Virus record (IMG/VR): IMGVR_UViG_3300025288_000038
Span: 1 to 43,265 of that record
Length of the DNA stretch: 43,265 bases
Source of the DNA: a virus
Lineage: Duplodnaviria; Caudoviricetes
Reading direction: 5' to 3' (one strand)
The notes under the pieces are model-generated. The model was given only the letters and a program-made list of their open reading frames with translations. It made no database searches and was not told the origin of the DNA. Position 1 is the stretch's first letter. Every line of letters starts with the position of its first letter. The position numbers were made by a program, and so were the translations under genes. Of this stretch, positions 1 to 43,265 are shown in pieces.

Positions 1-279
1 GTTGTACTGGTAACTAGATAGGTGGTAGCACAGGCCGGTGGTGGGGTCAAAGCAGTTACTGACGTGGGACGGAATGTAGTTGGCGTTATCGTACGTGTAT
101 GTGGTCTTGTTGGCGTACAGGGTTGGGGCCGGGGGCGTTAACCCCGCGAAAGCGGCGTCGTCCAGATGCTGCTTGGCCAAGCTGACGTACCCGGGCGGTA
201 GGGTAGAGTGGTCCCCGGCGTACTCCACTATGGCCAACTTGGGAAGGCCGCCCCCCATGAACTGTGAAAAGTCACTCAT
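1..279 (-). CDS. Tail-fibre-associated protein, 5' part (runs off the window edge)
   Basis: Not in the ORF track. ATG at 279 overlaps the upstream TAA (TAATG) and the frame stays open to base 1: MSDFSQFMGGGLPKLAIVEYAG... This N-terminus type commonly follows fibre genes. Confidence 0.7.
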   Translation of the reverse strand, partial: MSDFSQFMGGGLPKLAIVEYAGDHSTLPPGYVSLAKQHLDDAAFAGLTPPAPTLYANKTTYTYDNANYIPSHVSNCFDPTTGLCYHLSSYQYN

Positions 280-1877
280 TACGAAATTCTCCAGCCGGTG
301 GTGGCCCCGGCGAAGACGAGCCGGAATGCCGCGTTAGGTGTCGTTACGTCCATGTTCTCAGCAAGGCCCATGATTTTCTGCCCGTTTCGGTTTATGGTTA
401 GCTTGTTGGTGTCGAAAGTACTCGCGTGGTCACGGAACTGAACCCACCAACCGACTTGTGGGTTCGCGGGTAGGGTAACCGTGAACGGGGTAGTAGTCTG
501 GCAGGAGTACTGCCCGAACGGTATGGCGGTAAATCCGGCAGACATTTGGGCCCACCCAATGTGGGTGTCGCCGTCACGCAACCCGTAGTCCGAGTCGTAT
601 GTAATGGACATGTACGCCATCGCGTCCCACGAGGTACCGTTCGCTGCCGTGCCTTGGTCGGTGAAGGAGGTGTCCACCACGAACTTGGTAGCGGCCCCGC
701 CCGCGCTCATGTCTCGCTGTACTACGTTCACTATGTACGTCGACGTATCTTTAAAGGTGACGTCTAGAGAGGTGGCGGCGTTCGTGCCTCCCGGCACGAC
801 TCGAATGTTGGCCACTCCGTGGAGGTCAGTGTAAATGCCCAGCTGCTCGAACCGACACGTGACACCGGGTAGTTTAGCACCCCGCGTAGTCTTGGCCAGC
901 TTGACCTTAAAGTAGTGATGGCAGTACCCGTTGGGTCGCGTCACCATGATGTTAAGCTCGACGTCCTGGCCAGAGTTGGCAGCCGGGAAGGACCCGATGC
1001 GGTACCAGTTGCTAGTAGACGCGGGCGTCTTGGTTAGGGTTTGTGGTCCCACCAAACCCTGTTGGGCGGTAGCCAGAGAGGTAGCCGTCCATGATCCGGT
1101 TACGGCCCAGTTCCCGGACACGGAGCCGGAGCCCCTCATGATCCATGCGCCGGTGGACCGGTTGATAGAAAGTGGCGTCCCGAGTAGGGTGCCAGTGTCG
1201 CCAAACCTGGACAGGGCGAAATTGGTGCCAGTATTGTTATTCCCCTCCCCCTCGTTGGTACCACCCCACGCCCACCGGTTTACCCCGGCGGTAGTTTGAA
1301 CTAATGTCAGCTTTTGGACGCCGGAGTCTCCACGTATTTTCGGGCTGGAGTACGCAGTGAGGTCGGAGAAGCTACCGGCGGCCCTTGTGGTACCGCCGAT
1401 TGTAATCCCGTCCACAGTACCACCCGTGAAGGCTACAGCATTATGGTTCTGGGTGGACAGGGAACCGAGGTTGAGATTAGTCCGGGCTGCCGCCGGGCTG
1501 CCGATGCCGGACAGGTTGCCGGCCTTGGACATGTAGTAGTTGGCTAGCTGGAGTGGGGTGACGATGCGGAGGGCGTCGGTGCCGGCGAGTACCTCTGCAG
1601 CAGAGGCTAGTTCTGCGGTACCAGCTGTAATCTCAGTGGCTTGGTCCAGGTTGGGGGTGAGCGGGTCCCAGGTGGTACCACTAATAGTGCCGTCGGTAGT
1701 GAGGCACTTATAGAATATACCGGCATCCGAGTCGAAAAACTGGCGGCCGGGCTCGTCCGTAGCTACCACCCCATTGGGGTTGCCACTACCGAGTATGTAC
1801 AGCCGCGAGTCGATCTTGTTAAGAATTTCTTCGAACTGCGTCGTGGAGACTAGCCCCAGTATTGACTGCTTCGGCAT
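279..1877 (-). CDS. Tail fibre protein
   Basis: T4 gp34/gp12-type repeat (ATEITAGTAELASAAEVLAGTDALRIVTP), AARTNLNL hinge, Gly/Thr-rich shaft and a C-terminal FTVTLPANP...GWRI beta domain; lies after the baseplate genes. Confidence 0.85.
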   Translation of the reverse strand: MPKQSILGLVSTTQFEEILNKIDSRLYILGSGNPNGVVATDEPGRQFFDSDAGIFYKCLTTDGTISGTTWDPLTPNLDQATEITAGTAELASAAEVLAGTDALRIVTPLQLANYYMSKAGNLSGIGSPAAARTNLNLGSLSTQNHNAVAFTGGTVDGITIGGTTRAAGSFSDLTAYSSPKIRGDSGVQKLTLVQTTAGVNRWAWGGTNEGEGNNNTGTNFALSRFGDTGTLLGTPLSINRSTGAWIMRGSGSVSGNWAVTGSWTATSLATAQQGLVGPQTLTKTPASTSNWYRIGSFPAANSGQDVELNIMVTRPNGYCHHYFKVKLAKTTRGAKLPGVTCRFEQLGIYTDLHGVANIRVVPGGTNAATSLDVTFKDTSTYIVNVVQRDMSAGGAATKFVVDTSFTDQGTAANGTSWDAMAYMSITYDSDYGLRDGDTHIGWAQMSAGFTAIPFGQYSCQTTTPFTVTLPANPQVGWWVQFRDHASTFDTNKLTINRNGQKIMGLAENMDVTTPNAAFRLVFAGATTGWRIS

Positions 1878-2072
1878 TTACTGTCGTGCTCCTGGCGATG
1901 TCGTAAGAGTCTCCACCAGAAGTTCTAGACGGTGGACTCGGTCCTTGAGCTCCCACACTTTGTCTTCCAGGTCGTGGTTGCGCTGGTCTTGAGCCACAAA
2001 CGCCCCAGATTTCGGGTCAAATCTGAACCCCAGTGCTGTCATTTGTGAGGAAATAGCGTTCATCCGGCTCAT
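1878..2072 (-). CDS. Small coiled-coil protein (baseplate/fibre-associated)
   Basis: ATG at 2072 overlaps the upstream TGA (ATGA); heptad pattern LEDKVWELKDRVHRLELLV. Confidence 0.65.
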   Translation of the reverse strand: MSRMNAISSQMTALGFRFDPKSGAFVAQDQRNHDLEDKVWELKDRVHRLELLVETLTTSPGARQ

Positions 2073-5000
2073 AGCGCGCTTACCACCTGTCGGAGTCGGG
2101 TACACACTGGCGTAATGGTTTGGTCGACCGTGCTCATCAGCAGTTTTAGCTTACTGGACGTGAACCCGGTGGTATTGTCGTACTGGTAGTGCAGCTCCTT
2201 ATACCCGTCACCAAAGTCCACGGTGTCCGCCGTTACCAAGCTCATATTGGTAAAGGCTCCGCCGTCGATGGACACCTGTGGGGTGACTGTACATACCCCG
2301 GCGGGGACGTACACGTCGTACCATACGTGCACATACCGGGCCGCGCTGGTTCCCACCCGTACGGTCCTATTCAAGTAGGCACCGCTGGCCTTCCAGTTGT
2401 AGGCAATAAGCCGTGCGTCCTTGTAAACGATGGGTGCCACCAGCTTGTCGGAGCTGGGCTGCAGCACCGCCCGTAGGCGCATGGAGGTAAACATCCGACG
2501 TAGGTTGACTTCCTGCCGGTTGGTGAACGGCACCCAGCTAACCCCGTCTAGGGAGTACTCGTAGCGCACCCGGCAGGAGTTGTTGGGCACGGCTCCGGTA
2601 ACCGCAAACTCGAACCGTGACCGGTTTTGCGATGTGGTGGTAACACCGTAGTCTACGGTGGCTTCGCCTGTGAACGAGGCGCAGTACAGGTTGAACTTCG
2701 CGTCAGCGTTCTGCTCAGGGGACCACGTGGAAGCATTGGCGGAGGTCAACATAACTCCCGCGCTGGGGTTGGCATTTACAAACCCAAGCGCAGGGTCCCT
2801 ATCCCCTACCCGGGCTATTGCGACCGAGTACATGGGGGACTCACACTTCACCACGAAGCAGTATTCTCGGTTGCGCTCTAAATACGCTGGAGCCAACAGG
2901 GTAAATGTAGTAGGTGCTATAGCAGTGGAGACGGCAGACACGGAGGACGGGTATAGGCGGGCAGAGTGGCCGATGACAGTATTTCCGGGTACGCCGTTGA
3001 CTACATCTCGAATTTCAACCTCCACGAAGTTCTCTGGAATGTTCCCACCAATGGGCTTCTGGGTGAAGAACAAGTCGAGCTTGGTTAGGAAGCACGAAAA
3101 CGGGGAGATAAACGTCTGCGCCAGCGGGTCGACCCTGTTCACGAAGAACTTTCGCGTTAACGTGGTGTGGGTGTTGGTGACCGTAGTGACAGCGGTAGTA
3201 GTAACGGTTCGCACGGTCCGGTGTAGCCATCCATCGGATGCCATAATGGCACTGGCCCTGGATCCAGCGGACTGCGCGCTGGCCCCAACGGCGTCGACCA
3301 TGTTGGTGCCGGAGGGTTGCTCGGCGGGTATTACAAATGAGCACTGCAGATCTCCGTCCGCGTCAGCCTTGACGGTCCAATATTCTGTGCCGGGCACAGA
3401 GGGGCCAGATGCGGTAGGCTCCACCTTAATACCGTTAAAGTAGATGGAAACGTTGTCCTCGCCAGCCGTGAACCCGATGCCTGATACGGTGACCGGAATT
3501 TGCCGGGCGTATGGTAACGGGAGGTACTCTATCCCAGTTGAGCTGCTATGTATGTACTCAATGTCGGTGGTAGTAACGTCCGACACGGTCTTCCAAGCCA
3601 AGTTGGTATTGCTGGTAGTCTGGACGAGATTACGCACAAGGTTCCGCGTGATGGTGTACGGCTGCCCATCTACCGCCACGGTAATGTTGTTGTACTCCAC
3701 CCAGTGATCGACTTCGGGGGTGAGGACAATTTTTGCTCTGAGGTTCACCAGCGGGTACGCGCTGATCTGCCTGCTGTCTGTGTAAAACGGTTGCACCAGT
3801 AGCTTTTGGTTGGTATACGGGGGTATGAAGAAAGTGCCCTTGTCCACAGCGGTGGTGGACCAAGAGGATTCCGGGCTGTGCAGCTCGGATTCCTGGGGTA
3901 GGTAGGCCCGCTTGTGTAAGAAGTCGTAGGTAATGTCGAAGTCCGGGTGGGTGAGGTCGCCCAAGGACGGGTTCCCAAACGACTCCGCCCAGATGGCCTT
4001 CTTGTCGGTAGGCAGGTTCTTGTTAATAGTATTCTGGTACAGCTGGAACACAGATAGGTTGTACTGGGTGTCCTTCACAGTCTGCAGCATGGTCCGCAGA
4101 TCTAACATAGTCATGCGCTGGTTGTCGTCCGCGATAATTACCAGCTCGGTCAGGTCGCCTTCCGGCGGGTTGTAGATGGTGCACAGACGTAACTTGGCCC
4201 AGTCGTACGGCACGGCGGATGGCTGTGAGGAAGGTACCCCCAGCGCCACAGCGAGACGCCCGGAGTCATCCAAGTACAGGCTGTCCACACGGGGTAGGGC
4301 GTACAAGTACGACACGTAGAGGTACGACCCGTTTACGATGTCCAGTGCGGGGGTGGGCGCAGTAACCGCGATCTGGGAGCGGTAGTTTATAGTGTTACCA
4401 GCCGGGGTTTTCGCAGGCGTGAGCTGGTACTGTACCGCAGCACTGGCGTTGACGTAGCTGTCTCGGGCGATGTAGTGGCCAGGAATATCCACGCGCCAGT
4501 AGGACAGCCCCTGCACTGTGTAGGTGGACCCGCTGGTAGGCCCGGCGGCAATCCAAACGAGCTTGCCGTTAAAGGCGTCCAGTGTGAAGTCAACTCCATT
4601 GACGTAGGTAGTGGTCCCTTGCACCACAGAGGCCACATAGTTAATCTCCGAGTATGTGACGACAGGGGCCCCGACTACGAGCGGGGAAATGTAGTCGAAC
4701 GTACCGCTACCAGACAAGGACCCACGAACGACGTCCGTAGACGCAACGGTATCCAGGGTACGTACGCTCTTGGTTAGGGCCTTGGTATATCGTACCACTA
4801 CCTGATACGTAGCACCTGCGGCAGGCTCGGCACCAGCCGGTGCCCAACTCACAGAGTTACCGGACCGCACGTAGTCGGTGTTAGCCGTATACCCAGAAAT
4901 CGACACTATCTCCTGTACCGGGCGGTACTCCGCCGGGACGTCATCAAGCCCGTTGGCGGCGATACCGCGGGTGAGGGTGATCGCCGGGGACATGATAGTA

Positions 5001-5986
5001 GCCAGTACCTCGCTCATGGTGCGGACTGGGGAGTCACTGAGGGAGTACACCTCGGTAGCGTCAGCGAACAGCACGGCCTCACCGGATACATCAAGGGTAG
5101 TGACGGGCTTCTCCAAGTTCAGGTACGTTACCTCGTTACGGGAGCCCCACCCGTTCACGTAGGCGGTACCGCCCTTGATTAGCATACGGTTGTACTGCGC
5201 GCTCCTGGGGTCGGACTGGGAGTATTCCCCCACTGTCACCGTATATGGGTCCACTGTATAGGACCCAGACTCGTCTTGAGTACGTGCGCTCAACACCTTG
5301 AGCACGGAATCTTGCACCGCGCGTAGTTGGGTGTAGTGCTGGTTAATCTGGCCGTCCACCAGTTCGAGGACGGTGACGGAATTGTCGTTGTTCAGAGCGT
5401 AGGAGTAGGAGTAGCTAAGCCGGTCCGCTCCGGGCTTGTTGTAGTTCTCGTAGCCTACGGCGGGGTCGCTAAGGGTGGCGTCCTGGGCAATTGTAACTAC
5501 GGCATAGTCCACTAGTACCCCGACCCTCTCGATGCCAGATGCGGTGATTTCAAGGTTACCAGACGCCGGGACCACATGGATGTGCCCCTGGGCATACATC
5601 TTACCGATGGACATACTGACGTAGCCGTAGCTCCGGGCCCACTTACTAGTATCGGTGAGGGCTGTTCCGGCCGCCGCGGCAGCCATGCACACGTAACCGG
5701 CATCTGCTCCGTCATTAACGTGGTCCCCAACCACGTATGCCGAAACAAGACTATGTAGTGGGAAGGAGTCCGCTAAGACTAGGGACGGCATCATGCCGGA
5801 AACCGCCGCCCCCTCCTTGTAGATGGAGGTGGCCAGCTGCTCATGCTCGAACCCGAGGATGGACTGCATCTCGTTAAGCTCAGCGGTCTGCAGTGGGACG
5901 CCCGGGTTGAACAGAATACGCTTATACGGCGCGCTATTCGGGTCGAACCGGTCGTAGTACCCGGGCGGGGTGCGGGAAGAGGGCAT
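2069..5986 (-). CDS. Large baseplate/fibre-attachment protein, DUF4815-like
   Basis: N-terminal YYDRFD...ILFNPG..LQTAELNEMQS, PGADRL, RTQDESGSY and DPLAQTF motifs typical of this virion family; GGAG RBS. Confidence 0.85.
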   Translation of the reverse strand: MPSSRTPPGYYDRFDPNSAPYKRILFNPGVPLQTAELNEMQSILGFEHEQLATSIYKEGAAVSGMMPSLVLADSFPLHSLVSAYVVGDHVNDGADAGYVCMAAAAAGTALTDTSKWARSYGYVSMSIGKMYAQGHIHVVPASGNLEITASGIERVGVLVDYAVVTIAQDATLSDPAVGYENYNKPGADRLSYSYSYALNNDNSVTVLELVDGQINQHYTQLRAVQDSVLKVLSARTQDESGSYTVDPYTVTVGEYSQSDPRSAQYNRMLIKGGTAYVNGWGSRNEVTYLNLEKPVTTLDVSGEAVLFADATEVYSLSDSPVRTMSEVLATIMSPAITLTRGIAANGLDDVPAEYRPVQEIVSISGYTANTDYVRSGNSVSWAPAGAEPAAGATYQVVVRYTKALTKSVRTLDTVASTDVVRGSLSGSGTFDYISPLVVGAPVVTYSEINYVASVVQGTTTYVNGVDFTLDAFNGKLVWIAAGPTSGSTYTVQGLSYWRVDIPGHYIARDSYVNASAAVQYQLTPAKTPAGNTINYRSQIAVTAPTPALDIVNGSYLYVSYLYALPRVDSLYLDDSGRLAVALGVPSSQPSAVPYDWAKLRLCTIYNPPEGDLTELVIIADDNQRMTMLDLRTMLQTVKDTQYNLSVFQLYQNTINKNLPTDKKAIWAESFGNPSLGDLTHPDFDITYDFLHKRAYLPQESELHSPESSWSTTAVDKGTFFIPPYTNQKLLVQPFYTDSRQISAYPLVNLRAKIVLTPEVDHWVEYNNITVAVDGQPYTITRNLVRNLVQTTSNTNLAWKTVSDVTTTDIEYIHSSSTGIEYLPLPYARQIPVTVSGIGFTAGEDNVSIYFNGIKVEPTASGPSVPGTEYWTVKADADGDLQCSFVIPAEQPSGTNMVDAVGASAQSAGSRASAIMASDGWLHRTVRTVTTTAVTTVTNTHTTLTRKFFVNRVDPLAQTFISPFSCFLTKLDLFFTQKPIGGNIPENFVEVEIRDVVNGVPGNTVIGHSARLYPSSVSAVSTAIAPTTFTLLAPAYLERNREYCFVVKCESPMYSVAIARVGDRDPALGFVNANPSAGVMLTSANASTWSPEQNADAKFNLYCASFTGEATVDYGVTTTSQNRSRFEFAVTGAVPNNSCRVRYEYSLDGVSWVPFTNRQEVNLRRMFTSMRLRAVLQPSSDKLVAPIVYKDARLIAYNWKASGAYLNRTVRVGTSAARYVHVWYDVYVPAGVCTVTPQVSIDGGAFTNMSLVTADTVDFGDGYKELHYQYDNTTGFTSSKLKLLMSTVDQTITPVCTRLRQVVSAL

Positions 5987-5997
5987 AGGGTACTCCG

Positions 5998-6516
5998 TTA
6001 GAACTCGAAGATGTTGATAGCGCGATACATGGAGTTGGCCGTACGCGGATACGCCTGCCGGTTTTCAATGGACTCCACGTAGCCTACGGACTGGATTTGC
6101 GCGGCTGATAGCGCATTTAGCCCCTCGTTACCAGCGGTGGGGACTAGTCCAGAGAAGAATCCCAGCTGGCGGAACGTTGTGGTGGGGATTTCATCGCCCA
6201 GCACCTCCCCAGTAACCATGACCCAGTGGCACCCGGCCGCTACGGCAGTGGCCTCGTCAGTGTAGGCCGTCCACTTTTCCTCGCCGGATGGCCCGATCAA
6301 GGTAATTTCACCAGTGGGACTGGGACTTACCCACTGTAGGGTGCAGCGCTTGGCCCCAATAACGTCATCAAGGGTTACGTCCGTAATTGACGGGGCAGGG
6401 GGGTTCAGCTCGTCCGTCCACGCGGCGGTGCGGCCTAATAGCAGCCACATGTTAGTGGCCTCGGACGTCTTGAACCGGATGGCGTTCCGGACACGGTAGA
6501 TGTTGGTCTTGATCAT
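5998..6516 (-). CDS. Baseplate wedge protein, T4 gp8-like
   Basis: LGRTAAW.DE..PP, FRQLG and IENR...R......IFEF motifs; position before the DUF4815-like gene. Confidence 0.7.
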   Translation of the reverse strand: MIKTNIYRVRNAIRFKTSEATNMWLLLGRTAAWTDELNPPAPSITDVTLDDVIGAKRCTLQWVSPSPTGEITLIGPSGEEKWTAYTDEATAVAAGCHWVMVTGEVLGDEIPTTTFRQLGFFSGLVPTAGNEGLNALSAAQIQSVGYVESIENRQAYPRTANSMYRAINIFEF

Positions 6517-6959
6517 ATCGGTAGCTCCGTTATTTGGGTGCCGTACATGTACGGCATGAATTCAGTGCGCGTGGTTCCGTAAGGAGCCACTTGCCACTTA
6601 GCCCCCTCAAGTTGCGCGTAAGTTGCACCTTTGGCTGCCCCGTAGTAAACGTCTTCCATGGGTAACGAGTTCAGGAGATGGGACAGTAGGGGCTCCGTGT
6701 CCATTACCACCGAGTACTGCCCGGTACTGGGGTCCCATGCGTAAAGTATTAGGGCGGAAGCTCTGACTTCGGTCAAGTCTAGCCCGGAGAACGGGCCGTT
6801 GGCTTCCTTCACGGGGTCTACCGAGTTTACGAACCTATGGTATATCCCTAGCGGGGCCCCAGCCAGGCTTTCGTATTGACTAGTCTGGATCGTTCCGAAC
6901 TGGGAGCTTACAAGGGCCGACATGGATTGGTTAAAGTGGGAGCTTACAAGGGCCGACAT
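6513..6959 (-). CDS. Hypothetical baseplate-region protein
   Basis: ORF fills the gap and its stop overlaps the next start. Start uncertain (ATG at 6983, 6959 or 6923) because of a 36-bp duplication. Confidence 0.6.
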   Translation of the reverse strand: MSALVSSHFNQSMSALVSSQFGTIQTSQYESLAGAPLGIYHRFVNSVDPVKEANGPFSGLDLTEVRASALILYAWDPSTGQYSVVMDTEPLLSHLLNSLPMEDVYYGAAKGATYAQLEGAKWQVAPYGTTRTEFMPYMYGTQITELPI

Positions 6960-6976
6960 GGATTGGTTAAAGTGGG
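6901..6976. repeat. Perfect 36-bp tandem duplication
   Basis: tgggagcttacaagggccgacatggattggttaaag at 6901-6936 and 6937-6972, followed by tggg. Confidence 0.95.
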
Positions 6977-7776
6977 TAGCCATCGTATTGAGTAAAGTCA
7001 CCGAACCCACTGTTAATTGAAGCCTCGCTGGCCGTCACGTAGCCAGGAAGTACCTTGGAAAAGTCTAGACTTACCTCGTATAGGTAGACGGGAACACTAG
7101 CGCGAAGTAGGTCCCAGTACTCCGTAACCTCTTCGCTGGCCGTAAGTGCGCCTACCGTGTACAATAACTGGTAGTACTCCTCCGTGTTGAGGAACCGCTG
7201 GGAACCAGCCGGGTGTACCAGTTCCAGCAGGGCTAAGAACGCCACGGCCGACGGTACGTTCTGGAACCCCTGTACAGTTAGGATGTACGTGTAGTACGAC
7301 CACAACACACCGTCCCGGAGCCTACCAATACGGCTCTGCGCATGGGGTAGTGGGCCGTTCTGGGACACTGCACCGGACAGTAATGTGGCTCCGGTAGACG
7401 GCTTCTCAATGAGCAGGGCCGGCTGGAACAGCCCTATAGCAGTGTTGGTAATGGCTGCCACAAACTGCAGGGCGGGTAGGGTCCCCTTACTGCTGTACCA
7501 CGGTTTGGACTCCTTAATTAGCTCCCTGACGTTACCGAATTTCCCGTCGGGTAGCTTTACCCCGTATTCTTGGAGTAGGTAGACCAGGAACGCGTCCGGG
7601 GTCCTGTCCACATCCCGCAGTAGGTGGAAGTCCTCCACTAACCCATATTCGACCTCTAGTAAGTACGCCACTAAACGCACGAGTATCCAGTAGTCGCTGT
7701 CTTCGACTAGATGCTCCCCCAGCGCCCCGGACAGCAGCGCGTGGAACTTGGTCTCCCGTTCGGTAGAGAAACCCAT
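6967..7776 (-). CDS. Baseplate protein, P2 gpI-like
   Basis: DVDRTPDAFL.YL...YG, Y.SKGT..AL and L.HPAG motifs; follows the gp6/J-like gene. Confidence 0.75.
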   Translation of the reverse strand: MGFSTERETKFHALLSGALGEHLVEDSDYWILVRLVAYLLEVEYGLVEDFHLLRDVDRTPDAFLVYLLQEYGVKLPDGKFGNVRELIKESKPWYSSKGTLPALQFVAAITNTAIGLFQPALLIEKPSTGATLLSGAVSQNGPLPHAQSRIGRLRDGVLWSYYTYILTVQGFQNVPSAVAFLALLELVHPAGSQRFLNTEEYYQLLYTVGALTASEEVTEYWDLLRASVPVYLYEVSLDFSKVLPGYVTASEASINSGFGDFTQYDGYPL

Positions 7777-9368
7777 TAGTGGGTCACTCCGGCCCGGTAC
7801 GCCAATACAGACAGCGGCCCGCGGCGCACCTTCTGGTCACGGTAGGTATACACGTCCGGCTTTGTGGACAACATCTGCAGTGTTACGGTCCCATTCGACA
7901 CTGCAGGGAGGTCTACCTCAAGGTACCCGTTACGGACGGAGTGCCCGCCGTTTTGATAAGCCCACAGAGTAACTCCTGCTCGGGTTAGCACCAAGGAGTT
8001 TTCGCTGTAGTTGTTAATCAGGCGAACCCTGGCCTTGCCGGCGGACACCAGCCCATCCACGGACACGGTAGCGGACAGGTTAACGTAGTCCACCCCCTGC
8101 ACCACTGTAGCTGCCGCAATCAAGTCAGACGCCTGAAGCATTTGACCGATGCGCAGTCCGTTCATGAACGCAATAACGGCGGACTCCACGGCGGACCGAG
8201 TTGCTGCTACGTCGTATGGGTACGTGACATAGACGGAAACCGAGAGCGACACTGACACCCATACAGGCGGTACCACGTTCACTATCATGGGTATGGTAGC
8301 CTTAGTGGATAGCTCGGCTTTTACTTGGTTGATGAGAGACTGGGGTACCTCGTTGGGGTTTACCCCGGAAACGCAAACGAATACCTCCCCGTAACGCCCA
8401 ACTTCTTCCCCACCCCAGGAAGTAGCTTCGGACACACCCGGCAAGGCCCTCACAATAAATTCATAGTCGTCAGCGGTGACTCCGCGACCCTGCGTGGTAT
8501 ACACCGCGGGGGCGTTCTGCTTGATACTATCGATGGTTTCGGCGTCAGCTCCTCCGGACGCTGCTGAAACAGCAAATGCGGACAGTATGGCTACGATGTT
8601 CTGCATGGTGGAGTTGTATACAGGGGACAGGATAGTGGCTGGGGAACCCGCATACATGGTGTTACCTTGGAACCCGTTACAGGTGACCCCATCCACCCGG
8701 ATGGCAGCCCCGGTTCGTGGTATCAAGGTGGTGGCCCCGCTCCCGAACGCTACCACCTTTCCGTTACCGTCGTCGTAAACTCGGTAGGACGACCTGGACA
8801 CCGGGCGAACAAACGACGAGGTTTTCTGCCACTCAACCTCGTCCACATATACCTTGATGTCGGCCAAGTTAAGCGGTACGGTAATCTTATGCCACTGGGT
8901 ACCAGAAGATACCTGGGATACCGAGAACAGGCTACCCTGCTTACAAGCCAGCGTAGTCTCAGTGGTACCAACGGGGATAACCGCCGGTGCTGTAGTGTGG
9001 AACGAACGGTCCTCGATGGATAGTATGGTTCCTTGCGGTATGTGAATGTCCTCGAAGTACGAGGACACAATAGACACGGATACCGAAGTAGTGGCAGCGG
9101 ACACCGATATGGGGGTGTACCCGAGCGGCTTAGCATGTGCTATCGCGGAGTCGCGCCTCTCACAGGTAGCCAAAAACGCTTCCGCGGCTTCTCGGTCAAG
9201 GTAAAAACTACTCCTGTCAGAGACGGCCACAAACGTCTGTAGGAGGGCGTAGCCGAGGTCGCTCTCTAGGAAGTCGTTCCACTTATCGGTAAGGTCCGGT
9301 ACTTTGGCGCGCAAGTCGGCCAGAATGGCGTCGGGGTCCCGGTTACTGTAGTTGAGCTTTAGTGTCAT
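7776..9368 (-). CDS. Baseplate wedge protein, T4 gp6 / P2 gpJ-like
   Basis: W.DFLESDLG, GYTP...SAA, GGADAETIDSIK.NAP and RGVTADDY motifs. Confidence 0.9.
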   Translation of the reverse strand: MTLKLNYSNRDPDAILADLRAKVPDLTDKWNDFLESDLGYALLQTFVAVSDRSSFYLDREAAEAFLATCERRDSAIAHAKPLGYTPISVSAATTSVSVSIVSSYFEDIHIPQGTILSIEDRSFHTTAPAVIPVGTTETTLACKQGSLFSVSQVSSGTQWHKITVPLNLADIKVYVDEVEWQKTSSFVRPVSRSSYRVYDDGNGKVVAFGSGATTLIPRTGAAIRVDGVTCNGFQGNTMYAGSPATILSPVYNSTMQNIVAILSAFAVSAASGGADAETIDSIKQNAPAVYTTQGRGVTADDYEFIVRALPGVSEATSWGGEEVGRYGEVFVCVSGVNPNEVPQSLINQVKAELSTKATIPMIVNVVPPVWVSVSLSVSVYVTYPYDVAATRSAVESAVIAFMNGLRIGQMLQASDLIAAATVVQGVDYVNLSATVSVDGLVSAGKARVRLINNYSENSLVLTRAGVTLWAYQNGGHSVRNGYLEVDLPAVSNGTVTLQMLSTKPDVYTYRDQKVRRGPLSVLAYRAGVTH

Positions 9369-9880
9369 TTAATTACTCGCTGTCCGGAAACCGTAAAGCT
9401 ACCCGGTGGGATAAAGGATCCGCCGGGGTTATGCAATTGCATGGGGATAGCGTACCTCGACAGGCGGTCCACCCCCTTGATGGCGTACACCACTGTTAGC
9501 GTTACCGTGTTCTGGTCCACATCCGCATCACCAATAAAAACGTCAGACACCACGATACGCGGCTCCCACTTGATTAGAGCGTCACGGGTATAGAAAACGA
9601 GTTCGGAGCGCAGGGTCTCCCCGTACGGCTCAAACGTCAAATAGGGCAGCATGGACCCGAAGTCGGGCCTGTCAATACGCGAGCCGATTGCGGTGGACAT
9701 GATTACAAAAATGGATGCCTGTATCTTGGCCTCACCGGTGTCTACTACCCATTCCTTACCCAGACATGCGGCCGGGAGCGCAAGCCCTGACCCATACTTG
9801 CTGGCCAGTGCCTCTGGTATGTACGTAGCTAGTTGGCGTTGGAATACAGACGGTGGACGGACGATTAGGGTGGAGGTCAC
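9365..9880 (-). CDS. Baseplate wedge/sheath initiator, T4 gp25 / GPW family
   Basis: T..GSR..RPDFGS...L.FEP and WEPRI motifs. Confidence 0.9.
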   Translation of the reverse strand: MTSTLIVRPPSVFQRQLATYIPEALASKYGSGLALPAACLGKEWVVDTGEAKIQASIFVIMSTAIGSRIDRPDFGSMLPYLTFEPYGETLRSELVFYTRDALIKWEPRIVVSDVFIGDADVDQNTVTLTVVYAIKGVDRLSRYAIPMQLHNPGGSFIPPGSFTVSGQRVIK

Positions 9881-10182
9881 GTAGATACCTTATACACTGA
9901 GGCCATAAGCGCGTCAGCACTCACTGGTATTTTAAGCACATCTCCGGCCCGGAACCCGAACAATGGGTCATGTAACTGGTTGTACAGGGCGATGATCCAC
10001 CAGTATTCCGGTGTCCCGAAGTACGAGTAGCTGATAAGGTCCAGCCGGCTGACCTCCCCGGGTTGTACTTGGTGGTATACCTCCTGGCCCTTGTAGTCCA
10101 CTTCCACGAGCGAGAGGCCGTCGATTACGGTCTCGCCGCCAATGACCCGTTTTACGCCTAGCTGCTTGTACCTGGTGCTCAT
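9877..10182 (-). CDS. Baseplate wedge protein, gp53/LysM-like
   Basis: RLDLISYSYFGTPEYWWIIALYN...G.VLKIP motif. Confidence 0.88.
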   Translation of the reverse strand: MSTRYKQLGVKRVIGGETVIDGLSLVEVDYKGQEVYHQVQPGEVSRLDLISYSYFGTPEYWWIIALYNQLHDPLFGFRAGDVLKIPVSADALMASVYKVST

Positions 10183-10183
10183 G

Positions 10184-10675
10184 TTAGAATGGGGACAGTG
10201 CGGTGCCGCTTCCGACGTCGGAAGCCGCGCGATTTTGGATGTCCACCTCGGTCAGGTTTATTGATACTCGCGCGGACATGGGGTGCCCGGACGGGTCCCA
10301 AATATCGTCCGGGTAGGTGACACTAACCTGTTGCACCACGCAAGCCCAGTTGTGGAATACATCGCTGAAATCTAGGTAGCACACAGACGGCGGTATGACC
10401 CCCGGGCGGACCGGAAAGGCCAGGGCACGCAAAGCGTTGATGGGATTTATCACCTCTGCCAGCGCGTCCCGCTGTGCATAAAACCCGATGGTGAACCCTA
10501 CCGACTCGTTGTCGGAGCCGGAGTAATTTAGTACTCCAGAGGACCGGTTCATGATGGCCTGTGAGTCCCATCGTGCTGATTTCGAGTGCTGGAGGGTGGA
10601 CCCTATGACCGAGGTTTCTAAGTACACCCCAGCTTGCGGCGCACGTAGCTTGAGTAGGTTGCTTCCGCCTGGCAT
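10184..10675 (-). CDS. Tail tube initiator (gp48/54-like, CIS tube-like)
   Basis: PP.VCYL.F...V.QVSVTY...G.PMSA.VSI.LTE pattern; position before the LysM-like gene. Confidence 0.7.
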   Translation of the reverse strand: MPGGSNLLKLRAPQAGVYLETSVIGSTLQHSKSARWDSQAIMNRSSGVLNYSGSDNESVGFTIGFYAQRDALAEVINPINALRALAFPVRPGVIPPSVCYLDFSDVFHNWACVVQQVSVTYPDDIWDPSGHPMSARVSINLTEVDIQNRAASDVGSGTALSPF

Positions 10676-12213
10676 TACACATGGGTCCCGATATTGTCTG
10701 TATGAACGCCAGCGGTATGCATATCGCCTACCGTGGCCAGGTCGCCGGTTATAGTGATTTGGGTAGCGTTCAAGTTAATTTGGTTGCCGGATAGGTTGAC
10801 GTGGTCTCCGATTAGGTTAAGCTTTAGATCCGTCTGCACCACGTATTCCCCGGAGGTGTTTCTGTATATCAAGAGTGACGAAGTTCCGGACACTGGGGAC
10901 GATCCAGAGTCTAGAACTATACAACGCTCGGCATGGACTGAAGAGCAATTAGAGGTAAGTAGCTGTCCAACGTCGACAGCGGTTACCGCAGCGGCCACAG
11001 AGTGTACTAGGGCTTGTCCCACAGAAGACACCGACAGGGAGGAACAGGAAGGAGAGTCGGCCTTCAGCAGGGAGAACCCAGACGCAAGTGCGGCCTCTGA
11101 CTGTATTTCTGCTAGCTCTAGGTGGCTCTTGCCATCGCCGGTTAGCGACAGGGTAGAGTGAGAGCCCTTGAACACCTTGTTACGTCCCACGAGCCCACTG
11201 CAAGATAGCGCCGCCGAATGGGTGTCTTTCTTTGAAACCAACGTACCTCCAGACTGCGAGTACGCGCCGTCGTAGGTGGATCTGGACGATTCTATGGTGG
11301 CCCCCGTCAAAGACGTGGTTCCAGACACGGATATATCGTGTGTGCGAACGGACCCGCCCGTTACAGAAATGGACTCCAAGCTACACCCACGGAGTATGGA
11401 CCGGACCGCAGACAGGGTTAACCCGCTAGGGCACGAATCTCCATCCAAGTGAACGCGCCCCCCAGATGCGGACAAGCGCCCAAAGTACGTAGAGTCCCTG
11501 GAGAGTAGGCGGGCCCCGGTGGTGGATACAGTTGACGGGAACTGGCTGTCGGTAACCGTGAGGTCGCCTCCGGACAAAGACAGCGTGTGGACGGCGTTAC
11601 ACTCATCCACGCGCACGGACGATTCGGTGGCGGACAGGGAACCTGTTACCGCTGTGTCTACCAACTGCAGCTCGCTACCGCTGCTACTAACCCAGTTGGT
11701 CACCGTTATTTCTTCGGACCGGTACTCGGACTCTACTGTGTTAAGCTGTGTCACGGAGCCTAGGTGGTGGTACACCTGGGTCCGGTTAGTAGCTAGTATC
11801 TCGAAGGTAGTCCTAGACATCTCGGCCCGGACTGTCTCCAGGTCTCCGTTCTGGAACACGGAGTCTTGTACGTGCATGGTACACCTGTTGAGGTGTAGAT
11901 TGTTGGCTTGCACGTTTTTCAGCTGCACGTGAGCCCCAGCGATAGAGATAAAGTCGCAGCCAGCAGCGTTTTCTACGAGTATCTTCCCGTCGGAGAACGA
12001 TAGTACAGTAATACCAGCCCCATTCCGGTACTCTAGCTGGTTGTCCCCAGCAGCCGAGGTTACGGTTACCGACGGGCAGTTAGACAGGAATAACCGTAGT
12101 CCCTTCGGGAGCACGCAGTTGCCTCCAACGCCTTCCAAAACCACAGTATACCGCGGACTGTCCGGATCGTTTATGTGTTCATCGATCTTACTTTGTAGGG
12201 CTGACTTGGCCAA
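10675..12213 (-). CDS. Beta-helix-rich putative spike protein with His-rich apex
   Basis: TTG start with GGAGG RBS; Ser/Thr/Val-rich short beta repeats; C-terminus INLNATQITITGD...MHTAGVHTDNIGTHV resembles P2 gpV-type spike tips. Confidence 0.6.
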   Translation of the reverse strand: MAKSALQSKIDEHINDPDSPRYTVVLEGVGGNCVLPKGLRLFLSNCPSVTVTSAAGDNQLEYRNGAGITVLSFSDGKILVENAAGCDFISIAGAHVQLKNVQANNLHLNRCTMHVQDSVFQNGDLETVRAEMSRTTFEILATNRTQVYHHLGSVTQLNTVESEYRSEEITVTNWVSSSGSELQLVDTAVTGSLSATESSVRVDECNAVHTLSLSGGDLTVTDSQFPSTVSTTGARLLSRDSTYFGRLSASGGRVHLDGDSCPSGLTLSAVRSILRGCSLESISVTGGSVRTHDISVSGTTSLTGATIESSRSTYDGAYSQSGGTLVSKKDTHSAALSCSGLVGRNKVFKGSHSTLSLTGDGKSHLELAEIQSEAALASGFSLLKADSPSCSSLSVSSVGQALVHSVAAAVTAVDVGQLLTSNCSSVHAERCIVLDSGSSPVSGTSSLLIYRNTSGEYVVQTDLKLNLIGDHVNLSGNQINLNATQITITGDLATVGDMHTAGVHTDNIGTHV

Positions 12214-13128
12214 TTACCACTCCTCCGGCACTTGCAAAACTTCAGCTAGATTGTCCAGCCCCCGGGGAGAGTCCACTACCTGTAGACCGCCAGCTCGATG
12301 GGTGGTAATGTCGTCACCTACGGGTCCGCACTGGTCCTGACCCCACTTATCCCGGAACGACGTCTTGTGGTCCCGGTGTGCGGCCAGATAGTGCCCGGAA
12401 GAGGACACTTGTACGCGGGTCGACGTAGAACCGAAGGAACGCAGGTGGTAGAACGCAGAGCATAGCTCGAGCTCACCCGACGCCATAACGTTGTTCCTAG
12501 ACCAAGAGGTGTCCCGGTCCCTGTACACCGTCTTGGGGCTCCACCCACCCTTCTCCATGGTACCACCCCGCGGCCTATAGTCCGTACCCTCAAGGCGGGA
12601 CCGCATGCGCAGGAACATACTACCAGAGTTCTGTACCACCACGGCACCGTGGTACTCGGCCCCGACGGTGACGTCTTCGAACCAAATCCCGTTCCCTTCC
12701 GACGACCTAGCCACACCTTGCGTTTGCGGGTACCACTCCCCGTCGAACGACCAGTTCTCCATCGGGGTGTCCACCCCGAACTCTGAGTTGTGGGGTAACT
12801 TACCCCGGCCAGCGGGGGTGGCGTACCAATACCCGAACCACACCGGAAAGTTCTTGTCACCATTCTCAAACATAACCCACACGCGGTCGAACCGCTCCGG
12901 GGCATTAAACGACCCCTTCAATGGGTGGGCGCATTCAGCCCACGGTAGGGAGTCAGTCGGGCTGTTACGGTAGTCTCCGTGGACGGAGTAAACCCGTACC
13001 TTAATACGTCCGGTATGCGTGGAGTCGGAGGAGTCTTCCACCACCCCCTTAAATACGCCGTGCAGAACATCCGTTTGCGGGCGGGACTGACCCCCTTTGT
13101 TTAACTGGGTACGGACATACGGGTTCAC
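12214..13128 (-). CDS. Baseplate spike N-terminal OB-fold protein (gp5/VgrG-type)
   Basis: GVVED..D...GRIKVRV...LPWA...P...DRVWVMFENGD...PVW.G motif. Confidence 0.85.
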   Translation of the reverse strand: MNPYVRTQLNKGGQSRPQTDVLHGVFKGVVEDSSDSTHTGRIKVRVYSVHGDYRNSPTDSLPWAECAHPLKGSFNAPERFDRVWVMFENGDKNFPVWFGYWYATPAGRGKLPHNSEFGVDTPMENWSFDGEWYPQTQGVARSSEGNGIWFEDVTVGAEYHGAVVVQNSGSMFLRMRSRLEGTDYRPRGGTMEKGGWSPKTVYRDRDTSWSRNNVMASGELELCSAFYHLRSFGSTSTRVQVSSSGHYLAAHRDHKTSFRDKWGQDQCGPVGDDITTHRAGGLQVVDSPRGLDNLAEVLQVPEEW

Positions 13129-14441
13129 AGCCCGGGCTCCTGGGGCGGCCCAAACCGAATAAGGGTAGCTGTGGTGGTGTATTTTCCATTAGTAATTTCA
13201 TGCTCCACCTCGGTGCAGTAGTATAGCCCACTAGTGAAGTGGCGCTTACCGGCGGTGTTGGGGTATCGTAGCGAGTGCGGATAGAAGTACACCACCTCTA
13301 TCTGCGTGTTGGGTACTAGGTACGGGTCTCCAAGTACGGTAAGTGTAGCCGTGTTGCCCCACAAGGCCTGGGCTAGGTGGTTTGATAGAGTGCGGGTAAA
13401 CCCGACTATTGGGTCGAACGAGGGTCCGCGCCTGACCCGCAACCCACGTGACGTAACCGACTCCTCCATGTTCTCCGAGCAGTAGTATTTGAGCTGTTGT
13501 GGCTTCTGGATAGGAGGGTACGGGTGGAGGTTAGTGTTTACCGGGGCCGGACCCAGTTCGGAGCCATACGGCTTTGTGTTGCGGAAGTCCAAGCAAAACT
13601 TCTGGTCCTCCCCGGTACGTGGGTTGTATCCGTTTACCATAACTTGGCTAGCGCCCAAGGCTGACACACCGGTAAACGATATGTTGGGGTTCCAGGACAC
13701 CACCACGGAGTCTTTGTCCTGCACTACATACCGACGCGTCTTGGGCGCGTTCTCTGGCAGGGTCAGCTTCATCTTGTCTATCCCGCCCTCGGTTACGAAG
13801 CTTAGGGTGTACCCTACCTTACCGTCGGGGGACACTGCGTAGTTGACTAACCTCTGTACGAAAGACAGGTCGGTCTCCTCGTTGGTCTTCGAGAAGGTGG
13901 CCGTGCGATACTCCGATGTGCGGCCGGTGGGGTCCATTACCTTGAGCTTCGAAAGGTCGATGTTGGGCGTTACTTCGAGCGTGTAGTTGTGAATCTTGGC
14001 TACTGCCTCAAGGCACTCCTGTAGGGTACCGTTGTACTGGTTACTAGCGATGAGAGTGGTGGCACTAGTAAGGTACCCGTTTGCAGTAAGTGTAAAGTAG
14101 TTATGTCCAATAGCAGTGTTGTACCCCTGCAGCATGAAGGAACGCCACTCGGATAGGTCGCTCCCGTTTTGCGCAGTGTACCCCCACCGGCACCGACCCA
14201 TTGGGGCGTTACCCTTGCTCTCGTCCCGGGCTAGCCAGAAGTGCGGCTCTACGTCGAACCCGGTGTCGTCGAACAGTACAGCAGTGAAGGTACCCACCCC
14301 CATGGCCGACGTCTCCTTTAGGTTGAACGACATGGGTACGGTAGCCTCCCCGGGCCCGTACTCGTAGATACGGCTAAGCCCGCCGATCTCAATCTCAAAT
14401 ATAGCGTTAGTTGGGGCCTTCTTCTGGGCCAAGTATGTCAC
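13125..14441 (-). CDS. Baseplate hub protein, gp27/gpD-like
   Basis: ETDLSFVQRL and TVLGDP.L.P...SGLYYCTEVEH.I..G.YTT...L.R motifs; GTG start overlapping the tape-measure TGA. Confidence 0.8.
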   Translation of the reverse strand: MTYLAQKKAPTNAIFEIEIGGLSRIYEYGPGEATVPMSFNLKETSAMGVGTFTAVLFDDTGFDVEPHFWLARDESKGNAPMGRCRWGYTAQNGSDLSEWRSFMLQGYNTAIGHNYFTLTANGYLTSATTLIASNQYNGTLQECLEAVAKIHNYTLEVTPNIDLSKLKVMDPTGRTSEYRTATFSKTNEETDLSFVQRLVNYAVSPDGKVGYTLSFVTEGGIDKMKLTLPENAPKTRRYVVQDKDSVVVSWNPNISFTGVSALGASQVMVNGYNPRTGEDQKFCLDFRNTKPYGSELGPAPVNTNLHPYPPIQKPQQLKYYCSENMEESVTSRGLRVRRGPSFDPIVGFTRTLSNHLAQALWGNTATLTVLGDPYLVPNTQIEVVYFYPHSLRYPNTAGKRHFTSGLYYCTEVEHEITNGKYTTTATLIRFGPPQEPGL

Positions 14442-17400
14442 TGACCACCCTCCCCAACGGCGTCGAATACGCCGTAGTCCCGCATGTTGTTCCTGGCAGT
14501 CTGCGCACGCATCCACTCGTCGTGCTTGGCTTTGTGCACGTTAGCCTCCTTCGCGCTTTGGGCCAGCTCAATAATAGCCTGCTGCGCCTCCGGGTTGAGC
14601 TGGGCAGTAGTAGGGCCGGCCGGCACGACCATCGATCGGCGCTGCTCGGCAGCCAGACGAGCCAGGGCGTCGGTCTTCTCCTCTGTAAACCTGGACTGGA
14701 CGTTCGCACGTACCTCTGGGGTAGCCCGGCTGAAGTAGCGCCCGGACCGGTCGTAAATGGCTCCGATGAGTTCCTCCTCAGAGTACTTTGACAAGTCCCC
14801 GAGGTCCCCCAAGAGGCTGTTAAAGTGGTCGCCTAATTGCACGGAGCGAGACCAGAATACATCCTGCATGGTCTTGGACATCTTTGTGGTATCCAGCCCC
14901 AGCTTTTGCGCCCCCTCGACGGCTGGGTTGAAGTGAGTTCCCTTGATGAAGTCGTGCTCCAAATTTTTTAGGAGTCCGGCCTCAGCCATCTCGACCCACT
15001 TCTTAGCAAACTTACCCTTCTTGTCGTACGAATCCATCTTCAGTGGGGACAGCTGATCGTACAACTGTTTGTCCTTCTTACGCATGAATGCCATAAACTG
15101 GTCTAGGGTACCGGTCTGCTGGGAAATCTGGTACGTGCCGTAGGAGGTACCACCACGGCTATCATAGCCGATGGCAGCGGACCCACGCGGCCCGGACTCG
15201 TATTTGGCGGATAGCGACCCGAGCTTAGACGACGAGGAGGAAGCCGCGTCCCGTATGGCCTTCTGATTACGCGCTATGGCGTCGTCTGACAGGCCCATTA
15301 AGCCTTTCGTCCACCTGGTTATCTTACTGTCCGCGCCGAACACCTTCTCGGCCCCCTGGATGGTGATCTGCTGTACAACCTTCTTGGTGGCTTCGATCTT
15401 ACCGTTACGGACCGACTCGCCCTTCCACCACTTGAACACGGCGTCGATCTTGTCAATCCACCCCTTTAGCGCCTTGATAGGGGCCATGACCCGGCTGACG
15501 ATGGCCTCTCCTACTGCTGTGAAGGCTTGCCAGATGGACTGTATAGCGGACCGTACCGCCTCTAGCGGCTTCAGTATGGCTTTTACCACCGGGTTGCCGG
15601 ATATGGACTCCCAGGCACGGGATAGCAGCCCGATTACCTCGCCTGTGACGGCCTTCCAGAAGCGGACCGGGATTAGTATGAAGTCCACAATAGTCGTACC
15701 AACCTTGCCGGCAATCTCTTTGATCTTGTCCCAGTGCTCGTACAAAAGGGCGAACGCTGCTACGACCAGCATAACTACCCGGACGATCGGGTTCATGCCG
15801 ATGATGAAGTTTATCGCAGCTAGCCCAGTCTTGAATAGGGTGGTGGCGGTGACTACTCCGCCAATGGCTACGGCGATGTAACCTATACCCTTGGCTATCA
15901 ACCCTATGGGCCCCGACATGAACTCAAGCGTACCGGCAGCCAGCTTGAGGCCCCAGGCAATGGCAGCTATTGCAGGTTCGAGTGCCCGCATCAGCGGCAT
16001 GCCCACCACCACTAGCAGACTGTGTCCGATGGAGCGGATGTGTCCTAAGATGGTGGTCCACATTTTGTTGACGTCGTCGAGGGACTTGTTGGAGTCGGCC
16101 TCCTTGCGATTGCGCTTCTGTATGTCCTGTAGGTACTGCTGCTGAAGCATAACCATGGCTCTCTGCTTGTCCACGCCTTGTGCCAGTAGTTGTGGCAACT
16201 TCTCCGCGGCGTACTTCTGCATGCCGGTGAACAACTTGTCGGCCTCCTCGTCAGTCATGAGAAGGTTATCCTTCATCTGCTTCTTTATCGTCTGCACAAA
16301 CCGCTCGGTGTAATCGTCCCAGGTAGCTTGGTTTCCGAACAGGACGTCGGCGGACAAACCCTGGCTGGCAGCCGTGTCGGCCATGTACTTCAGGCCCGCG
16401 TTGGCGCGCTCGATCATGAACGCGCCGAAGTCGTTCTTGCGTAACTTATTCAGTTCGTTTATGGTATTACCGGTCTGCATAGACATGAAGGCTAACGCCC
16501 GTATAGACTCGGGGTTAGTTAAGTCCCCCATCTTCTTGGCCACTTGGTCGACCACGCTACCGGAGATGCCTAGCTCCTTGTACAGGCCGCGGGCGCGAAG
16601 GAGACCAGACACTACAGTTTGGGTAGCCTCTACCCCCGCCATACCCCATTGGGTCATGACCTCGGAAGCTCCCAACGTGGACTCGCGAATTTCCTGCAGT
16701 GACAGGTTATAAGACTTACCTATCTCGAACGCGCCGTTGACGATCTTGTTGGAGTCTTCCAGTTCCACGCCAAGCTCGTGAAGGCCGTATACCAACCGCC
16801 CGGTCTCGTCAGCGGAGTAGCCGTATACCTTCATCCAGTTGGCAGCAGATACTAGGTAGTTGTCCATGCTCTCGCCCAAGTTCCGAGTAAGCAGGCCAGC
16901 GTCACTTAGGGCGTTAGCCAGTTCGACAACACGGTCTTGAGCTATCCCGGTGGCCGCTGAGGCATTGTCGATCGAGGAGTATATGGATTCGTATGCCTTG
17001 GTGAATTTGCCAGTATCCTGCACGATAATCTTCTTAAGGTCCCCTTGCAGGTCCACGGCGGCGGCTAGCGGTATCGACAACAGGGCGGCAAACGGGGTTA
17101 TCCGGCCCACGAGAGACCCTACGGACAAGAAGGCCGCTCCGAGGCTGCCAGCTACGGCCCCGCCAAGGGAGGTAAACTTCCTCTCCAGCCCGCTCAGGAA
17201 GTGCATCGTAGCCCTGGCTCCTGGATTTTTGGTCACATCCGGTGGTAGGCGCTCGAACAAAGTCTCGATGACGGTGGCGTGCTTCTTAGCGGCCTGGGAC
17301 AATCGGGACATACCGGAAATGGCCTGGTCCGTGCGCAGCTGGACGGAAACTGGGGCCATCTTAAAGGGCTTAACCTTGGTGCTATTCTGGGTGGAAGACA

Positions 17401-17605
17401 CCGCGGAGTTGATGGCTGACACCAGAGACTCGGTCAAGGCTCCGGTGGACTTCTTGTTAGACAGCTGCTTAACCAAGCCTTGCACCAAGGAGTCGGCCAC
17501 GGCACCGTACTTCTTCTGGAGAGACCCGGCCCCCTTTTGGAAGGCATTCACGAGGCCCTCCATGAGTCCTTGGGCGAGCATCTCGTGTAAGACATCCGCG
17601 GCCAT
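14438..17605 (-). CDS. Tape measure protein with C-terminal peptidoglycan-hydrolase-like domain
   Basis: 1055 aa, helical and Ala/Gly-rich, central hydrophobic segments, W/F-spaced repeats; C-terminal LSAKYESG...GGTSYGTYQ motif; AAGGAG RBS. Confidence 0.88.
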   Translation of the reverse strand: MAADVLHEMLAQGLMEGLVNAFQKGAGSLQKKYGAVADSLVQGLVKQLSNKKSTGALTESLVSAINSAVSSTQNSTKVKPFKMAPVSVQLRTDQAISGMSRLSQAAKKHATVIETLFERLPPDVTKNPGARATMHFLSGLERKFTSLGGAVAGSLGAAFLSVGSLVGRITPFAALLSIPLAAAVDLQGDLKKIIVQDTGKFTKAYESIYSSIDNASAATGIAQDRVVELANALSDAGLLTRNLGESMDNYLVSAANWMKVYGYSADETGRLVYGLHELGVELEDSNKIVNGAFEIGKSYNLSLQEIRESTLGASEVMTQWGMAGVEATQTVVSGLLRARGLYKELGISGSVVDQVAKKMGDLTNPESIRALAFMSMQTGNTINELNKLRKNDFGAFMIERANAGLKYMADTAASQGLSADVLFGNQATWDDYTERFVQTIKKQMKDNLLMTDEEADKLFTGMQKYAAEKLPQLLAQGVDKQRAMVMLQQQYLQDIQKRNRKEADSNKSLDDVNKMWTTILGHIRSIGHSLLVVVGMPLMRALEPAIAAIAWGLKLAAGTLEFMSGPIGLIAKGIGYIAVAIGGVVTATTLFKTGLAAINFIIGMNPIVRVVMLVVAAFALLYEHWDKIKEIAGKVGTTIVDFILIPVRFWKAVTGEVIGLLSRAWESISGNPVVKAILKPLEAVRSAIQSIWQAFTAVGEAIVSRVMAPIKALKGWIDKIDAVFKWWKGESVRNGKIEATKKVVQQITIQGAEKVFGADSKITRWTKGLMGLSDDAIARNQKAIRDAASSSSSKLGSLSAKYESGPRGSAAIGYDSRGGTSYGTYQISQQTGTLDQFMAFMRKKDKQLYDQLSPLKMDSYDKKGKFAKKWVEMAEAGLLKNLEHDFIKGTHFNPAVEGAQKLGLDTTKMSKTMQDVFWSRSVQLGDHFNSLLGDLGDLSKYSEEELIGAIYDRSGRYFSRATPEVRANVQSRFTEEKTDALARLAAEQRRSMVVPAGPTTAQLNPEAQQAIIELAQSAKEANVHKAKHDEWMRAQTARNNMRDYGVFDAVGEGGQ

Positions 17606-17619
17606 CGTACTACTCCTTG

Positions 17620-17794
17620 TTAAGACTCAGATTCTTTCTCCTTGCGGCGCTGCGTAGCGAGCTGGTCGACTAACGCTTCGAGCTCCAGCGGGGTCACTAA
17701 CTCCAGGTCTCCCCAAGTGAACCCGCCGCCCCCGTGATACACTAGGGCAAATTGCATATCGAAGATATTTTTAGCCTCTTCAGGCGTTGGGACG
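17620..17794 (-). CDS. gp51/gpT-like chaperone extension, probably reached by +1 frameshift
   Basis: Not in the ORF track. The +1 frame after TTT TTT C reads VPTPEEAKNIFDMQFALVYHGGGGFTWGDLELVTPLELEALVDQLATQRRKEKESES*. The internal ATG at 17757 has no well-spaced RBS. Confidence 0.7.
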
Positions 17795-18556
17795 AAAAAA
17801 CTCCTCGTTTAGAGCCAACCGAGTGTCGTTTTGGTACCCGCAGGAACCGCAGGTGCACGTTACCACCTCTTTGATGCCGACATCCCGGTCGGCAACGGCG
17901 TCGATCAGGTGGTTGATGTCTACCAAGCTGAGCTTGTCCAAGTACTCCAGCCGAGCCGAGAGGGACTGCGCCAGCGCGCCCTCCATACCCGTAGTAGCGG
18001 ACACAAGTTGGGCGATGCGCACGAAGGTGGTGTCGAGGTGGGAGTTGAACTCCCTGCCCTTCTTCTTGCCAGAGACAATGAACTGGGCTACTACGCGCTC
18101 GTCACCAAGGGTGGGTAGCCGGAATACCACCTCATCCCCGGAGTCGGGTAGCGTGGTTTGGTTCTCCTCAGGGTTAAACCCGTCCACGTCCTCGGCGTAG
18201 GCGATCTCAATTTGGGTAAGGTCCACGGAGGTGCGTTCAGAGGACTCGCAGTTGTCGCATCGGTATCGCACGGGGTACTTCTGGCCTAGCGACATAAGCC
18301 GTACCGCGAACATGATGGCATTAGCGTCGCTGAGTAGCAGTGAGTCGACTGGGAACGGGACGGGCTCGACAATGACTCGGGACAGCAGGTTAAAGTACAA
18401 CCGGTATGCGTCAGTGCCGCGGGTAGCGATAATCTTCTGATCCCCGGCCAAGAATGGGCGAAGTCCGACGGAATCCCCAGCGGGCAGGGTGATGCCGTAA
18501 GAAGAGCCGCGGGACGGTAGCGGAAGATAAGTACCCTTGAGGGTTAGACGTTGCAT
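17780..18556 (-). CDS. Tail/baseplate hub assembly chaperone, T4 gp26-like
   Basis: LPSRG..Y start, D..AIMFAVR..S.G, two CxxC pairs and a C-terminal FFRP; lies between tube and tape measure. Confidence 0.8.
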   Translation of the reverse strand: MQRLTLKGTYLPLPSRGSSYGITLPAGDSVGLRPFLAGDQKIIATRGTDAYRLYFNLLSRVIVEPVPFPVDSLLLSDANAIMFAVRLMSLGQKYPVRYRCDNCESSERTSVDLTQIEIAYAEDVDGFNPEENQTTLPDSGDEVVFRLPTLGDERVVAQFIVSGKKKGREFNSHLDTTFVRIAQLVSATTGMEGALAQSLSARLEYLDKLSLVDINHLIDAVADRDVGIKEVVTCTCGSCGYQNDTRLALNEEFFRPNA

Positions 18557-18572
18557 GTAGTTCTCCTGGAAT

Positions 18573-18593
18573 GTAAATAGCCGGCGAACCGGC
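18573..18593 (-). terminator. UUCG-tetraloop hairpin after the tail tube gene
   Basis: Minus strand GCCGG-TTCG-CCGGC followed by TATTTAC; weak U tract. Confidence 0.55.
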
Positions 18594-18600
18594 CGTTGAG

Positions 18601-19101
18601 TTATTCAACGGTAAAGTAATCACAGACGAGCTCGATTTCGAGCTCGACGCCCTCGGCACTACCGTAGTCCATGTCACCATGGTTGACGGTCTTCGGCCAC
18701 AGGTTGTACAGCGCGTACCGGCGGACGGTCCCACCCTTGGAATCGTACCGGGTGGCGAAGCCCATCTTTTTATACTCGGAAGCAAACCCGAGTACCTTGG
18801 TCTCAGGGTCGAATACCTTCTTCTGCCATGCAACGGCAGCCGCTACCATGTCGGGGGACACCACGTCACGGACTTTCAAGGTGCCGTTCGAGAAGGATAC
18901 CTTGCCGGCGATCTTTGTGGCCGCGTTGAAGTGCTGGATAGTCAGCTCCTCGACGTCCATCTTCGGTAGGGAGAAGGATTGGGCAAACAGCTCGGTAGGA
19001 CCGAGCTCGGGGATTTCGACCTCGTAGCCGTTTTTACGAACGGGTTCGCCGGTGGTACCGGTGCCCTGGCTCAGCTGGTAGCTAATATCAATAGTAGCCA
19101 T
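18601..19101 (-). CDS. Tail tube protein, T4 gp19-like
   Basis: SFSLPK..VE, KIAGKVSF, YKK, LYNLWP...GDMDY and IELVCDY motifs; follows the sheath gene. Confidence 0.92.
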   Translation of the reverse strand: MATIDISYQLSQGTGTTGEPVRKNGYEVEIPELGPTELFAQSFSLPKMDVEELTIQHFNAATKIAGKVSFSNGTLKVRDVVSPDMVAAAVAWQKKVFDPETKVLGFASEYKKMGFATRYDSKGGTVRRYALYNLWPKTVNHGDMDYGSAEGVELEIELVCDYFTVE

Positions 19102-19120
19102 TATTCATATCTCCGTTGTG

Positions 19121-20899
19121 TTAGAACTGTTGACCGATGTACTCGTCGATCGATGCACCCGTCGGCAGGAGCACGAAGTTGAGGGTGATGATTTCCGCCG
19201 TCTTCGTGATCTTCAGGAAGATGTTGGCTACCATTTCGTTGCGGTCGATGATGACGGGGGTATTCACGGTGTTGTCGCACACCACCCGACCTTCGTACAA
19301 CGCCCCTTTTGCTACGAGGGAGTCCAGGTACGGCTGTACCAGAGTTACAAGCCGGTTCCATGTGTACTTGTTGTTCGGTTCGAATACCAGAGGCTGGCAA
19401 GCGGTGACAATAACTTTCTCCATCATGATCAGCAGCCGGCGGGCGTTGATGCGATCAAGAGTGGTGGGAGCGACTTGGGTGGTGCGTTGACCCCACAGCA
19501 AGATACCGGTGGTACGGAAGTCGTTGACCGGGTTCACGCGGTTTTCATACAGGAAGTCCATCTCCCCGCGCTCTAGGGGCCGCTCGGTGCCAGTAGACCC
19601 TAGCAACTTACCACGAGTACCACCGGCTGGGGCGTACCACTCGCCAGCCACTCGGTCGGTCCGGGCAAACGCAGCGGCGGCAAAGCCGGACGGGGGCACG
19701 AGACGGGACACCGCGTTATAGCTGTCGTAGGTCTCCACCCACGGGTAGTACAGCGCAGCGTAGCTGGTGTTGATGGCGTTCTGCGCGGCGTAGACATTGG
19801 CACCGTCTGCCCAGTCCACCACGGTGGCCGGGTCCAAGCCCGTGGGCGGATCGATCAGGGCCATACAGTCGCGGCGGGTCTCGGCAATGGACAGCAGAGC
19901 CTGTACTACAGCATCGTCGTAGACACCGGGGACTGCCACTGCGTTGATGTCGACGACATCGGGATTAATGAATAGTTGGAGACCGGTGGAATTGTTGCCG
20001 AGGTTAATCCCGATATAGTCGGCCGCGGCGATACCAGTAATGCCGTCGTCCCCACCGCTGAACGTATAGGTACCGGCCGCCGGAAACGAAGTAAGGGTGA
20101 AGGAGCCTAACAGGAAGGAGTGGGTGAGGATCGTGGTGTAGTCGTTGGCGGACCCGGCTACCATGGACAGGTTCTTGAAGGACTCCATCTGATAGCTCTT
20201 GCTAGCCAGCGTCTTGCTCATGGCAACACTGAATGTAGAGTAGAACTGAGCTTCCACAGTGACCACAGCACCGATAATGGGAGCAGTGGCCCAGTTAGTG
20301 ACAATGGCCCCGGTCGCGTAGTTGACGGTGCCAGAGACAAAGTTAGTGGTGCCCGTCTCTGTGAACGCCCCAGAGGAGTTGTCGTTGGCTACCAAGGCCC
20401 CATCTAGCTTCACCTTAACGGAGCCGGGAACGACACGGCCGTGGGTGGTACCGAGGACGTTGAGGTTCAGCGCAACCGCAGTACCGTCACCCAGGGCAGA
20501 GTCTGTGGCGTTTTTCGCGCTACCGTGGGTGATCACCATAGATAGGGAGTTGTAGAAGGTACCCTTGTCCTTGGCGGGGACGGACACGGTACCACCGGCT
20601 GCCACGTTGACCGAGGCAGTAGCCGCGACTGCCGGGTTTGTGGTGGATTCGGTACGGATAAACCACAGCTGGTTGCCCTCTTTCAGGTATTCCATAGCGG
20701 CGTCAAGCGCGGGGAAGTTCGCGTGTTGATAGCCGAAGGAACGGACAAGTTGGTCGACCGTTGAAATGAGGGTACGTTGGTTGATGGGGCCCTTGCTCGC
20801 AGTGCCGACGATGCCGAACTGGGTAGAAGACAACGCAGGAATATAGTTAGAGAGGTCAATCTCCTTCCAGAAGACGCCAGCATGCACGTGGTAAGCCAT
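19121..20899 (-). CDS. Tail sheath protein, T4 gp18-like
   Basis: GVFWKEIDLS, GIVGTASKGP, YAALYYPW, VPPSG, W.APAG..RG, LWGQRT, RINARRL and FEPN motifs. Confidence 0.97.
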   Translation of the reverse strand: MAYHVHAGVFWKEIDLSNYIPALSSTQFGIVGTASKGPINQRTLISTVDQLVRSFGYQHANFPALDAAMEYLKEGNQLWFIRTESTTNPAVAATASVNVAAGGTVSVPAKDKGTFYNSLSMVITHGSAKNATDSALGDGTAVALNLNVLGTTHGRVVPGSVKVKLDGALVANDNSSGAFTETGTTNFVSGTVNYATGAIVTNWATAPIIGAVVTVEAQFYSTFSVAMSKTLASKSYQMESFKNLSMVAGSANDYTTILTHSFLLGSFTLTSFPAAGTYTFSGGDDGITGIAAADYIGINLGNNSTGLQLFINPDVVDINAVAVPGVYDDAVVQALLSIAETRRDCMALIDPPTGLDPATVVDWADGANVYAAQNAINTSYAALYYPWVETYDSYNAVSRLVPPSGFAAAAFARTDRVAGEWYAPAGGTRGKLLGSTGTERPLERGEMDFLYENRVNPVNDFRTTGILLWGQRTTQVAPTTLDRINARRLLIMMEKVIVTACQPLVFEPNNKYTWNRLVTLVQPYLDSLVAKGALYEGRVVCDNTVNTPVIIDRNEMVANIFLKITKTAEIITLNFVLLPTGASIDEYIGQQF

Positions 20900-20947
20900 A
20901 GTTATTCCTTTGGGTAATTAACAACGAATACTGTGAAAAAGTTGGGG

Positions 20948-21571
20948 CTATGGGTTTGGTACCATGTGAAGCACGTCCACGGTGATCTCTTGCCCATTAG
21001 TGATCTCTTTGTAGTACGCGTACATCTCTTTTACGGTGCGAATGTCGTATTCCCGCGACCAGAACGCGTTAGACACCGTAACGTCAACACGCATGTTGTA
21101 CATCCTGACGGTTTGTGCCTCGTCCCGGGCCTCAACGGATAGCTTCGGGGCGCTATCCAGCTGGTACGCGAACCGGTACTCCAACCCACCCACTACCACC
21201 AAGACCGGATTGTATACCGGTAGGAAGGACAGTGCGCGGTGAAGGTCGTCAAGCTCGTGTTGGGAGTAGGTCCAAAACGATAGCTCGTAAACAATGTCGA
21301 CCGGGACACGGCGCTGCATTACCATGATGGACTTGTCCACGTTGTACTGGTAGCTAGGGTGCCCGGTGTGCGCCTGTGGCCGGTTTTGGTCCTGCTGGTT
21401 GCGGTCCACGGAATTGCGGAACACTGTCACGGCGGCCCTACCGCCCGGTCCACCGTCTGCCTTAACATGGCCAGACCGTACCCCCAGAGTAGCCGGCATC
21501 CAGGCCATTTTAACAGCCGGAAAAGCGATGCGAAGCTGGTTGACGAGGGCAACGTCGATGAGTGGTATCAT
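20948..21571 (-). CDS. Putative tail terminator/sheath stabiliser (gp15-like)
   Basis: VPVDIVYELSFWT....ELDDL motif; lies immediately upstream of the sheath gene. Confidence 0.6.
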   Translation of the reverse strand: MIPLIDVALVNQLRIAFPAVKMAWMPATLGVRSGHVKADGGPGGRAAVTVFRNSVDRNQQDQNRPQAHTGHPSYQYNVDKSIMVMQRRVPVDIVYELSFWTYSQHELDDLHRALSFLPVYNPVLVVVGGLEYRFAYQLDSAPKLSVEARDEAQTVRMYNMRVDVTVSNAFWSREYDIRTVKEMYAYYKEITNGQEITVDVLHMVPNP

Positions 21572-22050
21572 CAATAGAAAAAGCGCAGTTTAATCGATTT
21601 TGACGTAGGGTATACGTGCGAGTTGGTTAGTACGTCAACTATTACGAATTTCATGAACGACCCACTTACCGTAACCGGGAATTGGTTCGGCTCGGATGTG
21701 TTGGGTATTGAGAGTAGGTCGCCCTTCCGAAACAAGTCGGAGTACCTGCCCAGCACGGTGAATTCCTCGTCTTTAGAACCAGTCTCGTTGTTGGTAGTAG
21801 CAACGGTATTGTCCTGGGCAGCCACGAAAGTGTCCAGCATGTCCTGGTATACGTCGTGAGCTATAACCACCAACACCTGCACGTCCGTGATAGGGACGGA
21901 ACGGTCCAGGTCTCCCCAGAAGTCCCGGCGATCGTGGGTTGGGTCTACCCTGTGGAGGACGGACTGCACACCGTGCATAGTCACGTACTGGTCCCTCATA
22001 GCTGCCAAGGACGCGCGGGCCGCAACCAGGACCGCGTCGTGGGTGCTCAC
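21571..22050 (-). CDS. Putative head-closure/neck protein
   Basis: D.WGD...V and KGDLL.I...FVIVDV pattern; position in the neck cluster; GTGA overlap. Confidence 0.5.
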   Translation of the reverse strand: MSTHDAVLVAARASLAAMRDQYVTMHGVQSVLHRVDPTHDRRDFWGDLDRSVPITDVQVLVVIAHDVYQDMLDTFVAAQDNTVATTNNETGSKDEEFTVLGRYSDLFRKGDLLSIPNTSEPNQFPVTVSGSFMKFVIVDVLTNSHVYPTSKSIKLRFFY

Positions 22051-22661
22051 TTATCCGGTTCCTCTTCGTCGTCTTGTGCATCTCCCTCCTCGTCACCAAC
22101 CAGCGGACTCACGTTAAGGTCCTCCGGGGAGTCGTCGGAGCCCGGGCCGCCAGCAAAACTGTCACCATCAAAGTTGTTTTCGAAGTCGGGATTACTCCGC
22201 AGGACGTCAAGTACCTCCGGTTCCAGCCCCTCGTACGGGTCAGCGACATACTTTGAGGCGTCGACGTCCGGGGTATCCCCCGGGGACAAACTAGCTTGCA
22301 ATGCGGCCCCGGCGTTGCCACTAAGGCTAACTCCCATGTCGGTGGCGACAATGGCGGCATGCTCCCCGAGCAGGTCAACCAGTAGGTCCGCGAGTTTATC
22401 GGGTTGGGAGAATACTAGCGTACCGTCCTTGTTAGAGAAGATAGGTAGTTCGGTGCGAAACCGAAGTATGGTAGTGTCTACGGTGTTCATGTTCTCTCTG
22501 TTGGAGTCACCGGCGGGTACCATGATGTTCACCAACTTCGAAGCATCGTTGATTGCGAGATACCAAACCCCCTCTGATACCTCTGAGTCGATAACCTCGT
22601 AGACCGTGTAGCCAGGGTACTGGTTATTAGTTATCTTGTTTATCTGCATCGCTTGCATCAT
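22047..22661 (-). CDS. Hypothetical protein with acidic C-terminal tail
   Basis: 204-aa ORF packed between neighbours; D/E-rich last 60 aa; start uncertain. Confidence 0.65.
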   Translation of the reverse strand: MMQAMQINKITNNQYPGYTVYEVIDSEVSEGVWYLAINDASKLVNIMVPAGDSNRENMNTVDTTILRFRTELPIFSNKDGTLVFSQPDKLADLLVDLLGEHAAIVATDMGVSLSGNAGAALQASLSPGDTPDVDASKYVADPYEGLEPEVLDVLRSNPDFENNFDGDSFAGGPGSDDSPEDLNVSPLVGDEEGDAQDDEEEPDK

Positions 22662-23223
22662 CCTGGTTAAACGCCCGGTCTTTCTCCCCCGGGTCCGAGT
22701 TAAACGGGGTATACGCCTTCTTCACTGGCGCATCGATAAAGTACTCGTGACCAGCAAGGTAGTTGGCCAGTGCCGCGATATGCTTACAGCACCCCGCAAG
22801 GTGCATCGGATTCCGCTCGGGTAGCCCCTCGGGTGGGGGAGGAGTCTTACGTACGTAGGGCCGGAGCGGACGCCTTGCATGTACCCCGTGTACCTTGTTC
22901 CAATACGAGAAGTAGAAGTAGTACGCCGCGCATGAACAGCTTACCCGAGCTACTGACTTATGTAGGTCTGGGAGCTCGTCCTTACTGGTGTCAATATTGT
23001 AGAAGAAGATAGACGTGTTGTAGTGCTTGTTGGACTCCCGGCTGAACACCTGGGCGTCGTAGGACACGTACTTGAACTTGGCGAACTCGTTCTTCTTGAC
23101 GTTCTCGAAACCGAAATTAGTCGGGCTAGCCTTATACATGGCCGACCCTAGGACGCGCTGAGTGTTGGAGAACAGTTGGTCGAAGGTAAGCCCTTGCGCC
23201 TCCAGGACCAAGTCACGCTTCAC
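22627..23223 (-). CDS. SWIM-like zinc-finger protein
   Basis: ARVSCSC..Y...F...NP....GCCKHI (CxC...CxH). Confidence 0.75.
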   Translation of the reverse strand: MKRDLVLEAQGLTFDQLFSNTQRVLGSAMYKASPTNFGFENVKKNEFAKFKYVSYDAQVFSRESNKHYNTSIFFYNIDTSKDELPDLHKSVARVSCSCAAYYFYFSYWNKVHGVHARRPLRPYVRKTPPPPEGLPERNPMHLAGCCKHIAALANYLAGHEYFIDAPVKKAYTPFNSDPGEKDRAFNQDDASDADKQDN

Positions 23224-23729
23224 TGTAACCTCCCGGTGCGCTTAAGGTGGTAGTATAGGCAAATGAGATGACGACACATACCGGGTATTTCGCCCTCGTT
23301 TACCACCTTGTTTTTGTACCCATAGTCGCGGGGGTCGGCAGCCCTCGGGCGATACCCGTGGTGGGCATCGGCCGCGTAGTTGGCCGCGGAAAACACGGCC
23401 AAGTACTCTCCGCAGGTGCAGGCTACCCGGACCGGTTGCGTATCCTTATCGGTGTACTGTCCGCCCGAGAGCACAGCAGCAGCCATCGCTGCTAGCCCGC
23501 TGGTGGGCTTCTCCTTCTTCGCGTGGTCGTACAGTGTGATCACGCTGGTGTTCCCATTGACGGTGGCGGTCCACTTGAGCTGCTTCATTAGGGCCGCTTC
23601 TTCTGCGCGCAGCCCCTCAATAGGGCACGGTTGTGCCTTAGCCGCCCGGTCTATTTCTACATTCACTTCGCGAGTACCCGCGACCAGTTCTGGGAGGGTA
23701 AATGTTGCTTTGGCTTCGTTTAGGTACAT
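23220..23729 (-). CDS. SWIM-like zinc-finger protein (paralogue)
   Basis: VRVACTC..Y...F...N....PGMCRHL; ATG at 23729 directly after the upstream stop. Confidence 0.75.
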   Translation of the reverse strand: MYLNEAKATFTLPELVAGTREVNVEIDRAAKAQPCPIEGLRAEEAALMKQLKWTATVNGNTSVITLYDHAKKEKPTSGLAAMAAAVLSGGQYTDKDTQPVRVACTCGEYLAVFSAANYAADAHHGYRPRAADPRDYGYKNKVVNEGEIPGMCRHLICLYYHLKRTGRLQ

Positions 23730-23730
23730 G

Positions 23731-24429
23731 CTAACCAATGGTGACTGGGACTAGCCCAGTTGAGTCAATAATTTCCGCTGCCCTGGCAACGGCCGTATCG
23801 TAGGCCTCCTTGAGTAGCGAAGTGTCCAACGAGAAATCGGCGTGGTCAAACTTACCGGTGTTACGTATTGCTAACAACCGCTTGTAGTACACTTCCCCAA
23901 CCAAGCACGACAATAGTTCTATGTGCCGTGGGAGGACTTTATCGATGTTCTTGTGCCCAATCCCGTACGTGACGGAAAGCACACAGGAGCCGCCGACCAC
24001 CCAGTTAATGGAGTCGGACTCCGGGTGCTCCTCGTAGTACACGTCGCCGATATTCTCACCCCATATTGTGTTGATGTACTGCTGCTTGTCCGGCTGCTCG
24101 TTGGGGAACATGTACGGTACCCCGAGGAGGAACTCGTTCATGCGTGGTGCAGTAGTGTACAGACGCGGAGCAAACGCCAAAGGGCCAACGTAGAAGTATT
24201 CGGACGGGACTTGCACGCCGTAATCTGGCAGAAGCTGGGACATAACCTGGATCTGTTCCCGCTCGGCGGTGAACTGATACTCCTTAGTCACCTTGATAGG
24301 GAGATATGAGTAGTACTTTAGTAGGGCAGCAAGGTGGTCTTGATCCGATATCGCCAGCTCGACCGGCAGCAAAGGAGCCCCCAGCGGGGCCCCCACCACA
24401 CTAACGAGATGATCGCTGACCCAGCCCAA
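23731..24429 (-). CDS. Putative neck/head-tail adaptor (gp13-like)
   Basis: LGAP...VEL....D...ALLKYYSY.P N-terminus; first large gene of the neck cluster; TTG start. Confidence 0.6.
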   Translation of the reverse strand: MGWVSDHLVSVVGAPLGAPLLPVELAISDQDHLAALLKYYSYLPIKVTKEYQFTAEREQIQVMSQLLPDYGVQVPSEYFYVGPLAFAPRLYTTAPRMNEFLLGVPYMFPNEQPDKQQYINTIWGENIGDVYYEEHPESDSINWVVGGSCVLSVTYGIGHKNIDKVLPRHIELLSCLVGEVYYKRLLAIRNTGKFDHADFSLDTSLLKEAYDTAVARAAEIIDSTGLVPVTIG

Positions 24430-24774
24430 TTACCCCACCCGTTCAGCGTGGAGATAGTAGGGGAACCTGAGCAGAGAATCGCCTTCCTCCACAACAATAC
24501 CTTCAGGAGGGACACCGCAGACCGAGACACCATTCTTCGGTGTCAACTTATACTTGATCACTGAAGACGAAGTAGCAGGGGTAGTGGGTTCAGCACTAGG
24601 CTCATCAGTGTCTCCAGCGGCGGGAGCTAGAACGTAATCGTGAATACGCTGGGAGATGGCGGCTTTGTTGCCAGATGCGTCCAGACCGTAGCTACGAGCC
24701 ATGGCCGTTAGTTCGGCGTGGGTGTGGGTCATCAATTGTTCGACGGTGATGGGGGTGTTGTCTTTGAGATTCAT
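24430..24774 (-). CDS. Small protein with SAP/HeH-like helical domain
   Basis: LMTHTHAELTAMARSYGLDASGNKAAISQRI matches the SAP/Rho-N pattern; AGGAGA RBS before ATG 24774. Confidence 0.75.
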   Translation of the reverse strand: MNLKDNTPITVEQLMTHTHAELTAMARSYGLDASGNKAAISQRIHDYVLAPAAGDTDEPSAEPTTPATSSSVIKYKLTPKNGVSVCGVPPEGIVVEEGDSLLRFPYYLHAERVG

Positions 24775-24874
24775 GGTATCTCCTAATGTATTAACTGTAA
24801 ACAAGGAAAAGAGTCTTATAGGTTAGTAAACGAAAAGTTGGATACTCCGGGACACCCGCATCCAGCACTCCCGC

Positions 24875-24905
24875 AAAAAGACCAGCGAGTTATAATTTGA
24901 TTAGT
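24875..24905 (+). promoter_or_regulatory. Island promoter, copy 1
   Basis: TATAAT at 24891-24896 within a 31-nt motif sharing 23/31 identity with 27674-27704. Confidence 0.7.
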
Positions 24906-24925
24906 TCAACAGGAAGAAGTTCAAC

Positions 24926-25711
24926 ATGATAACAATCGCCAAGATACTAGACAAGATACGTAAGCTAATCGCCATCCGGGATAACGCGGCAAGTTCCCCG
25001 GGCGAGATCGCTAATGCCGCATCTATGATCGTGAAGATGATGGCGAAGTACAACCTAGACAACCGCGACCTTATCTTCGAGGACTTGAAGAAGGACGATA
25101 ACCTAACGGGGGCCGATATTGCGGGACCGCAGTACGACAAGAATATTCCGCTGTGGTATAATGTATTGGCTACCGCTATTGGAGACATATTCGAGTGCGA
25201 GTCCACCATCGTCCGGGTCACAGTGGACGGCAAACGTAAGCTCACGTTCAGGATTTACGGCTACACCCCCGACGTGGAAGTGTCCCAATGGATGTTCTCT
25301 TACCTCGCCGAACAGATAAATAAACTGGCCGACTCGGCGTGGAAGGATGAGTCTGCACTCATCCAGTCGTGGAAGGACAGGAAGCCGTGGGCGTCCGAGC
25401 TAACCCGGTTCAAGTCCAAGTATCGCTATGGAGTCGTACAAGGGATCCTCCCGCGTCTTCGAACTGCGTATGAGGAACAAACTAAACAGGAACCGATGCC
25501 CGCGGGCACGGGGACCAGATTAGTTGTGTATAAACTACAACGCATCCACGAGGTATTCAACCTCAAGCACGACCGGGTGGAGATGAAGCGGCCTAGGGGC
25601 GACACCAACGCCATAATGCGCGGGTTAATCGACAGTAAGAAGGTAGCCATCCGCAAAGTGGTGGCCGGCGGCAATACTCGCCAACAGCTGGAATACAACC
25701 ATGAGTGCTAA
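24926..25711 (+). CDS. DUF2786-like protein
   Basis: ILDKIRKLIA....SSPGEIANA....KMMAKYNL N-terminus and FRIYG...DVE...WMF.YL core. Confidence 0.8.
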   Translation: MITIAKILDKIRKLIAIRDNAASSPGEIANAASMIVKMMAKYNLDNRDLIFEDLKKDDNLTGADIAGPQYDKNIPLWYNVLATAIGDIFECESTIVRVTVDGKRKLTFRIYGYTPDVEVSQWMFSYLAEQINKLADSAWKDESALIQSWKDRKPWASELTRFKSKYRYGVVQGILPRLRTAYEEQTKQEPMPAGTGTRLVVYKLQRIHEVFNLKHDRVEMKRPRGDTNAIMRGLIDSKKVAIRKVVAGGNTRQQLEYNHEC

Positions 25712-26009
25712 TAAATACTCAGTCCAGCCCGCTTGGATCCGTACCACCGTGCGCTGGAACAGCCAAAAATACGTCGACAAGCGGGAAGTGGACTATAGAA
25801 GCTTGCGGCGGATAGCCGCCTTATTCTCGGAGCCAAGGATGCTGCACTTCTTCTCATACCGAGATACCCTGGCCGGCGAGCTCTACAAGTTCGAAACCGA
25901 GTTGCCAAAGGTTACTGCCGCCTTTGGTACCCGGGACGCTTGCACGTTGCGCTGCGACAAGACCTACCCGACGGTAATCTCTAGTTTATTTTACGTACGA
26001 GGAAGCTAA
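25701..26009 (+). CDS. Hypothetical protein
   Basis: 102-aa ORF tightly packed with its neighbours. Confidence 0.65.
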   Translation: MSANKYSVQPAWIRTTVRWNSQKYVDKREVDYRSLRRIAALFSEPRMLHFFSYRDTLAGELYKFETELPKVTAAFGTRDACTLRCDKTYPTVISSLFYVRGS

Positions 26010-26011
26010 CC

Positions 26012-26452
26012 ATGCTAACACCCCTAACCAAAGACATGGTTGTGGCCGGGAACGCTATTTTCACCATTCACAACGGGGGCGGGAAGCACTTCACGTTCCG
26101 AGTAGTGAAGCCGAAGCAGGACCATCAGCCTGGCGGTGACGCCTACTTTGCCCAGCTACTGACCGGGCCGGACAACACCAGCGACTATACGTACGTAGGG
26201 TTGGTAAACCCGGTTGACCTCCAGGTACGCCTGACCCGGGCGAGTAAGCTGGTGGATAGTTCCGTTCCGGTCCGGGTACTGCGCTGGGCGCTAGCCCACG
26301 TACAGCACCACAAGGAATTCCCGTCCGGTTATTTCGCTACCCACGCCGGGCGCTGCTGCCGGTGTGGACGCCTGCTAACCGACCCGGTTAGTGTACAGAC
26401 CGGGTTCGGCCCGGAGTGTCGCCATATCCTTGGGAAAGGAGATACCAAGTGA
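26012..26452 (+). CDS. DUF6011-like zinc-binding protein
   Basis: LTGPDNTSDY.YVG and C-terminal CCRCGR.LTDP.S...GFGPEC motifs. Confidence 0.8.
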   Translation: MLTPLTKDMVVAGNAIFTIHNGGGKHFTFRVVKPKQDHQPGGDAYFAQLLTGPDNTSDYTYVGLVNPVDLQVRLTRASKLVDSSVPVRVLRWALAHVQHHKEFPSGYFATHAGRCCRCGRLLTDPVSVQTGFGPECRHILGKGDTK

Positions 26453-26649
26453 TCCGCATTACTAACACAGTACCGTCCCACAGCAAGTTCAAAAGCCTCG
26501 CCGACCAAGAATGTAATAACCTTACCAAGGACGTGAACAGGTTGTGGCCTAACGGGTGCATCGACACCCGCCCTGTGGTGAACTACGTGCGAAACCATAC
26601 CGACGCATTCTCGTATTGCGTGTTCGGATACCGAGTACAGCAGGGATGA
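26449..26649 (+). CDS. Small hypothetical protein
   Basis: GTG start overlapping the upstream TGA, with AAGGAG RBS; 66 aa. Confidence 0.6.
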   Translation: MIRITNTVPSHSKFKSLADQECNNLTKDVNRLWPNGCIDTRPVVNYVRNHTDAFSYCVFGYRVQQG

Positions 26650-26896
26650 GTGTCGCCAACCACCCACACTACGCTGTGTATCAGTTCCGGTACAGGGTAT
26701 TCCTGCCAGGATTCCGCGTATGCCCCACTAACGGTCATTGGTGCGGGGGTACGAGACCGGGCTGATTGCACTGGTTGCTACCAAAATAGCCGCTAACCCT
26801 AAGCGCGAGAATTACGGGCACCAAGTACGCTTCGTGGTTAATGTCTCGGAAACCGGCAAGTTGTCACACCATATTTTACCCTACACAAAGGAGTAG
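26646..26896 (+). pseudogene. Possibly frameshifted small gene
   Basis: ATGA-coupled start (MSVANHPHY...) stops at 26765, but a second frame from about 26732 (RSLVRGYETG...PYTKE*) runs to 2 nt before the next ATG. Confidence 0.35.
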
Positions 26897-26898
26897 CT

Positions 26899-27600
26899 AT
26901 GAGTAACGAATTACATATTAACATACTAGACGCGGTGAAGCTAACCCCGGTCCGCGCCGACGTCATAGCGGCGCTGAATGAAGTCGCCAGCAAATACGGC
27001 CTAAAAATGAGCGTGGGCCGGATCGACTATAGTGACACCACCTTCTCGTTCAAGGTAAGTGGGGTGATGCTAGGGGCTGACAGCCACGAAGCTGTGCGGT
27101 ATAAGAGGAACGCTGGCTGCTACAACGTCGACCCGGAGTCCCTTGGGAAGCCCATCGCCGCCCAAGGGCGCACTGTGTACATCGCGGGGATGGAAATCGG
27201 CGGGATTATTGTGGCGGAGGATAGTTCCGGTAACAGGTACAGGATAAAGGCCAGCACGGTAGCTACCCACTACCCGGCAGGGTGCTTCGAAGCGCGGGCA
27301 GTCCAGCCCCGGGAGGGTAGCCAAAAGGCAACGAAGCCCGCTGCTAACCCCATCTCCACGCCGACGCAGCCGAGCAATCAACTCAAGCCGGACTGCAAAG
27401 TGGCTGGCGGTGGTGGAGCACAGCTACACACTTTGGCGGAGCTCAAGAAGTGCACCACGTTCTCTACCGTAATCGCGTACCTACAAGAACACGACATGAT
27501 GCGTAGACTCCCTGATGGCTGGATCGATGGGTATCAGGACAGGAATGTCGGTCTACTCAAGGGAATTCTGGTCGCCAAAATCAGGTCCTGGAAGCTCTAA
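26899..27600 (+). CDS. Hypothetical two-domain protein
   Basis: 233 aa, AAGGAG RBS, Pro/Thr-rich linker between two globular-looking segments. Confidence 0.75.
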   Translation: MSNELHINILDAVKLTPVRADVIAALNEVASKYGLKMSVGRIDYSDTTFSFKVSGVMLGADSHEAVRYKRNAGCYNVDPESLGKPIAAQGRTVYIAGMEIGGIIVAEDSSGNRYRIKASTVATHYPAGCFEARAVQPREGSQKATKPAANPISTPTQPSNQLKPDCKVAGGGGAQLHTLAELKKCTTFSTVIAYLQEHDMMRRLPDGWIDGYQDRNVGLLKGILVAKIRSWKL

Positions 27601-27673
27601 CGGCGGCAAGAGTGTCGCATAATTGTTAGCAAGAGAATGGGCATTAGTAGTGCCGGACAAGTGGGCCGCACCT

Positions 27674-27704
27674 AAAAACAAGAGCGTGGTACAATATGTT
27701 TAGT
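27674..27704 (+). promoter_or_regulatory. Island promoter, copy 2
   Basis: Extended -10 TGGTACAAT inside the shared 31-nt motif, about 30 nt before the ATG at 27736. Confidence 0.7.
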
Positions 27705-27735
27705 ACCACTCAATAATCGTTCAAAGAGATATACC

Positions 27736-28773
27736 ATGACAATCCAAGCACTCATCACTTCCCCTACCAGTAACGTCCCGTCTGCCTTCGCATTCGCCGG
27801 TAACGCCCCTTGGCACGGGCTCGGTCGCAACCTGCAAGACGGCGCGACTCTCGACCAGTGGACCAATGAGGCTGGCTTCAGTTGGGAAGCCAAGGTCGGC
27901 CCGGTGGCCTACTACCCCAATGCGCACATTGCGGAGAGCGGTACTCCCGTCGTAGGCCATCCGGTAACTCTAAAAAACCAAGTCTGCATCTACCGGTCCG
28001 ATACGCAGGCACCGCTGTCCATCATGTCGGGCGGCTATAAGTTGGTCCAGCCTAAACAGGTTATGGAGTTCTTCCGAGACGTCGCAGAGGCTGGCAAGCT
28101 AAAGATGGAGACCGCGGGGATGCTAAAAGGAGGTGCGGTGTACTGGGCCCTGGCCCGCATCAACGACCAATTTAGCGTGACGAAGGACGACCCCATCCTC
28201 CCATACGTGCTCATGGCCACGTCCCTAGATGGTAGTCTATCTACCACCGTGGGGTTTAGCAGCGTCCGGGTTGTCTGCTACAACACGCTGCAGATGGCCG
28301 TTGGTCGCGGTAACAATAACACCACCATCAAGGTGCCGCACAATTCCCTATTCGACGAAAGTCGGGTGAAGGCCGAGCTCGGCCTCGTGGAAGGGCAGTG
28401 GGACAATTTCAAGCGAGTCTCTGCCCAGCTGGCTAGCCGGGAGGTGAACCGGGCGGAGTTAATCCAGTTCATGGTGGACGTGTTCACCCCGGAGTCCAAG
28501 AGGGATAAGATTAACCTGTTGGAAGCCGACAACATCGTAGCGCGCGCCCCTAACATCCGCAAGTGCCTGGACCTGTACGAATCCGGGGTTGGCCAGTCTA
28601 CCAAGTCGGCGAAGGGCACCGCTTGGGGGGCACTGAACGTCATCACCCGCTACCAAGACCATGAGGTCAAAGCCATCAGCAACGAGTCGAAGCTACGGTC
28701 CGCGTGGTTCGGAGAGGGCAAGCGCCGTAAGGAACGCGCACTACAACTCGCCTTGAAACTCACCACCAAGTAA
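27736..28773 (+). CDS. DUF932-family phage/plasmid protein
   Basis: PWHGLG, YRSDT..PL, Y..VQ, ETAG.L.GG, S.DGS, RVVC.NTL, TAWGA.N and WFG.G...K motifs. Confidence 0.9.
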   Translation: MTIQALITSPTSNVPSAFAFAGNAPWHGLGRNLQDGATLDQWTNEAGFSWEAKVGPVAYYPNAHIAESGTPVVGHPVTLKNQVCIYRSDTQAPLSIMSGGYKLVQPKQVMEFFRDVAEAGKLKMETAGMLKGGAVYWALARINDQFSVTKDDPILPYVLMATSLDGSLSTTVGFSSVRVVCYNTLQMAVGRGNNNTTIKVPHNSLFDESRVKAELGLVEGQWDNFKRVSAQLASREVNRAELIQFMVDVFTPESKRDKINLLEADNIVARAPNIRKCLDLYESGVGQSTKSAKGTAWGALNVITRYQDHEVKAISNESKLRSAWFGEGKRRKERALQLALKLTTK

Positions 28774-28892
28774 GGAGCTAACATACACATCATAACCACC
28801 CCGGAGCAACCGTTTGCGGGACCGAAGCGGAGTGCATCGCGTACGAAACTAGTAAGCCTACCATGTTCTACGTTACTACCTAGGAGACGCTC

Positions 28893-29183
28893 GTGAAAGC
28901 TATTACTACAATTATGCTGGAAGTCAATAATAACCCCGACCCCGCCGAGGGGGCAATTCGTGCCCTCTTGCGCCTTTACAGCCGGAAATACGTGCTACAA
29001 GCGCTCTCGAAGAGCTTGACATCGGACTACCGGGATGTCGCGGCTGTCCTGTTCTCGCTATCTTACCGCGCCGACGTGATCGAGCTGGACACCAAGGATG
29101 CACACCCGCACTTGGAAAAGAACGCGTTACCAAGGGTTACCCGTAGCAAATCATTTTACGCGGATGACGATATTCCGTTCTAA
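28893..29183 (+). CDS. Small protein ending in an SSB-type DDDIPF tail
   Basis: AGGAG RBS plus GTG; C-terminus SFYADDDIPF. Confidence 0.7.
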   Translation: MKAITTIMLEVNNNPDPAEGAIRALLRLYSRKYVLQALSKSLTSDYRDVAAVLFSLSYRADVIELDTKDAHPHLEKNALPRVTRSKSFYADDDIPF

Positions 29184-29345
29184 TTTCTACCATGCGCTAA
29201 AATCGGCGCATTCAAAGGACGAAATTATGAGCATATCAGTCGACATGCTTGGGCACTACTGAGCTGGCATGGCCATATATTTTGTATTATGATTGTTATA
29301 CCCGCGCACTAAGTGGGATAACAATGAATTTTGGAACGGGGCGAA

Positions 29346-29519
29346 ATGAGCGAAACATGTAAATGGACTTATGACGAAAATGGCGCATGGGATACCGAAT
29401 GCGGCAACCGCTTTGAGATAACAGAGGGTACGCCGCACGAAAACAACATGCACTTTTGCGCGTTTTGTGGGAAGAGGCTGGAAGAGATATTAGCTGACGA
29501 CGATAACCCGGTTTGTTGA
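29346..29519 (+). CDS. Small zinc-ribbon protein
   Basis: C.W...WDTECG...FCAFCGK motif; ATG at 29346. Confidence 0.7.
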   Translation: MSETCKWTYDENGAWDTECGNRFEITEGTPHENNMHFCAFCGKRLEEILADDDNPVC

Positions 29520-29578
29520 CTATACTACTCGTTTCCACACCGGGGTAACCAATTACGGCTCGGGCGCAGCAACAGTAT

Positions 29579-29605
29579 AAAAAAAGAGGACCCCTGGGGG
29601 TCCTC
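29579..29605 (-). terminator. Intrinsic terminator
   Basis: Minus strand GAGGACCC-CCAG-GGGTCCTC followed by 7 T. Confidence 0.9.
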
Positions 29606-29637
29606 AACGTACAACTAAGGAGACTACCCCCAAAGAG

Positions 29638-30148
29638 TACGGGCAACTAATACTAGGTTACAAAATAGCTGCCAATTGCGCGAATAACGACAAGAATTTT
29701 GGAATAGATTATCTTTTCTCAAGTTCAGATCTGGCATTACCACCCCAAACGCCAACGCGAGCCCAGGCACAGTACAATTAAACCCCTACGTCTTTCAGGA
29801 GCCCGCTATGTGCCTTTCTTCTCCCGTTTCTATTTGCGTTTCGTTTTGTTATCCTCCGAATTCACGAGAGCAAGTATTTGACATGACTACTTGTCTACTT
29901 TCCCACTTCAGGTGTTCCAACAGCCCGATTTTGCCTATTTCGTTACAACGAAAGATTAGGATAATTGTGTGGCTCGGGGTAAAAAAGCAAATGCAGTGTT
30001 ATTTAGTACGATAAAAACGGCTGGAGGTAAGCCGATTCTCGAGAGTGGGTAGGTGGATTTCGTACCCACTTAGCGGTAAACCGGTACCGTTTGACAGTAA
30101 TGTCTACACCTCTCGCCGCCACGCGGCAGGCCACTTAGTTGCCCCGTA
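29638..30148 (-). ncRNA. Candidate large structured ncRNA, family unassigned
   Basis: No credible ORF; ends are complementary (30135-30148 with 29638-29650); about ten internal helices, several needing G-U pairs available only on the minus strand; terminator just downstream. Confidence 0.65.
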
Positions 30149-30158
30149 TATATATATT

Positions 30159-30220
30159 TGGGCCGCCTACTTGGCGGCCCAGTGAGGCTCCAAACCCCCA
30201 AGCTAAGCTTGGGGATTCGG
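30159..30220 (-). other. Two strong hairpins directly after the capsid stop codon
   Basis: 14-bp stem with 2 G-U pairs (30190-30220) and a perfect 9-bp stem (30159-30181); no U tract follows the second. Confidence 0.75.
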
Positions 30221-31624
30221 TTAGGCAGTGAAGTTACTGACCGTGCCCTTCCGGAAGTACTTGGCTTGGTTCACGACACTGGCGTAGAGTGAGACCATAC
30301 CAGCGGCGTTGTACAAGTCCGGGGATTGGAACACCGGAGTAGCATACAGAGGGATGTAGTCGCCCAGGACGATGGAGCTGTCCCCGATGACATAGCCCTT
30401 GAAGCCAACGATGTAGGTGTTCGCGTCCATGGTCGGGACTTTAATGACGGACACGGTACCGTCGCGCAGGGTACCGATCTCGTACGGTCCGATGGGAGCC
30501 ACAACACCGGATTCCTTGAAGCCCTTGACCTGACTCCAAATATTGGCAGCGTTGTAGCCACACAGTACCCAGCTCACACCACCGCGGCCCAGTTCGGACT
30601 GGATCAGGCTCTCAGCGTAGTCTAGCTTAACACCCATTTCAGCGTAGCGGGCCAGCTTCGAGTAGTTGGTGGGCGGGGTGGCGTCGAAGTTCAGGGAGAC
30701 GTCGGCTTGGGCATGCAGGATGATCTGGTTGATCAACTGCATGTCGCGCTCCTGCTTGATGAAGGAGCCAACCAACTGAGTCAGCATATCACCCAGGTCC
30801 AGGTTGTAGTGACCCTCGGCCGCGAACTGGGACATCTGGCTCCACACCACCTTGAGCGGATGCGGCTCGGCAGTGATCGGGAGATTGGTGATCTGGATAT
30901 CCAGCGAACGAGTATGGGCGGAGTTCTGCTCAGAATCGTACCGGTACTGGGCAACGGCGTTAGTACCATTGGCGGGGGCAGTGGTGTAGGTAAGGGAGAT
31001 CGCACCACTGGTGTAGTCGATAGTACCGGTGACACCGGTGCCAGTCAGGGTACCGGAGCCGTTGTCAGTACAGGTAACCGAACCACAGGTGATGGTGACG
31101 GTACCGGAACGGACGGGAACAACGTCCAGGGTGCCAGTCAGGGTGGTGGCAGTACCGTTGCCCGTGCTGACTACGGCGGTGATGTTCTCGGACGCGTAGG
31201 TACCGTCGGTGATGTTCTGGAACACTTGCTGACCGGCAGTCACGCCGCCAGCCGAGTTCGAGTACACCGGGCGGACCAGCACGATCTGGCCGTTCTGGCG
31301 GTCCATGGGCTGGATGTCAACCAGCTTATGGCTGATCAGGTTCGGGTAGAAGACGCGAACGATGTCGATGATCTTCGGGACCAGGGTACCCAGGGCGTTA
31401 GTGAACACGGCTTCCATCCGCTTGTCGCGAGAAACGGACTCCATGAACCGGGCTTGGTTCTCCATAACGAGTAGGGAGTTGGCGGCGACAGCCGAGCGGG
31501 CCGAATCAGCGCCTTCCAGGGCTTCCAGTAGGGACTTGTACTTCTTCCAAGAGCGGTTCTCGTCCAAGACACGCTGGACAGCCTTGCTGCGGTCTTCTTG
31601 GATTTTGCGTTCGAATAGTTGCAT
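30221..31624 (-). CDS. Major capsid protein, T4 gp23-like
   Basis: VMENQ, LVDIQPM....GQI, TAEPH.LK..WS and IGTL motifs; follows the protease gene; AAGGA RBS. Confidence 0.93.
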   Translation of the reverse strand: MQLFERKIQEDRSKAVQRVLDENRSWKKYKSLLEALEGADSARSAVAANSLLVMENQARFMESVSRDKRMEAVFTNALGTLVPKIIDIVRVFYPNLISHKLVDIQPMDRQNGQIVLVRPVYSNSAGGVTAGQQVFQNITDGTYASENITAVVSTGNGTATTLTGTLDVVPVRSGTVTITCGSVTCTDNGSGTLTGTGVTGTIDYTSGAISLTYTTAPANGTNAVAQYRYDSEQNSAHTRSLDIQITNLPITAEPHPLKVVWSQMSQFAAEGHYNLDLGDMLTQLVGSFIKQERDMQLINQIILHAQADVSLNFDATPPTNYSKLARYAEMGVKLDYAESLIQSELGRGGVSWVLCGYNAANIWSQVKGFKESGVVAPIGPYEIGTLRDGTVSVIKVPTMDANTYIVGFKGYVIGDSSIVLGDYIPLYATPVFQSPDLYNAAGMVSLYASVVNQAKYFRKGTVSNFTA

Positions 31625-31695
31625 GGTGTTTCCTTTACGATTGGTGGATACTGGAATCTTACTGTCTATGGTGCAGGAGTTTTAAACTTCTTCGG

Positions 31696-33285
31696 TTACA
31701 TCCAACCCGGGGGTAGGGACTGGCTCTCTTTCGAGCCTATCTTAGTAGAGGCCTTGGGGTCGCTCTTGCTGTTCCGCAGAACGCGGCCCTCGGTGACTTG
31801 ACCCTTCTTCGACTTGAAGGACTCGGCTTGCGAGCCGTGGCCGATGAGCGTGAACCCGGCGCTTTCCATGTTGAAATCTTCCATCACATTCTTGGGGGCG
31901 GACTGTATGAACTCATATGCCTCGGCCCAGCTACCCACGTCCTTGGCCCAGGTGGAGCCGTCTGCCACGAACATCTGAATCTGGGTACCACCACTGTCGG
32001 TACCAGCCAAAATGGCGGAGTAGTCGTTGCCCTCGCTGATCATGGGCTCCATTTTTCCAAACGGGCGGCCAGCCCCGGCGAAGGTCTGGTAGTCGGCGTC
32101 AGTGAAGAAGGTCCACACAGACTCGATCAAGTTGGTCTTTTCGGATACCACGAGAGGGTTCCCGCGGGCCAGCTTGGCGGCTTCCTTTACAGCAATCCTG
32201 TAGGCCAACTGGTGACGGGCGGCTTCTTTCACAGCAATCTTGTAGGCCAGACGGTACTTGGTGGCCTCACCGAGTAGGACAACGTTCTCCTTGACCAAGG
32301 CGGCGGACTGGCCCACAGCCTCGCGTAAGTGGGTAACTAGGGCGCGAGCCTTGAGGTTACCCCGCCGCTGAGCGACCAGGGCAGCTTCCTTAACAGCCCT
32401 AGACTTGGTAGCTAGTTGGTTCAGACCGGCGGCCATTGCGTGCAGCTGCTTGGAGCGCTGTTCCACTAGCTTACGGTACATAGAAGACTTGTCGGCAGAC
32501 TCAGTAACGGGCTTGGCGTGGACTTCCTTGAATAGGGTATCCTTGATGTTGTTCCACTCGCCGTATACGCTGGCCAAGTCTTTGGCAAGCATGGTGGACT
32601 CCGACAGTACCGTTTCCACGGCGGCGGCCCGCTGGTACGCAGCGAACTTGTCGGCAGTCAACTCGTTGGCCATGAGCACACGCTGTTCATTCAGGTACTT
32701 CAGGGTCTGATCCTTGTTCATCTTTCCGTCCTTGGTTGCAAAGTTGGGGCGCGCATTTTCGCGCACTAATTGAGGCCGAACGCGTAGCTGGGCCGACGGG
32801 TCGCCGACGCAGTCACAGCCGAGGAAGTCGTAGTCTTCAAGAATGTTGCCGTAGTTGTCCAGCGATCCCAGGCCACGGATCGACACCCCGAACGCGACAT
32901 TGGCCTCGATCAGGGCGCGGAGGTTGTTGCCATTAGTGGTGGGAAGTACTTCCCACTTACCCATCATGATGTCGCCGTCAACCCAGGCCTCCACCACGAC
33001 ATGAGAGGCCTCCCCAGGAGTAACGTAGGGCTCCTCCGGGTGCTCATTCACGGAGGACAGCAGCTCCTTGTTCTGAAACGCAGACTCGGCGCGCTTGATA
33101 GCGCTCTCCATGACTTGCGTTCCGTACACCCGACCGTTAAGGTTCTTCTCGTTTAGCTTGGTCATTGGCAGGGTAACAAGTAGCTTGTCCCCAGAAGACT
33201 CGACGAGGTAATGACCGGAATCGGCTTGCCGGCCGACTTGCACCGGCTGGACTTGAATGGTCTCAATCAGTAGTTTACGTAACAT
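31696..33285 (-). CDS. Prohead protease (T4 gp21-like) with long scaffold-like extension
   Basis: N.NGRVY, EHP, SH, GVSIRGLGS and D.V.DPS catalytic motifs, then about 340 aa largely helical. Confidence 0.92.
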   Translation of the reverse strand: MLRKLLIETIQVQPVQVGRQADSGHYLVESSGDKLLVTLPMTKLNEKNLNGRVYGTQVMESAIKRAESAFQNKELLSSVNEHPEEPYVTPGEASHVVVEAWVDGDIMMGKWEVLPTTNGNNLRALIEANVAFGVSIRGLGSLDNYGNILEDYDFLGCDCVGDPSAQLRVRPQLVRENARPNFATKDGKMNKDQTLKYLNEQRVLMANELTADKFAAYQRAAAVETVLSESTMLAKDLASVYGEWNNIKDTLFKEVHAKPVTESADKSSMYRKLVEQRSKQLHAMAAGLNQLATKSRAVKEAALVAQRRGNLKARALVTHLREAVGQSAALVKENVVLLGEATKYRLAYKIAVKEAARHQLAYRIAVKEAAKLARGNPLVVSEKTNLIESVWTFFTDADYQTFAGAGRPFGKMEPMISEGNDYSAILAGTDSGGTQIQMFVADGSTWAKDVGSWAEAYEFIQSAPKNVMEDFNMESAGFTLIGHGSQAESFKSKKGQVTEGRVLRNSKSDPKASTKIGSKESQSLPPGWM

Positions 33286-33622
33286 TTTTCCGTTCTACAT
33301 TCCTAAATCCTAACCCCAAGAGTATGAACGACTGCAAAGCAACGGGGGCCACATTAAACAGCGGGGCGACCTCCGTGAGCCGCAAAATCGCATCTTCAGA
33401 CAGCTCCGGCCGCAGGACTGGGATTAGTTCCTCCACATTCCTTACGCCCGATAAAAGTTGGCGAATTCCGGGCAGATACTCGTGGTCCACCGAGAAGTAC
33501 TTCTTGCGTTTAGCTTCGCCAATCAGTGCCGAGAACCGACTACCATACATCGACAGTAGCCGCTTCCGCTGTACTTGGCTGGCAAAGTTCAGCTCAATGG
33601 TAAACTTTACACGTGGTGTCAC
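33275..33622 (-). CDS. Hypothetical protein
   Basis: 115-aa ORF between portal and protease, overlapping both. Confidence 0.6.
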   Translation of the reverse strand: MTPRVKFTIELNFASQVQRKRLLSMYGSRFSALIGEAKRKKYFSVDHEYLPGIRQLLSGVRNVEELIPVLRPELSEDAILRLTEVAPLFNVAPVALQSFILLGLGFRNVERKNVT

Positions 33623-35201
33623 TGGCGGCCGCCTCCAAAATACTACTGTACGAGGGCCGCTGACCAGCAGCCTCGAAGAACGACCGGCGCTCGGTGGTTT
33701 GAGCTGATTCCTGATCGTCTGGGAACATCATGCCGTGTGGCATACCGATCAAGTCCAACAGCTTCTTGACCTCGACGTCAGTGATTTGGATCTGCTCCGA
33801 GAACGTACCTTTAAGCTCCTTGTAGGTACTCACTAGGTCGTAAGCGTCCTTGTACGTCTGCATGAGCTCCCCGGATATATACGGGGACTTCTTGAAGTAC
33901 ACACGCACAGGTGTCTTAGAGACATCCCCACCCAGATACAACGCCAGCAGGGTAATTAGCTTCTTGAGTCCCAAGCAATACGCTTCCCCGATTGGAATCA
34001 AAGACCGGGCGAACTTAATATCCTGCTGCCGTAGAGACAGGGGGCGCTGCTGGCCCTGCCCCTCGCTGGCTAAGAAGAACCCCTTAGGTAGTCGGGACGC
34101 GTTGATAAGCTTGTCCCTAAAATACTCTACGTCCTCGATGGAGGACACCTCCAGGGACGTGGACAGCTTCTTGGCATCGAACCCCTCTGGAATCCACAAG
34201 TAGTCTACGAGGGACGTATCTTGATTACGACTAATGCGGGCACCAGAGCCGCCCAGTAATATATTGCGCAAGCTGTTCTTCAACTGCGACAACCTGTTAA
34301 GCACGGAGGACGGGTCCCCGCGTAACCCAGGCACGGTAATGGCGATCTTGTCCAGCCGATTGGCACGCGTGATGGCCAGCAAGTCCTCCAGGATGGTTAG
34401 TTTTTCCCATGGGACCCGCATCTTCTCTAGCTCGCTGAGCCCGTACGGGAACGTATCCCGAGAGGCTATGGAGAACAGGGCGTACTCCCACGGGAAAAAC
34501 TTATCCCCTCCCTTGGTACCCCCGGGTTCCGTCGGGTCTTCTAGGATCATCTCGTAGATGCGGCTCCGACTAGCCTCTAGCTCGTAGGTCTCAGACGTCC
34601 GAAAAACCACGGACAGGTCGTCTTTCGAGAATGGAGACTTAATGCTGGTATACTCTCCGGCGTTACCCTCGGTGAGCTCCGGGACAAGACGACTACCATC
34701 TCGGCGCGTAACAGTGTAAGAGAAGTCCCCCGACTTGCACAAGCTACGGATATCGGCGCGTACCGATGTTAGAACGTTGTTGGACTCCAGGACGGCCATC
34801 ACCTTCTCGCGGAGGTTTTTGTCGTTGATCTCGATGACCAGGGATGCCTCGGATGAATCACCGATGTTCACCACCTCGTCGGCGATAACGTCCAGCACCA
34901 CGGAGCCCTCGGCTCCGGACTTATCCATCTTCTTGTAGGCTTTCAGACGGCTGGAGCGACTAGCTACCAAGTCTACGGAGTCCAAGGTGGACGACGACCA
35001 CTTACTGTGAAAGTTGTCGACACTGGTGTCGTAGTCGACCTCACCGCTCCGTATCGGAACTAGCTGCCCGTCCGGGGTTGTCTTGAGGTCGTACCCCAGG
35101 TCGGTTAGTAGGGTTTGGACGTCCCGAACCGAGACGCCCTTTTGCACTTGCTTCCGGCGAGTAAAGATACCCGCTAGGAAGCTGGACTTACCGCCGGCCA
35201 T
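33594..35201 (-). CDS. Portal protein, T4 gp20-like
   Basis: LDVIADE, PYG.S.LE, LED.L.I.R, DYLWIP, IEDVEYFRDKL..A.R.PK and QDIKFAR motifs. Confidence 0.92.
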   Translation of the reverse strand: MAGGKSSFLAGIFTRRKQVQKGVSVRDVQTLLTDLGYDLKTTPDGQLVPIRSGEVDYDTSVDNFHSKWSSSTLDSVDLVASRSSRLKAYKKMDKSGAEGSVVLDVIADEVVNIGDSSEASLVIEINDKNLREKVMAVLESNNVLTSVRADIRSLCKSGDFSYTVTRRDGSRLVPELTEGNAGEYTSIKSPFSKDDLSVVFRTSETYELEASRSRIYEMILEDPTEPGGTKGGDKFFPWEYALFSIASRDTFPYGLSELEKMRVPWEKLTILEDLLAITRANRLDKIAITVPGLRGDPSSVLNRLSQLKNSLRNILLGGSGARISRNQDTSLVDYLWIPEGFDAKKLSTSLEVSSIEDVEYFRDKLINASRLPKGFFLASEGQGQQRPLSLRQQDIKFARSLIPIGEAYCLGLKKLITLLALYLGGDVSKTPVRVYFKKSPYISGELMQTYKDAYDLVSTYKELKGTFSEQIQITDVEVKKLLDLIGMPHGMMFPDDQESAQTTERRSFFEAAGQRPSYSSILEAAASDTTCKVYH

Positions 35202-35652
35202 GGCGCGCTCCTTTATCTACGTAAAACGTGAGGCGGGTTCGACTACCGTGACAGTATGCACGTATTGTCGCCGACTGCGCTTCTACTAGTACGGCTAGCG
35301 TGTATACCTTGTTCCCGTGATAGCACTCTTCCAGGGCTAGCAAAGGGGTGCACCCTACGTAGGAGAACTCGTATTCTTCCGTCTCGTCAAGGTCGATGTT
35401 GTTTGACATGAAAGTAAGCTCGGGTAACCCGGCTATGTTGCACTCGCACGGGGTAACCCTGATTATCTGCTTCTTGTCGTTGACTTTCACCAGGGTAACT
35501 GCCTGCCCGGGCTCCACCGAACGGTCACACAGGACAGTGGTATTGCCCCGCAACCCCCAGTAGTTGTACGTCCACCCGGCTACCGCCTTCTTCAGCCGGT
35601 AGGGTACCACGAACTTGACGCCGACCTCGGCACGGGAATATAAGATGTCCAC
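35188..35652 (-). CDS. Hypothetical protein
   Basis: 154-aa ORF, GTG start 2 nt after the upstream stop, overlaps the portal start. Confidence 0.65.
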   Translation of the reverse strand: MDILYSRAEVGVKFVVPYRLKKAVAGWTYNYWGLRGNTTVLCDRSVEPGQAVTLVKVNDKKQIIRVTPCECNIAGLPELTFMSNNIDLDETEEYEFSYVGCTPLLALEECYHGNKVYTLAVLVEAQSATIRAYCHGSRTRLTFYVDKGARHGRR

Positions 35653-35654
35653 GG

Positions 35655-36068
35655 TTACGCGAGTATGAGGAACTCGTGATCCGCCCGCTTGTACTCCTCG
35701 CCGGCCACGAAGATGGCCTCGCTGGTGACCTCGGACACAAGACCGGTATCCACCTGATCTTGGGTACCAGCCTTATACACACGAACCAGCTGGTTCTTGC
35801 ATACGACGTCGGACATACCGCTCGACTCGACGACACGATGGGAGGGACTCTCGACCTTCTCGGTTAGGGCGGAGTACATCCGGGTGCCTAATACACGAAT
35901 GGTGTCGCCGTTCTCGTCGATTAGCGTCACCACGGCTTGACCAGCAAGGTCGTTAGACCCGCCCAAAAAAATGCTCTCGATCTTGAACGACTTCACGCTA
36001 CCATCGTCGGCGCGTAGGGTAACAGAGTCACCCGCTTTGTACAATTGCTTGGCCACACTAAGCTCCAT
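35655..36068 (-). CDS. Putative prohead core protein
   Basis: Two small beta domains separated by KVES/VVES motifs; C-terminus resembles that of the upstream gene. Confidence 0.6.
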   Translation of the reverse strand: MELSVAKQLYKAGDSVTLRADDGSVKSFKIESIFLGGSNDLAGQAVVTLIDENGDTIRVLGTRMYSALTEKVESPSHRVVESSGMSDVVCKNQLVRVYKAGTQDQVDTGLVSEVTSEAIFVAGEEYKRADHEFLILA

Positions 36069-36074
36069 ATAGTT

Positions 36075-36103
36075 GGTGAGGAACCCCGAAAGAGTTCCTC
36101 ACC
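36075..36103 (-). other. Intercistronic UUCG-loop hairpin
   Basis: Minus strand GGTGAGGAACTCT-TTCG-GGGTTCCTCACC with a perfect 10-bp outer stem, ending 6 nt before the ATG at 36068. Confidence 0.8.
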
Positions 36104-36126
36104 GAGCCTAGAGGGCTTACTTCTGA

Positions 36127-36867
36127 TTACATAGCCAAGACTTGGAATCGGTACTTGGCAGGACTATACGACTCACCGCTTTCCAGAGCCACGGACCCGC
36201 TCTTGGCACCAGCAATGGTTCCCGTGTCAACTTTCCTGCCGGTCTTAGTCTCGTACACGTTCACCAGGGCCCCAACGCGGGCCTCAATGAGGTTGTCGTC
36301 AGAGTTTTCGGCGGACGCGGACTGGTCGGCCGCGGCACCAGCGGTGGTGTCGGTGGAACCGGTGTCGTGGTCATTGACGAAGGTAGCCAAGTTACTTAGG
36401 TTGGTAGCACCAGCACCATTCTCGGTGGAGGCATCGCCAGACTTGACGTCGGTGTCCACGTCCAGGGCCACAGCTTCCCGCATGATGGCTCGTCGGACGG
36501 CAGCCCGGGTGCTCTCAATGGCTCGCCGGCGGAGGCGCATAAGGTTCGAGCGAATCTTCGACTCGGTCTTGGGCTCGGTGGCCAGCACGTCATCAAGACC
36601 GATGTCGGTAACGGGGCCGCCGTCGGCATCGCCGCTGACCAGAGTCACGTCATCGCCAATGGCAGCTTGGGCTTCTTCCTCAGAGGAGAACGGGCCGATC
36701 AGCAGATCACCATCCTTGAAGGTAACGGTGGGATCGTCAATGGTGGGGGTGACGACGGCGTAGACCTCGCCCTCCTCCACGTCCTCCATTTTAACGAACT
36801 TAACCTTGGACTCGGCCAAGGTACGGGCGGTGACGAACGCCTCTTTACGGGTCATCTTGCGCTTCAT
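36127..36867 (-). CDS. Putative scaffold/prohead core protein
   Basis: Alternating acidic and basic segments with many xxES/xxEA motifs; AGGAG RBS; lies in the head cluster. Confidence 0.65.
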   Translation of the reverse strand: MKRKMTRKEAFVTARTLAESKVKFVKMEDVEEGEVYAVVTPTIDDPTVTFKDGDLLIGPFSSEEEAQAAIGDDVTLVSGDADGGPVTDIGLDDVLATEPKTESKIRSNLMRLRRRAIESTRAAVRRAIMREAVALDVDTDVKSGDASTENGAGATNLSNLATFVNDHDTGSTDTTAGAAADQSASAENSDDNLIEARVGALVNVYETKTGRKVDTGTIAGAKSGSVALESGESYSPAKYRFQVLAM

Positions 36868-36876
36868 ACTGTACTC

Positions 36877-37122
36877 CTATCTCATGGTTGTTTGACAAAC
36901 AGAAGAAAAGTTCCTCTGTCGAACAAGACTATTGCAGCCAATAGCCCATTTAACTACCTTGTCCTTCATGAACTCTTCCGCCGTCTTTCCGTTGCTGAAC
37001 CACTTGACAAGCATCGGTTTGGTACCGTGAATCCCACCCTCGGCCAGAATACCCATGATGACAGCGTCGTCCTGGGCATTGGCGTTCAAGTTCCACACCC
37101 CCGGGGGGTTGGACTCGTTCAC
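36877..37122 (-). CDS. Small hypothetical protein, or frameshifted tail of the upstream gene
   Basis: GTG at 37122 overlaps the upstream TGA; begins VNES. Confidence 0.5.
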   Translation of the reverse strand: MNESNPPGVWNLNANAQDDAVIMGILAEGGIHGTKPMLVKWFSNGKTAEEFMKDKVVKWAIGCNSLVRQRNFSSVCQTTMR

Positions 37123-37835
37123 GCCCGCGCTGTCCCCTCCCCCACGTACTGCTTGTCGACAATAACATAGTGGCCCTTGCCGCGACCCTCCCAGTTCCAC
37201 GGGATACCCTTCGAGTCCAGAAAGTTGGTAACTTTCTTGAGCTCGATGTCGTCCTTGCAGTAGAACTCGACGCGGGGCTTGCCGAAGATTTCTTTCTCGC
37301 GCATCTTGGTACTGAGGGCCTTAAGGTCGATCATAGACACCTTGGCCGCGGACTCATCGATCAGCTTCATCTCGCTACCGTCCCCGTCATAGTACGCCCG
37401 CTTGACGCTATCAGCCGGATATCCGTTGTCTCGTGCAAAGTCCTTAGCTTCTTGTTCAGTATTAAAAAGCCCAGCACCGGGTTCCCCGTTCTTGCCAACC
37501 ACGCACCAGCCTTCGCCAGCTTCGCGGTCCTCGTCGAACAAACTTTCATTGGTTTTGTAGTTTTCGCCGTCCGGGGTCTCTGCTACGGAATAGACAGCGA
37601 TGATGTCCTTGCCTTGGATCACCTCATCCACGTCATCCAAATCGATCATATCGAACGGATTGGTGAAATCCGAATTGTATTGCTCCACCCAGACCAGGGC
37701 AGCCTCCCGAGTATCGAACGAGTTCTCAATACCACCGTACATAGCACCACTGTCGGCCATGACGTAGAACTTGTTAGGGTCAACGTCGACCCCAAGGTCA
37801 GGTACGAACATTTCGGTTTGCTTTCCTTTACTCAC
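37119..37835 (-). CDS. Acidic modular putative internal head protein
   Basis: Small domains separated by TNES and IDES; likely GTG start at 37835 with AAGGA RBS. Confidence 0.65.
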   Translation of the reverse strand: MSKGKQTEMFVPDLGVDVDPNKFYVMADSGAMYGGIENSFDTREAALVWVEQYNSDFTNPFDMIDLDDVDEVIQGKDIIAVYSVAETPDGENYKTNESLFDEDREAGEGWCVVGKNGEPGAGLFNTEQEAKDFARDNGYPADSVKRAYYDGDGSEMKLIDESAAKVSMIDLKALSTKMREKEIFGKPRVEFYCKDDIELKKVTNFLDSKGIPWNWEGRGKGHYVIVDKQYVGEGTARA

Positions 37836-37907
37836 TTGATTTCCTTTCAATAATTAATTGTATAGCTACCTTCGTTAAACATCAGGCGGGTAAATTAACT
37901 AGACCCG

Positions 37908-38270
37908 TTACAAACTGCTTATGAAGTTAGTAACCGCTTGGTTGACATGGCACACTGAACCGTCTGGATAGTGAATGTACAGGTCCCCAGAGTACCGGGC
38001 GTAGATGCCTAGCTTGTAGGTACGTACCCGCAGCTCTGCAGGAGTATCTTCAAGTAGTGTCTTCAGGTACTCGGAAACGCGGACTCCCTTCTGGTAGTCT
38101 TCCCCGGTCTTAGGTACGTTGTGTACCTCCGGGGCGTTGTATCCCGCCAGCCGGACCCGGATTCGATGGGTCACCCGGAACCCGACGTCTACATCAAGGT
38201 CGACAGTATCTCCGTCGACCACCTTGACTAACACGCAGTGGTATAGGTACAGGGAACTATTTGTGTTCAT
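37908..38270 (-). CDS. Staphylococcal-nuclease (SNase)-like protein
   Basis: KVVDGDTVD..VDVGF.....RVRLAG.NAPE and G.Y.RY motifs. Confidence 0.88.
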   Translation of the reverse strand: MNTNSSLYLYHCVLVKVVDGDTVDLDVDVGFRVTHRIRVRLAGYNAPEVHNVPKTGEDYQKGVRVSEYLKTLLEDTPAELRVRTYKLGIYARYSGDLYIHYPDGSVCHVNQAVTNFISSL

Positions 38271-38667
38271 AAGAGCATTTCCTTTCAGTGTAGCGCGCCA
38301 ACACAACAGCTACGGCCGCCAGTACGAGTAGGTCGATCGTCTGTATAGCCAACCATGGCATGGCCGAGCACATATGTAGTAAAACTACTGCAAACATGGA
38401 CCCTGAGATAGCAGTACTCTGGCGTCGTTGGAGGGACCTCCTATCGTATCGGACACCCCACAGTAAGAGCCCAGAAAACATGATAATGGTACTGGCCGCG
38501 AAGAAAGACAACATGTTAACGACCACCGACCACCCAGAGTTGACCAACTCTCCGAGGAGCAAACCAATAGCCAGCGACAAGATAGCCACGGTAACAGTAT
38601 CTAAGCATGCGCACCAACGGTGAAACATGCTGTGGAGTACCTTTTGCGTATGCGGGGCGTATATCAT
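38257..38667 (-). CDS. Multi-pass membrane protein
   Basis: About four hydrophobic segments in 136 aa. Confidence 0.65.
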   Translation of the reverse strand: MIYAPHTQKVLHSMFHRWCACLDTVTVAILSLAIGLLLGELVNSGWSVVVNMLSFFAASTIIMFSGLLLWGVRYDRRSLQRRQSTAISGSMFAVVLLHMCSAMPWLAIQTIDLLVLAAVAVVLARYTERKCSYEHK

Positions 38668-38903
38668 GGATTAATCCCGGGAGTAATATGTAGCCACTGG
38701 TGCTCTAGGTTATCCACCTTGGCGTTCAGGTTGACTACTTCTTTTTGGAGGGAAGACACCGCCGCCTGAAGGGGTGCCACTTGAGACGCCACATAAAAAC
38801 CTAACATGGCTACTACCGCGCCCACGAACAATTTCCAACTAATTGAAATGCCACACTTGTCAACAGTTATGTCATCTCCCATGTCATTCCCCGGGGTTGC
38901 CAT
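38664..38903 (-). CDS. Single-pass membrane protein with coiled coil (holin/spanin-like candidate)
   Basis: TM segment WKLFVGAVVAMLGFYV followed by heptads VSSLQKEVVNLNAKVDNLE. Confidence 0.65.
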   Translation of the reverse strand: MATPGNDMGDDITVDKCGISISWKLFVGAVVAMLGFYVASQVAPLQAAVSSLQKEVVNLNAKVDNLEHQWLHITPGINP

Positions 38904-39008
38904 ACGTCACCCAGACAAGTAACGATTGACAGATGGCTACGCGATCCAATTTTAGCATAGTTAGTGGCTATTTGTGGTACACAGAAAAGGTTTACACTTC
39001 AACCACCG

Positions 39009-39257
39009 CTACACCACCCTGGGCAGTACCCCAAACAGTCGGTACAGCACCCGCTCCTTGAGGGTAGCGTACCTCGCTCTCCCCACCCCGTCTGTCAGTA
39101 GCAGTCCGTCCGCTTTGCGCACGTGCACATCCAGCATGTCAAGCTGATGCGCTAACTCCAGTAACATGTGCTTTGCCGTGGCCTGGAGGGGGTCTTTGCC
39201 GTAGGAAAGGAGACGCGCAATTTCTCGCGCCTTGAGCGTTAGTTCGTCGGTGACCAC
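39009..39257 (-). CDS. Hypothetical protein
   Basis: GGAG RBS 8 nt before GTG 39257; better supported than the track's TTG at 39338. Confidence 0.6.
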   Translation of the reverse strand: MVTDELTLKAREIARLLSYGKDPLQATAKHMLLELAHQLDMLDVHVRKADGLLLTDGVGRARYATLKERVLYRLFGVLPRVV

Positions 39258-39418
39258 GTTAGCTTCTCCACGTTGTAATTTGGACCGGGTAGAGTCGCCC
39301 ACGTCCGGCGTAAAGTTAGCCGGGAGCTTCCAGCCCAAAAACCCGGTCTACTATGCTCTTCATCGCATGTCTTTCTGTTAGTATTCAACCGTTGGTTTTA
39401 CGTAGTTAGCCCGACCCG

Positions 39419-39709
39419 TTATGTCGTCATCTTGTCCGTCAGCCGCTGGCCCCGGGCACGACGCTCGGCATGCGCGGCCGCCCACGCTTCTTCGCTCAAA
39501 ACACACCAAAGGTCGCGAGCAACCCTAACGTGTTTGGTAATGTCGTGAAACGCTATACGCCCAAACTGTACAAACCCAGTTTCATTCCAGTGCTTCGCTA
39601 TAGCAAAGTCGCCAGAGTTCATTCGAACCCCCTCTAGTTTTCCGCCGTAATCTACGGCCTGCGTTTCCATGTAGAGCAACAGGCTTTTTTCTTCTTTAGT
39701 CAATTCCAT
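39419..39709 (-). CDS. Hypothetical protein
   Basis: GAGG RBS plus ATG 39709 (MELTKEEKSLLLY...). Confidence 0.75.
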   Translation of the reverse strand: MELTKEEKSLLLYMETQAVDYGGKLEGVRMNSGDFAIAKHWNETGFVQFGRIAFHDITKHVRVARDLWCVLSEEAWAAAHAERRARGQRLTDKMTT

Positions 39710-39723
39710 TTTGTTTTCCTCTG

Positions 39724-39945
39724 TTAGTATTCGTCGCTGCCAGATAACGTACTCTCGAACGCCATGAGCATCGCCCGTACGCACTCGCTGTGGATTTCGG
39801 CCCACTGTCTATACGCCGCCTCGCGCTCCTCGTAGCTTACGGGTTGGCTAAGTATAGAGGGGTCCTTACCTGGGGCCATGTACCCGCTCATGATGCGGAA
39901 AGCTTCCGCCTGTATATCGAACTTGGTGATTTCGCTTAGTTTCAT
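39724..39945 (-). CDS. Hypothetical protein
   Basis: 73 aa, AGGA RBS. Confidence 0.7.
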   Translation of the reverse strand: MKLSEITKFDIQAEAFRIMSGYMAPGKDPSILSQPVSYEEREAAYRQWAEIHSECVRAMLMAFESTLSGSDEY

Positions 39946-39975
39946 ATTGTTCCTAGGGCCAGCGATAGTTATCAG

Positions 39976-40128
39976 CTAGCTGTACTGTTGACTTAAGTAC
40001 TGGACGCGCGTCTCAGTCTCCCGGTGAAATTTCAACTTGTACTGCACCCTAACCCTCGAGGATTGAACCCAACAAGCAAGGTACAGTTTGTTGTAGTGCC
40101 GGTTTTCTTCCCACCACCGGGTGCCCAT
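39976..40128 (-). CDS. Possible small protein (50 aa)
   Basis: MGTRWWEENRHYNKLYLACW... fills the gap after the ligase; weak RBS. Confidence 0.3.
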   Translation of the reverse strand: MGTRWWEENRHYNKLYLACWVQSSRVRVQYKLKFHRETETRVQYLSQQYS

Positions 40129-40153
40129 TTGTAGAACCCCAGTGTGAGGATGC

Positions 40154-41530
40154 TCATTCTGGCATCCTCACGGCATCGGCGAATTGTCTCAAGACGGACT
40201 CAAGGGAGTCGGCCTCCGACTTATCGGTCCGAAACTCCACAAATCGGGGCAAATAGAGGGAATGGGTATTGCTCTTACCAGACGGCTCGGTAACCGAGTT
40301 GGCCTTCACCGTCATCACCGTCCCCGACTGGACCATACCCTCCAGCTGGGTGAACACCAGCGGTACCTCTTCCTGCTTAAACCCGGACACGGGGATGTTG
40401 ACCTCCAGTAGGTCGTCAGAGGTACGGGCCACGATCGACCCAAAGTAGTTCTTGTTCTTGCCGGTGCCGGGGTTCCATCCCGCTACCTTCAAGTCGACGT
40501 CAACCTCCAGCTTGAACTTCACTTGGAACGGATTGTCACCATCCCGGTAGACCGCCTCGGGATGTTTTAGGATAGTACCCTCCAGTCCCTGGGCCAGCAC
40601 AGTCCTCAAATGGACCTGGGCCTCGGTGCGGGAATAGACCAACTTGGTCTCCACCACAGATATGGCATTAGAGCCCCCGGCTCCCAGGAACGACTTTATG
40701 TAACCGAAGCGAACTCGGTAGGGAGAGTCACATGACCCGCCTGGGTTAGCGCACGTTAGGGGGATGGCGTCCCAAACGTGGAACACTATCTTATGGCCCT
40801 CAGGTAGCGCCCCACCATGCTGCAGCTTCCTGAGGATACCATTACCGTCCTTGCGGGATAGGATAACGCCGTTCTTACTGATGAGTGCCTCCCCGTGCAT
40901 TCGGTAACCCCCTAACAAACGGGCCTCGTTCAGTATTTCCTCGAACGGGGCTATCGGGAACAGCTGCCCCTTTCGGGAGGTCACTTGACATCGGTCCATT
41001 GAGGGGTGAACATCCACATTTAGGAACTGTCCGTCGGCCTTCAGCTGGGAATACACCCCCTGCGACCACGGGAACGTGCCGAGGTCAGCCTGGGATTCGG
41101 TTACGCACCGCATATAAGGGAACTCCGGAATCAGGTTTGGGATCGCCTTGTTGATGATGGAGTCGCCTATTCCGGCGCGGAGGTCCTTCTTGAGGATGCG
41201 GGCGAGGAGGTATCGAGAGGATTCGGTCAGGGAACCGAGAGCGATGGCGATCTGGCGCTGAGCCTCATTACCGACGAGCGTCCGGGCTATCAGGGCATCC
41301 AGCGTTGCCCAGTGGTACCACTGAATCTCGAGATTGTTGAAGATTTGGGGTTCGGGCTCGGGAATGACTTCGACACCAAACCGAAGAAACGGGTCATAGG
41401 CGTAGCGGAGTACCCGGGCGAACTCGTCCCCGTGCTGGGAGTAACCAAACCGGATGAGGTCCTCCTTATCGATGCGAGACGGGTTGGCGGCGATCTGGTC
41501 GATCAAGGCGAAAATACTGTCGGAACTCAT
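40154..41530 (-). CDS. ATP-dependent DNA ligase, T4 gp30-like
   Basis: KDLRAG, motif I KADG, HGE, WD, EGTILK, KFK and LPRF...RTDK motifs. Confidence 0.96.
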   Translation of the reverse strand: MSSDSIFALIDQIAANPSRIDKEDLIRFGYSQHGDEFARVLRYAYDPFLRFGVEVIPEPEPQIFNNLEIQWYHWATLDALIARTLVGNEAQRQIAIALGSLTESSRYLLARILKKDLRAGIGDSIINKAIPNLIPEFPYMRCVTESQADLGTFPWSQGVYSQLKADGQFLNVDVHPSMDRCQVTSRKGQLFPIAPFEEILNEARLLGGYRMHGEALISKNGVILSRKDGNGILRKLQHGGALPEGHKIVFHVWDAIPLTCANPGGSCDSPYRVRFGYIKSFLGAGGSNAISVVETKLVYSRTEAQVHLRTVLAQGLEGTILKHPEAVYRDGDNPFQVKFKLEVDVDLKVAGWNPGTGKNKNYFGSIVARTSDDLLEVNIPVSGFKQEEVPLVFTQLEGMVQSGTVMTVKANSVTEPSGKSNTHSLYLPRFVEFRTDKSEADSLESVLRQFADAVRMPE

Positions 41531-41539
41531 TTGGTGCTC

Positions 41540-42088
41540 CTACTTAAGGACGGTGGTAAGGGCCCGAAAGAACGCGTTTACAAGGGCAGAACGGACCCCG
41601 GGGTCTGTTCCGTAGGAGATAGCCGGGCGTATCGGGGCAGGGCGGGGCGTGATACCGATCCCGTACCAGCGGATGAACTCCGGGTAAGTGGCGTACCGAT
41701 ACCCGGGTCGCAGGTAGTTGGACCACTCAATCGGGACTTGGAAACGGAGGGTCTCGATGTCCCTTACATGCAGGTGCCGGCGGACCCGGTTATACACCAC
41801 AAAAGCTGAATCGTGAGTAAGTGAAGTGCCCAAAAAGGGACCCACACTCGCGATGAAGTTCGACTCCTGACAAACAGGGTAGCCCAGCTCCCGCGCTGCT
41901 TTTAGTACTTGTACATAATCGGGCCTTTCGACGGCCTTGGCAGTGACATAAACGAACGACTCCACATCGGTTCTCGTGAGTAGCACTGAAACACGGTCGA
42001 TATACTGCCAGTCACTCGCAAACCACCAATTCTGATACGCCAAAATCTTAGCTGCACTGTATGTATGAGCCAAAATATAAACTGTCAT
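41540..42088 (-). CDS. Hypothetical protein
   Basis: 182 aa, AGGGG RBS. Confidence 0.65.
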   Translation of the reverse strand: MTVYILAHTYSAAKILAYQNWWFASDWQYIDRVSVLLTRTDVESFVYVTAKAVERPDYVQVLKAARELGYPVCQESNFIASVGPFLGTSLTHDSAFVVYNRVRRHLHVRDIETLRFQVPIEWSNYLRPGYRYATYPEFIRWYGIGITPRPAPIRPAISYGTDPGVRSALVNAFFRALTTVLK

Positions 42089-42097
42089 GTTATCCCC

Positions 42098-42271
42098 TTA
42101 CCACCATTGTTTGATATCTTCGTCCGCAGCCAACTCCGGGTTCTCCGGGTACTCGGACATGTGCTCCCCGCATATGGCACGGGCTACCCGAACGGCCATC
42201 GTGGACTCCTTCACGCTGCCCGACGCCAACAGTCTCTCTGCACACTTGGACACCCAATCTTCCTCGTTCAT
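42098..42271 (-). CDS. Small hypothetical protein (57 aa)
   Basis: Below the track cutoff: MNEEDWVSKCAERL...NPELAADEDIKQWW*, AGGGGG RBS, fits the gap exactly. Confidence 0.7.
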   Translation of the reverse strand: MNEEDWVSKCAERLLASGSVKESTMAVRVARAICGEHMSEYPENPELAADEDIKQWW

Positions 42272-42279
42272 GGTACCCC

Positions 42280-42525
42280 CTAACTGCCAACCAACGTACC
42301 GCCTTTGGACTTAATCAAGTGTACCAGTCGAGATTGCAACTTGTTGGCTTCCTTCGCGCTCATGATTCCCTCCACGCTAATCCACGAGTCGCTGAGCGGG
42401 CAGCAGGAGCAAGAGCGCTCGTGATCCTTGTCCATCGGCATCCACCAGAACTTATCGTTGATGATCAATATTTTTTTGGGTTTGGCCACGAATGTTATCG
42501 TGATCACGCGTTTAGTAGTAATCAT
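42280..42525 (-). CDS. Hypothetical protein
   Basis: 81 aa, ATGA overlap with the upstream gene. Confidence 0.6.
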   Translation of the reverse strand: MITTKRVITITFVAKPKKILIINDKFWWMPMDKDHERSCSCCPLSDSWISVEGIMSAKEANKLQSRLVHLIKSKGGTLVGS

Positions 42526-42803
42526 AGTGCCCCCATGGCGTAGTCTTGCAGTTGTTGTAGCACTCTGTTCGCGGGTATGGTGTCACCGCGATCACGGAGG
42601 GCCGTGTCGGCAGCACTCAGAAGGTTGATCACCTGCTGCTTGCGGCTAGTAGTATACTTGGGGGATGCCCCGTCCACCTTATAGCATAGCGTAGTACCCT
42701 CGTGTGTCGAGATTGTAATCTCTACAGCACAACCTTCTGCCATGCCTTGGGCCAAAATAAGGAGGGCACCCTCCCCGTCAATAGTTAGTGCTTTGGTATC
42801 CAT
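42522..42803 (-). CDS. Hypothetical protein
   Basis: 93 aa, GAGG RBS, first gene after a TATAAT box. Confidence 0.7.
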   Translation of the reverse strand: MDTKALTIDGEGALLILAQGMAEGCAVEITISTHEGTTLCYKVDGASPKYTTSRKQQVINLLSAADTALRDRGDTIPANRVLQQLQDYAMGAL

Positions 42804-42844
42804 GTGTTCCTCTTGATTAGTGGTTGGTTGTGGATCGAGTTATT

Positions 42845-42875
42845 ATTATACCCCATCGCCAAGAAGTTCACTCGC
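42845..42875 (-). promoter_or_regulatory. Putative sigma70-type promoter
   Basis: Perfect TATAAT (42850-42845) about 40 nt before ATG 42803; no clear -35. Confidence 0.55.
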
Positions 42876-43001
42876 TGCTATCAGCTTACCAACCAATGCC
42901 TATGCGACGCTTATGGGTTTGCTAAAACTCTTGCCATCGTTGGGCATTCAACTAGTCAACGCTACTGACCCGCCTCAGGAATGCGAAGTCCACCCTAGAT
43001 A

Positions 43002-43265
43002 TTAGTGTCTCGCCCACAGCGTACGGGCGGCCCAACAGCAAGAAATAACGCCCCCCAAATACTCGTTGCCGGGGAAGCGGGACACTGTTGTTATTGGTGC
43101 TAGGAGCACCTTGACGGCGGGACGGTTAGCGGGAAGCGTCCGGACCACTCGTAGGATGGCATTGACGTCGTCGACGGAAGCCTTTTTAGAGGTATCATTG
43201 ACCGTACTTATAAGGCCCTCAGGGCGTATAGACGGAATTCTTGGTACAGTCAGCAAACTCGTCGA
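43002..43265 (-). CDS. 3' end of a hypothetical gene (starts outside the window)
   Basis: Only minus frame that stays open from the window edge to 43002. Confidence 0.4.
   Translation of the reverse strand, partial: STSLLTVPRIPSIRPEGLISTVNDTSKKASVDDVNAILRVVRTLPANRPAVKVLLAPITTVSRFPGNEYLGGVISCCWAARTLWARH

What the first reader, a model, noticed from the sequence alone, without database searches (positions are those of the whole stretch)
29638..30148. Candidate ~510-nt ornate ncRNA directly downstream of the major capsid gene
Seen: a long non-coding gap in an otherwise tightly packed region. A closing helix joins 30135-30148 with 29638-29650 (13 bp, one bulge). Inner helices: 30115-19/30123-27, 30106-11/29910-15 (long range), 30093-96/30101-04, 30074-78/30085-89, 30044-51/30063-70 (8 bp), 30018-22/30030-34, nested 29924-28/29974-78 + 29934-44/29947-60, 29871-76/29888-93, 29821-27/29864-70, 29765-71/29809-15 and 29698-707/29740-49. 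The 29821/29864 and 29698/29740 helices need G-U pairs that exist only on the minus strand, and a minus-strand terminator follows 33 nt later. Known: phages encode large structured RNAs such as ROOL, GOLLD and phi29 pRNA. Inference: an abundant late RNA co-transcribed with the capsid gene, possibly an unclassified class with a structural, packaging or decoy role. Helices were found by eye only.
Basis: partly seen in the sequence, partly recalled or inferred. Interest (0 to 1): 0.9.

Follow-up and report, generated by a model that had tools for sequence, protein, structure and literature searches.

The report
Orphan end-clamped RNA after phage capsid
Behind this uncultured phage's capsid gene lies a 510-base stretch with no credible protein gene, whose two ends are predicted to pair into a 37-pair stem just before a stop-signal hairpin; it likely makes a stable RNA of no catalogued family, but we found no relative of it and no transcript data.

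Summary
Partly confirmed. The 701-nt gap behind the T4-type capsid gene has no credible protein gene.

The non-chance feature is larger than reported: a predicted 37-pair end-to-end stem (30110-30148 with 29638-29696, 7 G-U, minus strand). None of 400 selection-aware shuffles and 5 of 834 genome windows reach its energy. A U7 terminator-like hairpin follows.

The 'ornate' interior is not supported. Its z is -1.0 to -1.4, its hairpin count is at chance, and 8 of the 13 helices have pairing probability of 0.11 or less.

There is no Rfam match, no homologue in any search, no covariation test and no RNA run. None of 31 capsid-relative loci carries it. After a terminator hairpin they usually have a protein gene, often endonuclease-like.

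Best reading (0.5): a stable late RNA cut from capsid read-through. No sense gene follows for 4.8 kb, so it likely acts in trans rather than as an attenuator. Rivals are a long 3' UTR or insulator, and a MITE-like insertion. The scan's earlier AI notes report similar-sized RNAs behind capsid genes on other DNA; none was sequence-similar.

The parts
30221..31624 (-). Major capsid protein gene (T4 gp23 type), likely source of read-through transcription
   Evidence: Pfam Gp23 E 6e-25, PHROG 138; closest cultured relatives are Pseudomonas phage QdP_Psa3 (56%) and Xanthomonas phage phiXF1 (54%)
30190..30220 (-). Hairpin A, 14 predicted pairs (perfect only on the minus strand, with G-U), 1 T in the next 8 nt
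30159..30181 (-). Hairpin B, 9 pairs; sits where relatives have their capsid terminator hairpin, but is followed by an A/T alternation rather than a U tract (3 T in 8 nt)
   Evidence: the stem resembles the L007/L055 hairpin (by eye)
30149..30158 (-). A/T-only linker, (TA)n run; inferred processing site, or a TA target if the element is a MITE
   Evidence: sequence; predicted unpaired; the longest TA run in the window
30110..30148 (-). 5' arm of the predicted 37-pair closing stem
   Evidence: segment probabilities 0.75-0.96
29696..30110 (-). 415-nt interior. Better-supported predicted helices: 30070-63/30051-44, 29960-57/29937-34 with 29953-48/29943-38, 29928-24/29912-08, and a long arm 29828-29796/29788-29754 that includes 29815-09/29771-65. 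The rest is ambiguous.
   Evidence: z -1.36, not above shuffles
29638..29696 (-). 3' arm of the closing stem, with bulges of 4, 4 and 14 nt
29609..29640 (-). Small hairpin C; holds a 10-of-12 direct repeat of the stem's 3' end (29607-18 against 29639-50)
   Evidence: (D7, I3)
29579..29605 (-). Intrinsic-terminator-like hairpin, 8 pairs followed by 7 T
   Evidence: (p 1.00)
24926..29519 (+). Convergent block of plus-strand genes (DUF7168, DUF6011, DUF932, phrog_10312 and others); the next minus-strand gene I accepted starts at 24804
29808..30014 (+). 68-codon ORF inside the element, rejected as a gene
   Evidence: only a self match among 5.8 billion proteins; no Pfam or PHROG hit; codon score -0.36, below all 19 held-out genes; Atlas pLDDT 0.47

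Best explanation
The stretch is non-coding DNA behind the capsid gene that likely yields a stable late RNA of about 510-570 nt, clamped by a predicted 37-pair end-to-end stem and likely acting in trans as an RNA scaffold or decoy rather than as a switch for downstream genes. SHOWN by sequence and calls: no credible protein gene; a non-chance end-to-end complementarity that is stronger on the minus strand; a strong terminator-like site 33 nt behind it; weak U tracts after the two hairpins that follow the capsid stop; convergent genes beyond. INFERRED: (1) late transcription reads through hairpins A and B; (2) a single-strand endonuclease of the RNase E type cuts in the A/U linker 30149-30158, or hairpin B gives partial termination; (3) transcription ends at 29579-29586; (4) the closing stem shields both ends, so the RNA accumulates with the capsid message; (5) the RNA works as a scaffold, oligomer or protein decoy in the way proposed for ROOL and GOLLD. 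Step 5 rests on analogy only (about 0.25 taken alone). The element is a lineage-specific acquisition in a slot that related phages often fill with accessory or endonuclease-like genes.
For: Closing stem: -45.1 kcal/mol, 0 of 1000 shuffles, 0 of 400 with window selection allowed for, 5 of 834 real windows. It has 7 G-U pairs, and the plus strand gives only -33.8, which points to RNA of the capsid strand. The stem spans almost the whole space between hairpin B and hairpin C plus terminator. Terminator: (z -3.33). Read-through: 1 and 3 T in the 8 nt after hairpins A and B, against 4 or more in 21 of the 26 relatives with a detected hairpin, out of 29 examined. Non-coding: best blastx E 2.6 against 1854 frames of 69 loci; 0 of 8 gap frames hit Pfam. 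No sense-strand gene follows for 4.8 kb. Precedent for large phage RNAs of unknown function forming RNA-only complexes: PMC12286853 and PMC5737381 (passages read).
Against: Interior folding is not above shuffles, and global z is the same on both strands. No homologue turned up in: 50,697 phage records; 72,556 plasmids; 20,395 E. coli records; 15 records of capsid relatives by BLAST; 23 such records by a 5'-half covariance model (no positive control); 31 capsid loci by nhmmer; five IMG/VR pattern scans; one exact 30-mer scan of GTDB. So there is no covariation and no conservation. 5 of 26 relatives also have 3 T or fewer after their hairpin, so the read-through argument is soft. The window sizes of the stem test were chosen after the helix was seen; one search corrects only partly, and an earlier 60/60 test with other limits gave 15 of 2000. 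ROOL and GOLLD usually lie near tRNAs, and there is none in the window.
Confidence: 0.5

Rival explanations
1. A long structured 3' untranslated tail of the capsid mRNA and a buffer between two convergent operons, with no separate RNA product. The stem and terminator would stabilise the capsid message and stop it running antisense into the plus-strand block. The C-rich plus-strand stretch 29700-29940 could give Rho a runway to end the plus-strand transcript.
For: Convergent layout. The scan lists no plus-strand terminator between 29519 and 30220. GC skew is -0.19 to -0.38 over 29700-29939. Interior folding is at chance. GC of 46% matches other gaps, 41-53%.
Against: Relatives do this with one hairpin, including L057 and L056, which also have reverse genes behind the capsid gene. 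A 37-pair stem over 415 nt is not needed for it. The same C-rich skew follows from G-U-rich pairing on the minus strand.
Confidence: 0.22
2. A non-autonomous mobile DNA element (MITE type): 13-14 bp terminal inverted repeats bounded by TA on both sides, inserted in a TA run, as IS630/Tc1-type elements do (recalled).
For: The sequence shows TA at both outer ends and the right end inside a (TA)n run. The slot after the capsid gene holds endonuclease-like genes in relatives: domain hits in 8 of 10 tested, several below the curated cut-off and one very weak. A contig of the same phage from another assembly ends exactly at 30147.
Against: One copy in the window. In the contigs of 8 runs laid at 80% likeness there is no joint skipping the element and no loose end at either boundary, and 2 contigs span it with both flanks (contigs drop rare variants). 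The end-pair pattern scan of IMG/VR gave 16 loci, none similar to the element. The extension of the stem rests on one-strand G-U pairs, which a DNA repeat would not favour. The TA on both sides is simply part of the inverted repeat.
Confidence: 0.12
3. Decayed remains of an accessory or homing-endonuclease gene, or neutral spacer DNA, with a chance end-to-end match.
For: Relatives carry endonuclease-like ORFs in this slot. The interior folds like shuffled sequence. 5 of 834 ordinary windows give an equally strong end duplex.
Against: No residual protein similarity. All 10 gap frames score below zero on the codon model. The stem coincides with the ends of the gap.
Confidence: 0.09
4. A DNA-level element such as a replication origin or a packaging site.
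For: Non-coding, lower GC than the genome (46% against 56%), with one TA run.
Against: No iteron-like repeat family; all 14 direct-repeat families have two copies only. It lies between converging genes. DNA folding z is -2.04 and -1.81, no better than RNA. It is absent at this place in relatives.
Confidence: 0.04
5. A small plus-strand protein gene (29808-30014, 68 aa, with an AGGAG motif upstream) that ends the convergent operon.
For: ATG start with a ribosome-site-like motif; gene callers called it in this same phage.
Against: No homologue; codon score below all 19 held-out genes; poor model; it explains neither stem nor terminator.
Confidence: 0.03

Closest known systems
ROOL RNA (Rfam RF03087; Weinberg 2017, PMC5737381; Kretsch 2025, PMC12286853)
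   Same: Similar size (ROOL averages 581 nt), phage-encoded, function unknown (passages read).
   Different: No match to the model. [quoted passage not shown] Here no such core is shown, there is no tRNA in the window, and the element lies behind the capsid gene.
GOLLD RNA (Rfam RF02032)
   Same: Large phage or prophage RNA; its level rises during lysis (PMC12286853 passage), as inferred here.
   Different: Many members exceed 800 nt and lie near tRNAs; no match to the model.
manA RNA (RF01745; bioRxiv 10.64898/2026.07.01.735769)
   Same: Found in phages; forms RNA-only cages (passages read).
   Different: Under 200 nt, described as lying in 5' untranslated regions; no Rfam match here.
Intrinsic terminators after major capsid genes in this clade
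   Same: Same genomic slot; hairpin B resembles the relatives' hairpin.
   Different: In relatives it is one hairpin of about 20-40 nt followed by a gene. Here two hairpins, about 510 nt with a long closing stem, and then the terminator-like site.
phi29 pRNA (recalled, not read here)
   Different: Much shorter and tied to phi29-type motors (recalled). No Rfam match, and capsid relatives lack the element, so it cannot be a core packaging part of the clade.
IS630/Tc1-type MITEs (recalled)
   Same: Short terminal inverted repeats bounded by TA, non-coding interior.
   Different: Single copy, no empty site seen, no autonomous partner found; extended pairing needs G-U on one strand.

Membership tests
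ROOL (RF03087) | Match to the Rfam covariance model | tested here: not met
   (no hit up to E 10). One search was also empty but had no positive control.
ROOL (RF03087) | [quoted passage not shown] | not testable with these tools
   no homologue found, so no alignment
ROOL / GOLLD | Often near tRNA genes | tested here: not met
   0 tRNA or tmRNA genes in the 43-kb window; the genome is incomplete
ROOL / GOLLD | RNA-only homo-oligomer or cage | not testable with these tools
   needs in vitro transcription and cryo-EM or mass photometry
GOLLD (RF02032) | Match to the conserved 3' domain model | tested here: not met
manA (RF01745) and all other Rfam 15 families, including Mu-gpT-DE, RNase P, tmRNA, group I and II introns | Match at gathering score or any E up to 10 within the element | tested here: not met
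   (0 matches); one search gave 4 weak matches, at the terminator end of the gap or inside the capsid gene; ARAGORN found none. The same tool found a group I intron in L069.
Large structured phage ncRNA (kind, not family) | Non-coding, with defined ends (closing helix, terminator) | tested here: met
Large structured phage ncRNA (kind, not family) | Folding of the interior above chance | tested here: not met
   single-sequence folding scores are weak tests, so this does not exclude structure
Large structured phage ncRNA (kind, not family) | Covariation among homologues | tested here: inconclusive
   no homologue found
Large structured phage ncRNA (kind, not family) | Discrete abundant transcript | not testable with these tools
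   only DNA contigs could be laid
MITE (IS630/Tc1 type) | Terminal inverted repeats bounded by TA | tested here: met
   13 of 14 positions, TA at both outer ends
MITE (IS630/Tc1 type) | Several copies with different flanks, or an empty-site allele | tested here: not met
   contigs can hide rare alleles
T4 late-promoter-driven RNA | TATAAATA-type late promoters used by the clade (consensus recalled) | tested here: not met
   0 TATAAATA in the window; TATAWATA absent from 3 of 5 relative records, once in a fourth, and in the fifth no more often than the reversed control

The most novel reading that the evidence does not exclude
The element is the first member of an uncatalogued class of roughly 500-nt phage RNAs that move between phages into the slot behind the capsid gene, are made at capsid-level abundance and self-assemble or sequester a host factor late in infection. 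Its dead-end position (terminator, then 4.6 kb of opposite-strand genes) would show that capsid-downstream large RNAs act in trans and are not attenuators.
Probability: 0.25. Interest if true: 0.8.

Novelty: new variant of a known kind. Interest (0 to 1): 0.45.

Why it matters
The function of large phage RNAs (ROOL, GOLLD, manA) is open. If this RNA is real, it adds an unrelated sequence class from a T4-type myophage of groundwater. It also gives a clean test case: nothing on its strand follows it, so control of downstream genes cannot be its job, unlike most capsid-downstream candidates. As it stands it is a single sequence with one strong structural signal, so its value depends on finding homologues or a transcript.

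Tried and rejected
Rfam: 0 matches at gathering score over the window, and 0 up to E 10 on 29630-30160.

Homologue hunts that gave nothing:
- BLAST of phages, plasmids and E. coli: only short matches of 19-33 nt.
- IMG/VR patterns: 0 loci; 16 loci, none similar; 10 loci; 39 loci; 120 loci from 49 of 64 parts of the collection, none similar.
- GTDB: exact 30-mer; a capsid search of GTDB found no relative.
- Model R1 was built from the window and its own identical record, with a fragment fold that differs from the full-length fold, so searches are weak tests. No model of the 3' half was made.

Sequencing runs: no RNA holder listed. Small-share runs X21-X24 proved to be short identical fragments, not variants or empty sites. 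One substitution inside the element (30051) appears in one contig at depth 2 and may be an error.

Unresolved lead: in run X1 a different, abundant 11.9-kb contig matches 30074-30098 at 24 of 25 letters, and its next letters agree at 7 of 12 by eye. About one such match per run of that size is expected by chance (rough estimate). Its second piece, in DUF932, is preceded by an in-frame stop by my reading, and a pattern built from the shared letters found nothing. The contig could not be fetched.

Rejected:
- T4-type late promoter in the TA run.
- sigma-70 promoter at the 5' end (none listed).
- Protein gene or gene remnant.
- tmRNA, RNase P and intron identities.
- Palindromic kissing loops and two 5-bp pseudoknots (loop 30029-23 with 29857-53, and loop 30062-52): seen by eye, at a frequency chance would give.

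Literature searches for a described RNA behind a capsid gene gave no paper holding all terms. Searches listed ROOL, GOLLD, OLE, manA and cabRNA work but nothing on this element. Supplements not seen: that of PMC5737381 and three files of PMC10690425, whose phage candidates are 29-151 nt long. A fragment of this element could lie there unseen.

Full report
SETTING. The window is a 43-kb fragment of an uncultured myophage with T4-type head and tail genes. The capsid protein is 56% and 54% identical to those of Pseudomonas phage QdP_Psa3 and Xanthomonas phage phiXF1. The runs holding the stretch are labelled aquifer or groundwater metagenome; all 24 are 2017 DNA contigs and may be one campaign. 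Late genes run on the minus strand. A plus-strand block (24926-29519) interrupts them behind the capsid gene, so the finding sits between converging genes in a 701-nt gap, the largest of 18 gaps over 40 nt.

OBSERVATION. All 13 helices are complementary as stated, and the terminator-like hairpin with 7 T is present. Whether they exceed chance differs by part. The whole 511 nt fold at z -2.27 (minus) and -2.39 (plus). 2 of 29 control windows of the same genome reach -2.27, and one refolds at -3.05. Without the closing helix z is about -1.0, and the interior alone gives -1.36. Local folding with pairs up to 60 nt apart gives -0.7, and the hairpin count is 6 against 4.2 expected. Only one 120-nt window inside the element, 30000-30119, stands out on both strands (z -3.7 and -2.8 on 40 shuffles).

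The signal is the pairing of the two ends. This duplex has -45.1 kcal/mol and 7 G-U pairs. 0 of 1000 shuffles reach it, 0 of 400 when the best of many distant window pairs is taken, and 5 of 834 real windows. The plus strand gives -33.8 (6 of 1000). An earlier test with other limits gave 15 of 2000. Thermodynamic models are unreliable for large RNAs, so the interior fold is open, not disproved.

NOT PROTEIN-CODING. The only ORF of 50 aa or more inside the element (29808-30014, plus strand) has no homologue except itself. Its frame has no tblastn match in 50,697 phage records, and its codon score is below all 19 held-out genes. Eight gap frames have no Pfam hit. blastx against 1854 frames from 69 related loci gives E 2.6 at best.

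RELATIVES. Capsid-based searches gave loci at 33-70% identity. None of 31 loci matches the element by nhmmer at E 5. All 11 loci at 53-70% with at least 500 nt downstream have an ORF of 70 aa or more within about 210 nt of the capsid stop. Several distant AT-rich relatives have long gaps without similarity to ours. Usually one hairpin follows the capsid stop: 21 of 26 detected hairpins have 4 or more T in the next 8 nt, against 1 and 3 for the two hairpins here (29 loci examined, 3 without a hairpin). Of 10 downstream ORFs tested, 8 hit endonuclease-associated domains, several below cut-off. So the slot is variable and the element is a lineage-specific addition. The closest relatives (66-76%) are known only as proteins, and their DNA could not be read; this is the main gap in the evidence.

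HOMOLOGUES OF THE ELEMENT. None was found by BLAST, by a 5'-half covariance model, by five IMG/VR pattern scans (checked in 41, 79, 80, 94) or by one GTDB pattern. Exact patterns miss diverged members, so this shows rarity, not absence. In the contigs of 8 runs the element is invariant apart from one low-depth difference. Two contigs span it with both flanks, and no joint skips it. One 25-nt match in another contig of run X1 stays unresolved. Rfam gives no match, and ARAGORN finds no tRNA or tmRNA.

MECHANISM. Shown: non-coding gap, end-to-end complementarity favouring the capsid strand, a terminator-like site behind it, weak U tracts before it, no sense gene after it. Inferred: late transcription reads through hairpins A and B, a cut in the A/U linker frees a 510-570 nt RNA ending at the terminator, and the stem protects both ends. 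No sigma-70 promoter is listed at the 5' end, and the clade shows no T4-type late promoter, so an own promoter is not supported. Because 4.6 kb of opposite-strand genes follow, attenuation of downstream late genes is not a plausible job. A trans role as scaffold or decoy, by analogy with ROOL and GOLLD, is my best guess but rests on analogy only. Confidence in the stable-RNA reading is 0.5. Rivals: long 3' tail or insulator 0.22, MITE-like insertion 0.12, decayed gene or spacer 0.09, DNA element 0.04, small protein 0.03.

COMPARISON WITH WHAT IS KNOWN. By size and setting it resembles ROOL (581 nt on average, six junctions, three pseudoknots, often near tRNAs; PMC5737381, passages). It also resembles GOLLD and the cage-forming RNAs (PMC12286853, passages; bioRxiv 10.64898/2026.07.01.735769, passages). 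PMC10383478 (passages) describes highly expressed long RNAs near tRNA genes in Herelleviridae. It is a member of none of these families by model match. The phage catalogue of PMC10690425 (passages; six supplementary files searched, three not) holds candidates of 29-151 nt only. Two all-term searches for an RNA downstream of a capsid gene returned no paper; most subscription journals are outside this library. Statements on pRNA, MITEs, RNase E sites and T4 promoters are recalled. The scan's own notes list eight RNAs of 295-561 nt behind capsid genes in other genomes, none similar by sequence look-up. They are unchecked AI notes, two marked as partly fallen, and I count them as context, not support.

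VERDICT. It is uncatalogued but so far a singleton, without covariation or transcript evidence. Interest 0.45. The boldest reading (a mobile, trans-acting class of capsid-linked large RNAs) has probability about 0.25 and would deserve 0.8.

Noticed in passing
L069:3883-4133 (same place as L017 near 5404): A group I intron interrupts the last codons of the major capsid gene of a distant relative (Rfam RF00028, 72.8 bits).
   Followed up: partly
L009:5485-7017, L024:1141-2676, L016:5506-7089, L014:5470-6597, L019:7402-8097, L060:4122-5483, L061:4161-5495, L030:4438-6036: The slot right behind the capsid terminator holds endonuclease-like ORFs (HNH/NUMOD, TnsA-like, MTES_1575; some with weak Mom or GNAT-like hits) in many relatives.
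   Followed up: partly
window 29607-29628: A 10-of-12 direct repeat of the stem's 3' end lies 32 nt further on and offers the 5' arm an alternative partner of about 17 pairs (D7 and I3). It does not touch the terminator; unexplained.
   Followed up: partly
L001:4478 = window 30147: A contig of the same phage from another assembly ends exactly in the TA run at the element's boundary; slippage, a branch or chance.
   Followed up: partly
window 30074-30098, run X1 record 2: Another abundant 11.9-kb contig matches 24 of 25 letters and agrees at 7 of the next 12; possible homologue or chance.
   Followed up: partly
window 39701-40211 (minus): The region of small ORFs behind the DNA ligase gene folds at z -3.05 (0 of 100 shuffles), better than the flagged element; it includes a long hairpin near 40030-40080.
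   Followed up: no
L008, L009, L011, L018, L019 upstream of the capsid start; window 30035-30042 (plus): A shared motif of the ATTCTCG type stands 40-70 nt before the capsid start in five relatives and may be this clade's late promoter. The window has a looser version there and a plus-strand copy inside the element.
   Followed up: no
window 14438-17605 (minus): The tape-measure-like protein ends in a T6SS VgrG3-like C-terminal domain (PF21277, E 2e-30).
   Followed up: no
window 29337-29486 (plus): The small phrog_10312 gene next to the element has close homologues (about 86-89% DNA identity) in other, more abundant contigs of the same runs, with different flanks.
   Followed up: no
L018:7590-8768: In Pseudomonas phage QdP_Psa3 the gene after the capsid encodes an alginate-lyase domain (PF08787, E 2e-38) but is annotated as hypothetical.
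   Followed up: no
L062/L063:3998-5497: About 1.5 kb without a plus-strand ORF of 70 aa behind the capsid gene of AT-rich 230-kb relatives; no Rfam match in L062.
   Followed up: no
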